A stretch of 64,000 nucleotides of DNA from Alphaproteobacteria bacterium (GTDB lineage Bacteria; Pseudomonadota; Alphaproteobacteria; Rhizobiales; Hyphomicrobiaceae). The stretch covers positions 10,089 to 74,088 of the forward strand of contig JAHZKP010000039.1 in the NCBI GenBank assembly GCA_022600345.1. Reading direction: 5' to 3'. Shown piece after piece: positions 1 to 64,000 of this stretch (position 1 is its first letter; every line of letters starts with the position of its first letter). A program made the translations under genes and the position numbers. The notes beneath the pieces are model-generated. The model was not told the DNA's origin, did no database searches, and worked only from the letters and a program-made list of their open reading frames with translations.

Positions 1-118
1 GCGCAAGGCTGTCAACATTGCCAATACTACGCTACCGCTGGGTATCGTTGCTGGTTGTTGGCCAAGTGGCGGCCGAAAGGCGTGGAATGAGACACAAAAA
101 CCAAGAGTGAGGAAACAA

Positions 119-577
119 ATGCTTAGATCATTGGCAATTTTGGCTCTGAGTGCCGTTATCGGTCTGGCTGGAATGGTGGCAGCCAGTGCAGGCGATAGCG
201 GTTATGGCAAGCAGAAGGTCGTCTACCACATCAACTATCCAGGTGGTGAAAAGGGCAAGAAGTATTACGGCGCTTTGCGCAACATCCAAAACCACATCAA
301 TGCCGTTGGAAAGGACAACCTTGAAGTCAAGGTGGTGATGCACGGCAATGGCCTGGGGCTGTTGAAGCAGGCGAAGGATGATTTGAAGCTGCAGGGCAAC
401 GTGACCAATCTGAAGACGCAGAATGTGTCTTTCAATGTCTGTTCGAATACGCTGCGTGGCCGCAAGATCGACAAGGACAAGGATCTGTTTGAGGTGTACG
501 ATGAGGATATCGTGCCTTCAGGGGTTGCAGAGCTCAGCAAGCTGCAAGGGATGGGGTATACCTACATCAAGCCGTAA
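119..577 (+). CDS. Secreted DsrE/DsrF-like family protein
   Basis: Signal peptide, then KVVYHIN...VKVVMHGNGLGLL...FNVCSNTL...VPSGVAELSKLQGMGYTYIKP, typical of periplasmic DsrE-like proteins. ATG at 119 follows GAGGAAA. Confidence 0.8.
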   Translation: MLRSLAILALSAVIGLAGMVAASAGDSGYGKQKVVYHINYPGGEKGKKYYGALRNIQNHINAVGKDNLEVKVVMHGNGLGLLKQAKDDLKLQGNVTNLKTQNVSFNVCSNTLRGRKIDKDKDLFEVYDEDIVPSGVAELSKLQGMGYTYIKP

Positions 578-611
578 TCGATTGGCTTGGTTCAGGGTCG
601 TTGACAAGGTC

Positions 612-1694
612 ATGGCGATGGACGTGCTGTTGGGAAAAAAACCGCGGCGGGTCCGTCGCTTTTTTGCGATGGTTGTTGCGGTTGCGGGTACCGGAGCCGC
701 GCTGGCAGGTTGCGGACAGGACAAGGAAGCCGCCCCGCCTGAACTGTCGCTGCCTATCGACTGCAAGTTGGGCGAGACCTGCTTCGTTCAAAACTACGTT
801 GATATCGATCCAGGCCCGGGCGTGCGGGATTTTGCCTGTGGCAGTGCGACCTATGATGGTCACAAGGGCGTTGATATCCGGGTCCGTTCTGTTGCCGCCG
901 CAGATGGCGTTAGCGTGTTGGCGGTCGCCGACGGAAAGGTTCTGCGGGGGCGGGACGGCATGGCCGACAAGCTGCTGGGCGATTATGCCTCCAAGGCCGC
1001 CTGGCAATCAGCGCTCAAGGGAAAGGACTGCGGCAACGGCCTGGTGATCGATCATGGCGGCGGCTGGACGACGCAATATTGCCACCTCAAGCAGGGCAGT
1101 CTGGTGGTGAAGCCCGGTCAATCCGTGCAGCGTGGCCAGCGGCTGGGTAAAGTGGGGTATTCAGGCAGGGTTGAATTTGCCCACGTTCACATCACCGTTC
1201 GCCACAACGACAAGGTGGTCGATCCATTCACTGGGCAAGGTCAGGTCAATTCGTGCCAAGGCGACGCGAAACTGGATGCGGCACTGTGGTCGCCAGAGCT
1301 GCGTTCCAAGCTGGCTTATGCCACCGGCACGATCATCGGGGCTGGTTTTACCGGAGCCCCGCCTGTTCATAGTCAACTGGAGCACAATCACCAGGTGGTG
1401 CCGGCGGTGGCAGACAGTTCGGCGCTGGTGTTTTTCGCAAGGATGATGAATTTGCGCAAAGGCGACCGGGTTCAGGTGAGTGTGCGCGGGCCTGAGGGGT
1501 TCCGGGTCGACAACACGACGAAGCCACTTGCCCGAAGCAAGGCTGTCTATAGCATTTTCGCAGGCAAGAAGCTGAGGGCCCGGCGTTGGCCGGCAGGTCG
1601 CTATGTCGCCCGTGTCGCGGTTCTAAGGAAGCCTGGCCGGGGTCAGGTTGAGCGGGCCGTTGACAGCCGGAAAGTGACGTTGGACCTGCGCTAA
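612..1694 (+). CDS. M23 family metallopeptidase
   Basis: YDGHKGVDI (HxxxD) and TQYCHLK...FAHVH (HxH) motifs; N-terminal signal/lipobox-like LAGC. The ORF-track start at 423 overlaps the DsrE gene; ATG 612/618 is more plausible. Confidence 0.85.
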   Translation: MAMDVLLGKKPRRVRRFFAMVVAVAGTGAALAGCGQDKEAAPPELSLPIDCKLGETCFVQNYVDIDPGPGVRDFACGSATYDGHKGVDIRVRSVAAADGVSVLAVADGKVLRGRDGMADKLLGDYASKAAWQSALKGKDCGNGLVIDHGGGWTTQYCHLKQGSLVVKPGQSVQRGQRLGKVGYSGRVEFAHVHITVRHNDKVVDPFTGQGQVNSCQGDAKLDAALWSPELRSKLAYATGTIIGAGFTGAPPVHSQLEHNHQVVPAVADSSALVFFARMMNLRKGDRVQVSVRGPEGFRVDNTTKPLARSKAVYSIFAGKKLRARRWPAGRYVARVAVLRKPGRGQVERAVDSRKVTLDLR

Positions 1695-1752
1695 CATTTT
1701 ACTTGGCCGTGCGGGTAGCTGGTTGGGTTGCCTTCTGCCCGCCGCGTTTGCC

Positions 1753-2373
1753 TCATGCTACGAGGTCGTGGTGGTCTTCGACCTGGCCGTTGCCGGTTAG
1801 GCGATAGACCATTGGGACGCCGGTTGCCACTTCGCGTTCCAGGATCTGCTGGGCGGAGAGCTCCTCCAGGTACATGATCAAAGCGCGAATAGAGTTGCCG
1901 TGTGCGGCGACGATAACGTTTTTGCCTGCCTTCACGTCGGGCCAAATGTGCTGCTTGTAGTAGGGCAGAACGCGCGCGGCAGTGTCTTTGAGGCTTTCAC
2001 CGCCGGGAGGTGGGATGTCGTAGCTGCGGCGCCATTGCAGCACTTGCTCGGCTCCCCATTTTTCGCGCGCATCGTCCTTGTTAAGACCGGAGAGTTCACC
2101 GTAGTCGCGTTCGTTCAACGCCTGGTCGCGGATTGTTTGCAGACCTTCCTGGCCGAGATTTTCCAGGATGATCTCCAAGGTATTTTGAGCGCGCGTCAGC
2201 ATGCTGGTGTAGGCGATATCGAAATTGATGCCCTTTGCCTTCAGGAGGCGGCCGGCGTTGTGGGCTTCGGCTGTACCCTGATCGGTCAGGCCCGGGTCGC
2301 GCCAACCGGTGAATAGGTTTTTCTTGTTCCATTCGCTTTGGCCGTGGCGCACCAGTACGAGCACGTTGTCCAT
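1753..2373 (-). CDS. gpmA: 2,3-bisphosphoglycerate-dependent phosphoglycerate mutase
   Basis: [27 protein letters not shown] and AAHGNSIR motifs. Confidence 0.95.
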
Positions 2374-2416
2374 CGAATCGGGTTCCTTACTTTCTGGCTT
2401 GTGGAGTTTGGCTCAG

Positions 2417-3223
2417 CTATAGGCCGAGAACGTCTATCATGGAATAGAGGCCGGGTTGTTTGTCGCGTGCCCAAAGGGCTGCCTTGGCGGCGCCGCGTGC
2501 AAAGATCGCCCGGTCCTCGGCGTGGTGGGCAAGGGTGATGCGTTCGCCGTTGCCTGCGAAAATGACGCTGTGATCGCCGATGACGCTGCCACCGCGCAGG
2601 GCCTGGATGCCAATGTCACCTGCGCGCCGTTCGCCGGTAATGCCGTCGCGGGTGCGCACGGCTTTGTCTTCAAGGGAAACGTCGCGGCCCTGTGAAGCCG
2701 CCTGGGCCAGCATCAAGGCAGTGCCCGAGGGTGCGTCGACCTTGTGTCGGTGGTGCATCTCAACGATTTCGATATCAAAATCGATGTCGAGGGCTTTGGC
2801 GACTTTCTCAGTCAGAGCCGTCAGCAGGTTGACGCCAAGGCTCATGTTGCCGGCCTTGACGATGGGGATCTTCGTGGCCGCAGCCTCGATTGCCGCTTGG
2901 TGGCTGGTCTCGAACCCTGTTGTTCCGATAATGTGGGCGGTGTTATTTTGGGCTGCGATCTCACAGAAGCGAATTGTTGCAGCCGGTGCCGTGAAATCGA
3001 GGATGGCATCCGCTTGGGCAATGACTGTTTCGGCGTCAGCGCTCAGAGCAATCCCGATAGCCTCACGACCGGCCAACACACCCAGATCCGAGCCGATTGC
3101 TTTCGAGCATGCCTGTTCGGTGCCACCGCACAGACTTGCATTCGGAGATTCCAAGACGGCGCGCAGGAGCGCCCGGCCCATTCTGCCGGATGCTCCCATT
3201 ACAGCGATCTTGATTTCGGCCAT
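2417..3223 (-). CDS. dapB: 4-hydroxy-tetrahydrodipicolinate reductase
   Basis: GASGRMG Rossmann motif; [15 protein letters not shown] catalytic motif. Confidence 0.96.
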
Positions 3224-3345
3224 GGCGGATTGGTTCTTTCCTCGGTTGCCTGCACCTGCTCAGCGCCGATTTGGCAGAGTTGTGCCCCCCGGCTATTTGG
3301 AGCCAAAAACCAGGGGGCTGCAAAGGCACACGGTCTTGGTCGGGC

Positions 3346-3882
3346 TCAAGCGGATTTTGCTTTCGCGCGCTCGATCCCCTCGACGATATTGCGGCGGGCT
3401 TCCTGGAAGTCGCCCCAGCGGTCGATCTTGACCCATTTTCCAGGCTCAAGGTCCTTATAGTGCTCGAAGAAGTGCTCAATCTGGGTGATCGAGATATCGG
3501 GCAGGTCGGTGTAGTTGCGGACACGGTCATAACGCTGTGTGGTCGAAGACGAGGGAACCGCGATGATTTTTTCGTCGCCGCCGCCATCGTCCTCCATGAG
3601 CATCACGCCGATTGGCCGGCAATTGATGACGGCTCCAGGAACAATCGCGCGCGAGTTGCAGACGATGACGTCGACGGGGTCACCATCGGCGGAAAGCGTG
3701 TGGGGGACGAACCCGTAGTTCCCAGGGTAGCGCATCGGGGTGTAGAGGAACCGGTCGACGAACAGGGTTCCTGCGTCCTTATCCAGTTCGTACTTGATCG
3801 GATCTCCGCCAACCGGAACCTCGATAATGACGTTGATGTCTTCTGGCGGGTTGTCGCCGATCTTGATGGCTTCGATGCGCAT
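3346..3882 (-). CDS. ppa: Inorganic pyrophosphatase (family I)
   Basis: [13 protein letters not shown]...YPGNYGFVP...DGDPVDV motifs; start placed at ATG 3882 after GGAG. Confidence 0.95.
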
Positions 3883-4249
3883 TTTTCTCTCCTTGGAGCA
3901 AGGCTGGCGGCTTAAGCGATTTCCGCGACATGGCCGCGGCATTGCATCTTGATACGTTCTGAATATCGGGCTTTCCAGTCGGGGCAATGCTCTTTTCGTG
4001 GGGGCGTTACCACAGGCTGGTTGAATTGTGGCGATTTGGCACCCGTCAATAAGGCAAAATCGATTAGCAGTAACAATGCGTTGCGCAGGCCGGACAAGAT
4101 ATTCTACGATCTTGCTACAAAAATTTGAGTGCTATTGCGGACTTCCGTGGGCAATGGGGCGTGGCGCGTTGGATATCGCCGCAACCGCGCAAGGCGCGCA
4201 CCGCCAGCCCGTGCGGCGCCCGTATTCTTAGCTCCCTGGGGGGCCGTGT

Positions 4250-5563
4250 ATGCGTTTCGTAACTGATTTTTGGGAAAAATTGTTGGATCGGGTTGCTGGC
4301 GGCTCGATGAGCGTGGCCTCCAAACGTATGCCGATATTGGCCGCAGTCGCACTAATGATCGTCGTTATAGGCATTGCTGGCGTAGCTGAGGCGCAAACGA
4401 TTAAGTTTCCCAGGGACGACGCCGAAGGCTCGGTGACGGTCGGCATGCAAAAAGCCCTGTTCTACATGGGGTGCTACAAAGGCAGCTACGCTGCGGTCGA
4501 AGCAGCAGCCGATGGGGACTTTGGTAGATCAACAGGGCGGGTCAGCCGGTCTTACGGTGCCCTCAACACACTATCTGCTAACCAGAACCCTGGCCTTCAG
4601 GCGATGCTGAAGGCGGCGTCCTCGGGCGGCGATACGGCCATCCGCAATCTGGTCGACTTTCTCGCCACTGAGTTGAAGTCGCTTTTGTCGGCGAACAAGC
4701 GGACGGGATATTGCGGGACCATAAATGTACCCGCCAGTCTTGATGCTTCGGAAATCGAGAATGCCATCTTTCCGCAAAAGGTCTATCGCGGGGGCGATCA
4801 GGTTTGTGAGGCGAAGAATTTATCGAAAACATATCTATCGAAATTCAATGGTGAACTGGCCAAGTCTCGCGACTTGGAGGCACCACTTTCGCTGGTTATC
4901 GAAAAATTCGGTGAGATCTTCAAGCCAGACGTCGCTTCTGACGATGAGGTGGCCAGCGAAAATATGGAGCGGTTATCGAATTTCGGGACAGTGGGCGTAA
5001 ATCGAACGAAAACCAAGGAAGCGCTGGAATTGGCCCTGAAGGCGTTTCGAGGGCTGGTTGCGCGGTACGGCGCCAACGACGAACCGTGCGGGACCTGCTT
5101 TGCAGTTAATGACTGGAAGCTGTTGCGTAACAAGGCAATCATTACCGGCGGCGTTCTTTATCATTCCGCCGATCCGGCCGTCAGTGTCAATGTGGCTAAT
5201 ATTAAGCGGTCCTGGATGTTTGAGGCCCGCGATAATATGTTGATTTTTCGGCGTATTAACAAGCGGTGGCAGGGGATGGTCAACGGCGGCGGCGGTGCGG
5301 GCGATGATACTATGACGCGTGCGGACATCGAGGCGGCCAGGGATGAGGAACTCGACCTTGCTATCAACCGGTTGGCGCAACTGGAAACAATCGAAAAATA
5401 TGGAATGACGAGCGCAGAAGCGCAGCGGATGTTTGATGCCGGCGTGGAAAGACCGGTGTCGCTGCCGACCCACATCGGCAATGGTAACAAATTGATGGCC
5501 GATCTTGCTGCTGATAGCGATTGCGAAGGATTTGATGGCGCGACCGTCGAATATGGCGGCTGA
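4250..5563 (+). CDS. Secreted hypothetical protein with a peptidoglycan-binding-like N-terminal motif and a PCxxC motif
   Basis: 437-aa ORF. Signal peptide ends VAEA; MQKALFYMGCYKG...ADGDFGRST resembles the PG_binding_1 signature. Start may be 4307 or 4328. Confidence 0.7.
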   Translation: MRFVTDFWEKLLDRVAGGSMSVASKRMPILAAVALMIVVIGIAGVAEAQTIKFPRDDAEGSVTVGMQKALFYMGCYKGSYAAVEAAADGDFGRSTGRVSRSYGALNTLSANQNPGLQAMLKAASSGGDTAIRNLVDFLATELKSLLSANKRTGYCGTINVPASLDASEIENAIFPQKVYRGGDQVCEAKNLSKTYLSKFNGELAKSRDLEAPLSLVIEKFGEIFKPDVASDDEVASENMERLSNFGTVGVNRTKTKEALELALKAFRGLVARYGANDEPCGTCFAVNDWKLLRNKAIITGGVLYHSADPAVSVNVANIKRSWMFEARDNMLIFRRINKRWQGMVNGGGGAGDDTMTRADIEAARDEELDLAINRLAQLETIEKYGMTSAEAQRMFDAGVERPVSLPTHIGNGNKLMADLAADSDCEGFDGATVEYGG

Positions 5564-5604
5564 GAAATTCGAGAATTGACGGAAAGCATGGGAGAGTGTG
5601 CGTT

Positions 5605-6681
5605 ATGAAGGCAGCTAGTTTGAATCTTGGTGCTATTATTTGGTCTTGGCGTGCTGCTCTAAAACTCGTGTTGGTCGTTGTCGCTGCCAGCTTTTGCGTT
5701 TCTCTGCCAATGGTGGACAATAGTGCGGAGGCAAAAAAGAGGGGCAGCACGGATTGGAGAAAAGTCGTAAAAGGCAAGAAGAAGGGTAGTCAACTGGATT
5801 CGACGGAATCGAAGGTCTGCCTGATTGGCAAAGACGTTGCCGATAAATGGCTCAACAAGAACGAGATCACAAAAGCATTTAAGGATGCTGCTGAAGACTT
5901 CTGGGATGGAATCGACAAAATTCCCGACACGATGTTCAGCGATTATGCGGGAAAAACGAAGGCGCAGCGCCGGGCGTCGTTCAAGGCGGATTATACGCTC
6001 TATATCGGTAAGATCTATGGAATCGCCGAGACGGCTGCCAATGAGAACAGCGTTCCGTGCAATCAGTGTGAACTGTTGGACGACTGGGGGTATCTGGGCT
6101 CAAAGACCATCGAGCCCAACCAGGACCCCTTCCAGATTGAAGCGATCCGGAAAAGCCTGAAGGCAAGCAGTGGTGCGGGCCCGGAAGGAACAAACATCGG
6201 TGTCTCGATTGGCAAAATCTGGGATGAGGAGGATACCGGAAAAGTCGTCAAGCTGAAGCTCGTGTCCAAAGAGGGCATGGGACTGGTGCACGACCAGATC
6301 GAGAGACTAAAGCTGGTCAGTGGCAAGCTGGCGACGACCAACAGAGACTACTCGGATCTGGCCTATCAATTCTGCGACGAGCCCACGGCAGCGGCCTGCG
6401 CAGGTATTGTGGATGCGAAATGTGAGCTTAAAGGGCCTGATGAAAAGCCGTACGGATATGCATCCACGAATTGCACCAAGTATCACCTTCTGGATGATTT
6501 GGAGGCGACTTGGAAAAAGATCGTCGACACGCTGCATCCGCATACGAATGTGGCCGACGACAAGAAGGTTTCGTCGCTGGTCAACTGGATGAACACGCCG
6601 ATTGAGAACCAGCAGGTTTGTCCGTCATCCAAGTTCTTGAACGTTGGCAGCCATGGGCTCATCACCAGCAGCCCGGATTGA
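5605..6681 (+). CDS. Secreted Cys-containing hypothetical protein, distant paralog of the upstream gene
   Basis: ~358-aa ORF; signal peptide ends SAEA; PCNQCELLDDW motif parallels PCGTCFAVNDW of the upstream protein. Confidence 0.7.
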   Translation: MKAASLNLGAIIWSWRAALKLVLVVVAASFCVSLPMVDNSAEAKKRGSTDWRKVVKGKKKGSQLDSTESKVCLIGKDVADKWLNKNEITKAFKDAAEDFWDGIDKIPDTMFSDYAGKTKAQRRASFKADYTLYIGKIYGIAETAANENSVPCNQCELLDDWGYLGSKTIEPNQDPFQIEAIRKSLKASSGAGPEGTNIGVSIGKIWDEEDTGKVVKLKLVSKEGMGLVHDQIERLKLVSGKLATTNRDYSDLAYQFCDEPTAAACAGIVDAKCELKGPDEKPYGYASTNCTKYHLLDDLEATWKKIVDTLHPHTNVADDKKVSSLVNWMNTPIENQQVCPSSKFLNVGSHGLITSSPD

Positions 6682-6756
6682 GCGGGGGGTATCGTCGACA
6701 CGTCTTTCGGCAAGCCTCGACCGATAGCCTGCGGTTCATTTGCCTTGCCAAATCCG

Positions 6757-7108
6757 CTAGCAGGCTGTTGAAAAACTCATGTGGCTCGCGACACCTGTCA
6801 CTTTTTCGCATTCGGCCAGAAGCGGCGCGCAGCGTGATATGGTTTATCGTGCCAGTGCCGCGACGCCGCCGAGGCGAAAAAGTGCGGTGTCCCAAGGGGA
6901 TGCGGCGAAATTGACTGCCGGACTGCGTTGCGCCGGTTTGCCGTGGGACCAAAGGCAATGACACACCTGTGCGCAGGTGAGAAAGCGGCGTTCGAGGGTG
7001 TTCACTTTGCTAGGCTGGCTTTGGTTTCCGCCGCTCACAAGCCATTACGGTATGCTCCTCATGGACACTGGCCCCTACCCGCGACCATCGAAAATGAGCA
7101 CGGTCTAG
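6757..7108. repeat. CTAG-flanked MITE-like structured non-coding element(s)
   Basis: Starts CTAG-CAGGCTGTTGAAAAA; long imperfect hairpin 6790-6816 / 6868-6891; palindrome CACCTG-tgcg-CAGGTG; further CTAG at 7010 and 7105; no convincing ORF. Confidence 0.55.
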
Positions 7109-7219
7109 CCAAGTGAGGCAGAAGGGTAGTGTCTCAGTTTGAAATCTGACGCTCTTGACTCTTGATGGCCAGCCCCTCACGTCTCTGGTATGCTTAGCGA
7201 CAAGCAGAAGGAGGCGCTA

Positions 7220-7417
7220 ATGCCAAACTACGTGGTTTGGGCGACAAATGATGTGGATGAATGGTCCCACTGCCTTTTAGAGACAGAGCAAGGATCTGCG
7301 GCGAAGGAGAAGGCTCACACGGTCGTTGAATCGCGGCAATTCAGGTTCGTTGCCCTGGATTGTGATGGGCGGACCATCTGGTCGAATGATCCCAATACGC
7401 CAACGGAAACGGACTGA
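7220..7417 (+). CDS. Small hypothetical passenger protein (65 aa)
   Basis: Strong RBS GGAGG before ATG 7220; stop lies 2 nt before the next ATG. Confidence 0.55.
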   Translation: MPNYVVWATNDVDEWSHCLLETEQGSAAKEKAHTVVESRQFRFVALDCDGRTIWSNDPNTPTETD

Positions 7418-7419
7418 CG

Positions 7420-7665
7420 ATGCCTAAAACTCCAAAAAGCAAAAAGCGTCCTTCAGACGTTATCGGCAACGCCGTAAGGGTGATGCAGATCGCTACCGGT
7501 GAGGTTGAGGAAGACACCGAAGACGACGGCAAGGACAAGGCTGCGCAGTCTATGGGACGGCGAGGTGGGAAGGCACGTGCCGCCAAGATGACACCTAAGC
7601 AGCGCTCCGAAATCGCCAAAGCTGCGGCTAACGCTCGTTGGACGAAAGAGGATGATCCCCAATAG
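7420..7665 (+). CDS. Small basic KGG-motif-like protein (putative nucleic-acid binding) typical of IS1/IS1595 passengers
   Basis: KRPSDVIGNAVRVMQIATGE...AAQSMGRRGGKARAAKMTPKQRSEIAKAAANARW, a recognisable small family that I recall beside these transposases. Confidence 0.8.
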   Translation: MPKTPKSKKRPSDVIGNAVRVMQIATGEVEEDTEDDGKDKAAQSMGRRGGKARAAKMTPKQRSEIAKAAANARWTKEDDPQ

Positions 7666-8560
7666 CCTTGGCTTGGAAAATGCCATTTTGGTTTTCTATG
7701 ATCTTTGCAATCGGCGTATTCATCAGGGTGAAAACAAATGCATGGTGAACTCCAAGTGCTAGATCTTGCATTTCTTGGTCGGACTCAAAATTCATAATTT
7801 TAAGACCGACCTCCTCACATTCCTCTCGATGTATGTGTCGGCTGTGATGTTTATGCTGTGTGGCATCGGAGAAATAGTTAACAATTTTGTCCGCCTTTTC
7901 CTCCGCATCATCATGTCCCTCAAACATACCTCTCATCAGGGACTTCTTGCCGATTTCCTTCGACCAATCAATAGCGTGACGGCACGTGGAAAGGAAAGTT
8001 GGGCGGATCTGCTCGAGGATTGGCCGGTACACATGGATAAGCTCTGGAGCGGAAGCAATCTTCTTTGATATATCATCAAATTCGTCCAGCACTAGCTGTG
8101 CCGGTTGAGAACCAAACTGCGGATCAATAGGGCCCAGATTACTGTGCAGCCCCATCCATATCTCTTTCCCGGCGAAAGCAATCATAGTGCCGCCAGACAT
8201 GCTTAGTTGAGGAACAAACACTCGTACGTTTGAACCGAATTTCGAACGAATATAATGGATTAGTGAGTCTGTTGCTGCAACATTGCCACCCGGAGAGTGG
8301 ATGAAAATGTCTAGCCCGTTTTCGAATTTCATGTTTCGAAAACACGCCATCAATCCGTTTTTGTCCTCATCTGTGATGGAAACAAATGAACCGAAACCAG
8401 GGCCATTCTTCTGTAGCCAACCCGAGTAGTAAGCTAGCGCATTTCTTCCTGTCTTTTCGGCAAATCGGTTAAGGTGAATGCGACGAACCTCGTTGAACGG
8501 ATTCTTAGTTGTTCTGGCAAGTTCGTCGACCTCTTCAGAAATTTCGTCCCAATTTGCCAT
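7628..8560 (-). CDS. ClpP-class serine protease (SDH_sah / S49-like)
   Basis: IHSPGGNVAAT...FVPQLSMSGGTMIAFAGKEIWMGLHSNLGPIDPQ and HSRHI motifs; ATG 8560 after GGGAG. AT-richer than flanking host genes. Confidence 0.85.
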   Translation of the reverse strand: MANWDEISEEVDELARTTKNPFNEVRRIHLNRFAEKTGRNALAYYSGWLQKNGPGFGSFVSITDEDKNGLMACFRNMKFENGLDIFIHSPGGNVAATDSLIHYIRSKFGSNVRVFVPQLSMSGGTMIAFAGKEIWMGLHSNLGPIDPQFGSQPAQLVLDEFDDISKKIASAPELIHVYRPILEQIRPTFLSTCRHAIDWSKEIGKKSLMRGMFEGHDDAEEKADKIVNYFSDATQHKHHSRHIHREECEEVGLKIMNFESDQEMQDLALGVHHAFVFTLMNTPIAKIIENQNGIFQAKAIGDHPLSSNER

Positions 8561-8567
8561 GCGCGAT

Positions 8568-8765
8568 CTATCTCCCACCTGCCAATACATGTGACGGGTA
8601 ATATACCGGTTCTTCACCGGGATAGTAAGTTACTGACGGTCTATTAGTTGCCGCGCCGTCGCCACACCGAGTTAGCTCTTTCAAGCGTGCTTCTCGTAGT
8701 GTGTCGTCCTTATCGGTGGATGCAACCTTCTTCTCGGTGCGTTCATTCATCGGTCTTACTCCCAT
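8568..8765 (-). CDS. Possible small peptide upstream of the protease (about 60-65 aa)
   Basis: ORF ends 7 nt before the protease ATG; start uncertain (8765 or 8750); no family recognised. Confidence 0.3.
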   Translation of the reverse strand: MGVRPMNERTEKKVASTDKDDTLREARLKELTRCGDGAATNRPSVTYYPGEEPVYYPSHVLAGGR

Positions 8766-8860
8766 GCTTTCTACTACAGTGACATCAAACGATTCGGACG
8801 TAAATATTTCGTTTCTTAACAATCTTTGTGCTTGACGCTAAGCATATAAGTTCACATATT

Positions 8861-9748
8861 ATGGGCATGAACAAATTGCCCCTGCATAAGCGCGTCCAAA
8901 TCCTCTCCATGCTCTGCGAGGGATCGTCCATGCGGTCGATCTCGCGGGTGTGCGATGTGTCGATCAACACGGTGTCAAAGATGCTGGTTGATATGGGGAA
9001 GTTTTGCGCAGGTTTTCACGATGAAAACGTTCGCAACGTTCATTCCAAGCGCGTGCAGGTTGACGAAATCTGGAGCTTCACGGCAGCGAAGCAAAAGAAC
9101 GTCGATGCAATGAAGAAGCCGGTTGATGGAGCTGGCGACACCTGGACGTGGACGGCGCTGGATGCCGATAGCAAGCTGATCGTTTCCCACTTCGTTGGTG
9201 GCCGTGATGCTCATTGTGCAAAGGTGTTCATCAACGATCTGGCCAGCCGACTAGCAACGAGGGTGCAGCTCACATCAGATGGCCATAGGCCATACCTTGA
9301 GGCCATCGAAGGAGCGTTTGGCGCGGATGTTGACTATGCCATGCTGGTGAAAATCTACGGTGCTGCACCGGAAAGCGCCAAGGGCCGTTATAGCCCGGCA
9401 GATTGCACTGGTATTCGCAAGACCCGCATCGAAGGTGATCCAGACGAAAAGCACGTTTCCACCAGCTACGTTGAGCGATCCAACCTGACGATGCGGATGC
9501 ACAACCGACGCTTCACACGACTGACCAATGCCTTCTCAAAGAAGTTTGAGAACCATGCGCACATGGTCGCGATCTATTCTGTTTGGTATAACTTCGTTCG
9601 TATCCACAAAACACTACGGGTGACACCAGCGATGGAAGCTGGCATTTCCGAAAAGGTTTGGAAGTGGGAAGACGTGCTAGAAATCTTCGATGAGCAGGCT
9701 CCGAAGCCGGGCCGCCCGAAGAAGTACAAGAAGAATAATTCAAACTGA
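8861..9748 (+). CDS. IS1-family DDE transposase
   Basis: MNKLPLHKRVQILSMLCEGSSMRSISR HTH region; VDEIW, TSDG and YVERSNLTMRMHNRRFTRLTNAFSKK DDE motifs. The stop codon lies inside the right IR. Start 8861 or 8867. Confidence 0.92.
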   Translation: MGMNKLPLHKRVQILSMLCEGSSMRSISRVCDVSINTVSKMLVDMGKFCAGFHDENVRNVHSKRVQVDEIWSFTAAKQKNVDAMKKPVDGAGDTWTWTALDADSKLIVSHFVGGRDAHCAKVFINDLASRLATRVQLTSDGHRPYLEAIEGAFGADVDYAMLVKIYGAAPESAKGRYSPADCTGIRKTRIEGDPDEKHVSTSYVERSNLTMRMHNRRFTRLTNAFSKKFENHAHMVAIYSVWYNFVRIHKTLRVTPAMEAGISEKVWKWEDVLEIFDEQAPKPGRPKKYKKNNSN

Positions 9749-9881
9749 GACACTACCGGCAGAAGCCTGAGATTGCGGCTCTCAGGCGGGTGTGATAGCC
9801 AGCGAGCCTCACATGGCGATCGTTAACCAACCAGAACGCGCGCGCCAACCTTGAAATTGTTTTTACGGACGACACCTGGAT

Positions 9882-10388
9882 ATGAGCGAAAATCAGAACG
9901 GAAACAATCAACAGCCTGCAGCCAAGGCCGAGGAAGGTAAACCGACCATTCAGGCCCAGGTCATCGCCCAGTACATCAAGGATCTGTCGTTTGAAAATCC
10001 GAACGTCGAAAAACTGCTCGGCGGGCCGGGTGACAACCCGAACATGAAGCTGGAAGTCAACGTCAATGCCCGGCGCATGAAAGAAGACCTTTTTGAAAGC
10101 GCGATCGACTTCAAGGCGCACGCCACCAACAAGTCGGGCACGATCTATCAGCTTGAATTGGTCTATGCGGGTATTTTCAAGGTCCAGAACATCCCCGAGG
10201 ATTCACTGGAGCCGTTCTTGCTGATCAACTGCCCGGCGCTGATCTTCCCTTATCTTCGCCGTTTGGCTTCCGACCTGACACGGGAGGGCGGCTTTCCACC
10301 GCTGCTGCTCGACCCGATCGACTTTGCCAGCCTTTATATGCGTCGCAAGCAGCAGGAAGCCGGTGAGGGTGCCCCGCTGGTCAATTGA
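9882..10388 (+). CDS. secB: Protein-export chaperone SecB
   Basis: QYIKDLSFENP and LINCPALIFPYLR...GGFPPLLLDPIDFASLY motifs. Confidence 0.95.
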   Translation: MSENQNGNNQQPAAKAEEGKPTIQAQVIAQYIKDLSFENPNVEKLLGGPGDNPNMKLEVNVNARRMKEDLFESAIDFKAHATNKSGTIYQLELVYAGIFKVQNIPEDSLEPFLLINCPALIFPYLRRLASDLTREGGFPPLLLDPIDFASLYMRRKQQEAGEGAPLVN

Positions 10389-10488
10389 CCGGTCGGGCGG
10401 TCTGCGGGCCTTTTTTAAGTCCACAATTCCTTTGCTCAACACTGCGCAAGCTTGTGTTGAAGACCTAAAGTCCTGCGGCCAGCCTTTT

Positions 10489-11184
10489 CTACTGGTAGCG
10501 GCGCCAAAGCGCGTCGTCGCCCAGCGTCTCGACGTACGCCTGGTGGGCCTTTTCCTCGTCAGGAGTTAATCTTGAAGGTAATGGCGCGGGGCGCTGTTTG
10601 GCTTGGACGCGTCCGCCTGACTTCGAACCGGCACTGCCGGTTTGACCTTTGTGGGCCAACTCCAGGCGCGATTGGCGCTCATCAAGCAGCTCGATATAGA
10701 CTTCGGCCAGCAGTAGCGAGTCGAGCAGCGCGCCGTGCAGGGTTCGATTTGAGTTGTCGATACCGTAACGCTTACACAGCGCATCCAGGGTGTTTGGTCC
10801 GCCAGGGTGTTTGCGGCGCGCAATTGCCAGCGTGTCCACGACCCGGTCATCGAGGAGCAGCGGCGCCTTGATCTTGCGCAGTTCCATATTCAGAAAGCCG
10901 ATGTCGAAGGCGGCGTTATGGATGACCAGAGGGTCAGGCCCGATGAAATCCAGGAATTTGCGGGCGACCCGGGAAAAGACCGGTTTATCGGCCAGCATTT
11001 CGGTTGTTAATCCATGGACGGCGGCAGCCTCTTTGGGGACATCGCGCTCTGGATTGATGTAGACATGGTATTGCTCGCCGGTGGGCATGCGGTTAATCAG
11101 TTCGACGCAGCCGATTTCGACAAGCCGGTCACCGCCTTCGGCACTCAGTCCGGTTGTTTCGGTATCGAGGACGATTTCGCGCAA
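10489..11184 (-). CDS. dnaQ: DNA polymerase III epsilon subunit
   Basis: (M)REIVLDTETTG, HNAAFD and HGALLDS exonuclease motifs; TTG start at 11184 after CAGGAG. Confidence 0.95.
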   Translation of the reverse strand: MREIVLDTETTGLSAEGGDRLVEIGCVELINRMPTGEQYHVYINPERDVPKEAAAVHGLTTEMLADKPVFSRVARKFLDFIGPDPLVIHNAAFDIGFLNMELRKIKAPLLLDDRVVDTLAIARRKHPGGPNTLDALCKRYGIDNSNRTLHGALLDSLLLAEVYIELLDERQSRLELAHKGQTGSAGSKSGGRVQAKQRPAPLPSRLTPDEEKAHQAYVETLGDDALWRRYQ

Positions 11185-11212
11185 GGCGATGCTCCTGAAG
11201 ACTTTGTTTGGG

Positions 11213-11344
11213 CCCAACAGTCGGCATGCCGATGTTGGTTCTTTTTGCTCAACATTCAGCAAGCCGATGTTGGCTCTTTTCGCTCAACATTCGGCAAGCC
11301 GATGTTGGTTCTTTTTTGCTCAACATTCGGCAAGCCGATGTTGA
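11213..11344. repeat. Four tandem REP-like palindromes (YCAACA-N13-TGTTGR), period 35-36 bp
   Basis: CCAACAgtcggcatgccgaTGTTGG followed by three TCAACAttc(a/g)gcaagccgaTGTTG(g/a) units. Confidence 0.9.
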
Positions 11345-11442
11345 CGTTCGCTGACAAGATACGGCAGGCCGTTACCGGGGGCTGCAAGCCGATGTCGGCC
11401 CTTTCAAACTCAACCGAACTCGACTGAACCCAACTGTACCCG

Positions 11443-12057
11443 TCACGACCAGTGGCGGTGATAAGCCTCGCCGGTGCGACCTTTTAGTTGCCGAACAATA
11501 GAATCGATTTCGGCGCCGCTTTGCGAGAGGCTTAACCCGGTATCCACAACGTAGTCGGCCGCGTTGCGTTTTTCCTCATCCGGCATTTGCCGGGAAAGGA
11601 TTTCCTGCAGCTTTTCAGCCGTCATGCCGGGGCGTTCCAGGACGCGCTTGGCCTGTATGGCGGCCGTCGTGCTGACGACGACAACGACATCGACCAACTG
11701 ATCGGCCCCGGTCTCAAACAGCAGCGGGATTTCAAGGACGGCAAACTTTGCGCCGCCTTGTGCCTGCGCTTTAAGAAATTCCCGCTCGGCTTCGCGGACC
11801 AGCGGGTGGACGATTGCCTCGAGCTGGGCAAAGCGGGAACTGTCTGCCAGGAGGAGCTGGCCGAGTTTGCCGCGATCTACTACGCCGCCGCTCGTGGTGC
11901 CGGGAAAGGCCTTTTCGATCAGAGGCGCAGCCTTGCCGCGGTAGAGTTCATGGACCTGTGCATCGGCATCGAACACCGCGATGCCGTGGGCGCGGAAACG
12001 CTCGGCGGCGGTCGACTTTCCCATGCCGATTGAACCGGTCAATCCTACGATTACCAT
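11443..12057 (-). CDS. coaE: Dephospho-CoA kinase
   Basis: MVIVGLTGSIGMGKST P-loop; DAD; EIPLLFE. Confidence 0.95.
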   Translation of the reverse strand: MVIVGLTGSIGMGKSTAAERFRAHGIAVFDADAQVHELYRGKAAPLIEKAFPGTTSGGVVDRGKLGQLLLADSSRFAQLEAIVHPLVREAEREFLKAQAQGGAKFAVLEIPLLFETGADQLVDVVVVVSTTAAIQAKRVLERPGMTAEKLQEILSRQMPDEEKRNAADYVVDTGLSLSQSGAEIDSIVRQLKGRTGEAYHRHWS

Positions 12058-12058
12058 C

Positions 12059-12889
12059 TCATGATTGCCCCAGGTCGGCGAGGATGAGACCTCGCAGTTC
12101 GTCAGTGACTTGCGGGCGCACGCCAAACCATTTTTCAAAGCCGGGGACCGCCTGGTGGAGCAGCATACCCAATCCATCTACTGTTCGCAGACCGTTTTGA
12201 CGCGCTCCCGACAGAAGCCTTGTTTCAAGCGGTACGTAGACGATGTCGGCAACGACGCAGGCAGGATCGGCATTGGTGAAGTCGACTTTGAGATCGCCTT
12301 CGCCCTTCATTCCCAGGGTGGTTGTGTTGACGATCACGGACGCCCATTGGGGTGCGGAAGTGCGCTCCTCCCAATTGCCGGCACGAACGTTTTGGCCCAG
12401 ATCGTCGGCCAGTTCCCCGGCACGCGAAGCGGTTCTGTTCAGCACAACGATATCGGTGACACCCGCCTGGATAAATCCGTAACAAATCGCGCGCGCCGCC
12501 CCGCCGGCTCCAAGGATGGCCACCGGCTTGGTGCCGGTATTCCAATCGGGGGCACTTGCCTCCAGATGAGTCATAAATCCGTAAGTGTCGGTATTGGCGG
12601 CGCAAGTCTTGCCATCTTCGAGCCAGATCGTGTTGGCCGCACCCACCGCAAGGCTTGATGGTTCGCGGTGCCCGGCCAGTTGGAATGCCTGCTCCTTGTG
12701 GGGGACGGTGACGTTGCATCCAACAAATCCATGGTCGGCAAGACTGCTCAGGAAGCTCTCCAGGTCTTCAGGCCGCACGGCGACCTTATCGTAGCTGCCT
12801 TTGATTGCGTATTTATCCAACCAATATCCGTGGATCATCGGCGATCTGGAATGCTCGATCGGCCAGCCGATAACACATGCTCGTTTCAT
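12059..12889 (-). CDS. aroE: Shikimate dehydrogenase
   Basis: HSRSPMIH, NVTVPHKE, NTD, GAGGAAR and DGLGMLLHQA motifs. Confidence 0.95.
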   Translation of the reverse strand: MKRACVIGWPIEHSRSPMIHGYWLDKYAIKGSYDKVAVRPEDLESFLSSLADHGFVGCNVTVPHKEQAFQLAGHREPSSLAVGAANTIWLEDGKTCAANTDTYGFMTHLEASAPDWNTGTKPVAILGAGGAARAICYGFIQAGVTDIVVLNRTASRAGELADDLGQNVRAGNWEERTSAPQWASVIVNTTTLGMKGEGDLKVDFTNADPACVVADIVYVPLETRLLSGARQNGLRTVDGLGMLLHQAVPGFEKWFGVRPQVTDELRGLILADLGQS

Positions 12890-12911
12890 TCAAGCTGCCC
12901 TTGTTTGAACG

Positions 12912-13523
12912 TCAATCATGGAGGACGCCGCGGCGGCGCAATTCCGCCAGTAGCGGCAGCATCGGCAGCCCCAGGATGGTGAAGAAGTCACCGTCCAATT
13001 CTTCGAAGAGCTGAAGCCCCAGCCCCTCGATCTGATAAGCGCCGACCGACTGGCATACACTGTCGCCGGTGCGCACCAGGTACTCATTGAGATAGCCGAA
13101 ACTGAACCGGCGCATTTTCAGGCGCGCGGTTTCGACGTGGGCCCAAGTGACCTCACCATCTTCGGCAATCGCCACGGCGGAGTGCAGGATGTGCTGTTCG
13201 CCGCGAAGGCGCAGAAGCGTATCGCGGGCCTCCTGGATATTTTCCGGCTTTGAGAAGATTTGATCATTCAGTGACAGGATCTGATCGGCGGCGATGATGA
13301 GACTGTCGGGATTGTCGGCGCTGACCGCTTCGCCCTTGGCACGGGCCAATATTTCGGCGACGTCGCCCGGGTCGATCGCTTCGTTTTCGGAAGCCAGCGC
13401 ATCGCGGATTGCGACTTCATCAACGTCGGCAGGGATCACGGTAAAGGCCAGTCTGGCGGCCTTTAACATGTCGTTGCGGGCTTGCGACCCGGAAGCCAGG
13501 ATGACGTGCTGTTTTTCAGTCAT
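12912..13523 (-). CDS. maf: Maf family nucleoside triphosphate pyrophosphatase
   Basis: ILASGSQAR, ADQIL, SKP and SVGAYQIEGLG...ILGLP motifs. Confidence 0.92.
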   Translation of the reverse strand: MTEKQHVILASGSQARNDMLKAARLAFTVIPADVDEVAIRDALASENEAIDPGDVAEILARAKGEAVSADNPDSLIIAADQILSLNDQIFSKPENIQEARDTLLRLRGEQHILHSAVAIAEDGEVTWAHVETARLKMRRFSFGYLNEYLVRTGDSVCQSVGAYQIEGLGLQLFEELDGDFFTILGLPMLPLLAELRRRGVLHD

Positions 13524-13541
13524 TGGAATTGCTTTTGTTGA

Positions 13542-14384
13542 TCACGGGTTGTCTGGGTCCTTGTTCCGGCGATCATGCAGCAGCTTGATGATCGTCGCAG
13601 CCGTTTCTTCCACGGAACGACGGGTTACGTCGAGGACCGGCCATCCGTGCCGTGAACAAATCTTTCTCGACTGGGCTATTTCGGCAAGGATCGAGTCGCG
13701 GTCAACGTAGCTGTCCAGGTTGCGGTCGCCCAGCACCATGGCGCGGTTGCGCCGCACATCGGCGATCCGGTCGGCCTGGGCTACGAGGCAGACGACGAAC
13801 GCGGAATGGGGTTGGCTCAATGCGGGCGGCAGCGCGATCGTTGGAACGATGGGGACATTGGCGGTCTTATAACCGCGCTGAGCCAAGTAGATCGATGTCG
13901 GCGTTTTCGATGTCCGCGAAATGCCCAGAATGATGATATCGGCCTGGCTAAGATCTTCGGGAAGCTGGCCGTCATCGTGGCTCATGGAGAAATTTAGCGC
14001 ATCGATGCGGCGGAAATAATCAGCATCAAGAACGTGTTGGCCGGCAACCGTGGGAGTTCGCGGCGCGCCGATGTAGGATTCAAACACCTTCATGATCGGC
14101 TGCAACACCGCCAGGCACGGCATGTTCATTTCCTGGCAGCGCTGCTCGATGGCGTCGGTCAATTCCGGATTGACGACGGTATACAAGACGATGCCGGGCG
14201 CCTGCTCGATTTCCTTCAAAACGCGCGATAGCTGACGCTGGGTTCGCACCAATGGGTGGACGTGCTCTATGGCGCGCACATTCGCATACTGAACGGACGC
14301 TGCCTTGGCGATCGTGGTCAGCGTCTCGCCAGTTGCATCAGAAACCAGGTGAAGGTGATAATAGCTTGGAAGTACGTCGGACAT
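13542..14384 (-). CDS. Pyruvate,phosphate dikinase regulatory protein (kinase/pyrophosphorylase, DUF299)
   Basis: HLVSDATGET, HDDG and GISRTSKTPTSIYLA motifs; canonical neighbour of alphaproteobacterial oriC. Confidence 0.93.
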   Translation of the reverse strand: MSDVLPSYYHLHLVSDATGETLTTIAKAASVQYANVRAIEHVHPLVRTQRQLSRVLKEIEQAPGIVLYTVVNPELTDAIEQRCQEMNMPCLAVLQPIMKVFESYIGAPRTPTVAGQHVLDADYFRRIDALNFSMSHDDGQLPEDLSQADIIILGISRTSKTPTSIYLAQRGYKTANVPIVPTIALPPALSQPHSAFVVCLVAQADRIADVRRNRAMVLGDRNLDSYVDRDSILAEIAQSRKICSRHGWPVLDVTRRSVEETAATIIKLLHDRRNKDPDNP

Positions 14385-14798
14385 CTGTGGATAGCCGTTG
14401 GGTAGAATCTGGGGTTTGAGCGGTGCGGGCGGAGGGCGGTGGACAAGTAGCCTGGATATCCACGAGACCGTCCACATTTGCGATCAGATGGGCGGATTTG
14501 TCGAGCTTCGTTTTTGTGCCGGGTAAAACCAGGACAATCCAAGCGATATCTGCCGGTTTCACCAGGTTGTTCCAGCCCCGCGTGACGCCCACAACCTACT
14601 AACATATTGTTTTTATTGCTATATTCTTATCTTGTGGCATCCCTGCCTGGGAGGCGCTAGATGTGGTTTGAGGTTCTTCAACACTATGTCAGAAAGTGGA
14701 AAGACTGTGGAAAAGCTGATCAATCCCCAAACTCCACGCCCCTAAAGAATAGATAAGAAAAACCTTCAAAAGATAATTTGAACTTTGAAAGTGAAGAG
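14385..14798. other. Predicted chromosomal replication origin (oriC)
   Basis: Divergent gap between the DUF299 gene and hemE; DnaA-box-like TGTGGATAG (14386), GGTGGACAA (14438), ATATCCACG (14456), TGTGGAAAA (14706); AT-rich tract at about 14595-14780. The position matches the known alphaproteobacterial hemE-linked origin. Confidence 0.8.
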
Positions 14799-15860
14799 AT
14801 GAACTCTGCGAGCCTGTCTGAGCGTGCCAACCGTCGCCGTTTCCTGAAACCGTTTGCAGGCGAGCCAGTGGCACCGCCACCGATGTGGCTGATGCGACAG
14901 GCGGGAAGGTATCTGCCGGAGTATCGCGAGACCCGGGCGAAGGCGGGGAGCTTTCTCAATTTGTGCTACGCGCCGGAGATGGCGGCCGAGGTGACGCTAC
15001 AGCCGATCCGGCGGTATGGCTTCGATGCGTCGATTTTGTTTTCAGATATTCTGGTGGTTCCCGATGCGTTGGGCCAGGAGGTCAGGTTCGTCGAGGGAGA
15101 GGGACCACGGCTCGACCCGATTGAGGACGAAGCGGGTTTAACCAGGCTGGACCTGGCAAGGACGGGGGAGAAATATTCGATCGTTTGCGAGACGGTTGCC
15201 CGGTTACGCCAGGACCTTCCCGACGAGACCGCGCTGATCGGTTTTTGCGGGGCGCCGTGGACGGTTGCAACGTACATGGTCGGTGGCAAGGGATCGCCCG
15301 ACCAGGCTGCGGCGCGGTTGATGGCGTATAAAAATGCTGATGCTTTTCAAAAACTTATAGATATTCTTGTCGAGAGTTCGGTGGATTATCTTTCACAGCA
15401 GGTGGAGGCGGGCGCCGATGCCTTGCAGATTTTCGATAGCTGGGCGGGAAGCTTGGCAGATAATCAATTTGAGCGTTGGGTGAGTGCGCCGACTCGGGTA
15501 ATGGTCTCCCGGCTGAAGGAGAAATATCCTGAAATTCCGATCCTGGGGTTTCCGAGGGGAGCGGATTTGCTGAGCGCGAAATTTGCCAGGGAAACCGGGG
15601 TCGATGGGGTGAGCTGTAATACGGCCATGCCGCTTGGCGGGATGGTTGAATTGTCGGAAGAGACCGGTCTGGTCGTGCAAGGCAATCTTGATCCGTTGTT
15701 GCTGGTGTCAGGTGGGGCGCAGATGGATGAACGGGTCGACGAGATTCTTGAGGCGATGCGGGGAAGAAAATTCGTTTTCAATCTGGGGCATGGGATTTTG
15801 CAGTACACGCCGCCGGAAAATGTGGCCCGTCTGGTGGAGCGGGTGAGGGCGTTCAAGTGA
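14799..15860 (+). CDS. hemE: Uroporphyrinogen decarboxylase
   Basis: WLMRQAGRYLPEY, ILFSDIL, QGNLDP and FNLGHGI motifs. Confidence 0.96.
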   Translation: MNSASLSERANRRRFLKPFAGEPVAPPPMWLMRQAGRYLPEYRETRAKAGSFLNLCYAPEMAAEVTLQPIRRYGFDASILFSDILVVPDALGQEVRFVEGEGPRLDPIEDEAGLTRLDLARTGEKYSIVCETVARLRQDLPDETALIGFCGAPWTVATYMVGGKGSPDQAAARLMAYKNADAFQKLIDILVESSVDYLSQQVEAGADALQIFDSWAGSLADNQFERWVSAPTRVMVSRLKEKYPEIPILGFPRGADLLSAKFARETGVDGVSCNTAMPLGGMVELSEETGLVVQGNLDPLLLVSGGAQMDERVDEILEAMRGRKFVFNLGHGILQYTPPENVARLVERVRAFK

Positions 15861-16396
15861 CCGTGGCCGTGGGTGGAGAAAAGCGGCTGGGTTCGCCGGC
15901 TGTACGGGCGTTTGTTGCACTTGGGATTACTGTTGCGGCGACTGCCGCGGCGATATTTCTACTTGGTGATGCAGCCTACGACTGGGTGAAAGCGGTTCAT
16001 GTGATCGCCGTGATCGCGTGGATGGCGGGGATGTTGTACCTGCCAAGGCTGTTTGTTTATCACGCCGATGCGCCACAGGGGTCTGAGCTGTCTGAGACGT
16101 TCAAGCTGATGGAATACCGGCTGATGACGATCATCATGAACCCTGCGATGATCGTGGCCTGGGTTTTGGGCGTGTGGCTTGCCTGGCAGGCTGGTTATTT
16201 TACCCAAGGGTGGTTTCACGCCAAACTGGCGCTGGTCGTTGCGATGTCTGCGGTGCACGGGATGCTGTCTGCGTCGCTGCGACGGTTTGCTGAGGATCGC
16301 AACGATAAGACGGCGCGCTATTGGCGGATGATGAACGAGGTCCCCACATTATTGATGTTCGCAATCGTGATTTTGGTGGTTGTGAAGCCGTTCTGA
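15857..16396 (+). CDS. hemJ: Protoporphyrinogen oxidase HemJ
   Basis: WVKAVHVIAVIAWMAGMLYLPRLFVYH and MNEVPT motifs; GTGA overlap with hemE. Confidence 0.93.
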   Translation: MTVAVGGEKRLGSPAVRAFVALGITVAATAAAIFLLGDAAYDWVKAVHVIAVIAWMAGMLYLPRLFVYHADAPQGSELSETFKLMEYRLMTIIMNPAMIVAWVLGVWLAWQAGYFTQGWFHAKLALVVAMSAVHGMLSASLRRFAEDRNDKTARYWRMMNEVPTLLMFAIVILVVVKPF

Positions 16397-16684
16397 GCCA
16401 GTGGGATGCTAAAGTGTGTCCTTTGCGGTCTATCGCTATTGTGCAAAACCTGATATCCAGACTGAATAACGCAGAGTGTCCAGGGTCGGCATTATAGGAG
16501 CTGGTCCCGTATCTCAGATGCGCCGCTCGGCGTGTTGCGCGCTCCAATCAACTGCAACCCACATGTGCTTTTCTCTTAAGCGCTGCTGCGTTGTTGCGGT
16601 CCCTTGATCAAAAAATCCCCACCTCATGGCACGGCGATCCGGCCCATTTTTCCCTATTCGCTGATGCCGTTTCGGAGCCTTCCG

Positions 16685-17959
16685 ATGGAAGAAATTAAGC
16701 TTGAAGACTTGAAACTCAAGTCGCCGACGGAGCTGTTGAGCTTCGCGGAAGAAACCGGCGTGGAAAACGCCAGTACCCTGCGTAAGCAGGAATTGATGTT
16801 CGCGACGCTGAAACAGCTCGCGATGAATGACGTTGAAATTATTGGAACCGGCGTTGTTGAAGTTCTGCTCGACGGCTTCGGGTTCCTAAGGTCGCCGGAA
16901 GCCAACTATCTGGCGGGGCCCGATGACATCTACATCTCTCCCTCCCAAATCCGCCGATTTGCCTTGCGAACCGGCGATACGGTCGAGGGGCATATCCGCA
17001 GCCCGAAGGACGGCGAGCGTTACTTCGCGCTGCTGAAGGTCAACAAAATCAACTTCGAAGAGCCCGAAGCGGTCAAGCACAAGATCCACTTCGACAACCT
17101 GACGCCGCTTTATCCAACCGACTGGCTGAAGATGGAAATCGAGGATCCGACCATCAAGGATCTTTCGGCCCGGGTGATCGATATCGTCTCCCCGCTTGGC
17201 AAGGGCCAGCGCGGCTTGATCGTGGCGCCGCCGCGGACCGGCAAAACGGTACTGTTGCAGAACATTGCGCACGCGATTACCGCCAATCACCCCGAGTGCT
17301 ACCTGATCGTCTTATTGATCGATGAGCGTCCCGAAGAAGTCACCGACATGCAGCGAAACGTGAATGGTGAGGTGATCGCGTCAACCTTCGATGAACCGCC
17401 AACGCGGCACGTTCAGGTTTCCGAGATGGTGATCGAAAAGGCCAAGCGGCTGGTCGAGCACAAGCGCGATGTGGTGATCCTGTTGGATTCGATTACGCGT
17501 CTTGGGCGGGCCTACAACACCGTCGTGCCGTCGTCGGGCAAGGTGTTGACGGGCGGTGTCGATTCCAATGCGCTGCAGAGGCCGAAGCGTTTCTTTGGTG
17601 CGGCGCGTAATATCGAAGAAGGCGGTTCGCTGACGATTATCGCGACGGCGCTTGTCGATACCGGATCGCGGATGGACGAAGTGATCTTCGAAGAATTCAA
17701 GGGAACGGGCAACTCGGAAGTCATTCTCGACCGGAAAGTTTCCGACAAGCGAGTCTTCCCCGCTATCGATGTTGCCCGGTCAGGTACCCGCAAAGAAGAT
17801 CTTCTCGTGCCGCAAGATCAGCTCAAGAAAGTCTATGTCCTGCGGCGCATCCTCAACCCGATGGGTACTATGGACGCTATCGAGTTTCTCATTGATAAGC
17901 TCAAGAATACAAAGACCAACAGTGAGTTCTTCGATTCAATGGGATCAAAAAACCAGTAA
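16685..17959 (+). CDS. rho: Transcription termination factor Rho
   Basis: [11 protein letters not shown]-binding motif, APPRTGKT Walker A, LIDERPEE. Confidence 0.97.
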
Positions 17960-18031
17960 TCGTTACTGTGACAGGATTCAAGGGTCGCGGATTTATACTC
18001 CGCGACTCAGTTGTCAAGTTGTAAGGACTCC

Positions 18032-18047
18032 GGTTTCACGTGAAACA
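18032..18047. promoter_or_regulatory. parS site
   Basis: GGTTTCACGTGAAACA, one mismatch to the consensus TGTTTCACGTGAAACA. Confidence 0.9.
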
Positions 18048-18123
18048 ACTTGATGAAGACTCTGGTTCCACATTTTTTAACAGGCGGTTCATTTCGTTTT
18101 AGTTCCTCAACTTTTGGGAAGCA

Positions 18124-20151
18124 TCAGAGCTTAGCTTTGCGTTGCTGTTCCAGAAGACTTTTGAAGGAGGCCGGATCGGTTGTGGGGCTTGAGCACTGCG
18201 GGCCGATGCAGGCGAAAGCGGTGGCCAATCCATCGATCGCGGTTTTACCCGCCAGTGCCGGGCCGGTATCGTTTGCCAATTCACCTTCCAATAGATGTTC
18301 CAAAGCACCTGGCAGGCTGAGGCTGTGCAGAGTTTCGGCCAATTCGGTTTGTCCTTGCCCGCCCGTTATGACGATCTGTTGCGGGCTCATTGCATCGATT
18401 GAGGCGGCCAGAAGGCCGGTATGGGCGATGAGGTTGCGTTGGATGTCGGGAGTAAAGCTTTCCAGGACCGACATGGCCTGCTCGGTAAAGGATTGATCTC
18501 CGGTCAGGATCGAAAGGTGGGCTAGGTTGGAGAGCTGGATGGCGTTGGCGTTGGGCACGGCGTCGTCGGTGCCTGAAGCCATGCGGACCAGGACATCGGT
18601 GGTATCATCAGCGGTAGTTGCGTAGCGGCCTTCTTCGGCGATCCAATAATGGGCATGCAGGATGTCGGTCCATTCCTGGGCCTGTTGCAGGTATGATGGC
18701 TCGCCGGTGGCCTGGAGCAGGCGGATGGCGGCCCAGGTCATGTTGGCGTAATCGCTGGCGGTTGCCGCGGCGCCGAGGCGGCCGGCGCGATAGGAGTGTC
18801 GCAGGCGGCCATCGACCGTCATCTTTTCGCAGATGCAGGCAAAGGCGGTCTTGGCGCGCTGTAGCCAGCCGGGCTGATCGAAAACGATGGCGGCGCGGGC
18901 GAGGCTGGCGATCATCATGCCGTTCCAATCGGCAAGGATCTTATCATCCCAACCAGGCCGGATGCGGTTCGCGCGATGTTCCAACAGTCTGGTTCGCAGC
19001 TGGGTCAGGTGATCTTCTTGCTCGGGAGACTGAAACGCCAGGCTTCCCAACCGGTTGAGGATGTTGTGGCCTTCCCAATTGCCGCCCTGGGTGACGTCAT
19101 ACGTGGCGGCGAACAGGGCAGCGTCTTCAGGACCCAGAACTTCGATCAGTTCCGCGGGAGACCAGACGTAGAACTTGCCCTCGACGCCTTCGGAATCGGC
19201 ATCAAGAGAGGCTGCGAATGCGCCACCCTCGGCGATCATTTCGCGCTCCAGCCAGTCAACGGTTTCAGCGATGCGGACCTTGAACAGCGGATTTCGGGTC
19301 TCGCGCCAAACCTCCGTCATCAGGTCGATGAGCAGAGCATTATCGTAGAGCATTTTTTCGAAATGCGGCGCGAGCCAGCGTTCATCGACCGAGTAGCGGG
19401 CAAAGCCGCCACCCAGGTGGTCGTAGATTCCGCCCTGGCAAATATGGGTCAGGGTTTTTTCGACCGCATTGGCCGCCTGGGCATTATCGTAGCGGATGGC
19501 GCCGCGCCAGAGCATCCAGAAGAAGCTCCACTGCGGGAACTTTGGCGCACCTTGGATGCCGCCGTGCTGGGGATCGATGGCGCCGATCATCCGCTGGGTG
19601 AGGTCTGCCAGCAGGCGGTCGGTTACGATGATGCCGCCCGTTCCAGATTCTCGTTCTCCCAGCGTTTTGGTCAGGATCTGAGCGTTATGGGCGACGCGAT
19701 CGGGTTCTTCCTTGTAAATTCGGGCGATATTCTCCAGGACATCGATGAAACCGGGCCGGCCATAGCGGGCGGTCGGGGGGAAGTAGGTGCCACCATGGAA
19801 GGGCCGGCCTTCGGAATCCAGGAACATTGTCAGCGGCCAGCCGCCCTGTTCGCCCAGCAGGTGCAGCGCTCCCATGTAGATGGCATCGATGTCGGGGCGT
19901 TCCTCGCGGTCGACTTTGACGTTGACATAGAGATCGTTCATGACGGCTGCGATGTCTTCGTTCTCAAAGCTTTCGTGGGCCATGACGTGGCACCAGTGAC
20001 AGGCCGCGTATCCGACGGATAACAGGATTGGCTTGCCGGTCTGCTTGGCTTCGGCCAGAGCTTCGGGTCCCCAGGGCCACCAGTGGACCGGGTTGTCCTT
20101 GTGCTGGAGCAGGTAGGGGCTGGTGGTTTCGCCAAGCCGATTGTGGCCCAT
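18124..20151 (-). CDS. Thioredoxin-domain protein (YyaL/SSP411, DUF255)
   Basis: [40 protein letters not shown] and [11 protein letters not shown] motifs. Confidence 0.93.
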
Positions 20152-20171
20152 GTAATAGTTTTCCTCTTTTG

Positions 20172-20199
20172 CCCAACACTTCCTAAAGTCGTGTTGGAG
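20172..20199. repeat. REP-like palindrome CCAACA-N13-TGTTGG (degenerate second copy at about 20209-20233)
   Basis: CCCAACACTTCCTAAAGTCGTGTTGGAG, identical to the copy at 55813. Confidence 0.85.
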
Positions 20200-20316
20200 C
20201 CGGACTTGTCCAACGTTTTAGAAGCCGTGATGGGATTCTTACTGCCGCGCAGCGCTGTCTAGCATTTCCCGGGTGTCACTCTATTCGAAACTTGCATAAA
20301 CGAGTAATTGAGGCAG

Positions 20317-21786
20317 ATGGCTATTACCGCAACCTCCAGCGACACAATATTTGCGCTGTCCAGTGCTCCGGGCCGGTCAGGAGTCGCGGTTGTGCGGGTG
20401 TCGGGCCGGGCTGCGGGAATGGCGGTCAAAGCGGTTTGTGGCGCATTACCCCGACCAAGGGTCGCCTCGTTGCGCCGACTGTTAAATCCGCGAGATGGCC
20501 AGATGATCGATCGCGGCCTGGTGTTGTGGTTTCCCGGGCCGGGGAGCTTTACCGGCGAGGACCTGGCGGAATTGCAAATTCACGGCGGGCGGGCGGTGGT
20601 TGCGGCGTTGCTTGATGCTCTTTCCAGGATCGAAGGCTGCCGGATGGCGGAGCCAGGTGAATTTGCCATGCGGGCTTTTCACAATGGCCGCATTGATTTC
20701 ACAGAAGCCGAAGGTCTTGCCGACCTGATCGATGCGGAGACGGAAGCCCAGCGCGTCCAGGCCTTGCGGCAGGCAGAGGGATCGTTCTCGCAGGTGACGG
20801 AGCGGTGGCGGTCTGAGTTGGTCGAGGCGATGAGCCTGGTTGAGGCAGCAATCGACTTTTCCGATGAGGGGGATGTCTCGGATTCGGCGGTGGCGCTGGC
20901 TGAAGAGCAGGTGAGGAGGCTTTACGACGAGATCGGGCAACATCTGCAGGATGGTCATCGCGGTGAGATCCTGCGCGAAGGGTTTCAGGTGGTGCTGACG
21001 GGTGCGCCGAATGTCGGCAAGTCGAGCCTGTTGAATGCTCTGGCCAGGAGGGATGTGGCAATCGTTTCATCTGAAGCCGGGACGACGCGGGACATCATCG
21101 AGGTGCGTCTTGATCTGGAGGGGTTGCCCGTTGTGGTGTCAGATACGGCGGGGTTGCGAGAGGCTGAAGGAGAAGTTGAACAGGAAGGCATCCGCCGGAC
21201 GATGGCGCGAACCGACCGGGCGGATCTGGTGGTTTGGGTGCTGGACGGGGCGGCGGGCCATGACGAAGCTGCACCAGTGGAGATGACCGGAGTTGCGCTT
21301 GTCGTGGTCAACAAGTGCGATCTGTTGGGCAATACGCAAAGTCGTCATCCCGGCGGAGGCCAGGATCCAGACACGCTGGAACGAAACACGCCACGTCCCG
21401 ATGTCGTGCATGCCACTGAGGTTTGCTTGGGTTCCCGCCTTCGATTTCGCGCGTCTTCGACACGACGCAGGAATGACGTTGATTTGCCAATTGAGGTTTC
21501 GGCCAAAACCGGCGAAGGGCTGAGTGAGTTGACCGCGCGGATTGCTGGGATCGCGAGGGAACGAATTGGCGGTGGCGAGGACGGCGTCATTACCCAGGCG
21601 CGTCATCGCGGGCATCTGGAAACGTGTCAGCGCCATCTGGAAGCCTTCATCGATACGGTGATTGAAGTAGAGCTTCGGGCTGAAGAGTTGAGGCTGGCTG
21701 CAGATGCGTTGGGACGAATATCGGGACGGGTCGATCCGGAGGACGTGTTGGATCAAGTCTTCGGGCGCTTCTGTATCGGTAAGTAG
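20317..21786 (+). CDS. mnmE: tRNA modification GTPase MnmE with an in-frame palindromic insertion
   Basis: DTIFALSSAPGRSGVAVVRVSG, GAPNVGKSS, GTTRD, DTAG, NKCD, SAK and FCIGK motifs; about 45 extra residues between NKCD and SAK. Confidence 0.96.
   Translation: MAITATSSDTIFALSSAPGRSGVAVVRVSGRAAGMAVKAVCGALPRPRVASLRRLLNPRDGQMIDRGLVLWFPGPGSFTGEDLAELQIHGGRAVVAALLDALSRIEGCRMAEPGEFAMRAFHNGRIDFTEAEGLADLIDAETEAQRVQALRQAEGSFSQVTERWRSELVEAMSLVEAAIDFSDEGDVSDSAVALAEEQVRRLYDEIGQHLQDGHRGEILREGFQVVLTGAPNVGKSSLLNALARRDVAIVSSEAGTTRDIIEVRLDLEGLPVVVSDTAGLREAEGEVEQEGIRRTMARTDRADLVVWVLDGAAGHDEAAPVEMTGVALVVVNKCDLLGNTQSRHPGGGQDPDTLERNTPRPDVVHATEVCLGSRLRFRASSTRRRNDVDLPIEVSAKTGEGLSELTARIAGIARERIGGGEDGVITQARHRGHLETCQRHLEAFIDTVIEVELRAEELRLAADALGRISGRVDPEDVLDQVFGRFCIGK
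21343..21478. mobile_element. RPE-like palindromic miniature element inserted in frame in mnmE
   Basis: Left end CGTCATCCCGGCGGAGGCCAGGATCCA; right end TGGGTTCCCGCCTTC...CGCAGGAATGACG. The ends are inverted complements (11/13 at the termini) and match the GTCATTCC..GCGAAGGCGGGAACCCA class of palindromic MITEs. Confidence 0.8.
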
Positions 21787-22091
21787 TAGTGTTCTGCGTG
21801 GATCGATATACCAGTGTTCCGACCCTGACAGTTGGTTCCCGACCGTCAGCCCAGAACACCAGTAGGAGCACCAACCCGTCTGCATGCCTAAGAAAATGCG
21901 ATAGCATTTGTCCGGGGTCCCCAAGCTGTGCAGCAGGTAGGTGCTGATCCTTCAGAACTGCAAGATCCCGGATAGCTCATTTGCTTTGCTGCATAAGCTT
22001 CCGGGAACGCAGAGGGATTGGAGTAGTGAAGAACTCTCCCGGCAAGTTTTGAGCCCCAGAGTTCTACTTGTATTCGTTCGGTTTGAGCCAA

Positions 22092-22107
22092 TGTTTCACG
22101 TGAATCA
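22092..22107. promoter_or_regulatory. parS site
   Basis: TGTTTCACGTGAATCA, one mismatch to consensus. Confidence 0.88.
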
Positions 22108-22156
22108 ATTAGAGGAACATAGCTTTCAGCGCTTTGGGACTTTGCGGCCACTTGAA

Positions 22157-22172
22157 TGTTTCACGTGAATCA
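22157..22172. promoter_or_regulatory. parS site
   Basis: TGTTTCACGTGAATCA, second identical copy 65 bp downstream. Confidence 0.88.
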
Positions 22173-22301
22173 TTGGTCAAGGATGCGGCGCGGTTTTCAT
22201 TGTGGAAAGAGGTTGACGGCCGCCACGTGGCGTGCGGGGTGAGATTGGAAGCGTGGATTGGGCAGCCTTGTGCGAACGGCGATGAGTGGTAAGACGGTTC
22301 G

Positions 22302-24170
22302 ATGAAATACGCATTCGACGTCATTGTTGTGGGAGGCGGGCACGCAGGCGTAGAGGCTGCTGCGGCGGCAGCCCGCATGGGCGCTGCAACAGCGCTGGTC
22401 ACGCATCGCTTCGATACCATCGGTGAGATGTCGTGCAATCCGGCTATTGGCGGGCTTGGCAAAGGGCATCTGGTTCGTGAAATCGATGCGCTTGATGGAT
22501 TGATGGGCCGGGTGGCCGATGTGGCGGGAATTCAGTTCCGGCTGCTGAACCGCTCGAAGGGTCCGGCTGTGCAAGGGCCGCGTTCGCAGGCTGACCGGAA
22601 GCTTTACCGGGAAGCGATGCAGGCTGAGATCCGGGTACAGGACAACCTGGTCGTTGTCGAGGGTGGGGTCGAAGACCTTGTGGTTGAGAATGGCCGGGTG
22701 GTTGGTGTCACGACCGGGGATGGCCGTGAGCTACGTTCTGGCGCGGTGGTGCTGACGACGGGCACGTTCCTCAACGGCCTCATTCACATGGGTGACAAGC
22801 GTATTCCGGCCGGCCGGGCAGGAGAGGCTCCGGCGCTGAAGATCTCCGAGCGGCTTTATGGTCTGGGACTTCCCATGGGGCGGCTGAAGACGGGGACACC
22901 GGCTCGTTTGGTTTCGTCCTTGATTGACTGGGCGAGCCTTGAGATGCAGGCCGCCGACGATCCGCCTGTGCCGTTCTCGTTCCTGACCGACAAGATCACG
23001 ACGCCGCAGATTTCGTGCGGCATCACAAAGACGACGGCTGAAACACATGACATCATTCGGGAGAACCTATCGCGGGCACCGATGTATTCGGGCGCGATCC
23101 AGAGCGTTGGTCCGCGCTATTGTCCGTCGATCGAGGACAAGGTCGTCAGGTTCGCAGACCGGGACTCGCACCAGGTGTTCCTGGAGCCGGAGGGACTCGA
23201 CGATGAGTTGGTCTATCCCAACGGGGTGTCGACCTCGCTGCCTGCCGATGTGCAGGAGGCTTTCCTGAAGACGATGCCGGGTCTGGGAAATGTTGAGATC
23301 CGCCGTCCGGGCTATGCGATTGAATACGACTATGTCGATCCGCGTGCGCTTCATCCAACGCTGGAAGTAAAGTCGCTGCGGGGGCTGTTTCTTGCCGGGC
23401 AGATCAATGGCACGACGGGATATGAGGAAGCCGGCGCGCAAGGATTGCTGGCGGGTCTTAACGCGGCGCTTGAAGCAAGCGGCGGCGAGCGAGACGTTAT
23501 CGTCTCAAGGGCGGATGGATATCTGGGCGTGATGATCGACGACCTGGTGACGCGCGGTGTCTCAGAGCCATACCGGATGTTTACTTCGCGTGCCGAGTTC
23601 CGCTTGAAGCTGCGGGCGGACAACGCCGACCAGCGGTTGACGCCGGTCGGCTTGGCGGCTGGTTGCGTTGGATCGCGCCGGGCCCAGGCGTTTGCTGCCA
23701 AGACCGAAGCACTTTGCGAGGGGCGGGCGCTGCTGGAAGGCCTGAAGCTGACACCCAATGAAGCTGAACGCCACGGTATCAAGCTGAACAAGGACGGCCG
23801 GCGCAGGTCGGCGTTCGACTTGTTGTCGCTGGCGGAAATTTCGCTCGATCAGTTGAAGCCGATTTGGCCGGAGCTTTCCGGGCTTGATACGGCCATTGCC
23901 AATCAGCTTGCGGTTGACGCGCGGTATTCGGCGTACGTCAGGCGGCAGGATGAGGATGTTGCGGCGATGAGGCGTGATGCGGAGGTTCGCATTCCCGCGG
24001 ACTTCGAATACTCAGGTATCGCTGGGCTGTCGAATGAGATCCGGCAAAAACTGGAAGCAGGCCGCCCGGTGTCATTGGCCCAGGCTCAAAGGATCGATGG
24101 GATGACGCCGGCCGCCTTGATGTTGCTTGCCGCGCATCTAAAGAAGCATCGGCGACGGGCGTCGGCTTAG
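22302..24170 (+). CDS. mnmG: tRNA uridine-5-carboxymethylaminomethyl modification enzyme MnmG
   Basis: [30 protein letters not shown] and [12 protein letters not shown] motifs. Confidence 0.97.
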
Positions 24171-24197
24171 TCTGCGACCAAAAAGCTAAGCAGTGAT

Positions 24198-24878
24198 ATG
24201 GCTTCATCTAGAATATCCGGACCGAAAGACTTTCAGGCTCAATTCGGCGTATCGGATGAGACGATTGACCGGCTGGTCATCTATGAAGAGCAGCTTCGGC
24301 TTTGGCAGCGGAAAATCAATCTTGTTGCGCCGAGCACGATGGATGACATCTGGCATCGGCATTTTGCCGATAGTGCGCAGTTGTTCGACCTGGCGCCGAA
24401 GAGCGCGCGCCGGTGGGTGGATCTGGGATCTGGGGCGGGGTTTCCGGGCCTGGTTTTGGCCATTTTGCGGGCCGGACGTGGCGGAGATGGAGACCTGGAA
24501 CCCCATGTCCTGATCGAAAGCGATACCCGAAAAGCAGCTTTCCTTGGGGAAATCGCCCGAAAAGTGTCTCTGCCTGTGGACATCGCAGCAAAGCGAATCG
24601 AGTTATCGTCGACTCAGGGTAGATACAAATCTGTAGATGTTGTCAGCGCGCGGGCGTTAGCGCCGCTTGATCGATTGATCGGGTTGGCCGAGCCGTTCTT
24701 TGGCCCTGACACGGTTGGTTTGTTTTTGAAGGGCCGGGAGGTTGACCAAGAGGTCGAGACTGCCCAGGCCAAGTGGCGTTTTTCGTGTTCGCTAGTCGAT
24801 AGCCTCACCGAGGCGCAGTCGCGTATTGCCGTCGTGACCAGTCCAACGGACCTGATTTCGACGCCCGTCGATCCTTAG
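24198..24878 (+). CDS. rsmG: 16S rRNA m7G527 methyltransferase
   Basis: INLVAPST...RHFADS, DLGSGAGFPG and SARALA motifs. Confidence 0.95.
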   Translation: MASSRISGPKDFQAQFGVSDETIDRLVIYEEQLRLWQRKINLVAPSTMDDIWHRHFADSAQLFDLAPKSARRWVDLGSGAGFPGLVLAILRAGRGGDGDLEPHVLIESDTRKAAFLGEIARKVSLPVDIAAKRIELSSTQGRYKSVDVVSARALAPLDRLIGLAEPFFGPDTVGLFLKGREVDQEVETAQAKWRFSCSLVDSLTEAQSRIAVVTSPTDLISTPVDP

Positions 24879-24957
24879 CGCCATGCGGGAGAGCGGGCGT
24901 ATCCGCACTCTCAATCAGGGCCATCGATGAAGGATGAAGCCCGTGACAGGAGCAAAC

Positions 24958-25776
24958 ATGAGTGGCCGCCGTCCCCGTGTTCTTGCAATCGCCAACCAGA
25001 AGGGCGGCGTGGGGAAGACCACAACCGCGATCAACCTATCAACTGCGCTCGTCGCCGTCGGCGAGCGGGTTCTGGTTATCGACCTGGATTCGCAGGGGAA
25101 TGCGTCGACGGGGCTGGGAATAGAGCCGGCAAGCCGCGGGCTGACATCGTATGATGTGATGGCGGGCAAGGCGCGTATGATCGATTGCAAGCTTGGAACT
25201 GCGGTGCCAGGCCTCGATCTCGTTCCAGCCAGCGCCAACCTTGTCGGGCTTGAAGCGGAGATGGCCAACAAGGCCAGCCGTCCATTCCAATTGCGCGATG
25301 CAGTTGGCGATTTCGTCGAGCATTGCAGCGGGATGCCGGACGATGAAGCCTATTCCTATATCCTGATCGATTGCCCACCTTCGGTGAATATCCTGACGCT
25401 CAACGCCATGACGGCGTCGGATGCGGTTCTGGTTCCTGTCCAGTGCGAGTTCTTCGCGCTTGAAGGGATTGCGCAATTCAAGGAAACCATCGAGCAGATC
25501 CAGGCCACCCTGAACCCGGTTCTTGAAATCCAGGGCGTGGTCCTGACGATGCACGATGCGCGCACGTCGCTATCGCGTGAAGTTGCCGAAAACGTTCGCG
25601 AGTTCTTCGGACCGAAGGTCTACAACACTGTTATTCCTAGAAATACGCGGGTTGCCGAGGCCCCCTCCCACGGCAAGCCGCTGCTGCTTTACGATTACGA
25701 TTGTGCCGGTAGCCAGGCCTATATCAGGTTGGCGACGGAGATCATCGAGCGCGAGCAGCAGTATAAGGCGGCCTAA
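24958..25776 (+). CDS. parA: Chromosome partitioning ATPase ParA
   Basis: ANQKGGVGKTTT deviant Walker A, DLDSQGN, DCPPS. Confidence 0.96.
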   Translation: MSGRRPRVLAIANQKGGVGKTTTAINLSTALVAVGERVLVIDLDSQGNASTGLGIEPASRGLTSYDVMAGKARMIDCKLGTAVPGLDLVPASANLVGLEAEMANKASRPFQLRDAVGDFVEHCSGMPDDEAYSYILIDCPPSVNILTLNAMTASDAVLVPVQCEFFALEGIAQFKETIEQIQATLNPVLEIQGVVLTMHDARTSLSREVAENVREFFGPKVYNTVIPRNTRVAEAPSHGKPLLLYDYDCAGSQAYIRLATEIIEREQQYKAA

Positions 25777-25927
25777 CGCCGGCTTTGATAGCGTTGCATT
25801 GGCCTGATCCGTTCGGATCAGGCTATGATTTGATTCGTTGTTGGGTTCGTTTTGTTTTCGTTGGAGTAAAAATCGGGACATCCGGCCGCTCGTTGCCGGA
25901 GTGTGACTTAAAGAGGGTGGAAGCGGC

Positions 25928-26893
25928 ATGACAACGCCGGCGCGGAAGAACAGACTGGGGCGGGGGCTTGCATCGTTGATTGGCGGCAGCGGACCAGACA
26001 ATGTGGAGACATTGCCGATCGCGGCGGGGGCTTCGGGGCCGGTTAGTCAGGAGCCTGGGGACACCGCAAAGGTGACGCCGCTCGTTTCCGCCGATCGGTT
26101 GGACGGTGAGCATAAGCTCATCTCGATCGACAGAATCAAGTCGAGCACGCTCAATCCGCGCCGAGATTTCCAGGATGACGAACTCAAAGAGCTTGCTGAA
26201 TCGATCCGCCAGAAAGGGATTGTGCAGCCGATCTTGGTTCGTCCGGACGCGGTGGCTGGAGGATATTTTGAAATTGTCGCAGGCGAGCGGCGATGGCGGG
26301 CGGCTGGCCAGGTCGGTCTGCACCGGATACCCTGCGTTGTCCGAGAGCTGAGCGACAAGGAAGTCCTGGAGCTGGCGATCATCGAGAACGTTCAGCGCGC
26401 CGACCTCAATTCAATTGAAGAAGCCGGCGGGTACCGCGAATTGATCGAGCGGTTCAATTATTCCCAGGAACAGATTTCGGAGATTATCGGCAAGAGCCGG
26501 AGCCACGTTGCCAATACGTTGCGATTACTGCGGCTGCCTGACAGCGTCCAGGCGCTGGTGCAGATGGGCAAACTGACGGCGGGACATGCGCGTGCTTTAA
26601 TCGGGCGTGAGGATGCCGAGACGCTGGCTGAGCGGATTATTGCCGATGATCTCAACGTTCGAATGGTTGAAGCATTGGTACAGTCGGCCGATGGAGAAGC
26701 CGTTCCCAAGGGGCGCAAGGCGCGCGAAAAGGATGCTGACACCAAGGCTTTCGAAAAAGAGCTGACCGAAGCGCTGGGGTTGAAAATCGAGATCAAGCGC
26801 GGCTCGGGCGAAAGCGGGAACCTGACCATCAAATACGGCAATTTCGATCAGCTTGAATACATTCGAATGCGTCTGACAGGCTCCTACAACTAA
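25928..26893 (+). CDS. parB: Chromosome partitioning protein ParB
   Basis: LGRGLASLI, VAGERRWRA, ENVQRADLN and HTH KSRSHVANTLRLL. Confidence 0.96.
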   Translation: MTTPARKNRLGRGLASLIGGSGPDNVETLPIAAGASGPVSQEPGDTAKVTPLVSADRLDGEHKLISIDRIKSSTLNPRRDFQDDELKELAESIRQKGIVQPILVRPDAVAGGYFEIVAGERRWRAAGQVGLHRIPCVVRELSDKEVLELAIIENVQRADLNSIEEAGGYRELIERFNYSQEQISEIIGKSRSHVANTLRLLRLPDSVQALVQMGKLTAGHARALIGREDAETLAERIIADDLNVRMVEALVQSADGEAVPKGRKAREKDADTKAFEKELTEALGLKIEIKRGSGESGNLTIKYGNFDQLEYIRMRLTGSYN

Positions 26894-27015
26894 GATTGTT
26901 CGCCGGATGACCGGTAGTTTCGTCTACATTCCAGGTGGTTCGGCTTGACGTGCCGGGCCGCGACTGATCGATTGCGGCTTCAAATTCGAGTCGTGCCAGT
27001 TGGATCGAGATTGTG

Positions 27016-27342
27016 ATGTCTGATGCCGTGTTGCTGGGTCTAGCTGCGACCATCCGCGAGAGACGCTCGGCGGGGGCAGACAAGTCCTATACGCGCCAAC
27101 TGCTTGATGCCGGTCCAAGCAAATGCGCCAAGAAGCTTGGCGAGGAGGCGACCGAAACGGTGATCGCTGCCTTGAGCGAGGACGACGATGCATTGAGAGG
27201 CGAGGCGGCCGATCTTCTTTATCACCTGCTGGTCTTGTTGGAATCCCGCCGGATCGACGTTGCAGACGTCTTGAAGGTGTTGGATGCGCGTTCGGGACAA
27301 TCGGGTCTGGAGGAAAAGGCCGCGCGGTCTACCTCGTCATGA
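27016..27342 (+). CDS. hisE: Phosphoribosyl-ATP pyrophosphatase
   Basis: SYTRQLL...AKKLGEEATE...EAADLLYHLLV. Confidence 0.95.
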   Translation: MSDAVLLGLAATIRERRSAGADKSYTRQLLDAGPSKCAKKLGEEATETVIAALSEDDDALRGEAADLLYHLLVLLESRRIDVADVLKVLDARSGQSGLEEKAARSTSS

Positions 27343-27399
27343 CGCCTTCCAGCTTCAAAAGAAGCCTTGTTCAACTCATCCAATCATCAGTATCGCCAT

Positions 27400-28356
27400 A
27401 TGTCGGTCATGCCAGCTAACCTTCAATATTCGCCCTACCGGGTTTTCAGCCGCAATGAGTGGGCCAAGTTGCGCGCGGATACGCCGATGACGCTCGTTCC
27501 CCGGGAGTTGGAGGAGTTATCGGGGACGATTGAAAAGCTGTCGATGGAGGAGGTGGAAACGATCTACCTGCCGTTATCGCGGCTGCTCAACCTGTACGTG
27601 GCGGCGGCTCAGGAGCTTCACGCGGCAACCTCCACGTTTTTAGGACATCGCGATCAGAAGGTCCCCTTTATTCTTGGGGTCGCTGGGTCTGTGGCGATTG
27701 GCAAGAGCACGACGGCACGCGTATTACAGGCCCTGCTGGCGCGGTGGCCCGATCACCCGCGGGTCGATCTCATTACAACGGACGGCTTCCTGTTCCCCAA
27801 TGAGGAACTGGAGCGGCGCGGAATTATGGACCGCAAGGGGTTCCCGGAGAGCTTTGATTCGGCGGCGTTGTTGCGCTTTCTGGTCGATGTGAAATCCGGC
27901 CGGGAGCACGTTCAGGCTCCGTTTTATTCGCACTTTCATTACGACATTCAAAAGGATCGGACCGTCACTGTTGAGCGGCCGGATATCTTAATTGTCGAGG
28001 GATTGAATTTGCTTCAACCAGCGCGGTTGCCGCGCGATGGACGTGCGATACCGTTCGTTTCGGATTTTTTTGATTTTTCCATTTACATGGATGCCGAGGC
28101 TGCATTGATCGAGCATTGGTATGTTGAGCGCTTCATGCGGCTGCGCCAGACGGCTTTTCGCGATCCGGCGGCCTATTTCCATAAATACGCACTTCTGGAC
28201 GATGATGCCGCTGTCGCAAGGGCCCGGCAGATATGGCGGGAAGTCAATCTCAAGAACCTTGAGGAAAACATTCTTCCGACCAAGCAGCGCGCCAGATTGA
28301 TTCTTGGGAAATCAGCCAACCACCAAATTGAGCGTGTAGCACTTCGTAAATTGTAA
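27400..28356 (+). CDS. coaA: Type I pantothenate kinase
   Basis: [19 protein letters not shown]...KGFPES and EGLN motifs. Start 27400 or 27409. Confidence 0.95.
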
Positions 28357-28382
28357 CAACAACCTTAATTGTTGTTGTTTTG

Positions 28383-28417
28383 AAAAAGCGGCCGCTTTGG
28401 GGAGCGGCCGCTTTTTT
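28383..28417. terminator. Bidirectional intrinsic terminator
   Basis: AAAAAGCGGCCGCT-ttgggg-AGCGGCCGCTTTTTT between convergent genes. Confidence 0.85.
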
Positions 28418-28472
28418 GTGCATGTAGCTTTGAAGAGAATACGACTGGGAGGATATTGGGAGAGAGTACTGT

Positions 28473-29126
28473 TTATGAGGCGTTTGTTTTCAGAGCGGGT
28501 TGGGGCCCGCTGAAACCAAACAGGGCGTCAGTAAATGAGCATTGACTTTTTAATGCGGTGCGCGCGAGCGGGAACTGCAGGAACTGAGTTGCCAGAACGA
28601 GCTGAAAATTGAATATGGCCGATGCACTGCGTACGCCGGCGGCAACGATACGAACCGCCGAGTCATCGGGTCGAAATTGGCTTGGGAGAAACTGATCAGA
28701 ATTGTCTTTGGTGACGGTGTCTTTGGGTTTTTTGGATGTCTTTCCACTTGCGGGGCGCGTTTTCTTTTTGGTTTTTGATCCGCGTGAAGGCTGCTGGGTC
28801 TTTACAGGCTCGCGATTTGAATTGAGCGCCATTGTCCTGGGTTCAGCCTGGTAGTCGAGCATCTGAGAGGGTGGTGGTGGAAGTTGCCGGTGACGCTGCG
28901 GTCTCTTTGCTGGCTGCAATTCCATCATCAATGTTTCGCGTTCGGCGGCAAACTTGTCCCGCAATCGTCGAATTATCGAAGGATCGCTTATTCCGATTTT
29001 CTTTATTGCGGTGGTTGGCTTCAAGTCCGGGTTCTTGGCGATCATTGCCGCGATTTCCCGGAGGTGACGGCTATCGTCAATTCCTGTCCCCTTTGGACGG
29101 CCTCTACGGGTGGCGAGCGAGCTCAT
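28473..29126 (-). CDS. Hypothetical protein with an AT-hook-like RGRP motif and a putative HTH
   Basis: RRGRPKGTGIDD...KPTTAIKKIGISDPSIIRRLRDKF, followed by a low-complexity basic linker. Confidence 0.7.
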   Translation of the reverse strand: MSSLATRRGRPKGTGIDDSRHLREIAAMIAKNPDLKPTTAIKKIGISDPSIIRRLRDKFAAERETLMMELQPAKRPQRHRQLPPPPSQMLDYQAEPRTMALNSNREPVKTQQPSRGSKTKKKTRPASGKTSKKPKDTVTKDNSDQFLPSQFRPDDSAVRIVAAGVRSASAIFNFQLVLATQFLQFPLARTALKSQCSFTDALFGFSGPQPALKTNAS

Positions 29127-29579
29127 TGAACGTTTATCCTGTGTGAAGAATGCCTTGGATGTTGTTGATATAATGTTTTTTTATTTGGATCGTCCAGGGA
29201 GTTTAATTTGATCTGTAAAATTATCGCAGTTGGTAGCTACAATTGTTGCCGTAATGCATCCTGTTTCGATACTGGTGTTGTGCCATATATCAATTCGGGT
29301 GGTTTTCTTCGGTCATCGTTTGGAAATGTCGCATGAAACTAGCGCCAATCAAGATGTTTGGCCGTTCATGATTCTGTTGGTCCGAATTCACAAGTACACC
29401 CGTCAACTTTGGAGTGGTTTCTCGGTTGGAGGTTTTGGGGATTCCAAATGGGTGCGTGGCGAAAGAAAGGTTTGTGTTGCAATTCGAATTTTCGGGCAGA
29501 AGACCGTCCAAGGGAAGCCTGCGGGGAATCAGACTTGCAATCCGATTGTTTGGATTATTTAGGGGATCTTGATAACGCA

Positions 29580-30014
29580 ATGCCGGTCGGTGAGACGATT
29601 GGAGGTCATAGTTGTGACGGTCTATATGCGGTGACCTATTATATAATGGGTCAGGAGCTAGAGACCACGGGGGAAGCACTGGCGGTGGTAAGAGGGGACG
29701 AGATTATTGGCTCGGACCCGTGGGGTGGCGTGTTTGAGGGGCGGATTGCGGCTGGGGGAGATGCTGGCGAAATGTCTCTACGGGTGGGATTTAAATTGCC
29801 GCCTGGCGGGTGTCTCGTCACCGGACTGAGTGCGGGTGACGGCGGAGCGATTGTGGAGATCACAGGTGAATCCCACGCCGGCGGTTTCAAGTCGGTTCAG
29901 GCGATAGATGTCGGGGGTTCTCGCGTGGATGTGCAATTGCGGTATATTGGGGAGCTGCCGTTAAAAAAGGACCGGTTGAGACAGAAGAAGCCGGCGGGTT
30001 ATAAGAGCCGGTAA
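29580..30014 (+). CDS. Hypothetical beta-rich protein, possibly GrlR-like
   Basis: DGLYAVTY...GEALAVVRGDEIIGSD..GGVFEGRI pattern resembles GrlR-like beta-barrels; the stop abuts the rimM ORF. Confidence 0.5.
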   Translation: MPVGETIGGHSCDGLYAVTYYIMGQELETTGEALAVVRGDEIIGSDPWGGVFEGRIAAGGDAGEMSLRVGFKLPPGGCLVTGLSAGDGGAIVEITGESHAGGFKSVQAIDVGGSRVDVQLRYIGELPLKKDRLRQKKPAGYKSR

Positions 30015-30047
30015 TTGGACAAGGTATTAAAAGCGGAAAAGACAAAC

Positions 30048-30593
30048 ATGGTGCGAGCCTCTCGTGTGCTGCTCGGACGTATTGCATCGGCCCACGGTAT
30101 TCGCGGCGATGTGGTGGTGAAAACGTATACGGGCGATCCTGAAGATATCGGTCGCTACGATGCATTGACCGACGAGAATGGCGGCAGGCCGCTGAAGATT
30201 TCGGTTCGCCGGATGACGCCCAAGGGTTTAATCGCGCATATTGCCGGGGTCGATGACCGCAATGGGGCAGAGGCACTTCGAGGGGCGGAGTTATGGGTTG
30301 AGCGCGATCTTCTTGGGGAACCTGAGGAAGGTGAATTCTACTATGTGGATTTGATTGGATTGCCGGCGCGGGACCTGAGCGGAGAAGTCTTCGGCGAAAT
30401 TGTAAGCGTGGACAATTATGGGGCCGGCGATTTGCTTGAGATCAAGCTGGCCGAATCGGGGAAATCGGAGCTGGTGCCATTTACCCAGGCTTATGTGCCT
30501 GATGTGGATACCGAAGCCGGATATGTCAGCGTTGCCTGGCCAATCGAATATGAAATTGCACAACCGGGTGAAGAAGACGACGGCGAGACTTGA
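30048..30593 (+). CDS. rimM: Ribosome maturation factor RimM
   Basis: LGRIASAHGIRG, DRNGAEALRG, EFYYVDLIGL, NYGAGDLLEI and VPF motifs. Start 30015 (TTG) or 30048. Confidence 0.93.
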   Translation: MVRASRVLLGRIASAHGIRGDVVVKTYTGDPEDIGRYDALTDENGGRPLKISVRRMTPKGLIAHIAGVDDRNGAEALRGAELWVERDLLGEPEEGEFYYVDLIGLPARDLSGEVFGEIVSVDNYGAGDLLEIKLAESGKSELVPFTQAYVPDVDTEAGYVSVAWPIEYEIAQPGEEDDGET

Positions 30594-30651
30594 TCAGGGG
30601 CGTGGTAGATCCGGCCTGCGGAGCGGGCGGCTTTGAAGTCGCGGATCGGTG

Positions 30652-31881
30652 TCAGATGGCTTCACCGCGCAGCAAGCGGGGCACTTCGCCAGTCAGACCG
30701 GCGGCTTCCCTGACCAGGAAAGACTTGGCGGTGGGAATGCGGTCAATGAGGCCCAGTCCTGCTTCCCGCATGGATCGGAGAAGTGTGCTGTCATTGGAAA
30801 ACAGCGTGTTCAGCTTATCAAAGGCCATGCTCGATACCGTTGAATCAAAGCGCCGCCAGCGTTCGTAACGGGCCAGTCCATCCGGGTTGGAAGGGGCCAT
30901 GCCAATGCGGGCATTGTCCACGATCACTTCACATAGTGCTGCAACATCGCGGAAGCCGAGGTTTAATCCCTGGCCGGCGATTGGGTGCACGCCACGGGCG
31001 GTGTCGCCGATCAGCGCCAATCTGGGGGCGATGAGGCTGCGGGCCAACCGGAGCGATAATGGCCAGGAGGCCGGGCGCGCTTCCAGGGTCAATTCACCAA
31101 GGCGGCCGGAAAAGCGTTTGTCGACTTCTTCCATGAACTCATTGTCGCCAAGGCCGATGATGCGCTTGGCTTCGCCGGTTTTCTCCGTCCAGGTGATACA
31201 ACTGCGGTTTCCCGGCAGGGGGAGAATTGCAAAGGGGCCGGCTGGTAAGAAATGTTGGACGGCACGGCCTTCATGAGGTTTGGAGTGCGCGACGACGGTA
31301 CAGATGCCCGATTGTCCGTAGTCCCAGCCGATTGACTTAATGCCGGCGCTTTCCCGGGTCGCGGATATCCGTCCTTCGGCCGCGACGATGAGGTCGCCTT
31401 CGAAACTCCGCCCATCAGAGCACGTTAGAAGGGCGCTATTTTCGCTATCTGCAAACGATTCGACCTGGCAGCCGTGGACCACTTCCAGGCCTGTGGTGTT
31501 GGCCAGCGTTGATTTCAGGGCATTGGCAAGCAGGCCGTCGGGTACGATGTGGGAGGCCGGTTCGCCGGTATCGATGGTGTTTTCGTAGGTCAGAAGGACC
31601 GGGCGGATGCCTGCTTCCAACGGAGAATCGGTAATCTCAATTTCGCTGACGGGCTGCGTTTCGGCGGCAATACTCTGCCAGACGCCGATATAGTCGAGTA
31701 GGTTGCGCGAGGCAGCCGAGATGGCGAAGGATCGCGGGCTGGGAGGCGGCTGGCTGCCTGCAGGGGCGCGGTCGAGAAGGGTTATGTTGAGTTCGCCGTT
31801 CAGGGCCTTATTCAGAGCGAGCGCGAGTGCGGTGCCGGTGTAGCTTGCTCCGGAAACGATAATGTCTGTTGGTTTGGTCAT
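30652..31881 (-). CDS. UbiH/UbiL-type FAD-dependent monooxygenase
   Basis: GASYTG Rossmann-like motif, AAEGRIS, GDTARGVHPIAGQGLNLGFRD. Confidence 0.88.
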   Translation of the reverse strand: MTKPTDIIVSGASYTGTALALALNKALNGELNITLLDRAPAGSQPPPSPRSFAISAASRNLLDYIGVWQSIAAETQPVSEIEITDSPLEAGIRPVLLTYENTIDTGEPASHIVPDGLLANALKSTLANTTGLEVVHGCQVESFADSENSALLTCSDGRSFEGDLIVAAEGRISATRESAGIKSIGWDYGQSGICTVVAHSKPHEGRAVQHFLPAGPFAILPLPGNRSCITWTEKTGEAKRIIGLGDNEFMEEVDKRFSGRLGELTLEARPASWPLSLRLARSLIAPRLALIGDTARGVHPIAGQGLNLGFRDVAALCEVIVDNARIGMAPSNPDGLARYERWRRFDSTVSSMAFDKLNTLFSNDSTLLRSMREAGLGLIDRIPTAKSFLVREAAGLTGEVPRLLRGEAI

Positions 31882-32018
31882 GATGTGATCGTTGTCTTGG
31901 CTGGTGGGCCGATTGGACGGCATGGCGTGGCGCTTTGCTTGAGGCGCCGTGACTTCGTATGGTCGTTGGATCGATGTGGACCGTGGATTAGTCACCCTTA
32001 CTATATAAAGTGAGCCAA

Positions 32019-32900
32019 ATGGCGAAGACACAGACTGTTGAGGCCGCGGTTGGCGAACTGGTGGCGCTGCTTAACGTCGAGAAAATTGAAACCTACCTGT
32101 TTCGAGGCGGTTGTGGGACTGCCAATTGGAGACGGGTGTTTGGCGGCCAGGTTCTGGGTCAGGCGCTGGCGGCGGCCATCAAAACGGTTGCGCCTGAGCG
32201 GCGGGTTCATTCGCTACATGCTTACTTCCTGCTGCCTGGGGATACCAAGGCGCCGATCGTCTATGAGGTTGAGCATTTGCGCGATGGGGGGAGTTTTTCG
32301 TCCCGCCGGGTGAAGGCGATCCAGCATGGGCGGGTGATTTTTATCACGGTTTGTTCATTCCACATCGACGAAACGGGTCTCGATTTTGCGGAGAAGCGGC
32401 CCGATGTTCCCGGGCCTGAGGCGCTTAAGACCGCAACGGAACTGTTTTCCGGCGCAATGGGGAAGCTGCCGGACAGCATGCAGCGTTTCTGGGAGAGGTT
32501 TCGGGCACTTGAGTTCCGGCCGGTGGACATTTCACGTTATTTCGACCGCAAGAACCGGAATGCGGCGCAACAATTCTGGTTCAAGACGGCGGCCCGGCTG
32601 CCTGATGACCCTGCCGTCCACTTCGGCGTGATGGCCTACATTTCCGACTTTGCATTGCTGGAAACAGCGTTGGCGCCCCATGGCAAGCTGTTGTCGGACC
32701 CTGACGTCAGGCTGGCGAGTTTGGACCATGCCATCTGGTTCCATCGACCGTTCCGCGCCGATGAATGGCTGCTTTATTCCCTTGATAGTCCCAGTAGTGC
32801 AGGCGCCCGCGGCTTTTGCCGGGGACAGGTCTTTTCCCGCGATGGAAAGTTGGTTGCATCGACCAGCCAGGAAGGCTTGATGCGCACCGATGTTGATTGA
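32019..32900 (+). CDS. tesB: Acyl-CoA thioesterase II
   Basis: VFGGQVLGQAL, HSLHAYFL, RDGGSF and ASLDHAIWFH motifs. Confidence 0.93.
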   Translation: MAKTQTVEAAVGELVALLNVEKIETYLFRGGCGTANWRRVFGGQVLGQALAAAIKTVAPERRVHSLHAYFLLPGDTKAPIVYEVEHLRDGGSFSSRRVKAIQHGRVIFITVCSFHIDETGLDFAEKRPDVPGPEALKTATELFSGAMGKLPDSMQRFWERFRALEFRPVDISRYFDRKNRNAAQQFWFKTAARLPDDPAVHFGVMAYISDFALLETALAPHGKLLSDPDVRLASLDHAIWFHRPFRADEWLLYSLDSPSSAGARGFCRGQVFSRDGKLVASTSQEGLMRTDVD

Positions 32901-32949
32901 TTGGGCATCTCTATTTTGGCTGCTGTAATTTTGGTCAAAATGCAAAAAA

Positions 32950-32997
32950 TGCCTATAATTTTTGCATATCGCTGGCCAGAAGCACGTCACTTATGCG
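32950..32997. promoter_or_regulatory. Putative tandem NtrC binding sites upstream of glnK
   Basis: TGCCT-ATAATTT-TTGCA (32950-32966) and a weaker AGCAC-N7-ATGCG (32981-32997), resembling TGCAC-N7-GTGCA. Confidence 0.55.
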
Positions 32998-33032
32998 GGC
33001 ATTATCGATTTAAATTCAACTGAATCATGTAG

Positions 33033-33518
<486 letters not shown>

Positions 33519-33542
33519 ATTGTGGCTGGAGGGAAAAACCTA

Positions 33543-34904
33543 ATGAACTTACTCACACGAAATAACGGTCTTGGCTTCGCGGCACTGAGTGTGCTCGTGC
33601 TGTCCACTGTGCCTGGATTTGCGCAGGACGCAGCGGCGGTGGCCGTTGATAAGACTGCTGCCACGCCTGCCAACGTCGACTACATCCTGAATACCTTGTT
33701 GTTCTTGTTGGGCGGCTTCCTGGTCATGTGGATGGCTGCCGGCTTTGCGATGTTGGAAGCGGGCCTTGTGCGGACCAAGAACGTCGCCATGCAGTGCACC
33801 AAGAACATCGCACTGTTCTCGATTGCCGGCATGATGTTCTGGCTCGTTGGCTACAACCTCATGTATCCAGGTGACGGCGGTTGGATCGTTGCCGATTACT
33901 TCGGCAAGTTCATGCCGGTGACTATGCCTGAACCTGCCAAAGACACCGCCAATGCCTATTCGGTCGGGTCGGACTGGTTCTTCCAAATGGTGTTTTGTGC
34001 AACCACGGCGTCGATCGTCTCAGGCACGCTGGCTGAGCGCATCAAGCTGTGGCCGTTCCTGATCTTTGTCGTCATTCTGACCGGCTTCATCTATCCGATC
34101 CAGGGTTCCTGGGAATGGGGTACGGGCTGGCTCGACGATCTGGGCTTCTCTGATTTTGCCGGTTCGACGTTGGTGCATTCGACAGGTGGCTGGGCGGCTC
34201 TTGCTGGTGCGCTGCTGCTTGGTTCGCGTGCTGGTAAATATGGGCCGAACGGTTCCATCCACCCGATGCCGGGATCTTCCATGCCACTGGCGACGCTTGG
34301 TACATTCATCCTGTGGCTTGGCTGGTTTGGCTTCAACGGCGGTTCGCAGCTTGCAATGGGTACGCTTGAGAATGCTTCTGCCGTGTCGAAGATCTTCGTC
34401 AACACCAACATGGCTGCTGCAGCCGGTGTGATCGTTTCTATTGTTCTGACGCAGATCGTCTACGGCAAGGTCGACTTGACCATGGCGCTGAACGGTGCAC
34501 TGGCAGGTCTGGTGTCGATCACGGCCGAGCCGCTTACGCCGGCAATCTGGCAGGCGGTCATCATCGGCGGTGTCGGCGGTGTCATCGTGGTGTTCACGGT
34601 TCCGCTGCTCGACAAGCTTCGCATCGATGACGTTGTCGGCGCCATTCCGGTCCACCTGTTCGCAGGTATCTGGGGCACACTGATCGTGGCCTGGACCAAT
34701 ACGGATGCAAACCTTGGCGTGCAGGCGCTGGGTGTTGCGGCCATCGGCGCCTTCGTCTTCGGTACCAGCTTCGTGGTCTGGGCATTCCTCAAGTTTACCA
34801 TCGGGCTGCGTCCGACGCTGGAAGAGGAAACCGAAGGTCTCGACAAGGCCGAGATCGGACTGGAAGCTTACCCCGAGTTTGGTCAGGGCAGCCAGCGGAT
34901 CTGA
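33543..34904 (+). CDS. amtB: Ammonium transporter AmtB
   Basis: GFAMLEAG, DFAGSTLVH, WFGFNGGS and DDVVGAIPVH motifs (twin His present). Confidence 0.96.
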   Translation: MNLLTRNNGLGFAALSVLVLSTVPGFAQDAAAVAVDKTAATPANVDYILNTLLFLLGGFLVMWMAAGFAMLEAGLVRTKNVAMQCTKNIALFSIAGMMFWLVGYNLMYPGDGGWIVADYFGKFMPVTMPEPAKDTANAYSVGSDWFFQMVFCATTASIVSGTLAERIKLWPFLIFVVILTGFIYPIQGSWEWGTGWLDDLGFSDFAGSTLVHSTGGWAALAGALLLGSRAGKYGPNGSIHPMPGSSMPLATLGTFILWLGWFGFNGGSQLAMGTLENASAVSKIFVNTNMAAAAGVIVSIVLTQIVYGKVDLTMALNGALAGLVSITAEPLTPAIWQAVIIGGVGGVIVVFTVPLLDKLRIDDVVGAIPVHLFAGIWGTLIVAWTNTDANLGVQALGVAAIGAFVFGTSFVVWAFLKFTIGLRPTLEEETEGLDKAEIGLEAYPEFGQGSQRI

Positions 34905-35005
34905 TGGGGCGTTTACGAAATCCAGGTGCGCCGGCTATCGGCGCATCTGAGTGTGGTCCTTCCCCCGCCCGGCTCTGAAGCCGGCAAGAGGATCATGAGC
35001 GAGAG

Positions 35006-35036
35006 GCGTCCCGGGCTTCCAGCCCGGGGCGTTTTT
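35006..35036 (+). terminator. Intrinsic terminator after amtB
   Basis: CGTCCCGGGC-ttcca-GCCCGGGGCG followed by TTTTT. Confidence 0.7.
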
Positions 35037-35044
35037 ATTTCTGG

Positions 35045-35144
35045 TCCACAGTTCCTTTTGCTCAACATTCGGCAAGCCGATGTTGAAGGTTCCCCAAGGT
35101 CCTGTGGAGCTGATGGGTCCACAGTTCCAAAGGTCCTGTGGAGC
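35045..35144. repeat. Cluster of REP-like palindromes (one CAACA-N13-TGTTG copy plus CCACA-N13-TGTGG variants)
   Basis: TCAACAttcggcaagccgaTGTTG at 35062-35085; TCCACAgttccaaaggtccTGTGGAGC at 35118-35144; a split variant copy surrounds the first. Confidence 0.75.
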
Positions 35145-35376
35145 GGGTGACAAGTTAGAGTGAGCGGCGTCCTGTTTTGCGGTTGAGAGCGGTTCAGGAC
35201 TATGCCAAGGCGAATTCGATTTCGTCTGGCGGCGGCGATGACGGCAGGGGGCTGTGTTTGAGATCGTGCCTGGAGGGCTGCCTTGTTGCGATACCGCACA
35301 ACGAAAAAGCGCACGGGTCGCCCCATGCGCTTTCGTTTTTTCTATCAATCGACCAGGGTCGTTGGTATCGCCAGCC

Positions 35377-38268
35377 TTATTGGATCTTGAACTCAATGCG
35401 CCGGTTCTTGGCGCGGGATTTTTTGGTCTTATTGGAGGCGATGGGTTTGGCTTCCCCAAAACCCTCGGCAGACAATCGAGAACGTTCGATGCCAGCCTTG
35501 GCGAGGTATTCCAGCACCGCGTTGGCGCGGGACTGTGAGAGTTTCTGGTTGAAGGCTTCTGAGCCCTGATTGTCGGTATGTCCTTCGATGCGGACACTGA
35601 GGCTTCCGCAGTCGGCTATCGTCGATGCGATCTGGTCCAGGATCTTGCTGGAAGATGCAGCCAATTCGGAGCTTGCCGTTTCAAACAGGATACGGCGCTT
35701 GGCCGCCAGTTTGGCAAGGTCGTCATTGCACCGGCCGCGCGCGGCGTCGTTTGCCGTATCGGGCTTGGCAACTGCAGCAACGCGCTTATTGGCTTCCCCA
35801 GATGAGGGATTATTCCAGGCGTCCCGGGCAGCTAGATAGCCCGCAAGATCGGTTGTGCTGGTTGCGGCAGATGCCGCAGGAGCACTGGTTGCAGGGGAAG
35901 CTGAGGCCGTCGACATCACCGGCTTGGTGCCCCAGGAGGCGCGTTCGGCGAACAGGGCTTTCAACTGTGATGTGATTTCGCCTTTGGGCACCGGGGTCAA
36001 GTTGGGTCGTGCAGGTGCCTCGTATTCATTGACGATCGGCGGCTTGGCATTGCGGCGCAGATTACGTGTTTTGGCGAGCCGCAGTTTCTTGCTGGCGCCT
36101 GCGGCCAACGGTGCACGGACCCGTTTCGGTTTCGGGCCCTTGCCCCAACTTTCACGCCGCGAGAACAGGCGGTTCAGGTCGCCAGCCAACACCAGGCCGC
36201 TGATTTTGGGTTCGGTTCCCCAGCCTTCACGCTCAGCCAACAGGGCTGTCAAAGCTGAACCGATCTGGCCGGGTGAAATATCGCCGACGACAGGCAGCGG
36301 GCGGTCCTCCAGCTCGTTGACGATCGCCGGTTTGGCATTGCCTGCGGCAACCTTGGACTTCGATTTGCCCAGTTTTTTAGGGGCTCCAGCCGCCAATGGT
36401 GCACGAATCTTCTTGGCTTTGGGTCCCTTGCCCCACCGGTCGCGGCGGGCAAGATAGGCTGTGAGATCACCGGCAACGATGGGGTCGGTATACTTGGGTT
36501 GCGTGCCCCAGCTTTCACGCTCGGTCAGCAAGGATTTCAGAGCGGTGGAAATTTCGCCCGGCGGAACCGCTGTGAGCAAGGGTAGTGCGGGTGCCTCATA
36601 TTCGTTGACGATAGGCGGTTTTGCGGGTTTGGCCGCAGCGCCTGCCTTGGCAAGCTTCAGCTTCCTTGGCGCGCCGGCGGCGAGCGGTGCGCGAACGACT
36701 TTGGCTTTGGGTCCCTTGCCCCAGCTATCGCGGCGCGCAAAGTAGCGCTTCAGATCGCCAGCAAAGCGTGGCCCACTCCAACTGGGTGCCTTCCCCCAGC
36801 CTTCCCGCTCGGTCAACAAGGATTGCAGCGCGGTTGAGATTTTGCCCGGCGGAACGGCTGTTAGCGTGGGTAGAGCGGGCGCCTCATATTCGTTGACGAT
36901 GGGCGGTTTTGCGGGTTTGGCCGCAGCGCCTGCCTTGGCAAGCTTCAGCTTCCTTGGTGCGCCGGCGGCAAGGGGTGCGCGAACGACCTCGGCTTTCGGT
37001 CCCTTGCCCCAACGTTCACGCCGCTTGAACAGCGAATCCAGACTTCCAGCAACCTTGTGGCGGCCGAGCGAAGGGCCCGACCCCCATGCTTCACGCTCCT
37101 TGAGAAGCGCATTGCGGGCGCGGACGATTTCAGCCTGAGATACCTGCTTGGGATTGGGTAGTGGTTCGGCAACGAATGGGTGAACAATCGTCTTGGCGGT
37201 GGGGCCGGCCTTGCTCAACCCTTCGGAATTCAGAGCAATGCGGCTTGGGGCACCGTTCGCCAGAGGTGCTTCGACCTTTTTAGCAGACGGTCCCTTGCCC
37301 CAATTATCGCGGGTCGAAAGGTAGTCGCCCACAGAGGCTGCCCCCAATGTCAGCATCACATTCGAAGTTGACGTTGAGGACGATGACGATGACGCCGAAG
37401 TTGGCGATGCCGTGGTTGCGCCGTCCGGTGATGGGCCGGTTCCCCAGGATTGACGCTCCTTTAAGAGTGCGGCGAGGGCGGTGCTGATATCCGATTTTTT
37501 CGGTTCGGTTACCTTTGGAAGCGGGCGGGATTGGGCTTCATTGACAATTGGCTTGGCTGGTGTGGTTTTTGCCGCGGGCGCTTGTGTTTTGGCGAACTTC
37601 GCTGGCGCACCTTTTGCCAGAGGTGCGGCGACCGGCTTGGCGGTGCCTGTGCCCCAGGTTTCTCTTAAGGACAGGAAGCCTGCAAGATTTCCGGTCGCGC
37701 CGGCGGTCAGATCAGCAATACCGCCTGAAACTTCCGGTGAAACAGATTTGGCAGGTGCCGCTGCCGTGTCGGTGCTCCCCGAGGGTCGGGTGCCCCAGGT
37801 GGCGCGTTGTTTCAGGAAACCTTCGAGGTCGCCGGTATTGGGTGCGGTCAGGGCTGAGACGCTGGCGGCGTCAATTTCGCTGGAATCGGGTTTATCTGCG
37901 GCTGCGGGTGCCGGTTTCTTATCGTTCTTTTGGGTGGTTTTCTTGAAGCCCAGTAGTTCCTGGATGTATTCCTGCAAGGCTGCTGCCACGCCCGGCTCGG
38001 TTTTGGCTTCTGCGGTTCGAACCACTTCCGGGTTTTTCGCATTGGCCAACCCGGTGTCCGAGTCTTCGCTTTGCCAAAGCGCATCGAATTGCGGCTGGCG
38101 GCCGGTGATGGCGTGAATTGCGGGACCGGTGTGGGCCAGCGTGCACGGTGTGAGTGCCGCGGTTGTCTTGCAGAAACTTTCAATTGTCGAAGTCGCAGGT
38201 CGGTGCTCGGCTGTCGCGGGGATCGCAATAGCGCAAAGCAATCCGGCCAAAAGTGGTGTACGCATCAT
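35377..38268 (-). CDS. Secreted OmpA-family (peptidoglycan-binding) protein with long tandem repeats
   Basis: Signal peptide; C-terminal ILFETAS...IEGHTDNQG...NQKLSQSRA...NRRIEF; central 288-bp (96-aa) repeats. Confidence 0.9.
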   Translation of the reverse strand: MMRTPLLAGLLCAIAIPATAEHRPATSTIESFCKTTAALTPCTLAHTGPAIHAITGRQPQFDALWQSEDSDTGLANAKNPEVVRTAEAKTEPGVAAALQEYIQELLGFKKTTQKNDKKPAPAAADKPDSSEIDAASVSALTAPNTGDLEGFLKQRATWGTRPSGSTDTAAAPAKSVSPEVSGGIADLTAGATGNLAGFLSLRETWGTGTAKPVAAPLAKGAPAKFAKTQAPAAKTTPAKPIVNEAQSRPLPKVTEPKKSDISTALAALLKERQSWGTGPSPDGATTASPTSASSSSSSTSTSNVMLTLGAASVGDYLSTRDNWGKGPSAKKVEAPLANGAPSRIALNSEGLSKAGPTAKTIVHPFVAEPLPNPKQVSQAEIVRARNALLKEREAWGSGPSLGRHKVAGSLDSLFKRRERWGKGPKAEVVRAPLAAGAPRKLKLAKAGAAAKPAKPPIVNEYEAPALPTLTAVPPGKISTALQSLLTEREGWGKAPSWSGPRFAGDLKRYFARRDSWGKGPKAKVVRAPLAAGAPRKLKLAKAGAAAKPAKPPIVNEYEAPALPLLTAVPPGEISTALKSLLTERESWGTQPKYTDPIVAGDLTAYLARRDRWGKGPKAKKIRAPLAAGAPKKLGKSKSKVAAGNAKPAIVNELEDRPLPVVGDISPGQIGSALTALLAEREGWGTEPKISGLVLAGDLNRLFSRRESWGKGPKPKRVRAPLAAGASKKLRLAKTRNLRRNAKPPIVNEYEAPARPNLTPVPKGEITSQLKALFAERASWGTKPVMSTASASPATSAPAASAATSTTDLAGYLAARDAWNNPSSGEANKRVAAVAKPDTANDAARGRCNDDLAKLAAKRRILFETASSELAASSSKILDQIASTIADCGSLSVRIEGHTDNQGSEAFNQKLSQSRANAVLEYLAKAGIERSRLSAEGFGEAKPIASNKTKKSRAKNRRIEFKIQ

Positions 38269-38617
38269 ACTTTATTTTCCTCCAGTTCGTTACAGCCGTT
38301 ATGCACCAGTTTAGCTTAATATATTCTGTTTATCTGGCTTGTTACGAGTCTGAGACTACTTGTTTTATTGTGTCCAGATAGGTTTTTCCTGGTTCGGCCC
38401 TTGTTTTTCTACTCCCGTGTCCGGCTTTTGTAGTTGACGGCATGGTGTTCAGGTTGTTGCAATCAGCGCTTCATCGGCGCCGGTCCAGACCAAGTAGTTG
38501 ATTGCATCGCGTTCGATATGTTCTACATTTCGCATTGTATAATGACATCAACTGAGCCCCCTTGGTCAAATCGAGGCGTTCAGTGTTGTCTGCTTAACAA
38601 ACTGAATTGCTGGTAGG

Positions 38618-39427
38618 ATGGATACGGAAATCGGTACAAGTGGAATTACACTCTACGGCCTTGAAGGGTTTGCGGGCATGCGAACTGCCGGGCAACTGGC
38701 GGCTGAAGCCCTCGATATGCTGGTCGAATATGTTGTGCCTGGCGTGACGACCGAAGCTCTGGATCAGCGGGTGATGGAGTTTGCCCGGGATCACAAGGCA
38801 GTGCCCGCCCCGCTGAATTATCGAGGCTTCCCAAAAGGTATCTGTACGTCGGTCAACCACGTCGTTTGTCACGGGATCCCCGGTCCGAAGCCGTTGCGCG
38901 AAGGCGATATCGTCAACATCGACGTGACCTTGATCGTCGATGGATGGCATGGGGATACCAGCCGAATGTTTTCCGTCGGGCAGATTCCCCGGAAAGCGGA
39001 ACGGTTGGTCGATGTCACTTATGAATCATTGATGCGGGGTATTGCGGCGGTCAAGCCTGGGCAAACGACGGGGCATATCGGTGAAGCAATTCAGACATTT
39101 GCGGAAGGGCAGAGGTGTAGTGTTGTCCGCGAGTTTTGCGGCCACGGATTAGGGCTGAACTTTCACGAGCCCCCTAACATCCTGCATTATGGCAAGGCGG
39201 GCGAAGGCGTCGAGCTGAAGCCAGGCATGATTTTCACCATCGAGCCAATGATCAATCTGGGGCGGGCACCGGTCAAGGTGCTACCGGATGGTTGGACGGC
39301 GGTGACCCGGGATCGCCAGTTGTCGGCTCAGTTCGAGCACTCGATCGGTGTCACGGAGGACGGTTGCGAGGTTTTCACCTTGTCGCCGAAGGGCTATCAC
39401 TGTCCTCCGTTTGCGGTTGCTGCTTAA
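38618..39427 (+). CDS. map: Methionine aminopeptidase (type I)
   Basis: SVNHVVCHGIP, NIDVT, GDTSRMF, GHG and TIEPMIN motifs. Confidence 0.96.
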   Translation: MDTEIGTSGITLYGLEGFAGMRTAGQLAAEALDMLVEYVVPGVTTEALDQRVMEFARDHKAVPAPLNYRGFPKGICTSVNHVVCHGIPGPKPLREGDIVNIDVTLIVDGWHGDTSRMFSVGQIPRKAERLVDVTYESLMRGIAAVKPGQTTGHIGEAIQTFAEGQRCSVVREFCGHGLGLNFHEPPNILHYGKAGEGVELKPGMIFTIEPMINLGRAPVKVLPDGWTAVTRDRQLSAQFEHSIGVTEDGCEVFTLSPKGYHCPPFAVAA

Positions 39428-39649
39428 GAAAGCAGCAGGTTTTGGCGTGCCTGGCAGGTAGCGCCATGCCACAATGAGTTCCTCAGCAAGCTGCTGGTTG
39501 CTGCTTTCAGGCCGGGACCGGAGGCCGGTGGCGGTTTGATTTTCGGAGCAAAGTGGCTGGCAAAGTGCATTCCAAGCTTCGAAGGGGTCAGCGTCTTTTA
39601 AGGGTGAAGCGCTAATTCGAATTGCTGCGAGTAAGGGCTGCTTGTGAAA

Positions 39650-40471
39650 ATGGCAGAGTTCAAGGAAAGCAAGGGCGGCCTGCCCTTCCAACAAAAGACC
39701 CTGCAGCCGGACCGAACGCTTGGTGGCAAGTCGTCGGGCGGATCGCAAGCACCCCAGGGTGGTCAACCTCATCAACAAGGTTCGATGTTTGGTGGTGATG
39801 CTCCAAGTCATGCCGGTCACCGGCAGCGCCTCAGGGACCGGTTCATGACTGCGGGTGGTGGTGCGCTTCCTGACTATGAGCTGCTCGAACTGGTCTTGTT
39901 TCGGTGTTTTGCGCGTAAAGACACCAAGGACTTGGCGAAGCGGCTTCTTGCCCGGTTCGGGTCTTTTGCAGAGGTCATCAATGCACCAGTGCAACGCCTG
40001 AAGGAGGTCAAGGGTGTCGGCGATGCGGTCGTCACTGAGCTTAAATTGATAGGGGCTGCGGCCGAACGGCTTGCGCGCAGCGATATTTCGGATCGGCCAA
40101 CGTTGTCATCGTGGAGCAAGGTCCTCGATTATATTCGCGTGGCGCAGGCTTATGAAGCCAGTGAGCACTTCCGAATCCTGTTCCTCGATAAGAAGAACCA
40201 TCTTATCGCTGACGAAGTGCAGGGCCGCGGCACCGTCGACCACACACCGGTCTACGTTCGCGAGGTCGTCAAGCGGGCTTTGGAGTTGTCATCGACGGCG
40301 ATTATCCTGGTTCACAATCATCCATCCGGCGATCCAACGCCATCGCGTGCCGATATCGATATGACCAAGCTGATCGTTGACGCCGGCAAGCCGCTTGGTG
40401 TTTCGGTTCACGATCACATCATCGTCGGCCGTGAAGGTCATGCCAGCCTTCGGTCGCTGGGGTTGATGTGA
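39650..40471 (+). CDS. radC: RadC-like JAB domain protein
   Basis: [30 protein letters not shown] and HDHII motifs. Confidence 0.92.
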
Positions 40472-40542
40472 TGGGATGCGGGATGGGTGTCGCCAGAGGC
40501 AGAGATTGCGTGGAATCGCTGCGGGCTGGCAATTACATCGGC

Positions 40543-41421
40543 ATGGGACGGGCGGCGCCCGAGATTGATTTTGAATACTTGAGTGCTTGCGCTCCGGGTC
40601 TTGCCGGCGACCTGGCGTTTCGGTTGTTTTGCGTTCCAAGGTTTTCGGAATACCGAACCAGCGATCATGACGTACTTGTGCGCCGGGCGCGCCGTCATCT
40701 TGATGGTGCGAAATTCCAACGCGTGATGACGCATGTCGGCGAAGTGGCGACATACGAACTACTGCCCGATGGCGGTAAGGTTCGTGGGAGCATACTGGTC
40801 GTGCATGGGTGGACCAGCGAAGCTTCGTTCATGATGGCATTGGCCGAGCCGTTGCGGCGCAGCGGATTTCGCGTGCTACTTGCCGACTGCCCGGCGCATG
40901 GGCGCAGCCGGGGCGAGCAGACCAACCTGGTAGCGTGCGCGCAGGCCATGGTTGAAGTGGTCGGCCTGATGGGGCCGTTTGACGCGATCGTTGCACATTC
41001 GATGGGGTCGCTTGCCGCCGTTATGGCGGGGGCGGGGGAAGCGCCGTTGCCAAACGAGGTGAATTTCAAGCGGTACTGCTTGATCGCCCCTCCCAACAGG
41101 TTCGCCGAAGTAACGGGGCGGTTTTCAAACAGGTTGGGGGTTTCGCCGGCAGCGCGGCGGCAATTTGAGCGACAACTTGAGCGAATTGCGCACATGCCGA
41201 TGTCCCGGTTTCGCAGCGACCGGTTTTTGCGAATTGCAATGCGGCCGACGCTGGTGATTCATGACCGAGACGATCATGAGGTTCCGTTTCATAATGCCCA
41301 GGAGATGGTGGCAGCGCACGGGCAAGTGAAACTTGTCGCGTTCGAAGGGCTTGGTCACCGCAAAGTGCTTTATGCGCCGCCAGTGGTTCGCGCGGTCGTC
41401 GCGTTCATGCGGGAGATGTGA
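40543..41421 (+). CDS. Alpha/beta hydrolase
   Basis: VHGW, DCPAHG, AHSMG nucleophile, HDRDD and GLGH motifs. Confidence 0.85.
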   Translation: MGRAAPEIDFEYLSACAPGLAGDLAFRLFCVPRFSEYRTSDHDVLVRRARRHLDGAKFQRVMTHVGEVATYELLPDGGKVRGSILVVHGWTSEASFMMALAEPLRRSGFRVLLADCPAHGRSRGEQTNLVACAQAMVEVVGLMGPFDAIVAHSMGSLAAVMAGAGEAPLPNEVNFKRYCLIAPPNRFAEVTGRFSNRLGVSPAARRQFERQLERIAHMPMSRFRSDRFLRIAMRPTLVIHDRDDHEVPFHNAQEMVAAHGQVKLVAFEGLGHRKVLYAPPVVRAVVAFMREM

Positions 41422-41627
41422 ACGGGCGGGAGATTTGCACCGGCGCGCGCCAAATTGTTGCAGGGGATTGGGGGGTTGATTCATCGGTGCGGATCGTCGT
41501 TATCAGCTACTGATAGCGCGACGATGGACCGGGCAGTTCGCAAATTCTGCGGTTAAAGCTTATATCATCGCAATTGTCGCAAGCGGCGGCCAAGGCAAAG
41601 GCCCCCTGGTGCGGGCAAGCGATATGA

Positions 41628-42617
<990 letters not shown>

Positions 42618-42715
42618 GGACTATTTGTCGTGATCTGGCCCTACAACGGTCATTAGCTGGATCATGGGTTGTGGGGCGACCTGCAGCGGGACGTCTGGCA
42701 GGTGGTGGTGACGGT

Positions 42716-43606
42716 ATGGATTGGGACAAGCTACGCATCTTCCATGCCGCAGCAGAAGCTGGCAGCTTTACGCACGCGGGCGATGCGCTGCACCTGAGCC
42801 AGTCGGCGGTCAGCCGTCAGGTGGCAGCCTTGGAACGGGATCTCAAGCAGTCGCTGTTTCACCGCCATGCACGCGGGTTGGTTCTGACCGAGCAAGGGGA
42901 AATCCTCTATAACACCGTCGTAGAGGTGATGAACAAGCTGCAAACCGCTGAAATGCTGTTGGCTGATACATCAGAAAAGCCCACTGGAGAATTGCGGATA
43001 ACGGCGCCTTTAGGTCTGGGCACGGTCTGGGTGACCCAGCGGATCAGCGAATTCTCCGCGCTTTATCCCGACGTCAATGTCGAACTTATCCTGAACGACG
43101 ACCAACTCGATATCGCGATGCGGGTGGCCGATGTGGCGATCTGGACCGGGGAACCCGAACAGCCCGATCTGATCCGGCGGCGGCTGTTCAAGGTTCGCGT
43201 TCGGGTTTATGCATCGACTGGCTATGTCTGCAAGTTTGGCGCTCCGCAAACTCTGCAGGAACTCGACCGGCACAGGATCGTTTCCTACAGCGGCAGTCCT
43301 GCAGCACATCTCCAGCCCATCGTCTGGCTGGAAACGGCGGGGCGTGAAGGGGCTGATCCGCGAATCCCCGCATTCCGAGTCAACAGCGTGATTGCTCTTA
43401 AATATGCCATTCAGTCGGGCATCGGGATTGGCGTCCTTCCTGAATATATGACGGAGGACGAATCCGACTTGGTGCCACTGTTGGAGGATGTCGACGGTCC
43501 GTCGCTGGAAGTGTCTTTTGTCTATCCCGAAGAGCTTAAAACCGCCAAGAAGATCCATGTCCTGCGAGACTTCCTGCTCTCCAAGTCGCGGCAGTTCAGG
43601 TTGTGA
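42716..43606 (+). CDS. LysR-family regulator (LsrB/VtlR-like)
   Basis: MDWDKLRIFHAAAEAGSFTHAG...SQSAVSRQV; the trxB-linked position is conserved for LsrB/VtlR orthologues. Confidence 0.9.
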   Translation: MDWDKLRIFHAAAEAGSFTHAGDALHLSQSAVSRQVAALERDLKQSLFHRHARGLVLTEQGEILYNTVVEVMNKLQTAEMLLADTSEKPTGELRITAPLGLGTVWVTQRISEFSALYPDVNVELILNDDQLDIAMRVADVAIWTGEPEQPDLIRRRLFKVRVRVYASTGYVCKFGAPQTLQELDRHRIVSYSGSPAAHLQPIVWLETAGREGADPRIPAFRVNSVIALKYAIQSGIGIGVLPEYMTEDESDLVPLLEDVDGPSLEVSFVYPEELKTAKKIHVLRDFLLSKSRQFRL

Positions 43607-43803
43607 GGCGGGCGAATCGAGAGGGGCAGTAGCTGTTTTGGTGTGCAGCGTGCGCCAGGGCAGTGCTTGATTGCCTGATCAATTGCGGTTCGGGCCGCGA
43701 TTGGCTATCTAAACAGCAACGCAGTGGTGTTCCAGCTTAAAAAGTCTCACCAGCCTGGCGCGCTCCAACATCTAGTCTTCATAAAACCGAACAGAAAATC
43801 CTC

Positions 43804-45216
43804 ATGGCAAAGACGCTTTACGACAAGATCTTCGACGACCATACGGTCGACAGAAAAGACGATGGCACCTGCATCCTTTATATCGACCGTCACCTGATTC
43901 ACGAGGTGACCAGCCCGCAGGCTTTTGAGGGTCTTCGCACGGCGGGGCGGGGCGTGCGCGCACCCGGTAAAACGCTGGCAGTGGTCGATCACAACGTGCC
44001 GACAACTGACCGCTCGCAGGGAATCGACGACCCGCAGAGCGCGTTGCAGGTTGAAACGCTTGCCAAGAATGCTGCCGAGTTCGGCATTGAATACTTCAAT
44101 GAACTGGATAAGCGCCAGGGAATTGTGCACGTCGTCGGCCCCGAGCAGGGCTTCACGCTTCCCGGGACCACGATTGTGTGCGGGGATAGCCATACTTCGA
44201 CGCACGGTGCGTTCGGCGCATTGGCGCATGGCATTGGCACGTCGGAAGTCGAGCACGTCCTGGCGACGCAAACACTCGTGCAGCAAAAAGCCAAGAACAT
44301 GCGCGTCAACGTCGAGGGCAAATTGCCTGAAGGCGTGACGGCGAAAGACATCATCCTGGCGATCATCGGCGAGATCGGCACTGCGGGCGGCACCGGCTAC
44401 GTGATCGAGTATGCCGGCGAAGCGATCCGGGACCTGTCGATGGAAGGCCGGATGACGGTCTGCAACATGACCATCGAGGGCGGCGCGCGCGCTGGCATGA
44501 TTGCGCCTGATGAAAAGACCTTCGAGTTCATCAAGGGCCGGCCCCGGGCTCCCAAGGGAGCGGCCTGGGACATGGCGATGAAGTATTGGGAAACCCTGAA
44601 GAGCGATGAGGGCGCGCATTTCGATCGCGAGATCAATCTCGATGCGGCTTCGCTTCCACCCATCGTGACCTGGGGAACGTCTCCTGAGGACGTTATTGCG
44701 GTGACCGGCGTCGTGCCCGATCCGGCCGATCTGGAGGATGCCAACAAGAAGGCCTCAATGGAGCGGGCGCTGGGGTATATGGGTTTGACGCCGGGGACCA
44801 AAATTACCGATATTCCGCTTGATGTCGTTTGGATTGGATCGTGCACCAATGGGCGGATCGAGGATCTCAGGGCGGTTGCCGGTGTCGTCAAGGGCCACAA
44901 GGTTTCGGAACGTCTTGACTATGCGATGATCGTTCCAGGCTCGGGGCTGGTTAAAGAGCAAGCCGAGGCGGAGGGACTGGATAAGATCTTCATCGAGGCC
45001 GGTTTCCAATGGCGCGAACCAGGCTGCTCGATGTGCCTTGGTATGAACCCCGACCAGCTAACCCCGGAACAACGATGCGCGTCGACTTCGAACCGCAACT
45101 TCGAGGGCCGTCAGGGCTATAAGGGCCGCACGCATCTGGTGTCGCCTGTGATGGCGGCGGCGGCAGCGCTTGAAGGTCACTTCGTCGATTTCCGGAACTG
45201 GTCTCCCAAGGCCTGA
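43804..45216 (+). CDS. leuC: 3-isopropylmalate dehydratase large subunit
   Basis: [28 protein letters not shown] and CSMCLGMN motifs. Confidence 0.97.
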
Positions 45217-45404
45217 TTTAAGAAGGTGCAGGCCAGTGTTCCGGTTCAGACATTTGCTGCCCGTTGCGGCGCTGTAGAGAGCAAATGTTTGAACCAACAG
45301 GAACACTAGCAGCTCTAGTGTAGCTTTCTCATCTGACGTTTGATTGAGAGGCGAGCTGCAAGTGGAGATCAAACGTCAGACGGGCTACACTAGGAGTCGT
45401 CGGC

Positions 45405-45791
45405 ATGGCGCAAGGCCCAATCGATTTCGACAAGCTGGAGCGTGACGGCGTTCCGTTCGCCAGTGTGCCTGCAGGTGAAAAGGTTTTCCTGCAGGACGAA
45501 GCTGGCGGCACGATGTATCTGGTGCGCTCGGGCTCGGTTGATATCCTGATGTTCGGACGCGTGCTTGAGACGGTTGGGGCGGACGGGGTTTTCGGTGAAA
45601 TGTCGCTGATCGACCAGTCGCCTCGAAGCGCCGCGGCGTTGGCTGCGACGAACGCCGAGGTCGCAATCCTCGACCGGCAAGCGTTCTTGAAGCTGGTTCA
45701 GTCCGACCCGGCGTTTTCGCTTTATGTGCTTGAGATCATGGCGCAGAGATTGCGGCGGCTGGATATAGCGCTGGCGGAAAAGGACGCGTGA
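45405..45791 (+). CDS. Cyclic-nucleotide-binding domain protein (stand-alone)
   Basis: GEKVFLQDE...MYLVRSGSVDI...FGEMSLIDQSPRSAAA phosphate-binding cassette. Confidence 0.88.
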   Translation: MAQGPIDFDKLERDGVPFASVPAGEKVFLQDEAGGTMYLVRSGSVDILMFGRVLETVGADGVFGEMSLIDQSPRSAAALAATNAEVAILDRQAFLKLVQSDPAFSLYVLEIMAQRLRRLDIALAEKDA

Positions 45792-45872
45792 GGTTGATGC
45801 GATCGGCTTGCAGGCACTGATTGCCGCCTGGATCGACCAACAAACCAACGGTTCTGGAGGCGAGCGGCTGGC

Positions 45873-46559
45873 TCAGGGTACCAGCTTATAGCCGCCAGTT
45901 TCGGTCACCAGGAGTTCGGCATTCGAGGGGTCTTTTTCGATCTTCTGGCGTAAGCGATAGATGTGGGTTTCCAGCGTGTGGGTGGTGACGCCGGCGTTAT
46001 AGCCCCAGACCTCGTGCAGCAGCACGTCGCGGGTGATCACCTTCTCACCGGAGCGATACAGGAATTTCAGGATCGAGGTTTCCTTCTCGGTGAGCCTGAT
46101 CTTGGAGCCCTTTTCGTCGACCAGCAATTTTGATGCGGGCTTGAATGTGTAGTGGCCTATGGTGAAGACGGCGTCTTCGCTTTGCTCATGCTGGCGGAGC
46201 TGGGCACGGATCCGGGCGAGTAGGACGGCGAACTTGAAGGGTTTGGTGACGTAGTCGTTGGCGCCGGCATCCAGGCCCAGGATCTGGTCGGCATCTGAAT
46301 CGTTTGCAGTCAGCATGATGACCGGGCTCTTGAAGCCGGTCTTGCGCAACAGCTTAACGGCTTCGCGGCCATCCATGTCGGGCAGGCCGACATCGAACAG
46401 CACGAGGTCATGATGCTCCGCTTTGGCCGTTTCGACACCAGTGGTAGCAGTGTTGGCAACCGTAACGTCGAATTCTTCGTGCAGTGCCAGTTGGTCTCTC
46501 AGTGAATCGCGCAGGTCGTCGTCGTCATCGACAATGAGGATTTTGCGGACATTGCTCAT
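45873..46559 (-). CDS. OmpR-family response regulator
   Basis: ILIVDDD, DVGLPDMDG, YVTKPF and wHTH THTLETHIYRLRQKIE. Confidence 0.93.
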   Translation of the reverse strand: MSNVRKILIVDDDDDLRDSLRDQLALHEEFDVTVANTATTGVETAKAEHHDLVLFDVGLPDMDGREAVKLLRKTGFKSPVIMLTANDSDADQILGLDAGANDYVTKPFKFAVLLARIRAQLRQHEQSEDAVFTIGHYTFKPASKLLVDEKGSKIRLTEKETSILKFLYRSGEKVITRDVLLHEVWGYNAGVTTHTLETHIYRLRQKIEKDPSNAELLVTETGGYKLVP

Positions 46560-46850
46560 ATGGTCGTCGCTCCGGAGATTTCCTGGTCATATTCGAGGAG
46601 TGTTTTCTACCACGGCTTGTGGCGAACACCATAGCGTTAGAAGCGGTTAAGACTTCTTTGGCGGTATTGACCCGGCTTGCTTTTGGTAAAATTGGTGAAC
46701 ATTGCCGGTGAGGGCACTTTTGCGGGCGACGGCGCAAGGCGATCGCGCTATCGGCTCTGAATGCAGTTTGGCGTTTGTGGTGGCGCTTGTAGCGGACGAA
46801 GGGGGTGTGACGTGTTTTTGCCAAACCGGGTGCCGACAACAACAAACAGT

Positions 46851-47396
46851 ATGCGCACGCGATTACAATTAATCGTTACGGCAAGGCCGGGATCGCGGAC
46901 TGAGGGCATTCTTCGGGTTGGCCATCTGATCTTGCGTTGTGCGCTGGGCCGCTCGGGAATTCGCGCCTTGAAAAAAGAGGGTGATGGGGCGAGCCCGCGG
47001 GGCGTTTTTCCGGTTCGAAATGGGTATTTCCGGGCGGACAGGATTTATCCAAGGCCGAGCGCAAAAATCGTGATGCGGTGTTTGCGGCGGGATGACGGCT
47101 GGTGCGATGGCCCTTTGGACCGCAACTACAACCGGTGGGTACGACATCCCTATAACACCAGCGCGGAGCGGTTATGGCGCAAGGATCATCTCTATGATGT
47201 GGTGATTGTTGTCGGATATAACGACATGCCGCGCTCGATGGGGAAGGGTAGTGCGATCTTTATACATCTGGCGCGGGAACGGGAAGGGCAGGAAGGCTTT
47301 GAGCCTACCGAGGGATGCATCGCCTTTCGGGAACGGGATCTGAAGCGGCTGATGGCTTATTTGCGGCCAGGGATGCGGGTGCGGATCGGGGTTTGA
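46851..47396 (+). CDS. L,D-transpeptidase-like (YkuD) protein
   Basis: CALGRSG...KKEGDGASPRG, GSAIFIH...PTEGC (His/Cys catalytic motif). Confidence 0.85.
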   Translation: MRTRLQLIVTARPGSRTEGILRVGHLILRCALGRSGIRALKKEGDGASPRGVFPVRNGYFRADRIYPRPSAKIVMRCLRRDDGWCDGPLDRNYNRWVRHPYNTSAERLWRKDHLYDVVIVVGYNDMPRSMGKGSAIFIHLAREREGQEGFEPTEGCIAFRERDLKRLMAYLRPGMRVRIGV

Positions 47397-47431
47397 CTGC
47401 TGGGGAGCGAGCCGGCGGGACATGCAAATAT

Positions 47432-47471
47432 AAAAACGGCCCGTCGCCATTTTGGGGCTGCGGGCCGTCTT
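47432..47471. terminator. Probable bidirectional terminator
   Basis: AAAAACGGCCCG...CGGGCCGTCTT between convergent genes. Confidence 0.6.
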
Positions 47472-47511
47472 AATTGATTATTGAGTGTGCGAGGAGTAGC
47501 GGATCTGAAGG

Positions 47512-48213
47512 TTATTCAGACTTGCCCTCTTCTTCCTTTGCGGCTTCAGCGGCCTTGGCTGCTTCTTCGGCTTCGGCCTCGGCGGCTGCTTCTGCTGCGG
47601 CGGCATCGGCGATCAGGCGTTGAGCCTGCCCGACCCAATCTTGTTTTTCGATTTGGCCGTCAAGCTGCAGGAATTCGTCGACGTTGGTGATGTCGTCGTC
47701 GGAGAAGTTGGCGATCTGTTCGAGTTTGACGCAGTTGACCTGCTTCAAACGCAGCAACAGTTCGTCGCCGATACCGTTGATCTGGCTGAGGTCGTCGGGC
47801 TGGCCCTTCTGCTTCTTGAAGCCTTTCCAGGCTGCATTCAGGCGACGTGCGCGAGCATCCGTGCGCTCTGCGATACGGGCCGAGCGACCACGGCGGCCTC
47901 TGAGATAGTAAAGTTTCGCGCGGCGAACACGACCACGGCGGACAACGTCGATAGAGGCGATGAGCGGAGAATAAATCGGGAAGACGCGCTCGACGCCTTC
48001 ACCGTAGGAAATCTTGCGGACTGTGAAGCTCTCGTTCAATCCGCCGCCGGCGCGTGCGATCACAACGCCTTCGTAGGCCTGGAGGCGCTCGGTCTTGCCT
48101 TCGATCACTTTAACCATGACCTTGACCGTGTCGCCGGGTCCGAATTCTGGAACGCCGCGTTTGGCTGAAATGGCGCGCATTTGCTCGTTTTCGAGCTGCT
48201 CGATGATGTTCAT
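47512..48213 (-). CDS. rplS: 50S ribosomal protein L19 with a C-terminal HhH-like domain
   Basis: PEFGPGDTV...YEGVVIAR...[18 protein letters not shown]...RAKLYYLR, plus about 110 extra C-terminal residues. Confidence 0.95.
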
Positions 48214-48406
48214 TTTTGCTTGTCCTTGAAGTGTCATCAAATAGCAGAGGATCGCTGCCGCTGGCCCCTGTTGGTCGGGACGGGCATCGTTCATGCGACC
48301 CGTGCATGGGCCATGTCCGGGCGATGTCCGGGAAAACTTGCAGGCTCATTACCCCAAATCGGGGTCCATGTCGATATGTGAATGGGGCCAAATCAGCGGT
48401 GTGCGG

Positions 48407-49144
48407 CTACTTTTCGCGCGGTTTGGAGGCGATCAGATCTGGGCGGCGGGCCCGCGTCAGCTCGGTGGAGCGATGGTGGCGCCATTTGGCAATGCGGCCG
48501 TGATCGCCAGAAAGCAGAACATCGGGGATCGGATGGCCTTCCCATTGGCGCGGTCGGGTGTACTGGGGATATTCCAACAGACCGTTCTCGAAGCTTTCAT
48601 GCTCAAGGCTTTCTGAGCCGCCCAGAACGCCCGGTAACAGGCGGACACAGGCATCGATGAGGACCATTGCGGCCAATTCACCGCCTGAAAGCACGTAATC
48701 GCCGATTGATACTTCCTGGAAGTTGCGGGCTTCACGGACGCGTTCGTCAACGCCTTCAAAGCGGCCTGCAAGCATTAGTGCGCCGGGGCCAGCGGCCAGT
48801 TCGCGGGCGAATTCTTGCGTCAGAGGCCGGCCGCGGGGCGATAGATAGATGCGCGGGATGTCTGCCCGGCCGGCGCTGGACGAGCTGGCATGATCGACGG
48901 CGGCGGCGACGATGTCGGCGCGCAGGACCATACCGGCCCCGCCGCCAGCGGGTGTATCGTCGACCTGGCGATGGCGGCCTTCGCCGAATTCGCGCAAGGG
49001 GATCGATTGAAGCGACCACAGGCCCGTTTCAAGCGCCTGGCCGGTGAGGGATACGCCAAGCGGACCGGGAAACATCTCCGGGAAAAGTGTGATCACGGTC
49101 GCCTGCCAGGGCTGGCTGCCGTCTGGTTTTGGTGTGTGGGGCAC
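48407..49144 (-). CDS. trmD: tRNA (guanine-N1)-methyltransferase
   Basis: [29 protein letters not shown] and [11 protein letters not shown] motifs. Confidence 0.96.
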
Positions 49145-49168
49145 TTTTGCGGCCTTAAGTAGCGCCTG

Positions 49169-49456
49169 TTAAACGCCTTCGACAACGACGATGTCGATGG
49201 TGCCTGCGCCTTGGCGAAGGGCTTTGGCTTCGGCGTACTCTGGCGATTTGGCGTAACCAAGTGCTGCTTCATAGCTGGGGAATTCGAGGACGACGTTGCG
49301 CGCTACGCCGTTGCCTTCGATGACTTCGTGTTTGCCACCACGCACAATCGGCGTGCCGCCAAACTTATCCAGCGCGACTTGCGTCTTGGCAGCATAGCGG
49401 CCCCAGGCTTCCGGGTCGGTGACGACGGCGTGGGCGATAACGTATCCCTTGGGCAT
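49169..49456 (-). CDS. DUF1330 family protein
   Basis: MPKGYVIA...FGG..IVRGG...EG...RNVVLEFPSYEAA...SPEY pattern. Confidence 0.85.
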   Translation of the reverse strand: MPKGYVIAHAVVTDPEAWGRYAAKTQVALDKFGGTPIVRGGKHEVIEGNGVARNVVLEFPSYEAALGYAKSPEYAEAKALRQGAGTIDIVVVEGV

Positions 49457-49498
49457 TGAGGTGGTCCTTCGGTTTTCTGGCGATGGGAATTTCGAATT

Positions 49499-50230
49499 TC
49501 AGGCTTCTGCGATCTGGCGTGTGAAGGTGGCTGCCGCAGCTCTTGGATCGCTCGCCTGATTGATGGGGCGGCCAACGACGATGTAGTCGGCCCCTGAGGC
49601 GATTGCCCGTTGGGGTGTCATGACGCGCTGTTGGTCGCCAGCATCTCCACCGGGAAGGCGGATGCCGGGCGTTACAATGCGGAAGCCGGGACCGGTTGCA
49701 GCCCGGATGGCTGCAGCCTCCTGCCCGGAAGATATAACACCGGCAAAGCCCGCCTGCCTGGCCATTTTGGCGCGGTACAACACCAGATCGGCAGGCGTGG
49801 TTGCGATTTGGCTTGAGATGCCCTGCTGTTTGATATCGGCAGCATCGAGGCTGGTCAGTACGGTGACAGCAAGCAATTGCAGGTCACTGCCTTTAGCGCC
49901 GGCAACGGCTGCCGTCATGGTCTTCAGGTCGTGGCCGTGAACGGTCAGGAAGGATGCGCCCAATTCGGCGACGCGGGCCACCGAGCGCTCAACGGTGTTG
50001 GAGATGTCGAGGATCTTGGCGTCGAGGAAGACCTTGTTGCCGCTTTCGATCAGTTCGCCGACGAGGCTGAGGCCGTTGTTGGCGCCAGTGCCGCTAAGGA
50101 TTAATTCGAGCCCGACCTTATAGAACGTGACCTCGTCACCCAACTGGGCGACGAGGGTTCTGGCATCGTCGACGGATGGCACATCAAGGGCGACAATCAG
50201 CCGGTCGCGCGGTTCAAGCGGTTTGCTCAT
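49499..50230 (-). CDS. pyrF: Orotidine-5'-phosphate decarboxylase
   Basis: LIVALD, KVGLEL, DAKILDISNTV, VTPGIR and YIVVGRPI motifs. Confidence 0.95.
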   Translation of the reverse strand: MSKPLEPRDRLIVALDVPSVDDARTLVAQLGDEVTFYKVGLELILSGTGANNGLSLVGELIESGNKVFLDAKILDISNTVERSVARVAELGASFLTVHGHDLKTMTAAVAGAKGSDLQLLAVTVLTSLDAADIKQQGISSQIATTPADLVLYRAKMARQAGFAGVISSGQEAAAIRAATGPGFRIVTPGIRLPGGDAGDQQRVMTPQRAIASGADYIVVGRPINQASDPRAAAATFTRQIAEA

Positions 50231-50270
50231 CTGTGTTGCTCATCACGCAAGTGCCCCGGAAGGAGCACGT

Positions 50271-51269
50271 TCAGCCGGTGACGCCTTTTGTTTTTGCCAG
50301 TTCGGCTAGAGCGACCTCCGGGCGGGCCCCCATATGGCTGATGACTTCGGAGGCGGCGATGCTACCCAGGCGGCCTGCGGTTTGCAGGTCATGGCCGTTG
50401 GAAATGCCATAAAGGAAGCCGGCGGCGTAGAGATCGCCGGCACCCGTTGTGTCGACCAGTTCGGAGACGGGATCGACGGGCACCTCAATGCGCTCGCCTT
50501 TTGAGATGATAACCGAGCCCTTGGCGCTGCGGGTCAGGGCCGCCAGTTCGGTATCGGCCAGCGCGCGGGTGGCGGCTGCTTCGAAGTCGTCGGTTTCGTA
50601 AAGCGATTTGATCTCGTCTTCGTTGGCAAACAGGATGTCGATGCCATCGCGGATCAGCTCGACGAACTCGCCACGGTGGCGGTCGACGCAGAAGCCATCC
50701 GACAAGGTGAGCGCGACTTTGCGGCCAGCGCCCTTGGCGATCGAGACAGCTTGGCGGAAAGCTGCCTTGGCGTCTGGGCGGTCGAACAGGTAGCCTTCCA
50801 GGTAGACGATCTTGGCAGCCTTGATGGCGTCGGGATCAACCTCGCCGTCATCAATGTCGGTGGAGATGCCAAGATATGTGCTCATGGTGCGTTCGCCATC
50901 GGGTGTGACAAGCACCAGGCAGCGCGAGGTCGGGTCCTTGCCATCGACGGCCTTGGAATTGAAGTCGACGCCCGCCGCGCGGATATCGTGGGCGAACACC
51001 TTGCCGAAGTCATCGCCGGCGACCTTGCCAATAAACGCGCCCTTGCCGCCAAACGAAGACACGCCGACGAGCGTATTGGCAGCCGAACCGCCCGAGATTT
51101 CGACTGCCGGGCCCATGTCGGCATAAATCTGGCTGATGGTGTCGGCATCGACGAGGCGCATATGGCCCTTGGGGGCGTCGTGCTTGGCCAGGAAGTCTTC
51201 ATCGCATCGGCCGATAATGTCGACGATTGCGTTGCCGATTCCAATCACGTCGTAGCGGGTGTCGTTCAT
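50271..51269 (-). CDS. PfkB-family carbohydrate kinase (adenosine-kinase-like)
   Basis: GNAIVD, GGSAAN, ERTM and DTTGAGDLYAAGFL motifs. Confidence 0.9.
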   Translation of the reverse strand: MNDTRYDVIGIGNAIVDIIGRCDEDFLAKHDAPKGHMRLVDADTISQIYADMGPAVEISGGSAANTLVGVSSFGGKGAFIGKVAGDDFGKVFAHDIRAAGVDFNSKAVDGKDPTSRCLVLVTPDGERTMSTYLGISTDIDDGEVDPDAIKAAKIVYLEGYLFDRPDAKAAFRQAVSIAKGAGRKVALTLSDGFCVDRHRGEFVELIRDGIDILFANEDEIKSLYETDDFEAAATRALADTELAALTRSAKGSVIISKGERIEVPVDPVSELVDTTGAGDLYAAGFLYGISNGHDLQTAGRLGSIAASEVISHMGARPEVALAELAKTKGVTG

Positions 51270-51483
51270 GCCGTCTCCTGTTTGCCGGGCTGGCAGAGTG
51301 TGGTGCGCCGGGCTCAATTCTGTTGTTCATGATTTTGAGATTTGGCGGCACTATAGGGATCGCTGGCTTGAGGGCAAGCGAGTGGTTTTTTTCATTGGCC
51401 CAATACTCGGTAAACCGGCGTTGGCGGCAGGCGACGAAATATGGCTATTGGGTGGCGGGTCGTTGCTGCCGAAACTCACGGAG

Positions 51484-52503
51484 TTAGCGCGCAAGGCGCG
51501 ACAGGGCGAGAATCAACCGTTCGGTGATGAGATCGTCGCGGGCGCCGGTTCGCCGGGCATTCCTGGCGGCAATACCGATTTCCTGATGCGCCCGGTTGAG
51601 GTCTGGTAAGGACCACTTGCGGATCTGGGCTGTCACGGCATTCTTCTGTTTGAAATGAATCGGTGGGCGGATGCTTTTCAAGGCGTCTGCGACCTGGCGG
51701 CCGGCTGAGACTTCAGCCTGGATCCTATGCAAACGCATGAAGTGGCGCTGCAAGGACAGGATGATCATCTGTGCGCTCTCGCCGGCAAGCAGGGCGCGGG
51801 AGAGCTCGCGGACGGCGGTTGCTGTATCGCCACCCGATGCGGCGTTGACGATCCGGTCGATATTGAGTTCGGACGCATCAGAGATAATGGCCTCGACGTC
51901 TGCCAGTTCGATGCGCGGGCGGCCTGTGCAGTACAAGACCAGCTTGGCGATTTCGCCACGCGATAGTGCGCGGTCGGCCCCCAGATGGGCGACCAGATAT
52001 TCGCGGGCTTCAGGTGCGATTTTCAACCCGGCGGCCTTGACCTCATCGTCGACGAGGGCTGTCAGGTCGCGGCCTTCGTCGGGGTAACAGGCGATGGCGG
52101 CGGCGTGCTTGGCTTTTTCGAAAACGCTGCGCAGGGAGTCTGTTGGTTTGAGGTTGCCGCCTTCGACGACCAGGATGCCGGGAAGCGGGCCGGGAGCGAC
52201 GATGTCCTTGAGCAGTTTGGCGTTGAGGCGGCGGCCTGTGGTTGCCAGAATGACTTTGCGGCCGCCGAACATGGGCACCGTCATGAGTTCGATTGAAAGC
52301 CGGTCGGGGTTCTGCTCCAGGTCGGCATCGTCGATGCGGACGATTTCGGAGGGTGGATCTTCCAGATTGGCCCAGCATTTTGCTGCCGCTCGGGCGCGTT
52401 CGGACACCATTCCGGCGTCCGGGCCATAGGTGAGAATTGCAGAGATGTTGGCGTTCGCGGTTTTCAGAAATCGGGCGGCTTCATGATTTTTTATCGCGAC
52501 CAT
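51484..52503 (-). CDS. holA: DNA polymerase III delta subunit
   Basis: LTYGPDAGMVSER, MFGG, ACY, LGADRALSRGEIAKL and PPIHFK motifs; follows lptE. Confidence 0.92.
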   Translation of the reverse strand: MVAIKNHEAARFLKTANANISAILTYGPDAGMVSERARAAAKCWANLEDPPSEIVRIDDADLEQNPDRLSIELMTVPMFGGRKVILATTGRRLNAKLLKDIVAPGPLPGILVVEGGNLKPTDSLRSVFEKAKHAAAIACYPDEGRDLTALVDDEVKAAGLKIAPEAREYLVAHLGADRALSRGEIAKLVLYCTGRPRIELADVEAIISDASELNIDRIVNAASGGDTATAVRELSRALLAGESAQMIILSLQRHFMRLHRIQAEVSAGRQVADALKSIRPPIHFKQKNAVTAQIRKWSLPDLNRAHQEIGIAARNARRTGARDDLITERLILALSRLAR

Positions 52504-52523
52504 TGTGGTTCAGCCGATTTGGC

Positions 52524-53114
52524 TCAAGAGGGCAAGGCGGCGATGGCGGCGAGGCGTGCCTTCAGGTCGGTGGCAATGGTTTTGGCGGCCCGGTTCTCAG
52601 CATCGTGGCGGGCGCGGACGTTTGAGTAGATCGAGTCAAAGCGTTCGAAGCCGGCGCGGGCGTAGCTGGTTCCCGACAAAATGACGGATTTGTCGGAGAC
52701 GCGTGTCAACTTGAATTTGGCATCCAGGCTGTAGACTTGGCTCCTGGCATCGCCGGTGCGCGCGACCAGGGTCGAGGTGACCTTCTCGCGGATGGCGATC
52801 TCAAGCTTGTATTCCGGCGGTAAGGGTTGGGCGCCACCATTCGCCTTGAAAATCAACTCATTGCGGATCTGCTGGCCAACCCGGCCGGGAATTGGCGAAA
52901 TCTTGATTTTCTTGAGTTTCTCAGATGCAGGCGTCATGCCAGCGAAGTCGGCGTGAACCGGCCGGAAGCCGTTGCCACAGGCCGTCAAAATCGGAGCAAT
53001 CAGAAGAATGGCGAGGCAAGCAGACAATGCAGTCGCGGGGCCATGCGCGAAACGGCGGTGGGTGACCTGACGGCGGGTGGGGACGATGCCCTTTTGCTGC
53101 TCAAACGACGACAT
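52524..53114 (-). CDS. lptE: LPS assembly lipoprotein LptE
   Basis: Lipobox [34 protein letters not shown]; sits between leuS and holA. The true start may be slightly downstream. Confidence 0.85.
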
Positions 53115-55791
53115 TTACAATCCTTTGCGGGACGACGATGACTTTTTTAGGTTGTCGTCCCTCCATAGCGCGATGAATCGTTTCAAGAGCAAGGGCGGCC
53201 GCTTCCACCTCTTCCTTGGAGGCATCCCGGGCGATCTTGAGTTCGTCACGACGCTTACCATTCACCTGTACGGCAATGGTGATCTCATCGTCAACGAGCA
53301 AGGCGGCTTCGGCCTGTGGCCAAGGCTGATTGGTTATGAGGGTGTTGTAACCGAGCCGCGACCAGCACTCTTCAGCAAGATGCGGCATCATGGGTGCGAA
53401 CATCTGGACAGTCAGTTCGGCGGCTTCGCGCATGGCCCAATCGTGGCCGTTTCCGGACTTTTGCACCGCTGACGCCAGTACATTAGCCAATTCGTATAAC
53501 GAGGCGACGGCGACGTTGAACCGTAGTCCTTCGATGTTGCGGCCGACGTTGTGGAGCGTTTTGTGGACGGCGCGGCGCAGTTCGGTCGCTTCAGGGCCGA
53601 ATTCGGTGGGTTTTGGTGTGTCCCTGGGTGCGGCTTTTTGCTCCAATTCGCCGATCAGCCGCCAGATTCGCTGAACGTAGCGCCGTGCGCCTTCGACGCC
53701 GACGTCGGTATAGATGACATCGCGCTCGGGCGGGCTGTCGGAAAGGACAAACCAGCGGGCGGTGTCGGCACCGTAATTGCCGATGAATTCATCCAGGTCG
53801 ATGACGTTCTTCTTTGATTTCGACATCTTCTCGATTGGGCCGATTGTGACCGGTTCGCCGGTACTTGTCTGTTTGGCGGACCGCGATTTGCCATCGCCTT
53901 CCAGGGTTACATCCTCAGGCGGCAGCCACGCGCCGTCAGATGACTTGTAGGTTTCGTGGGTGACCATGCCCTGGGTAAACAGGGCGGCGAAGGGTTCACG
54001 GAGCTTTTCTGCGGAGGCTTTTTGCTTCTTTTTCCTGCCGTCCTTGGCGTTGGAGGCCCCTGAGTTGGGTGCATGTCCCGAATCCGACATGGCGCGGAAG
54101 AAGAAGCGCGAATAAAGCAGGTGCAAAATGGCGTGCTCGACGCCGCCGATGTACTGGTCGACGGGCAGCCAGTAGCCGGCGGCTTTGGCGTCTACAGGCT
54201 TGTCGGCGTGGGGTGCTGTGAAGCGGACATAGTACCAGGACGAGTCGACGAAGGTGTCCATGGTGTCGGTTTCGCGGCGTGCGGGCTTGCCGCACTTCGG
54301 GCAGTCGACCTTGGACCATGTGGGGTGATGATCGAGCGGGTTGCCGGGCTTATCGAAGGTTGCGTCCGAGGGGAGTTCAACCGGCAGATCGGCATCTGGA
54401 ACCGGAACAACGCCGCAATCATCGCAATGGATGATGGGGATTGGGCAGCCCCAGTAGCGCTGGCGGGAAACGCCCCAGTCGCGGAGGCGGAAGTTGGTTT
54501 TGCGGGTGGCGACGGGTTGGCCGCCAAGCTCCATCTTTTCCAGCCGCGAGACGACTTCATTGAAGGCAGCCTTGGGGTCGAGCCCGTTTAGGAACTGCGA
54601 GTTGATCATGGTGCCATCGCCGTCAGCCGCCTGGTCGCCGATTTCGAAGGTGGCGGTGTCCTCGCCCTTGGGCAGGATGACAGGTGTTACGGGTAAATCG
54701 TAGGCGCGGGCGAAGTCGAGATCGCGCTGGTCGCCTGAGGGGCAGCCGAAAATGGCGCCGGTGCCGTAGTCCATGAGGACAAAGTTAGCGACCCAGACGG
54801 GCAACAGCCATGTGGGATCTAGCGGGTGGTGCACGCGAATGCCGGTGTCGAAGCCTTTTTTCTCCGCGCTTTCCAGGTCGGCGACTGAAGTCCCCAGGCT
54901 GCGGCATTCCTCGCAGAATTCAGCCAGATCGGCGTTCTTCTCGGCTGCTGCGCGGGCGATTGGGTGGTCGGCGGCAATCGCCAGGAAGGATGCGCCAAAC
55001 AGGGTGTCGGGCCGGGTCGTGAAGACCTCGATTTCATCGATTTTCGTGGCTTTGACGGCATTTGGTGTGGAGTCTTCATCGAGCGCCCAGCGAATGGTGG
55101 CACCTTCCGACTTGCCGATCCAGTTGGCCTGCATGATGCGGACCTTTTCGGGCCACTGGTCGAGGCCATCGAGTGCCTCGAGCAATTCGTCGGCGTATTT
55201 GGTGATGCGGAAGAACCATTGCGTCAGTTCGCGCTGTTCGACGGGAGCGCCTGAGCGCCAGCCGCAGCCGTCGATAACCTGTTCGTTGGCAAGCACCGTG
55301 TTATCGACGGGGTCCCAGTTGACCTTTGACGATTTGCGATAAACCAGATCGGTGCCCAGCATGTCGAGGAACAGCTTCTGCTGGTGTTTGTAGTAATCGA
55401 CGTCGCAAGTGGCGAACTCGCGCTCCCAATCGATGGCAAAGCCCATGGACTGGAGTTGGTCGCGCATGGCGCCGATGTTCTGGTTCGTCCAGGCGCCGGG
55501 GTGGACCTTGCGCTCCATGGCGGCATTTTCAGCAGGCATGCCGAATGCGTCCCAGCCCATCGGGTGGAGGACGTTAAATCCCTTGGCGCGTTTGTAGCGG
55601 GCCAGCACATCGCCCATCGTATAGTTGCGCGAGTGGCCGACATGGATGCGCCCTGAAGGGTATGGGAACATCTCGAGGATGTAGGCCTTGGGGCGATCGG
55701 CATCTTCGCTGGCTGCGAACAGGTCGGCTTCCTGCCACACCTTTTGCCAGTGCTTTTCAGAAACGGGTGCGTTGTAGCGTTCGGCTGCCAT
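53101..55791 (-). CDS. leuS: Leucine--tRNA ligase
   Basis: [13 protein letters not shown] (HIGH), [23 protein letters not shown] and KMSKS. Confidence 0.97.
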
Positions 55792-55812
55792 GGATAGGTT
55801 CTTTGTTATTTG

Positions 55813-55912
55813 CCCAACACTTCCTAAAGTCGTGTTGGAGCGAGTTTACCCAACACTTCCCAAAGTCGTGTTGGAGTGAGTTTACCCAACACTTTCCGAG
55901 GTTGTGTTGGAG
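55813..55912. repeat. Three tandem REP-like palindromes CCAACA-N13-TGTTGG, period 36 bp
   Basis: Copies start at 55813, 55849 and 55885, separated by near-identical (c/t)gagttta linkers. Confidence 0.9.
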
Positions 55913-56104
55913 GGGCTTGCCAGACATCGGGTAAGCCCGAGTTTGTGCTTTTCGGCTTTAATCGCTGATGTCGCGCGGGAGATGACCGCAAAGGCAAGCC
56001 AGGGTCAAGCGTGAGGTTTCCCAGGCCAGCATGTGTCGACAGAATGATATGGTTTGGGCGCATCCTGATTGAATTGTTGATGCCTTGGACCCGCTTGCTG
56101 ATAT

Positions 56105-56277
56105 ATGTCGATATTTTTTGCTTTTGTCGACACATTTGTCGGGATATGTCGTTTGCGTCGACACAATGCCGAAAACGTGTGTGAAAAACCCCATTTTAGC
56201 GACATATTGCAGCCGAAGTGGCGACGGCGCTAGCATGTTGGACTATGTATGTCGATGGAATTTGTTTAAATCGACAT
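56105..56277. promoter_or_regulatory. Candidate operator boxes upstream of fic (ATGTCGAT-N13-ATCGACAT)
   Basis: Inverted repeats at 56105-56133 and 56249-56277, both with 13-nt spacers; extra half-sites at 56144 and 56200. Confidence 0.5.
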
Positions 56278-56291
56278 ATTGGCTACGATAG

Positions 56292-57419
56292 ATGCCCTTT
56301 GATCCCAGTCAGCCATACAACGCACTTCCCGATCTGCCCCCAGAGGTCGAGCTTGAGACCAAGCGTGTCCTTAAGGCCTGTGTGGGCGCAAGGACGGCCT
56401 TGGCTGAACTGCGTCTTGCAGGTCAGCTTATCCCCAATGAAGATGTGCTGATAAATACGATTCCGCTTCTTGAGGCCAAAGACAGCTCAGAAATAGAAAA
56501 CATCGTCACAACCAACGATGCACTGTTTCGAGAAGCAAGCCATCCCAGTGCAGACAGCGACCCAAATACGAAAGAGGCGCTCCGGTATCGTGCGGCGCTC
56601 TACAATGGAGTTGGGTCCTTGAAGGAACGTCCGCTGTCCACGAGAGCTACACTCGAAATTGTCAGCGAGATAAAAGGCGTTGACATGGATCTTAGGACCA
56701 CGCCTGGGACAACTCTGCGAAATGCACACACTGGGGAAGTCATTTACACGCCCCCTGAGGGAGAAGAGCGGTTGCGCGATCTCATGGCTAACTGGGAGCA
56801 GTTCGTTCATCGTGAGGACGATCTTGATCCACTCGTGCGCATGGCGGTCCTGCACTACCAGTTCGAGGCAATCCACCCATTCACAGACGGCAACGGTAGG
56901 ACAGGCCGGATTCTCAATGTCTTAGTGCTCATCGAGGCAGGTCTTTTGGATATCCCGACGCTTTATCTTAGCCGACATATCTTGCGGACAAAGGGTGACT
57001 ATTATCGATTGCTGGAAGCGGTGACAAAAGGCGGCGCCTGGGAGGCGTGGGTCCTATACATGCTCAAGGCTGTTGAAGAAACGGCTGGTTGGACAAATCA
57101 ACGAATCAGGGCCATCCGACTACTCATTGATGATACTTCCGATTACGTCCAGCATAAGTTGCCGAAGATCCATTCACATGAATTGATCCAGTTGATTTTT
57201 GCATTGCCCTACACGCGGATTTCGCATCTTGTCGCAAGCGGAATCGCAAAGCGTCAGGCGGCCTCTACTTATTTAAAGGAGTTGGCTGAAGCCGGCGTTC
57301 TTGAAGAGGAAAAAGTTGGCCGGGATAAGATTTTCGTGCATCGCAAGTACATGGAATTGCTCGCTTCGGACGGCAACGAATTCGCGCCTTACCCCAAGCT
57401 CAATGAAAACAGGGCATAG
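56292..57419 (+). CDS. fic: Class II Fic protein adenylyltransferase (SoFic-like)
   Basis: HPFTDGNGRTGR catalytic loop; SSEIEN inhibitory motif; C-terminal wHTH-like region (RQAASTYLKEL...GVLEEEKVGR). Confidence 0.92.
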   Translation: MPFDPSQPYNALPDLPPEVELETKRVLKACVGARTALAELRLAGQLIPNEDVLINTIPLLEAKDSSEIENIVTTNDALFREASHPSADSDPNTKEALRYRAALYNGVGSLKERPLSTRATLEIVSEIKGVDMDLRTTPGTTLRNAHTGEVIYTPPEGEERLRDLMANWEQFVHREDDLDPLVRMAVLHYQFEAIHPFTDGNGRTGRILNVLVLIEAGLLDIPTLYLSRHILRTKGDYYRLLEAVTKGGAWEAWVLYMLKAVEETAGWTNQRIRAIRLLIDDTSDYVQHKLPKIHSHELIQLIFALPYTRISHLVASGIAKRQAASTYLKELAEAGVLEEEKVGRDKIFVHRKYMELLASDGNEFAPYPKLNENRA

Positions 57420-57423
57420 GCCA

Positions 57424-58092
57424 ATGATCACCGATTCAGTGCATACTCTCGCTGCGACGAAGGAGAAGTTGGCTGCGGCTGCTTCAGGTGTCGGACGGGA
57501 TGTTCGCGATGTCACATTGATTGCTGTTTCCAAGACGTTTGTGGCGGAAGATATCCGGCCGGTCTTGGAGGCGGGGCATCGGCATTTCGGTGAAAACCGC
57601 GTTCAGGAAGCGTTTGGAAAATGGCCTGGGCTGAGGCAGGAATATCCCGACGTGACCTTGCATTTGATCGGGCCGCTTCAATCCAACAAGGCGCGCGAAG
57701 CAGTCGAGTTGTTCGACGTTATTCATACAGTGGACCGGCCAAAGATCGCGCGGGCTTTGGCCAAGGAGATGGAGCGTCAGGGAAAGCGGCCGCAACTCTT
57801 CATCCAGGTCAACACGGGGGAAGAGGAGCAAAAGGCCGGGATGTTTCCTGGTGACGTGGCAGGCCTGCTGGCGTTGTGCCGCGATAAGTTGGGGTTGGAG
57901 ATTTCGGGGCTGATGTGCATCCCGCCGGTCGATGAGGAGCCGGCGATCCACTTTGCGTTTTTGGCCAAGCTGGCGAATGAGTTGGGGTTATCGGGCCTCA
58001 GCATGGGGATGTCTGGGGATTTCGAGACGGCCGTTCAGCTTGGCGCGACCCATGTCCGAGTCGGTTCGGCGATATTCGGGGAACGGGATTAG
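57424..58092 (+). CDS. yggS: Pyridoxal phosphate homeostasis protein
   Basis: LIAVSKT, FGENRVQE, HLIGPLQSNK, GLMCIPP and LSMGMSGDF...HVRVGSAIFG motifs. Confidence 0.95.
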   Translation: MITDSVHTLAATKEKLAAAASGVGRDVRDVTLIAVSKTFVAEDIRPVLEAGHRHFGENRVQEAFGKWPGLRQEYPDVTLHLIGPLQSNKAREAVELFDVIHTVDRPKIARALAKEMERQGKRPQLFIQVNTGEEEQKAGMFPGDVAGLLALCRDKLGLEISGLMCIPPVDEEPAIHFAFLAKLANELGLSGLSMGMSGDFETAVQLGATHVRVGSAIFGERD

Positions 58093-58225
58093 TAATAACT
58101 GTTCTGCCGATAAGTTGGGGAATACTGGGGGAGTGGGCTGTTCGTAAGCTGTTTATAAGATGTTAACGTTTCCAATCAGTGATTCGCGTTAGTGCAGGCG
58201 TCCGAAATGAAGATTGGAAGCGGGC

Positions 58226-59143
58226 ATGGCAGCTACGAGCGCGACCCTGGCAGAAGCTAATGCAGCAGCAGCTGATGCTGCGCGTGAAGTGCGCGCAGAG
58301 GTTATGCAGCGCAAAAAGGCCGGTGAAGAGACGGATGGCGGCGAGCCTAAAGTTTCGCGGCGCTGGTCGCGGGCTTCGACCTCCGACAAGGAATGGCACA
58401 AATTCGTCATTGATGTCTGGCTGACGGATCTCAACCCGACAGAGTTCGGCGTATTCAAGCGCTCGCGCAACCGCGCCAGATCGCGCCAGTTTACCCAGGA
58501 CATGGATATCTATGCCGACGTGATCGAGAACGGAGAGCGGACCGGACTGATCGGTTACCGCAAGACACCGTGGAAGAAGAACAAGGGTATGGATCGCCGG
58601 CTGGTGTTCAAGCTGTTCACCAAGAGCATGGGTTGGCGGGCGACGATGGACCTGATGATTGGGCGAAGTCTGCAACTGACCATGGGTTCACGCGGGCTTC
58701 CGGTGACCGCCTATTCGATCAACACCGATGACGATGATTTCATGATCTATCTTGAGCGCTCTGCGTTCAAGTGGCCGCTGATGCCCGAGCACTTCTCGTT
58801 CTTCCTGATGAAGGACGGTAAGCCGGAGTTCTACCGTTTGCAGCGCGCCTTCATCAATGTGGGCGGCGACTACACGCTGTATGACCAGAACAACAAGAAG
58901 ATTGGCTATATCGACGGGCAGATCACGTCGATTGCTGGCAAGTGGAAATGCGGGCTGCTGAAAGAGCACGCCGACAAGAAGCTCTTGACGACGCTGAAGC
59001 TGTTTGCATCGATGGTGATCTTCAATCGCGGCGCCCGTTGGCATATCTGGCGGCTTTGGAAAGATGTCATCGCGGGCAGGCTGGAGCCGGATCTGGAGCA
59101 TCAGGAATCGGATCTCTACAAGAACCCCCGGCGGGTGCGCTAA
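58226..59143 (+). CDS. Hypothetical protein, C-terminal LURP-one/Tubby-C-like region
   Basis: FYRLQRAFINVGGDYTLYDQNNKKIGYIDGQITSIAGKW...LKLFASM resembles LURP1/scramblase-fold strands and terminal helix; host-like codon usage. Confidence 0.65.
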   Translation: MAATSATLAEANAAAADAAREVRAEVMQRKKAGEETDGGEPKVSRRWSRASTSDKEWHKFVIDVWLTDLNPTEFGVFKRSRNRARSRQFTQDMDIYADVIENGERTGLIGYRKTPWKKNKGMDRRLVFKLFTKSMGWRATMDLMIGRSLQLTMGSRGLPVTAYSINTDDDDFMIYLERSAFKWPLMPEHFSFFLMKDGKPEFYRLQRAFINVGGDYTLYDQNNKKIGYIDGQITSIAGKWKCGLLKEHADKKLLTTLKLFASMVIFNRGARWHIWRLWKDVIAGRLEPDLEHQESDLYKNPRRVR

Positions 59144-59177
59144 CGGCGCTGTGCCGCTCGACCCTGCAATTCGAAAG

Positions 59178-59208
59178 AAGCGATCCGGTTCCGTCCGGGT
59201 CGCTTTTT
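59178..59208 (+). terminator. Intrinsic terminator
   Basis: AAGCGATCCGG-ttccgt-CCGGGTCGCTTTTT. Confidence 0.75.
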
Positions 59209-59477
59209 CGTTGCGCAATCGAGCCCTGTTTGACGCCCACTTTGCCAACAATTCGGGCAAACCTATTGGGCAAAGAGCTTAATTTTCAGGCAATTTGAAA
59301 TTGCACCCAAGTTTTCCGCATTAGCCGCTTTGCACATCCCGATCCTATGCGTAATAGAGCATTCACAGATAGCCGCTTTTCTAGGCAACTGCTCGTTGTG
59401 CGGGCAGTCGATCGCCGATTTTTTCGAGGCCCTTGTGGCCTTTTGGAAAAGCCATAAACTGCGCATTGGGGGACTGA

Positions 59478-60716
59478 ATGGAGCAGCTACAACAGGGTTC
59501 GGACGTATTCTTTTTATTGGTGGGTGCGATTCTCGTTTTTGCCATGCACGGCGGATTCGCATTCCTCGAGGTCGGAACGGTTCGCCACAAGAACCAGGTC
59601 AACGCCTTGGTGAAGATCCTCGTTGATTTCGCCATCTCGACAGTGACGTACTTCTTTATCGGTTACTGGGTCGCTTACGGAGTGACGTTCCTTGTCAGCG
59701 CATCGGCTTTGACGGGTGCTGGTGGCGGGGAAGTGTTCGGGCCGCAGGGGATCTCGCTTGTTAAGTTCTTCTTCCTTTGCACCTTTGCTGCGGCGATCCC
59801 GGCGATTGTGTCGGGCGGCATTGCAGAGCGGGCGCGGTTCTGGCCGCAGTGTCTGGCAACAGCGCTGATCGTCGGCATCGGTTATCCGCTGATCGAAGGA
59901 ACGGTGTGGAATTCCAACTTCGGCATGCAGGCGGGTCTGTTCAAAGGCATGCTTGGGGCTGACTTCCATGACTTCGCAGGCTCGATTGTGGTTCACGCGT
60001 TCGGTGGATGGGTGGCGCTGGGCGCTGTCATGAAGCTTGGTGCGCGTGCGGGGCGCTACGACAAGGGCGGCATTCAGGGTATTCCGCCATCGTCGATCCC
60101 CTGGCTTGCCATGGGTTCCTGGATGCTGTGCGTGGGTTGGTTTGGCTTCAACGTCATGAGTGCACAGAGCCTGTCTGGTGTTTCGGGCCTCGTTGCGATG
60201 AACTCGTTGATGGCGATGGCTGGTGGAATTCTGGCTGCGCTGGTCGTCGGCCGGAACGACCCCGGCTTTGTGCACAACGGCGCGCTGGCAGGACTGGTCG
60301 CAGTATGTGCGGGTTCAGACGTGATGCATCCGGTTGGGTCGCTGGTCACGGGCATCATTGCCGGTGTCATCTTCGTGCAGATGTTCCAGATGGCTCAGAA
60401 CAAGTGGAAGATCGATGACGTTCTGGGTGTTTGGCCATTGCACGGGCTGTGCGGCCTGTGGGGCGGTATTGCCTGCGGGATCTTCGGTCTTGAAGCGCTC
60501 GGCGGTATTGGCGGCGTTTCGTTTGGCAGCCAGCTTGTTGGGTCGCTTCTGGGTTCGGCCTACGGGCTTGTTGCCGGCCTCGTGATCTACACGGTTGCCG
60601 ATCTAGCGGGCGGCGGTCTGCGCATGAGCGATGAAGACCAGCGCCGCGGCGCCGACCTGGCGATCCACAAGATCTCTGCCAATCCGGAAGAAGATGTGCG
60701 CATGGGCCGGGTTTGA
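59478..60716 (+). CDS. Second ammonium transporter (Amt family, not glnK-linked)
   Basis: AMHGGFAFLEVG, DFAGSIVVH, WFGFN and DDVLGVWPLH motifs (twin His). Confidence 0.93.
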   Translation: MEQLQQGSDVFFLLVGAILVFAMHGGFAFLEVGTVRHKNQVNALVKILVDFAISTVTYFFIGYWVAYGVTFLVSASALTGAGGGEVFGPQGISLVKFFFLCTFAAAIPAIVSGGIAERARFWPQCLATALIVGIGYPLIEGTVWNSNFGMQAGLFKGMLGADFHDFAGSIVVHAFGGWVALGAVMKLGARAGRYDKGGIQGIPPSSIPWLAMGSWMLCVGWFGFNVMSAQSLSGVSGLVAMNSLMAMAGGILAALVVGRNDPGFVHNGALAGLVAVCAGSDVMHPVGSLVTGIIAGVIFVQMFQMAQNKWKIDDVLGVWPLHGLCGLWGGIACGIFGLEALGGIGGVSFGSQLVGSLLGSAYGLVAGLVIYTVADLAGGGLRMSDEDQRRGADLAIHKISANPEEDVRMGRV

Positions 60717-60754
60717 TCCTGTGCGGACCCCACTGAGGGCCTGAGAAAATAGGA

Positions 60755-60784
60755 GGGGCGGTCACTGCTGTGGCTGCCCTTTTT
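60755..60784 (+). terminator. Intrinsic terminator after the second amt
   Basis: GGGCGGTCAC-tgct-GTGGCTGCCC followed by TTTTT. Confidence 0.7.
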
Positions 60785-60789
60785 GTCTG

Positions 60790-61041
60790 TTGGGGGAGGT
60801 GGTTAATTTCCATGATCCGGCTGAGTTGTACCCCTATTCCAAAAAGGGGTGCAACATCCGAGCACTGATCGTTCCAAGAGAACTTGCAAATGCCTGGCAC
60901 ACTGCATGGGAGGCAGGGCCCAAATGGCGCGAGAAGCTTGAAGATGGCAACGAGCGCCTACCGGCTGAAGTGCGGGGGATGTTGGCGGATCTTGCAAGCA
61001 GACATAAGCCGAAGCGCAGGAAGCAAAGTAAGACCGATTAG
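60790..61041 (+). CDS. Possible small hypothetical protein
   Basis: 83-aa ORF filling an intergenic gap; TTG start, no motif recognised. Confidence 0.35.
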   Translation: MGEVVNFHDPAELYPYSKKGCNIRALIVPRELANAWHTAWEAGPKWREKLEDGNERLPAEVRGMLADLASRHKPKRRKQSKTD

Positions 61042-61147
61042 ACTGTGTCCTTCGTGGTCATCATGAAATCCTATCGCATCCACCAGAAAACCAAGTTAAC
61101 CTCAGGGCAGATCGTTTATTGGTGATTGCTTTCAGATTGATGGTTTC

Positions 61148-61789
61148 ATGCTGCTTCCTCGTAATGCGGGCGTGCTCATAGTGCTGCTCCTGGCCACGTT
61201 CTTTGTGCCGGTAAAGGCATTGCCTGTATTCGGATTTTCCTGTGGTTCTCAATGTTCGGAGGTCTGCAACAGTCAGGCTGGGGAAGCCCGAAACCGATGC
61301 ACCGCCGCCTGCATCGCGCTTGCGGCGACTGCCTGCAAGGACGCGGTCCCGCCTTTGCCGGTTCGCAAAACGCCGGCTGCCAATACCGAGCCTGCGTTCT
61401 CCGGCTTTGATTTCACGACCAGCAATATGGCAGGTATTGAGAGAACAGTCATAGACGGTGAGCGAGAGCGCATACCTTTGATAGGCAGCGAGCGACCGGC
61501 CATACCAGTGGCCGTGCGCCATTGCCCACTTGACTTTGGCAGGAGGGAAGACGGCACGATTTACGAGGTGTTGAATAAGGCTTGTCTTGCCCAGCAAAGG
61601 AAGGATCTGAAAAGCGCTTGTCATTCGGTTCTGACGTGGAAGTGCCCGGCTGTCCGGCACACACGCGATGATGGCACGACTTACGAAAGGCCCGACGATA
61701 GCTGCTTCCAGCAGCGGCGGGAGAGCTTAGAGAAATTCTGGTTCTGCAGACCGATTTTCGGGGCAAGTGAGCCTGCGGGTGCGAAGTGA
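61148..61789 (+). CDS. Secreted cysteine-rich hypothetical protein with an internal repeat
   Basis: Signal peptide ending VKA; six N-terminal Cys; duplicated CP-x6-R-x-DGT-x-YE-x5-C motif. Confidence 0.7.
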   Translation: MLLPRNAGVLIVLLLATFFVPVKALPVFGFSCGSQCSEVCNSQAGEARNRCTAACIALAATACKDAVPPLPVRKTPAANTEPAFSGFDFTTSNMAGIERTVIDGERERIPLIGSERPAIPVAVRHCPLDFGRREDGTIYEVLNKACLAQQRKDLKSACHSVLTWKCPAVRHTRDDGTTYERPDDSCFQQRRESLEKFWFCRPIFGASEPAGAK

Positions 61790-62089
61790 GCTTGGCGGTC
61801 GTGTTGCTGCGACGGGGCGTTAGGAAGCCTCAGCCTCGTGGCTGCCTGTAGAAGGATCGGTAACGACGGGGCGCGCCAGACTTTGAAACTGGTGCTACCA
61901 TGGCATGGTTGGAGCCTCACCACGATCGCTGCCCCTTTTTGTTGGGTGTGTTGGTTGAGGGATTTTTTGGCGCCAATACTTGTCGAGTATATTTTATGTT
62001 GTTAGCCTCTTACCACTGTACTGGTGTTTGGCGCAAGGCGTTGTAAATGCCAATTTTATTGGGCTTTAGGGAGGGAATCTAATTCTAGT

Positions 62090-63442
62090 ATGCAGAAAAA
62101 TATTTTCATAAGTTATCGGCGTCGCGATGTGAAAATGACGGCTGGCCGAATTCATGATGGATTGACGAAAGTATTCGGCAAGCAACAGGTTTTCATGGAC
62201 GTGGCTGGCCTGAAAGTCGGTGCAGAGTATCCAAAGCAAATAGAAGATGCGCTGCAAAAGTCCAGAGTGCTATTAGTAATTATTGGCCCTAACTGGATGG
62301 AATTGTTGAGGGAAAAGCAATCCGACGGTGAGCGTGACTTTGTTATTGAAGAAATATCGCGTGCGCTGGTGCAGAGTACAATTATCATTCCCGTTTTGGT
62401 CGAGGGTGCAAGTCTCCCGGATTCTAAGCTATTACCGGAAAATATAAGAGGCGTTGTCGATTGGCAAAAGCATGTTCTGCAATATGAGAGCTTTAGTTCT
62501 GATTTAGACAAACTCGTTCAAATTGTTGAAGGAAGGGGCATAAAACGCAAAAATAAATCGCTTGTTTTTTCATCAACAAGTCAGTCCGTAGCGGCCTTAG
62601 TTGCAAGCATGGCAATAATTGCCGGTGGGTTGTATTTCTATTTCGATAGTAAGCTCTCGGAAAAACAGACTATAAGCGAAATTCTTCAATTTCAGAGGGC
62701 ATCCTCAGAGCGCCAGGTGGCAGCGCAGAAAGAGCTACGTAAACGGGTTGATGCTGCAGAGGCGAAATTTGAGGAAGCGAAGGCCGCTTCGGAAATGGCG
62801 GAGCTGGAGGGAACTGCGGCCGACATGAAAGTTCGACAGCAGGAGCATGCGAAGGTCAAAGAGGCCCAGGCGGCATTCGCGCGGGCCGAACAAGCTCGTG
62901 TACGAGCCAAGGAAGCTTCTGAACGAGCTGCGCGGGAGCGAGCTGAATTGGAAATAGCCAAGGCTGAATTGGAGAGGAAGAAGAAGGCGTTGTTGAAGGC
63001 TGAGCGGGAGAGATTGGAGCGTGAGCGGGCTTTAGAAGTAGCCAAGCAGCGGAGACAGGCTGAATTAAGGGAGGAGTGGTATCGCATTTATGATTCGACG
63101 GATCAGCGCATTCTTAAAGATTTCTACGGTCGGGCAGAAGGTACGGAATTTGCTGCATTGGCGGATTCACGATTATCCGAGATTAGAAATGTGGAACGCA
63201 GGCCTAGAAAACCGAAGCTATCTTCAATGTCGAAGTGCGACAGGCTCTGGGTGGCGCGGAATAGGGTTTTTCATCGACTGAAATATTGCTTCAAGACAGA
63301 CCGGGCGATCCAATATTTCGGTAACAATGGTTGCCATCGGACCCGGAAAGAAGTTACGCGCGTGATGTCGAAAAGCCAACGCGATCGGGTAAATACATTG
63401 CTAAAGGCGGAGTGCCGAAATGGTTGCAAAGGCTCTTGTTAA
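62090..63442 (+). CDS. TIR domain - transmembrane helix - coiled coil - YARHG-like domain protein
   Basis: NIFISYRR...QVFMD...LLVIIGPNW...RDFVIEEISRAL...IIPVLV (TIR_2); hydrophobic VAALVASMAIIAGGLYFYF; long A/E/R/K helix; CDRLWVARNRVFHRLKYCFKT.RA..YFGN.GC (YARHG-like). Confidence 0.85.
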   Translation: MQKNIFISYRRRDVKMTAGRIHDGLTKVFGKQQVFMDVAGLKVGAEYPKQIEDALQKSRVLLVIIGPNWMELLREKQSDGERDFVIEEISRALVQSTIIIPVLVEGASLPDSKLLPENIRGVVDWQKHVLQYESFSSDLDKLVQIVEGRGIKRKNKSLVFSSTSQSVAALVASMAIIAGGLYFYFDSKLSEKQTISEILQFQRASSERQVAAQKELRKRVDAAEAKFEEAKAASEMAELEGTAADMKVRQQEHAKVKEAQAAFARAEQARVRAKEASERAARERAELEIAKAELERKKKALLKAERERLERERALEVAKQRRQAELREEWYRIYDSTDQRILKDFYGRAEGTEFAALADSRLSEIRNVERRPRKPKLSSMSKCDRLWVARNRVFHRLKYCFKTDRAIQYFGNNGCHRTRKEVTRVMSKSQRDRVNTLLKAECRNGCKGSC

Positions 63443-64000
63443 GAATGTCTCCTTTCCCATTTCCAGGAAATTTCTGGCGTGGTTGCGGGTAACGTTATGT
63501 GTAGCTGCTTCGGTCTGTGTTCTTTTCCCCGAGGTAGTTAATTCCGGTGAAATTTCAACTGCGGCGCGGCTCGAGATTCTAAAAGAGGTTTATTCAGATC
63601 ATATAATGAACCAGGAGGGGAATCTTCTTGTAATGAAGGATGGCAGCAAGCTGGTCATTGATGATGGCCGAGAAAAAAGCCATTCAGAGAAAATGTCGAA
63701 TCCGGACATTGAGGATATGTTGTCACAAGTTTATCCTCTGGCAACGTGTATCGGAGCTAACGCAAAGCCTTCTGTTAACTTTGACCCTGGACGTATTAGA
63801 CACCAAGGCTTCCTGAGGTCGGTCTATGGGTCATCGAAAGGGGAGGTTGCCAAGAGGATTGGATCTGTCGATTGGTTTGGCGAACGAGTACATGTTTCAA
63901 AAATAATGAGTGTTGATCAGCGGGTGGAAGGTTTTGTTCGGGATTTGAAATCAGCCCCGACCCGGTTGAAGAAGTATCTTCTACCAAACGCTGGATCGTT
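63420..64000 (+). CDS. Secreted M15-family (D-Ala-D-Ala) metallopeptidase, N-terminal part; truncated by the window end
   Basis: Manually translated; absent from the ORF track because it has no stop. Reads MVAKALVK...signal peptide...IDDGREKSHSEKMSNPDIEDMLSQVYP...NFDPGRIRHQGFLRSVYG...VDW, matching the N-terminal region of M15_4-type peptidases. Catalytic His motifs lie beyond the window. Confidence 0.75.
   Translation, partial: MVAKALVKNVSFPISRKFLAWLRVTLCVAASVCVLFPEVVNSGEISTAARLEILKEVYSDHIMNQEGNLLVMKDGSKLVIDDGREKSHSEKMSNPDIEDMLSQVYPLATCIGANAKPSVNFDPGRIRHQGFLRSVYGSSKGEVAKRIGSVDWFGERVHVSKIMSVDQRVEGFVRDLKSAPTRLKKYLLPNAGS

Follow-up and report, generated by a model that had tools for sequence, protein, structure and literature searches.

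An IS1-family transporter element of an alphaproteobacterium with a predicted ClpP-fold serine protease and a small partner ORF as exchangeable cargo

Results

The window analysed here, a 64,000-nt stretch of DNA from an Alphaproteobacteria bacterium, holds a 2,633-bp element (7125-9757) inside perfect inverted repeats, with its full set of parts intact. The features, counted from the first letter of the window, are listed below.

7117-7124, no strand: target-site duplication, left copy GGCAGAAG, read directly and identical to 9758-9765
7125-7143, plus: left terminal inverted repeat GGTAGTGTCTCAGTTTGAA, 19/19 complementary to 9739-9757
7155-7212, plus: conserved left leader (family consensus from 71 left ends)
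7220-7417, plus: slot 1 cargo, a 65-aa ORF with GAAGGAGG upstream and no family match
7420-7665, plus: conserved backbone gene for an 81-aa basic protein, present in nearly all related loci
7628-8560, minus: slot 2 gene 2, predicted 310-aa soluble SDH-type serine protease of ClpP/SppA fold (PF01972)
8568-8765, minus: slot 2 gene 1, small partner ORF of 65 aa, its stop 7 nt before the protease ATG
8832-8860 (feature 8828-8860), plus: predicted transposase promoter TTGACG-17-CATATT, from a promoter scan
8867-9748, plus: intact single-ORF DDE transposase of the IS1 family, 293 aa (PF03400, NF033558)
9739-9757, minus: right terminal inverted repeat, overlapping the last transposase codons and the stop
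9758-9765, no strand: target-site duplication, right copy GGCAGAAG, read directly

A preliminary description of this DNA had placed 2,633 bp between perfect 19-bp inverted repeats and an 8-bp duplication, and direct reading of the sequence bears this out, as it does the genes described there, all five of which are present. The left 19-bp repeat is almost invariant in related elements. Because 26 of the 30 relatives in which both ends were recognised have the same repeats and a perfect 8-bp duplication, a chance origin of the ends is excluded. The cargo was also described as AT-richer, and its GC content is indeed 46.3%, whereas the backbone has 53-54% and the genome 58.4%. When the genome was searched at the DNA level, the element was found once, with no second copy. 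Since a search with the joined flanks found no empty site among 16 other genomes of the genus, it is the perfection of the ends that suggests a recent transposition. What the joined flanks surfaced in those genomes was an unrelated dispersed repeat.

We next consider the transposase, which has an N-terminal helix-turn-helix and the motifs DEIWSF, TSDGHRPY and YVERSN. It passed the cut-off of PF03400 (DDE_Tnp_IS1) with 28 bits against 24.1, and it matched NF033558 at E 3e-18 with 66 bits, which is under the equivalog cut-off of 100. An Acidiphilium homologue that is 69% identical (NZ_CP041717) was named 'IS1 family transposase' by PGAP, and 262 relatives were collected at 62-83% identity. As in the IS1 family, a DDE transposase with a helix-turn-helix is combined here with short terminal repeats (19 bp), a target duplication of 8-9 bp (here 8 bp) and passenger genes within the ends. 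The repeats start with GGTAGTG, which we liken to the start of IS1, whose ends begin with GGTAATG. Unlike classical IS1, the element has no insA/insB pair with a programmed -1 frameshift; its transposase is one uninterrupted ORF of 293 aa and was therefore grouped with the single-ORF members. The single-ORF, ISMhu11-like subgroup of the IS1 family, with which we compare the element, carries passenger genes, and a literature search found no paper on 'ISMhu11'. Under the transporter-IS (tIS) concept of ISfinder, genes that have nothing to do with transposition are carried inside the terminal repeats as passengers (PMC9330008); the protease pair and the 65-aa ORF of slot 1 are so placed. These data place the element in a large alphaproteobacterial lineage of IS1-family transporter ISs with a single-ORF transposase, and the family assignment made earlier holds on the strength of the two profile matches, the IS1-like ends, the 8-bp duplication and the PGAP name. 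The constant backbone of the lineage consists of the 19-bp ends, the 81-aa basic protein and the DDE transposase. When the five proteins of the element were run through PADLOC 2.0.0, the result was a single chance-level match for the transposase.

In nearly all related loci, the transposase is preceded by a gene for the 81-aa protein (44-83% identity), and residues R10, P11, D13, G49, R53, R73 and W74 are invariant in an alignment of 57 sequences. Its AF2 model has three helices (pLDDT 82.8). The protein had been called 'KGG-like', a label that finds no support here: it matched no Pfam family at E <= 0.1, and hence not KGG (PF10685). Its one match overall was to phrog_2384, a family of unknown function (E 1.4e-6, residues 44-76), and no PDB entry was matched either by sequence or by fold. 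We regard the protein as a candidate regulator or co-factor of the element.

Upstream of the left operon, the leader contains the hexamers TTGACT (7155-7160) and TATGCT (7189-7194) and a palindrome-like operator candidate, ATGCTT-AGCGAC-AAGCAG (7190-7207); the family consensus from the 71 left ends reads cTTGAC...TATGCTTagCGgaAAGCAt. Because the hexamers are 28 nt apart, their assignment as a promoter is tentative, and the promoter scan called no promoter in the leader. The leader forms a 24-nt inverted repeat (88%) with 8823-8846, upstream of the transposase gene, where a second palindrome, GTGCTT-GACGCT-AAGCAT (8828-8845), overlaps the -35 hexamer of the predicted transposase promoter, whose 3' end is 6 nt before the ATG at 8867. 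The consensus of this region in 82 elements is TgCTTGACgctAAGCAtaaaAGTTCAtATaat..ATGAAC. A family palindrome, ATGCTT-N6-AAGCAT, is thus found upstream of the left operon and of the transposase gene alike. Either the 81-aa protein or the helix-turn-helix of the transposase might bind these twin palindromes, which would couple expression of the left operon to that of the transposase.

The first of two hypervariable slots lies between the leader and the 81-aa gene. From one element to another, its small ORF is nearly always a different one: those of 60 related elements fell into 54 unrelated clusters, and 10 elements had no ORF there. In the present element, the stop of the 65-aa ORF is 2 nt before the ATG of the 81-aa gene, and the product had no match in Pfam, NCBIfam, PADLOC or PHROGs. 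The preliminary description had joined the two genes in an operon; the 65-aa member of that operon occupies the hypervariable slot and is not part of the backbone.

The second slot, between the 81-aa gene and the transposase, had been proposed as a cargo hotspot, and a comparison of 82 elements strongly supports this. The slot ranges from 453 to 3,507 bp, more than 25 unrelated types of cargo occur in it, and in some elements (453-805 bp) it is almost free of cargo. Sister elements carry RhuM/PDC-S05 (E 1e-110), the Rosmer-like pair RmrA (E 5e-59) and RmrT (E 3.5e-46), or IetA (E 5e-88) with IetS (E 3e-37), and further cargo includes a HEC-04-type ATPase, a PD-Lambda-2_B-like protein and HicB. 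A literature search found no paper on RhuM with IS1. On the transposase tree, the cargo label changed 54 times against a mean of 55.7 when labels were shuffled, so that cargo is scattered as at random. Cargo type carries no signal on this tree, and cassettes are therefore exchanged much faster than the backbone diverges. A single capture of the protease cargo by the lineage was considered and rejected, as well-supported branches of the tree force at least six origins. To judge from these sequences, the protease pair is a recurrent cargo of the lineage and not a one-off. Exchange may proceed by homologous recombination across the conserved segments on either side of each slot.

The larger of the two cargo genes encodes the protease. 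It is convergent with the 81-aa gene, and the two overlap by 38 nt at their 3' ends. The protein passed the cut-off of PF01972 (SDH_protease; E 2e-18, 66.8 bits against 31.3) and matched NF047768 (E 1.6e-23, 83.5 bits). Because the latter score is under the equivalog cut-off of 250, we place it in a divergent SDH subfamily. In the AF2 model (pLDDT 93.6), the predicted protein combines a ClpP/SppA fold with conserved Ser and His, as expected of an SDH-type protease. Its best fold matches are SppA (3rst and 4kwb, the latter with a C-terminal peptide in the active site), several ClpP entries and a viral 'serine dehydrogenase proteinase'. Across 44 homologues, Ser122, His139 and Asp146 do not vary, and Ser122, in a turn of the G-x-S-x-G-G type, aligns with the nucleophile of ClpP. 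The likeness has its limits: identity to SppA and ClpP is only 13-17%, the Foldseek E value is about 3e-3, and, unlike SppA, the protease has no membrane anchor or signal peptide, nor any hydrophobic segment, and has a helical C-terminal part of about 130 residues. The invariant His139 suggests a Ser/His(/Asp) centre, not the Ser/Lys pair of SppA. We collected 4,047 homologues; the protease was found in 10 of 401 alphaproteobacterial genomes, and a scan of IMG/VR gave no confirmed relative.

Some weak matches of the protease were to models of ClpP-related head-maturation proteases (NF045542, E 5e-6; phrog_1684 and phrog_53, E about 3e-4), and homologues are present in temperate phages and prophages. 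The protease could then be a relic of phage head assembly (a former prohead protease whose partner is scaffold-like) that is passively carried and functionless for host and element. We think this very unlikely: the strong matches are of the SDH type (PF01972, and phrog_11747 at E 3e-83) and not head proteases, a portal or capsid gene is unlinked in most contexts, the pair is seen to be independently mobile, and, in non-phage contexts, homologues of 36-65% identity retain the reading frame, the catalytic residues and the partner gene.

The small partner ORF would encode 60 aa if it starts at the ATG at 8750, behind GGGAG, and its product ends in ...YYPGEEPVYYPSHVLAGGR. The ribosome-binding site of the protease is within the 3' end of this ORF. 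A homologous small ORF ends a few nucleotides from the protease start in all of the loci L112-L129, and a small ORF on the same strand, with a conserved Y-x-P-[ST] tail, precedes the protease in 73 of 76 metagenomic homologues; conservation of the upstream ORF, which the preliminary description had made a test of its proposal, is thus borne out, and because of the metagenomic count we regard the two genes as an obligate cassette. The small proteins share a helix and a [YH]-[YV]-P-[ST] tail with one invariant Pro. These features bear on whether the small ORF is a protein partner at all. A leader or regulatory ORF that governs translation of the protease would likewise be short and tightly coupled, with an N-terminal half that diverges fast, as is seen here; but the tail motif, the helix and the invariant Pro are kept at the amino-acid level though the proteases are only 53-65% identical, and distinct tail classes recur across many independent loci, which makes the leader explanation highly improbable.

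The same tail invites another explanation, in which the pair is a peptide-maturation unit and the protease cuts the small precursor at its conserved tail to give a bioactive or signalling peptide. A small protein whose N-terminal part varies and whose short C-terminal motif is conserved, encoded beside a protease of its own to which it is apparently translationally coupled, would suit this role. We consider it unlikely, since a signal peptide and a membrane segment are absent from both proteins, the surroundings have no conserved gene for an exporter, a modification enzyme or immunity (indeed no third conserved gene was found near the pair), and the slot is otherwise occupied by defence and toxin-antitoxin genes.

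The pair adjoins a transposase of the lineage at nine loci (L021, L112, L122, L136, L137, L138, L172, L182 and L193), several of which are partial or diverged, and it is also beside such a transposase in the decayed copies L125, L128 and L168. Most copies of the pair are outside any IS, and the pair was found too in prophages, in a toxin-antitoxin island and in a PrimPol element. Among 150 ORFs neighbouring the non-IS copies, PADLOC recognised CBASS, a type I restriction enzyme, methylases and an AriA-like gene; a control set of 53 ordinary window genes drew generic PADLOC matches as well. The distribution of the copies speaks to the idea that the cargo serves the transposon, with the protease setting how much transposase or 81-aa protein is present, as host Lon does in limiting some transposases. 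The cargo operon, for which the scan gave no consensus promoter, diverges from the transposase promoter and operator, and in another, decayed relative from this genome a gene of the 81-aa type is likewise linked to an SDH-like protease. Nevertheless, near-identical backbones carry unrelated cargo or almost none, and this, with the many copies outside any IS, leaves such a service role with very little probability.

Discussion

Taken as a whole, the locus is probably best explained as an intact tIS with two swappable slots that carries a conflict-module protease pair. The preliminary description had proposed that the pair is a defence or toxin-antitoxin-type module. What we found in favour of this is of the nature of association: the cargo of sister elements, the conserved small ORF and the existence of the DefenseFinder model FS_HP_SDH_sah. 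By analogy with these, a defence or toxin-antitoxin role appears plausible. The architecture is that of type II toxin-antitoxin loci, a small upstream gene coupled to a larger one on a mobile element in a conserved arrangement; neither the protease nor the small partner matched a model in PADLOC 2.0.0, and a literature search found no paper on PF01972 in defence or on S49/ClpP-like anti-phage systems.

The model name FS_HP_SDH_sah is attested in PMC13532340. The likeness that we draw to it is one of gene arrangement, a small hypothetical protein adjoining a PF01972 (formerly SDH_sah) protease on a mobile carrier, and the present cassette may be a conflict module of that kind. The system reportedly derives from phage-inducible chromosomal islands of enterobacteria and is said to have been validated experimentally, both in the work of Fillol-Salom et al. 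in Cell in 2022, whereas the carrier here is an IS1-type transposon of an alphaproteobacterium. In a conflict module of this kind, the tail of the small protein might sit in the substrate groove of the protease and act there as a labile inhibitor or pseudo-substrate. If the small protein were lost, cleaved or displaced, be it during phage infection or once a cell has lost the element, the protease would be free to cleave host or phage proteins, and this proteolysis would stop phage growth or kill cells that lack the element.

A bolder extension would make the IS1 lineage a dedicated conflict-gene shuttle, with two independently shuffled bays, one repressor on twin operators and the pair as a proteolytic switch. 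Slot 1 would then be a collection of small proteins that turn over fast (anti-defence or immunity factors, for instance) and slot 2 a collection of defence or addiction systems, with both bays under one repressor bound to the twin ATGCTT-N6-AAGCAT operators. The switch would be the ClpP-fold protease, restrained by the Y-x-P-[ST] tail of its co-translated micro-protein and released upon infection or loss of the element. We hold this extension to be possible but doubtful.

Compared with IS1, the element differs not only in its transposase ORF but also in an obligatory 81-aa gene at the left end, twin palindromic candidate operators, two hypervariable slots and cargo that is mostly of the defence or toxin-antitoxin type. 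Toxin-antitoxin modules reportedly occur inside Tn3-family transposons (Lima-Mendez et al. in 2020), and Tn7-like transposons are said to carry defence cargo (Benler et al. in 2021). As in those transposons, addiction or defence genes are close to transposition genes in our element, but the vehicle is an IS of 2-3.5 kb with a single transposase, and its cargo has been swapped until no phylogenetic signal is left.

Insertion sequences are usually viewed as bare transposase genes. The lineage described here is instead a modular 2-3.5-kb vehicle that moves anti-phage and addiction genes, such as IetAS, Rosmer-like and RhuM-type genes, as well as the protease pair among alphaproteobacteria, and rapid swapping of cargo on an IS would give immune genes an uncomplicated and highly mobile means of spread. 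The cassette also offers a compact natural context, and many variants, of a widespread protease/micro-protein pair, and the tail motif, Ser122 and His139 are direct handles for experiments on it. At some loci, the small ORF and the protease are in frame and would be joined if the stop codon were read through.

An intact IS1-type element and its relatives

The element under study (7125-9757; 2,633 bp) occurs once in the 4.09-Mb assembly. Its left terminal repeat, GGTAGTGTCTCAGTTTGAA (7125-7143), has an exact reverse complement at 9739-9757 (19/19), and the target duplication GGCAGAAG directly flanks both ends (7117-7124 and 9758-9765). The features are as follows.

7220-7417, plus strand: 65-aa ORF in slot 1 (left repeat to 81-aa gene), with GAAGGAGG upstream
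7420-7665, plus strand: 81-aa ORF
7628-8560, minus strand: protease, 310-aa ORF
8568-8765, minus strand: small partner, 65-aa ORF, ending 7 nt ahead of the protease ATG
8867-9748, plus strand: transposase, 293-aa ORF

The GC content of the cargo (46.3%) lies below that of the backbone (ends, 81-aa gene and transposase; 53-54%) and of the genome (58.4%). The preliminary description of the element, with 19-bp repeats, an 8-bp duplication, five ORFs and AT-richer cargo, was borne out throughout: the IS is intact and contains a cargo bay. No empty insertion site was found in 16 other genomes of the genus.

The insertion lies 116 bp upstream of an ORF recognised by eye as secB-like (9882-10388), towards which the transposase gene points, so that read-through could affect its expression. 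Upstream of the insertion, at a distance of 166 bp, is a dispersed repeat of ~190 bp (6758-6951), perhaps MITE or REP-like. The genome contains roughly 57-65 copies of it, many of them at contig ends, so it probably breaks the assembly.

The transposase matched Pfam DDE_Tnp_IS1 above cut-off and NCBIfam transpos_IS1 at E 3e-18, under the equivalog cut-off. Its N-terminus contains a helix-turn-helix, the protein carries the motifs DEIWSF, TSDGHRPY and YVERSN, and a 69%-identical homologue on the Acidiphilium multivorum plasmid NZ_CP041717 is named 'IS1 family transposase' by PGAP. Classical IS1 has an insA/insB frameshift, whereas the ORF here is uninterrupted and the frameshift is therefore absent. 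Members of the ISMhu11 group of the IS1 family presumably carry passengers. In a scan with each species represented by a single genome, 262 transposase relatives were obtained, and loci were fetched for the best 80; matches were present in 12 of 61 close-relative genomes.

The left repeat is almost invariant across related elements. Thirty had both ends recognised (2,014-3,486 bp), 26 of them with a perfect 8-bp duplication. In nearly all fetched loci, a homologue of the 81-aa gene (44-83% identity) precedes the transposase gene in the same orientation. Two non-coding blocks are also conserved, the left leader (consensus ...cTTGAC...TATGCTTagCGgaAAGCAt) and the transposase upstream region (TgCTTGACgctAAGCAtaaaAGTTCAtATaat..ATGAAC), with a common palindrome, ATGCTT-N6-AAGCAT. 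Its copies in the window, at 7190-7207 and 8828-8845, account for a 24-nt inverted repeat in the element. Between the transposase promoter, TTGACG-17-CATATT, and the ATG lie 6 nt; the promoter scan called none for the cargo operon. We infer that one common regulator acts on both blocks, the 81-aa protein being the obvious candidate. This protein is basic, with three predicted helices (pLDDT 82.8) and no PDB relative by sequence or by fold; its earlier label 'KGG-like' was dropped for want of a Pfam KGG match.

Many sister elements carry the 81-aa protein's C-terminal motif, GGKARA..(L/M)(T/S)..(E/Q)R.EIA.KAA..RW, within their slot-2 ORFs as well, on either strand (RhuM-type cargo in loci L024, L036, L048, L049, L051, L052, L064 and others). 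It also matches the N-terminus of phrog_2384, and so may be a portable module.

Exchange of cargo

The notion of a transporter IS is established (PMC9330008). Slot 2, from the 81-aa gene to the transposase, varied from 453 to 3,507 bp across related elements, and its ORFs clustered into >25 multi-member groups, in agreement with the cargo hotspot proposed earlier at this place.

Slot 2 cargo in related elements
RhuM family / PADLOC PDC-S05: about 20 elements
HTH-M78 proteins matching RmrA, often with RmrT (Rosmer-like): about 16 elements
AAA_22/STAND-like ATPases: 9 elements
AAA_21 ATPases matching HEC-04: 4 elements
PD-Lambda-2_B-like proteins: 4 elements
HicB: 3 elements
Complete IetA/IetS pair: L089:916-5900, Methylobacterium sp. 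Leaf456, NZ_LMQV01000015 (PADLOC E 5e-88 / 3e-37), in a cargo bay of 3.5 kb

The nine cargo labels needed 54 changes on a tree of 85 transposases built by maximum likelihood, close to the shuffled mean of 55.7 (possible minimum 8), showing that cargo is effectively randomised with respect to the backbone. Well-supported branches force at least six separate origins of the protease cargo. Recombination across the conserved flanks would be the simplest explanation of the exchange.

Slot 1 measures ~97 bp in ten elements and 250-644 bp in the remainder, the extra DNA holding a small ORF that runs up to the beginning of the 81-aa gene. Such ORFs from 60 elements fell into 54 unrelated clusters, that of the window being a singleton, and they sort independently of slot 2 cargo (window and L021-L110).

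The small ORF and protease form a cassette

The protease matched PF01972 (SDH-type ClpP-like proteinase; E 2e-18), NF047768 (E 1.6e-23, under cut-off) and phrog_11747 (unknown function; E 3e-83), and had no PADLOC match. At E <= 1e-5, a large protein collection contained 4,047 homologues, of which the closest were 64-65% identical. Only 10 of 401 alphaproteobacterial genomes contain one, a patchy distribution as for an accessory gene. The catalytic centre is intact: H88, P90-G92, S122 (in M-S-G-G), H139 and D146 are invariant in 44 homologues, as are H239, H242, H272-H273 and K286. ClpP was the sole PDB hit of a profile search (E 7.5e-4), and its nucleophile aligned with Ser122. The AF2 model, a confident one (pLDDT 93.6, pTM 0.90), resembled most closely, among solved folds, B. 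subtilis SppA (3rst, 4kwb) and ClpP (E ~3e-3) and, among viral folds, giant-virus 'serine dehydrogenase proteinases'. No hydrophobic segment was found. On these grounds the protein is a soluble, probably active serine protease of ClpP/SppA fold. We found no solved or studied member of its branch.

Homologues of ~350 aa (P0042, P0047, P0064, P0083, P0114 and P0119 in alignment A3) have an extra Pro-rich linker and end in an amphipathic helix (e.g. FLKRLRLALGIIFKVN), absent from the window protease and possibly for membrane targeting.

In every fetched homologue context, a same-strand small ORF ends a few nt from the protease start, and 73 of 76 metagenomic loci with enough upstream sequence have a small upstream ORF. 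The partner, whose conservation the preliminary description had left in question, is thus conserved, and the two genes are an obligate cassette; no conserved third gene was found near the pair. The small proteins paired with the closest proteases have in common a short helix, (D/E)-R-(D/E)-x-x-L-(R/K)-(E/D)-(I/L), and tails of the form ...YYPGEGEYYPS[HY]V.AG or ...[DH]YVPT[RK]VRA, with one invariant Pro. Recurrent tails in more distant groups are LEQPSALKYVPSTT, MYDxSYxPVKTLGxTTLI and WPWQVPQxPSYTxDHTP, and all are built on [YH]-x-P-[STV]. That the small ORF is a mere leader ORF is a weaker reading than a defence/addiction module. A small ORF with a tail of the WPWQVPQxPSYT class accompanies P0055 (locus L126), one of the ~350-aa protease homologues.

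Contexts and possible function

The cassette occurs in mobile and conflict-type contexts. It adjoins the lineage transposase in the Acidiphilium plasmid (L021; protease 41% identical), in L112, L122, L136, L137, L138, L172, L182 and L193, and in decayed copies (L125, L128, L168); several of these IS-linked copies are partial or diverged. A protease for transposition control is the less probable reading beside a defence/addiction role. In L113 the cassette is part of an island rich in toxin-antitoxin genes, together with Fic, HicB, Phd and the specificity (S) subunit of a type I restriction-modification system, and in L126 it lies in a PrimPol/AAA_25 element. It is also found in prophages (L114, L164, L167) and in Porphyromonas, Shewanella and Gordonia phages; a remnant of phage morphogenesis again seems less probable than defence or addiction.

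The pair shares its architecture with FS_HP_SDH_sah (hypothetical protein plus SDH_sah protease), a listed anti-phage system of which it is a candidate member; DefenseFinder has a gene model of this name (PMC13532340). In SppA entry 4kwb, a C-terminal peptide occupies the active site. We consider it an even call, or slightly less, that the cassette is a defence/addiction module in which the small-protein tail would sit in the protease groove until its loss or displacement ended this occupation. A peptide-maturation pair appears weaker than this defence/addiction reading.

A Fic-domain protein of 375 aa (56292-57416, plus strand; motif HPFTDGNG) in the window matched PADLOC SoFic at E 1.8e-119. 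Outside the window, the same genome contains another relative of the element, decayed and lacking a transposase (G000:C34:12976-14412). Its degenerate ends (4 mismatches each) enclose 1,437 bp with an 81-aa gene homologue (45% identical) and a distant SDH-like protease (26-30% identical) in the same orientation, with no small ORF upstream of this protease; its flanks, GAATCTTA and CAATCTAG, have the appearance of a duplication that has eroded.

Follow-up and report, generated by a model that had tools for sequence, protein, structure and literature searches.

How a palindromic stretch of DNA comes to be read as protein inside a conserved tRNA modification GTPase is the question raised by the mnmE gene of a Filomicrobium genome (G000), which lies 21 kb into the 64-kb window analysed here, the window being the whole stretch of 64,000 nucleotides under study. 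A sequence-only reading of this stretch had described the segment as a palindromic mobile element of about 135 bp, similar to the Rickettsia palindromic elements (RPEs) and translated in frame within the GTPase domain. Our analysis makes it very probable that the insert is instead a pair of inverted, CGTC-tagged REP hairpins, NTS-like and of the Ssn-associated kind, which stand in frame in the connector between the G4 and G5 motifs of MnmE.

An in-frame segment between the G4 and G5 motifs

The 489-aa mnmE ORF matches the Pfam families TrmE_N (2.7e-36), MMR_HSR1 (6.6e-23) and MnmE_helical (1.7e-49), and is the single mnmE copy in an assembly that is 99.9% complete, in which other GTPase matches are weak (E ~1e-10). 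None of the G motifs is disrupted, nor is the C-terminal CIGK; K333 and D335 of G4 and S395 of G5 are invariant among 45 MnmE orthologues. As had been reported from the sequence, segment 21343-21478 sits in frame between NKCD and SAK, upstream of an undamaged C-terminal FCIGK, and the peptide then quoted for it is the correct one. The resulting G4-G5 spacing of 59 aa is indeed unusual, being mostly 11-21 aa in those of about 100 Hyphomicrobiales orthologues with recognisable motifs; the roughly 45 extra residues are rich in Arg and Gly.

Downstream of mnmE lies an ORF that, by recognition of its GidA-type sequence, we take to be mnmG. This ORF adjoins mnmE in relatives too, as a conserved neighbour. 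It was not found 3' of mnmE in the related genomes G006, G009, G010 and G013, in a search of up to 1.5 kb, as far as each contig extended; that of G013 stops inside mnmE, which limits the downstream search there. The spacer between mnmE and the putative mnmG in the window (21787-22301, 515 bp) is long for such a gene pair.

Features of the mnmE locus (window positions) and of the GIY-YIG gene (positions on contig C133)
Feature	Position	Strand	Remarks
mnmE (tRNA modification GTPase)	20317..21786	+	489-aa ORF, Pfam matches
G4 motif NKCD	21310..21321	+	residues 332-335, read from sequence
Left hairpin unit, whole	21343..21369	+	fits the CGTC-1 architecture of PMC3733652
CGTC tag of left unit	21343-21346	+	
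CCA tail of left unit	21367-21369	+	
Inner tail of left arm	21370..21382	+	GACACGCTGGAAC, comparable to the family's ATGCAAGCCTCAAGGAAC
Spacer segment	21389..21409	+	CGCCACGTCCCGATGTCGTGC, codes PRPDV; matches the native G4-G5 loop of G011
Right hairpin unit, inverted	21428..21478	-	85-87% identity to other copies
CGTC tag of right unit	21475-21478	-	read as GACG
G5 motif SAK	21499..21507	+	residues 395-397, read from sequence
Putative mnmG (gidA), MnmE partner enzyme	22302..24170	+	622-aa ORF
GIY-YIG gene	C133:67027-67371		115 aa, single domain; PF01541, 57.7 bits

The inverted ends attributed to the segment are real, consisting of 13-nt arms (21343-21355, CGTCATCCCGGCG; 21466-21478, CGCAGGAATGACG) that are 85% complementary. 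Between its CGTC tag and CCA tail, the left unit folds as ATCCCGGC / loop GGAG / GCCAGGAT, with an 8-bp stem that starts from AT and contains one mismatch. The likeness between the inner tail of the left arm and the family sequence given in the table was judged by eye against left-end sequences, the family alignment not spanning that part of other copies. The right unit has the stem ATTCCTGC/GCGGGAA and a CCA tail; it is degenerate and its loop is expanded by a nested palindrome (21441-21460), a variant that is also present in other copies across the genome. Folded as RNA, the whole insert (166 nt) does no better than shuffled sequences (z -1.16), which indicates that the palindrome has decayed.

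At the protein level, an AlphaFold prediction (45 sequences, mean pLDDT 83.4) assigns pLDDT values below 50 and no secondary structure to residues 346-387 and 342-344, with the strands that precede NKCD and SAK and the remainder of the protein modelled confidently. The loop foreseen by the sequence-only reading is thus predicted to be disordered within an otherwise well-folded MnmE, and its predicted peptides include DPDTLER and NTPRPDVVHATEVCLGSR. In alignments with experimentally determined MnmE structures from E. coli (9hip) and T. maritima (1xzp), the match runs to residue 338 and resumes at residue 392, about 18 residues of 1xzp taking the place of 54 in the Filomicrobium protein. From these models we infer that the added loop would be tolerated, disordered and exposed on the surface; the insert is presumably translated and the enzyme functional.

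A family of CGTC-tagged hairpins and a neighbouring nuclease

BLASTN searches with the right arm returned matches on other contigs at E 4.7e-14 and 2e-12, the arm being 85-87% identical over 55-65 nt to copies on contigs C31 and C133, and both arms, without the middle, recur on many contigs. Moreover, an HMM of the family, made from copies elsewhere in the genome, matches the mnmE insert with a genome-wide E of 6.8e-06; together with the arm matches, this indicates that the segment is more than a chance palindrome. Iterated nhmmer searching identified 81 loci in G000 (14.1 kb in total, 44 of them at least 190 bp long), so that the further copies looked for in the genome do exist and constitute a genome-wide palindromic repeat family. 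A search for hairpins preceded by CGTCAT gave 187 matches, compared to 27 in shuffled sequence, with an ATCCA-type tail on about 90 of them. The units form 22 clean inverted pairs measuring 159-162 bp from tag to tag, usually of one type A and one type B hairpin, and conserved sequence reaches about 20 bp or more past the tags. Many loci are composite elements of about 210 bp, amplified only in G000; what its relatives share is limited to the 30-55-bp hairpin units.

Of the 81 loci, 23 are found no more than 300 bp from a contig end, against an expectation of 2.3%; the repeats therefore break the assembly, the copy count is a lower bound, and the family is a main cause of the fragmentation of the G000 assembly into 156 contigs. 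The sequence-only reading had held that the process that creates protein from such DNA is active now. This does not follow from the mnmE copy, given its divergence and the inserts that related species have in the same loop; the only hint of current or recent activity comes from other copies, the most similar of which are 95-96% identical.

When genic and intergenic copies are counted, the mnmE copy is the only family locus of G000 inside a Pfam-recognisable gene, where 345 and 101 codons of real protein flank it within the ORF. Four other ORFs that span family loci lack a Pfam match and look spurious, and were rejected as further in-frame copies. A solo CGTC unit at C97:3440-3515 stands in frame among codons 13-37 when an alginate lyase gene (PF05426) is read as its longest ORF, and a signal-peptide-like stretch follows it with no alternative start codon between the two; whether this unit is translated depends on the start codon.

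In architecture, the units of G000 resemble the CGTC-1 REPs of Di Nocera, De Gregorio and Rocco (2013, BMC Genomics 14:522, PMC3733652), which carry an unpaired CGTC tetranucleotide at one end of a hairpin made of an 8-bp stem that starts from A-T and T-A pairs, a 4-nt loop and a CCA-type tail. Tag, stem, loop and tail are all shared by the G000 units, the right mnmE unit being degenerate. According to the same study, CGTC-tagged REPs are found chiefly in Alphaproteobacteria, mostly as inverted dimers, mostly between genes and with no RAYT attached, and their class includes the Neisseria dRS3/NTS repeats and RPE-4 and RPE-6 of Rickettsia. The G000 family likewise has many copies, inverted dimers, a mostly intergenic location and no RAYT; it differs in that many of its units are built into the 210-bp composite amplified only in this genome.

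The comparison with RPEs made by the sequence-only reading holds by way of this class, since RPE-4 and RPE-6 are placed in it (PMC3733652); the relation is one of class. As summarised in that paper from Ogata et al. (2000), RPEs lie in frame in conserved, presumably functional proteins, and the mnmE insert is like them in being a palindromic repeat in frame in a conserved protein gene, to whose product it would add a surface peptide. RPE hosts are obligate intracellular bacteria, in contrast to the free-living, marine- or soil-type alphaproteobacterium studied here, and Rickettsia conorii has many genic copies where G000 has one clear one. Extension to a free-living lineage, offered earlier as an inference, had been published already: intragenic, in-frame CGTC REPs, often dimers, are known from several free-living species (PMC3733652). 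Neither Filomicrobium nor MnmE is named in the accessible portions of that paper and its supplements. The principle that selfish hairpin DNA enters protein genes is thus on record from Rickettsia and from other free-living bacteria; the present locus is a further, well-documented example, in which a free-living alphaproteobacterium has had such DNA turned into part of a conserved GTPase.

Two other classes of repeat were compared. Inverted REP doublets also make up the REPINs, populations of non-autonomous elements described together with RAYTs (Bertels and Rainey 2011, PMC3116915), a likeness that extends to the doublets of G000. However, REPINs carry a GTAG tag where the G000 units carry CGTC, and a profile search for PF01797 (Y1/RAYT), which gave matches in control genomes, found none in G000; the missing Y1 transposase and the CGTC tag rule out a RAYT/REPIN model. 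Seen as possible MITEs, the composites are 73-96% alike over their full length with no target-site duplication evident at the repeats, and the mnmE copy has a unique middle and is without the outer part of the TIR.

A predicted nuclease gene of the GIY-YIG (Ssn) type is associated with the same hairpins. In G000, type-B hairpins flank the GIY-YIG gene on contig C133, at 66920(+), 67432(-) and 67541(+). This gene, together with an inverted hairpin, lies between the copies of an 88-bp direct repeat that itself contains a hairpin, an arrangement that recalls a cassette bearing a long duplication (C133:66918-67630). Among homologues of the gene in 24 related genomes, a CGTC hairpin lies within 200 bp in 23 of 30 loci, with hairpins on both sides in eight of the 30; within that distance the hairpins reach a density of 3.3 per kb, compared with 0.18 per kb beyond it and 0.11 per kb in control loci. 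A nuclease encoded by DUF559 genes was considered and set aside, neither of the two such genes in G000 being flanked by family units.

Flanking of GIY-YIG genes by hairpins is not new, having been published in 2025 for the Ssn nucleases and their NTS motif (Nat Commun 2025, PMC11893778). In the accessible portions of that paper, the motif accompanies 71% of homologues, the nuclease cleaves DNA single strands adjacent to the hairpin, and multiplication of the hairpins is put forward as a hypothesis; its main text, to the same extent, contains no discussion of copies inside genes. Compared with what is described there, the CGTCAT-stem-loop-stem-ATCCA units of G000 are close to the Neisseria NTS CGTCATTCCCGCGMAVGCGGGAATCYRG, and the G000 gene is likewise a small single-domain GIY-YIG gene with hairpins on both sides. 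The difference is that the SRM string published there, HGTCWYN(0-2)YYVSBRHN(0-5)WNVSBRGN(0-2)RNCYNB, fails on Filomicrobium units: it matches neither strand of 21301-21520 and occurs 33 times in G000 against 62 times in shuffled sequence, with three matches overlapping CGTC units, and was dropped as a counter of copies. The link to Ssn consequently rests on architecture and on the flanking of the gene. No mobilisation step has been demonstrated for the CGTC class, and spread of the hairpins may depend on an Ssn-type nuclease or on another enzyme. With NTS-like hairpins, the published targets of the Ssn single-strand nuclease, now found inside a housekeeping gene, those in mnmE offer a concrete substrate for asking whether Ssn-type nucleases cut or restrict coding DNA.

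Origin and history of the insert

Units of the family occupy the same MnmE loop in four related Filomicrobium species, whose loops are matched by a family HMM built from G000 copies. The loop contains a compact dimer in G010 (spacing 53 aa), a dimer in G006 (47 aa), a dimer with further tandem-repeat expansion in G013 (~86 aa) and the left unit only in G009 (28 aa). These four species form a 100/100 clade in both the MnmE tree and a two-gene tree, so that one ancestral insertion is common to them. Full, half, flipped and expanded forms in sister species make up a comparative series that shows how the segment ages within a gene. The G013 loop (L010, G013:C23 2500-2854) has an extra upstream segment with the short tandem repeat HDFTKCGTEFRKCGPE, and its contig stops shortly after the loop. 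A 'GGND' in the loops of G005 and G003 is at most a putative relic of the right arm, the family HMM giving no match in those loops.

Whether the insert of G000 descends from the same event is less clear-cut. A single ancient insertion in the ancestor of G000 and the four relatives, followed by decay, indels and possibly inversion in situ, is a real possibility to which we nevertheless give somewhat less than even weight, the alternative being independent hits in two lineages. In keeping with a common origin, G000, G010, G006 and G013 share one reading frame of the right arm, giving S-R-L-R..N-D, and the points before SAK at which the arm ends differ by no more than two codons; moreover, AU tests on two trees do not reject the grouping of all five insert-bearing species (p 0.155 and 0.186). 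Against this, the best trees need two insertion events for G000 and the four relatives, and only 5% of bootstrap trees unite the five as a clade. The unit with the expanded loop is the 3' member of the pair in G000 and the 5' member in G006, the left arms of G000 and the relatives are in different reading frames, and the 85-87% identity of the G000 right arm to other G000 copies is closer than expected for an insert older than the radiation of these species.

A second matter is whether the segment arrived whole, and here the earlier picture of a palindromic mobile element stands in part: the segment belongs to a repeat family, as claimed, but it is probably not one mobile element of 135 bp. 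Transposition as a single MITE-like palindrome, a ready-made dimer with a spacer of its own, would fit the fixed size of the inverted pairs that make up most of the family, the alignment of the family HMM across the entire mnmE copy, and the presence of compact dimers at the same place in G010 and G006. We nonetheless regard it as doubtful, though by no means far-fetched. The spacer is identical at 18 of 21 nt, and in the same frame, to the loop of the insert-free relative G011, a match reached by none of 3000 shuffles; at least part of the supposed element is thus original mnmE sequence, which weakens the single-element picture. In addition, a BLASTN search of G000 gave no second match to the central part of the insert, and the outer ~20 bp common to the 210-bp composites are missing from the mnmE copy.

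A pair of inverted CGTC hairpins, the reading that we prefer, would have come about as follows. The repeat would be selfish, or tolerated by the host, and as a rule intergenic; hairpins of this kind would have landed in a loop dispensable for the folding of MnmE, the two units perhaps separately, with a stretch of the native loop left between them. The length of the insert would have kept the frame and its GC-rich sequence would have been free of stops, so that it would be read as some 45 additional, disordered Arg- and Gly-rich residues in an intact enzyme.

That the loop has been co-opted, with selection maintaining an Arg-rich disordered segment that now helps in regulation or in the binding of tRNA or MnmG, appears very unlikely. 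The insert does persist in at least five species with its frame kept by compensating indels, has grown to 86 aa in G013, and is read in hydrophilic, Arg-rich frames in all five. But conservation of its sequence among species is poor, half of it is gone from G009 and the segment is predicted to be disordered; Arg-rich frames, moreover, follow directly from CGN-rich hairpins, and the requirement for the C-terminal domain accounts for the keeping of the frame.

Lastly, a pseudogene or a repeat misjoined into mnmE by the assembler is scarcely credible, even in an assembly so often interrupted at these repeats, given that the copy lies on an 88-kb contig, 21 kb into the 64-kb window, and has a unique middle, that the frame, the G motifs and the C-terminal CIGK are kept in the only mnmE of a nearly complete genome, and that a similar insert is found in four independent assemblies of related species.

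The connector as a site of recurrent insertion

Unrelated sequences have entered the same connector elsewhere in the order. In Hyphomicrobium sp. P-RSF-NP-07 (L072), a near-perfect 120-bp palindrome that is unrelated to the CGTC family lies in frame at this place (peptide SPLGERVGVRG...LSPRGEG; fold -117.7 kcal/mol) and recurs elsewhere in that genome, in at least three long and about 20 partial copies; other Hyphomicrobiales carry long, non-palindromic inserts in the MnmE G4-G5 connector. Tolerance of the loop explains these recurrent inserts. That the connector is, beyond mere tolerance, a preferred landing site for hairpin repeats is a speculation that we think unlikely to be right. It is prompted by the occurrence of CGTC hairpins in both G000 and the clade of four relatives and of the unrelated palindrome in L072, by the opposite sides taken by the expanded-loop unit in G000 and G006, and by the manner in which the G000 hairpins bracket a native loop segment, as if placed singly in turn. 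If true, it would imply a targeting rule for CGTC repeats, such as a single-stranded DNA structure or the context of Ssn cut sites.

Inserts of other composition were seen in the connector as well. Three Hyphomicrobiaceae MAG loci (L004, L035 and L037) have Gly-rich loop inserts of 46-50 aa that are common to two or three close genomes, and four loci from Pseudolabrys MAGs (L081, L083, L085 and L100) have AT-rich inserts of 39-54 aa, rich in Asn, Glu and Ser and not obviously palindromic.

What the first reader, a model, noticed from the sequence alone, without database searches (positions are those of the whole stretch)
35377..38268. 963-aa OmpA-domain protein built on an unrecognised 96-aa RxxWG tandem repeat
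Seen: 14 occurrences of [LFY]-x-x-R-x-x-W-[GN]-x-x-P, alternating between two sub-units: (A) GDLxxY/LFxRRxxWGKGPKAxxxRAPLAAGA and (B) KPxIVNExEAPxLPxLxxVPPGxISTALxxLLxERExWG. The WGKGP codons recur at 37292, 37001, 36713, 36425 and 36137 (periods 291, 288, 288, 288). The central copies are near-identical at DNA level and the outer copies are degenerate with Ser/Ala-rich spacers, so the array is still expanding. It has a signal peptide and a canonical peptidoglycan-binding OmpA C-terminus. Inference: an extended periplasmic scaffold or molecular ruler tethered to the wall, whose Trp/Arg motifs bind a repeated ligand (glycan, lipid or partner protein). It is a candidate envelope or hypha/prostheca structural protein in a budding bacterium.
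Basis: partly seen in the sequence, partly recalled or inferred. Interest (0 to 1): 0.72.

Follow-up and report, generated by a model that had tools for sequence, protein, structure and literature searches.

The report
Wall-anchored protein with novel RxxWG repeats
This is a real, conserved gene for an exported protein that binds the bacterial cell wall through a standard OmpA-type domain and carries 14 copies of a short, previously unnamed helical "RxxWG" motif on a long, mostly unstructured basic chain. It occurs in only a few genera related to Filomicrobium, and what the motifs bind is unknown.

Summary
ORF 35377-38268 (-) encodes 963 aa: a Sec-type signal peptide, 14 RxxW[G/N] motifs and a canonical OmpA_C domain (Pfam E 1.4e-23).

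The array has six ~96-aa units, each an A motif followed 71 residues later by a B motif, plus one lone A motif at each end.

No Pfam, NCBIfam, PDB-sequence or Foldseek match covers the repeat.

The repeat is rare. Only 64 of 1.84 billion representative proteins match. In genomes it is found in 14 of 151 of one family (5 of 51 genera, including Filomicrobium) and nowhere else in the order or class samples. The gene always lies divergent from map-radC.

AlphaFold2 folds only the OmpA domain with confidence. The repeat region comes out as 14 isolated short helices, each ending in RxxW, joined by low-confidence basic Ala/Pro/Lys linkers (pI 10.4).

The conserved L, L, L/F, R and W residues lie on one helix face. 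Small secreted proteins carrying 1-3 motifs and a poly-Lys tail occur in the same genomes.

Best reading: a peptidoglycan-tethered, polyvalent scaffold that displays a helical binding motif. The ligand is unknown.

Two claims are overstated. "Near-identical copies, still expanding" applies to one pair of units at about 80% DNA identity. The proposed role in hyphae or as a ruler has no support and is disfavoured by the narrow distribution.

Verdict: a new variant of a known kind, of moderate interest.

The parts
35377..38268 (-). Whole gene: 963-aa exported RxxWG-repeat / OmpA-like protein (P0001)
   Evidence: Open frame. 52 homologues, 50 with the same OmpA C-terminus on record. Orthologues sit at the same position, divergent from map-radC.
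38279..38345 (-). Putative 5' control region: sigma-70-like match (38345-38318) and GGAGG Shine-Dalgarno (38283-38279), 10 nt before the ATG
   Evidence: Consensus scan, no more matches than in shuffles. Sequence read directly. Weak evidence only.
38209..38268 (-). Signal peptide, residues 1-20 (MMR, hydrophobic core, ATA|EH). SPase I type; not a lipobox, because Leu precedes Cys12
   Evidence: Sequence inspection. Conserved in orthologues. No predictor was run.
37849..38208 (-). N-terminal head, residues 21-140: acidic (pI 5.3), with a conserved Cys pair (C33, C42) and a helix at 94-105 (LQEYIQELLG). Mostly low AF2 confidence
   Evidence: Other genera carry a different 4-Cys head.
37777..37842 (-). 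Lone A-type motif, residues 143-164 (TGDLEGFLKQRATWGTRPS)
   Evidence: Motif HMM 19.7 bits. AF2 helix 148-157.
37420..37707 (-). Unit 1, residues 188-283 (A motif R202, B motif R272). Divergent outer unit
   Evidence: Unit HMM hit. Its best relative is the positional orthologue in P0002, 63%.
37354..37419 (-). Ser/Thr-rich spacer, residues 284-305
   Evidence: Sequence. pLDDT below 50.
37063..37353 (-). Unit 2, residues 306-402 (R320, R392). Divergent outer unit
   Evidence: 75% identical to the positional orthologue in P0003.
36775..37062 (-). Unit 3, residues 403-498 (R417, R488)
   Evidence: 78% aa and 80% DNA identity to unit 4.
36487..36774 (-). Unit 4, residues 499-594 (R513, R584). Reference unit of alignment A1
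36199..36486 (-). Unit 5, residues 595-690 (R609, R680)
35911..36198 (-). Unit 6, residues 691-786 (R705, R776)
35779..35910 (-). Ser/Ala-rich spacer plus terminal lone A-type motif (TTDLAGYLAARDAWNNPSS, R815)
   Evidence: AF2 helix 808-819.
35380..35751 (-). OmpA_C-like peptidoglycan-binding domain, residues 840-963 (Pfam 861-956). GHTD...R signature (D899, R914) and conserved Cys pair C847/C887
   Evidence: Pfam E 1.4e-23. Invariant columns. AF2 pLDDT 90-98. PDB OmpA-like domains at E 2.5e-24.

Best explanation
The gene encodes a Sec-exported periplasmic protein. Its C-terminal OmpA-like domain holds it non-covalently on peptidoglycan. Its middle region of about 690 residues is strongly basic and largely non-globular, and it displays 14 copies of a ~20-residue helical motif with consensus L-x-x-[LY]-[LF]-x-x-R-x-x-W-G-x-x-P.

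Each helix ends at the Trp-Gly. It puts L(-7), L/Y(-4), L/F(-3), the invariant R(0) and the invariant W(+3) on a single face. I read that face as a docking surface for a repeated envelope ligand.

Six motif pairs (A then B) are kept at a fixed 71-residue spacing, with conserved APLAxGA and PIV..P.P elements between them. The pairs themselves are joined by spacers of variable length.

The protein therefore works as a polyvalent scaffold or tether fixed to the wall. It ties many copies of one partner, or many sites on one extended partner, to the sacculus.

My favoured target, with low confidence, is a component at the periplasmic face of the outer membrane. On that reading the protein acts like a many-handed version of RmpM or Pal.

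Shown here: export signals, the OmpA domain, the motif architecture and its conservation, the narrow taxonomic range, and the predicted lack of a globular fold. Inferred: periplasmic location, ligand binding by the motif, and the identity of the ligand.
For: 1. The OmpA_C domain is intact. Pfam gives 83.5 bits. G896, H897, T898, D899, R914 and others are invariant across 45 homologues. AF2 pLDDT is above 90. Solved OmpA-like domains, including Omp38, YfiB, Pal and RmpM (1r1m), match at E 2.5e-24 to 2e-11.
2. There is a signal peptide, and conserved Cys pairs sit in the head and in the OmpA domain. Both fit an oxidising, extracytoplasmic compartment.
3. R, W and G are invariant in 88 units from 5 genera, while the linkers vary. 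All 14 copies are detected by a 22-residue motif HMM.
4. AF2 on the full-length protein gives 14 isolated helices, each ending at RxxW, with linkers at pLDDT below 50. AF2 on a single unit with an 88-sequence alignment gives two helices only and pTM 0.29.
5. Positions -7, -4, -3, 0 and +3 fall within +/-60 degrees on a helical wheel. The hydrophobic moment is low (0.05-0.38) because the Arg sits in the hydrophobic stripe. This points to specific recognition rather than membrane insertion.
6. The motif also works outside the array. There are OmpA proteins with motif-only repeats (P0075, P0076). There are also small secreted proteins with 1-3 motifs plus a poly-Lys tail, found in the same genomes, including this one at C3:33373-33570.
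7. The gene is single-copy here, sits at a conserved position in all 5 genera, and varies between 3 and 8 units.
8. In a genus that lacks the motif, an OmpA-domain gene lies in the same place upstream of map. It carries a different, Ala/Glu/Lys-rich helical spacer. This suggests a spacer-plus-anchor design that evolves freely.
Against: - No ligand, localisation or expression data exist.
- The 71 +/- 1-residue A-to-B spacing is strict. The non-helical elements are nearly invariant: A29, P30, L31, A32, G34, A35. Single-unit pLDDT is about 80. Together these could mean that the unit is a real fold AF2 cannot assemble, rather than beads on a string.
- Gene neighbourhoods are housekeeping and give no functional hint.
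- The preference for an outer-membrane target over peptidoglycan itself rests only on the two-ended design of the large and small proteins.
Confidence: 0.5

Rival explanations
1. The ~96-aa A-B unit is a compact domain with a new fold that binds peptidoglycan itself, either glycan or stem peptide. The protein is then an array of wall-binding modules, like LysM or SPOR arrays, that staples or coats the sacculus, with the OmpA domain as one more wall contact.
For: - The A-to-B spacing is fixed at 69-73 residues in 197 motif pairs across genera, while the B-to-A spacing drifts.
- 88 units align in 101 columns with few indels, and the non-helical elements APLAxGA, PIV and PxP are nearly invariant.
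- Single-unit AF2 gives mean pLDDT 80.6.
- Arg plus Trp is a common pairing in sites that bind sugars and carboxylates (general knowledge).
Against: - pTM is 0.29 and there are only two short helices in 96 residues.
- In the full-length model the linkers fall below pLDDT 50.
- Foldseek finds no fold match.
- The motif also occurs alone, at other spacings, in P0075, P0076, P0096 and the small secreted proteins, so it does not need the unit.
- A direct-coupling analysis gave no helix A to helix B contact signal, though it was underpowered.
Confidence: 0.2
2. The repeat region has no outside ligand. It is a self-interacting spacer. Either the helices bundle into a rod of set length (a true ruler), or the R/W 'stickers' on flexible basic spacers make a wall-tethered gel or condensate that fills and conditions the periplasm.
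For: - Multivalent Arg and aromatic stickers separated by low-complexity spacers.
- Net charge of +54 over the repeat region.
- A related genus has a plain Ala/Glu/Lys helical spacer in the OmpA gene at the same position upstream of map.
Against: - AF2 predicts no helix-helix packing.
- A precise one-face motif with an invariant Arg, conserved over 5 genera, is more specific than sticker chemistry needs.
- Unit number varies from 3 to 8 between relatives, which does not suit a ruler of fixed length.
Confidence: 0.12
3. The helices are amphipathic membrane-binding segments. They lay the basic chain on the inner leaflet of the outer membrane or the outer leaflet of the inner membrane, linking membrane lipid directly to peptidoglycan.
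For: - Basic flanks (WGKGPKAK), a Trp at the helix end, and high overall pI.
- Trp and Lys/Arg are typical of segments that sit at membrane interfaces (general knowledge).
Against: - The hydrophobic moment of the 14 helices is 0.05-0.38, mostly below the mean of 14-mers in the protein's own OmpA domain (0.26). The reason is that the invariant Arg lies in the middle of the apolar stripe.
- B-type helices are flanked by acidic residues (ERESWG).
Confidence: 0.1

Closest known systems
OmpA C-terminal-like (PF00691) peptidoglycan-anchored periplasmic proteins: Pal, YfiB, YiaD, OprF-C, A. baumannii OmpA/Omp38
   Same: The C-terminal 120 residues are a clear member. The Pfam score is above the gathering cutoff, the GHTD...R signature is present, the alpha/beta fold is confidently predicted, and solved members match down to E 2.5e-24.
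   Different: There is no beta-barrel, no lipobox and no TM anchor. About 85% of the protein is a repeat region found in none of these. All NCBIfam equivalog hits cover only the OmpA domain and score below their cutoffs.
Neisseria RmpM (class 4 protein; PDB 1r1m)
   Same: It is a soluble periplasmic protein. Its non-globular N-terminal part holds outer-membrane protein complexes, and its C-terminal OmpA-like domain binds peptidoglycan (my knowledge of the literature). The domain is homologous at E 2e-11. It is the best analogy for how this protein may work.
   Different: RmpM has a single short N-terminal binding segment, not 14 repeated helical motifs. I detected no sequence similarity outside the OmpA domain. 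Binding to outer-membrane proteins is untested here.
TolA / TonB central domains and Braun's lipoprotein Lpp (periplasm-spanning spacers)
   Same: Extended, Pro/Ala/Lys-rich or helical periplasmic segments that connect envelope layers. The idea of a length-defining tether comes from these.
   Different: There is no membrane anchor and no covalent link motif. The unit number varies between relatives. The chain would be much longer than the periplasm is wide. No homology.
Arrays of wall-binding repeats (LysM, SPOR, PG_binding_1, choline-binding CW_binding_1, GW modules)
   Same: Tandem modules with conserved aromatic and Gly residues that give polyvalent attachment to a periodic wall polymer.
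   Different: No Pfam match at E <= 1. Those modules are folded domains or beta-hairpin solenoids, whereas this protein is predicted to have isolated alpha-helices in disordered linkers.
Alphaproteobacterial PRK09039-type 'peptidoglycan-binding proteins' (coiled-coil spacer plus OmpA-like domain)
   Same: They share the spacer-plus-OmpA-anchor design. In a sister genus the gene at the same position upstream of map has an Ala/Glu/Lys-rich helical spacer of this general kind.
   Different: NCBIfam PRK09039 models match only the OmpA domain and score far below cutoff (69.7 against 388). There is no N-terminal TM anchor and no coiled coil.

Membership tests
OmpA_C-like domain family (Pfam PF00691) | Profile match above the curated gathering score | tested here: met
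   83.5 bits against a cutoff of 27.2, residues 861-956, full profile 1-98.
OmpA_C-like domain family (Pfam PF00691) | Conserved Asp and Arg of the G-H/Y-T-D ... R-A motif. These contact the diaminopimelate of peptidoglycan in solved complexes (A. baumannii OmpA, from my knowledge) | tested here: met
   G896, H897, T898, D899, N907, S911, R914 and A915 are invariant in 45 homologues. The domain is homologous to 3td3 (Omp38) at E 1.9e-18. I assumed residue-to-residue equivalence from the motif and did not superpose structures.
OmpA_C-like domain family (Pfam PF00691) | Alpha/beta sandwich fold | tested here: met
   AF2 pLDDT 90-98 over residues 840-963, with elements in the order H841-856, H871-886, E892-897, H904-924, E932-938, H949-954, E958-962.
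OmpA_C-like domain family (Pfam PF00691) | Actual binding to peptidoglycan | not testable with these tools
   Needs a sacculus co-sedimentation assay.
Classical OmpA/OprF porins | N-terminal 8-stranded membrane beta-barrel | tested here: not met
   No OmpA_membrane or other barrel family in Pfam at E <= 1. AF2 shows no strands before residue 892 apart from two single-residue bridges.
Pal / YfiB / YiaD-type OmpA lipoproteins | Lipobox [LVI][ASTVI][GAS]C at the end of the signal peptide | tested here: not met
   Cys12 is preceded by G-L-L, and an AxA site (ATA|E) follows at residues 18-20. NCBIfam equivalogs score below cutoff: YiaD 124 against 175, YfiB 106 against 128, Pal 77 against 125.
MotB / PRK09039 TM-anchored peptidoglycan-binding proteins | N-terminal TM anchor (plus plug or coiled coil) and a full-length profile match | tested here: not met
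   Matches cover only the last ~105-140 residues and score far below cutoff. The N-terminus is a cleavable-type signal by inspection.
Known wall-binding or peptide-binding repeats (LysM, SPOR, PG_binding_1-3, CW_binding_1/2, SH3b/GW, Sel1/TPR, WG_beta_rep) | Profile match to the repeat region | tested here: not met
   Pfam at E <= 1 returns OmpA only for P0001 and for 10 relatives. The unit profile against PDB sequences gives nothing below E = 1. Foldseek against the PDB gives nothing.
RmpM-like OMP-complex stabilisers | Non-globular N-terminal segment that binds outer-membrane proteins | not testable with these tools
   Only the OmpA-like domain is comparable (1r1m, E 2.1e-11). Partner binding needs experiments.

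The most novel reading that the evidence does not exclude
The RxxWG helix is a new periplasmic recognition module that defines a small clade-specific system. One component is a wall-anchored polyvalent protein. The others are several small secreted proteins with 1-3 motifs and poly-Lys tails. All bind the same, still unknown, periodic envelope partner. Together they would set envelope architecture in Filomicrobium-like bacteria through multivalent contacts, possibly gel-like. That would be a new way of coupling the outer layers to peptidoglycan in bacteria that lack Lpp.
Probability: 0.12. Interest if true: 0.7.

Novelty: new variant of a known kind. Interest (0 to 1): 0.42.

Why it matters
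Alphaproteobacteria lack Braun's lipoprotein and use other means to tie the outer membrane to the wall. Lineage-specific OmpA-domain proteins are candidates for that job, but most are annotated only as "OmpA family protein".

This one carries a sharply conserved short helical motif that no database describes. The motif appears in three forms: a polyvalent wall-anchored array, motif-only OmpA proteins, and small secreted proteins. All are confined to five related genera.

If the motif binds a defined partner, it gives a compact, testable handle on envelope organisation in a poorly studied group of marine prosthecate bacteria. A 22-residue peptide with R-to-A and W-to-A controls would be enough to start. 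It would also be a worked example of short-linear-motif logic in the periplasm.

If it does not, this remains one more lineage-specific low-complexity OmpA protein.

Tried and rejected
- The search for related loci with the unit alignment failed because no stretch was conserved enough. With the protein it found only one Filomicrobium MAG.
- The unit profile against PDB sequences gave one chance hit at E 1.2. Foldseek of the unit model against the PDB gave one hit at E 8.5.
- The single weak hit outside the family in the order scan (G345, E 2.4e-4) lies in an ORF that reads as an aldehyde dehydrogenase by its sequence (my reading; no family search was run). I count it as a false positive.
- P0082, P0089 and P0093 from the representative search look like translations of unrelated repetitive DNA, and I ignored them. 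I also left the weak P0084 hit (6790 aa, no matched stretch) out of account.
- Neighbourhoods gave no functional clue. The large gene lies between glnK-amtB and map-radC. The small genes lie beside a conserved 431-aa gene whose neighbours read, by sequence inspection only, as the proB-proA / nadD-rsfS-rlmH housekeeping cluster.
- The idea that the helices are lipid-binding amphipathic segments was weakened by their low hydrophobic moments.
- A mean-field direct-coupling analysis on 204 units (Meff 146) was dominated by two gap-prone columns and gave no usable contacts.
- Literature searches (Hyphomicrobium + OmpA + repeat + peptidoglycan; Filomicrobium + genome) found nothing on this protein.
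- Earlier findings of this scan had nothing on this protein or on look-alikes.
- I considered that the ORF might be an artefact of GC-rich repeats, since long ORFs also run on the opposite strand. I rejected this because the minus-strand frame carries the OmpA domain and is conserved in 5 genera.
Full report
**1. What is in the sequence**

The window has one long ORF on the minus strand, 35377-38268, of 963 aa. A GGAGG sits 10 nt before the ATG, inside a 350-bp AT-richer gap that separates the gene from the divergent map gene.

The product begins MMRTPLLAGLLCAIAIPATA|EH. That is a basic n-region, a 15-residue hydrophobic core and an AxA site. It is not a lipobox, because Leu precedes the Cys. 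No signal-peptide predictor was available, so this is inspection only, but the segment is conserved in orthologues.

Pfam finds a single family, OmpA (PF00691), at residues 861-956 with 83.5 bits against a cutoff of 27.2. All NCBIfam hits cover only this domain and score below their equivalog cutoffs.

**2. The repeat**

The core RxxW[G/N] occurs 14 times and accounts for 14 of the 16 Trp residues. From the protein's own composition I expect about 0.1 chance matches.

A 96-residue HMM built from the four central copies finds six full units in the protein: 188-283, 306-402, 403-498, 499-594, 595-690 and 691-786. A 22-residue motif HMM finds all 14 motif copies.

Each unit has four parts:
- an A motif (GDLxxYLxRRxxWGKGP);
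- a nearly invariant V-x-APLAxGA;
- a linker that varies in sequence, then PIV[HN]-x4-P-x-P-x-L-x-x-V;
- a B motif (I-x-x-A-L-x-x-L-L-x-E-R-E-x-W-G-T-x-P).

One lone A-type motif lies before the array (R155) and one after it (R815). Ser/Thr/Ala-rich spacers lie at residues 284-305 and 787-800.

TRF and the repeat finder both see the 288-nt period.

At the DNA level only units 3 and 4 are close. They are 80% identical over 288 nt, with a 150-nt core at 92% and a longest exact run of 56 nt. They differ at 19 synonymous and 21 non-synonymous codons. The other central pairs are 56-64% identical. "Near-identical" is therefore an overstatement.

**3. Relatives and range**

A word-indexed search of 5.8 billion proteins found 52 homologues. 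Fifty of them carry the same C-terminal OmpA domain on record. Where named, they are called only "OmpA family protein" from Filomicrobium sp. or Hyphomicrobiaceae MAGs. They hold 3-8 units each.

An exhaustive HMMER search of 1.84 billion representative proteins with the unit profile found only 64 proteins at E <= 1e-3.

Whole-genome searches gave the following:
- In the window's own genome (4.09 Mb, 99.9% complete), only this gene has units.
- In its family, 14 of 151 genomes are positive, from 5 of 51 genera. The 22-residue motif HMM hits exactly the same 14 genomes.
- In the order, 401 genomes gave only two positives, both of this family, plus one false positive that reads as an aldehyde dehydrogenase.
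- In the class, 401 genomes from 308 genera gave nothing beyond the window's own genome.

One genome of the same genus is the MAG labelled Filomicrobium sp., so the window is from that genus.

The gene always lies divergent from map-radC. glnK-amtB on the other side is kept within the genus. Two genomes carry tandem paralogues.

I then looked at six genomes of the family that lack the motif. One has an OmpA-domain gene in the same place upstream of map, but its spacer is a plain Ala/Glu/Lys-rich helical region (298 aa). In the other five, map has different neighbours.

**4. How the array evolves**

The outer units have positional orthologues in related proteins at 63-75% identity. These are closer than any unit in the same protein.

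Some central units show the opposite pattern. They are closest to a sister unit in the same protein:
- P0001 units 3 and 4, 78%;
- P0002 493 and 685, 78%;
- P0004 601 and 791, 80%;
- P0011 494 and 589, 74%.

The best match of these units in any other protein is 56-69%.

Central units are therefore duplicated or homogenised within lineages, and unit number changes between close relatives. The divergence of the best pair here argues against very recent growth.

**5. Structure**

AlphaFold2 on one unit with an 88-unit alignment gave mean pLDDT 80.6 but pTM 0.29. The only regular structure was two helices, at unit residues 8-17 and 72-88. Foldseek found no fold match in the PDB.

AlphaFold2 on the whole protein with 45 homologues folded only residues 840-963 with confidence (pLDDT 90-98, the OmpA domain). 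In the repeat region it drew 14 isolated helices, each ending at RxxW. B-type helices score about 80-90 and A-type helices about 60-70. Everything between them scores below 50.

The repeat region has pI 10.4, a net charge of +54, and is 60% Ala/Pro/Gly/Ser/Thr/Lys.

On a helical wheel the conserved positions -7, -4, -3, 0 (Arg) and +3 (Trp) fall within +/-60 degrees. That makes one face. Because the Arg lies inside the apolar stripe, the hydrophobic moment is low, 0.05-0.38. This looks like a specific docking face, closed by a Gly C-cap, and not like a lipid-seeking amphipathic helix.

One observation pulls the other way. The A-to-B spacing is 69-73 residues in 197 motif pairs across genera (mode 71), while the B-to-A spacing drifts from 22 to 58. 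The 88 units also align almost without indels. The unit is therefore under a length constraint. Either it folds, or folds on binding, in a way AF2 does not capture, or the two helices must reach two sites a set distance apart. A direct-coupling analysis was too weak to decide.

**6. The motif outside the array**

The representative search and the genome scans also turned up three other forms of the motif:
- OmpA proteins whose spacers hold only B-type motifs separated by Ala/Pro linkers (P0075, P0076).
- A small secreted protein made of nine YLAQRDAW[QN] copies (P0096).
- A family of small secreted proteins with a signal peptide, AGRPALSTxSTxDLIAQREKWG, an Ala/Lys/Pro spacer, often a second A-type half-unit with its APxAAG, and a poly-Lys tail.

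The small proteins occur in the same genomes as the large gene. This genome has a 58-aa version on another contig, at C3:33373-33570.

Their genes lie beside a conserved 431-aa gene. By sequence inspection only, its neighbours read as the proB-proA / nadD-rsfS-rlmH housekeeping cluster, so the context says nothing about function. None of these proteins matches a Pfam or NCBIfam family.

The elementary module is therefore the ~20-residue helix. The 96-residue unit is a fixed pairing of two such helices.

**7. Interpretation**

The best-supported reading is an exported protein that is tethered to peptidoglycan and is largely non-globular. It displays many copies of a helical recognition motif, so it acts as a polyvalent scaffold or tether at the wall.

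The large protein joins motifs to an OmpA domain. The small ones join motifs to a polycationic tail. Both look two-ended, which suggests that they link a motif partner to an anionic wall or membrane layer.

I favour an outer-membrane-side partner, by analogy with RmpM. That analogy rests on my knowledge of the literature. The domain homology to 1r1m is shown. This preference is weak, and peptidoglycan itself is the main alternative.

Unit number varies, the chain is far longer than the periplasm is wide, and 46 of the 51 genera sampled in the family lack the motif.

**8. Verdict**

The C-terminal domain is an ordinary OmpA_C member. The repeat and its motif are undescribed, rare and confined to one clade. 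I class this as a new variant of a known kind, namely periplasmic proteins anchored by an OmpA-like domain. Interest is moderate. It would rise if a defined partner for the RxxWG helix were found.

Noticed in passing
own genome, contig C3:33373-33570 (-), outside the window: A 58-aa secreted protein (MIRTATALTLGATLAFAPAAFA|GDKKVGDRPALTTESTEKLIEQRSKWGTKPVKTYKD) carries a single RxxWG motif. Longer relatives with 1-3 motifs and a poly-Lys tail occur in the other motif-positive genomes, beside a conserved 431-aa gene whose neighbours read, by inspection only, as proA and nadD.
   Followed up: partly
L048:969-1865 (+) (G016:C2, a genus without the motif): Upstream of map, in the same place as the repeat gene, lies a 298-aa protein: signal peptide, Ala/Glu/Lys-rich helical low-complexity spacer (AEAQRKADQEA-like repeats), then an OmpA domain. 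It may be a positional counterpart with a different spacer.
   Followed up: partly
relatives P0013, P0022, P0026, P0030, P0040 etc. (N-termini): In other genera the head before the repeats is a different small domain with four conserved Cys (LPxWNIxEIC..GQC...W..VP..FR..CL....YD.SYRLLS). Only OmpA is on record in the precomputed Pfam annotation of these proteins. Filomicrobium proteins have a two-Cys head (FCKTTxSLxPC) instead.
   Followed up: no
window 35855-36457, 36461-36745, 36842-37138, 37481-38116 (+): Long ORFs (94-211 aa) run antisense to the repeat gene. They look like by-products of the GC-rich repeat, not genes.
   Followed up: no
window 35002-35036: A strong GC-rich hairpin (16 pairs) followed by a T-run lies between the convergent amtB and the repeat gene. 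It is a likely terminator for amtB and may work in both directions.
   Followed up: no
window 33093-34904 (+): A glnK-amtB pair (PII protein and ammonium transporter, named by sequence inspection) lies next to the gene. This side of the synteny is kept only within the genus.
   Followed up: partly
L024 (G051:C5) and L029 (G021:C51): Two tandem paralogues of the repeat-OmpA gene (for example 542 aa and 659 aa) stand at the locus in some relatives.
   Followed up: partly
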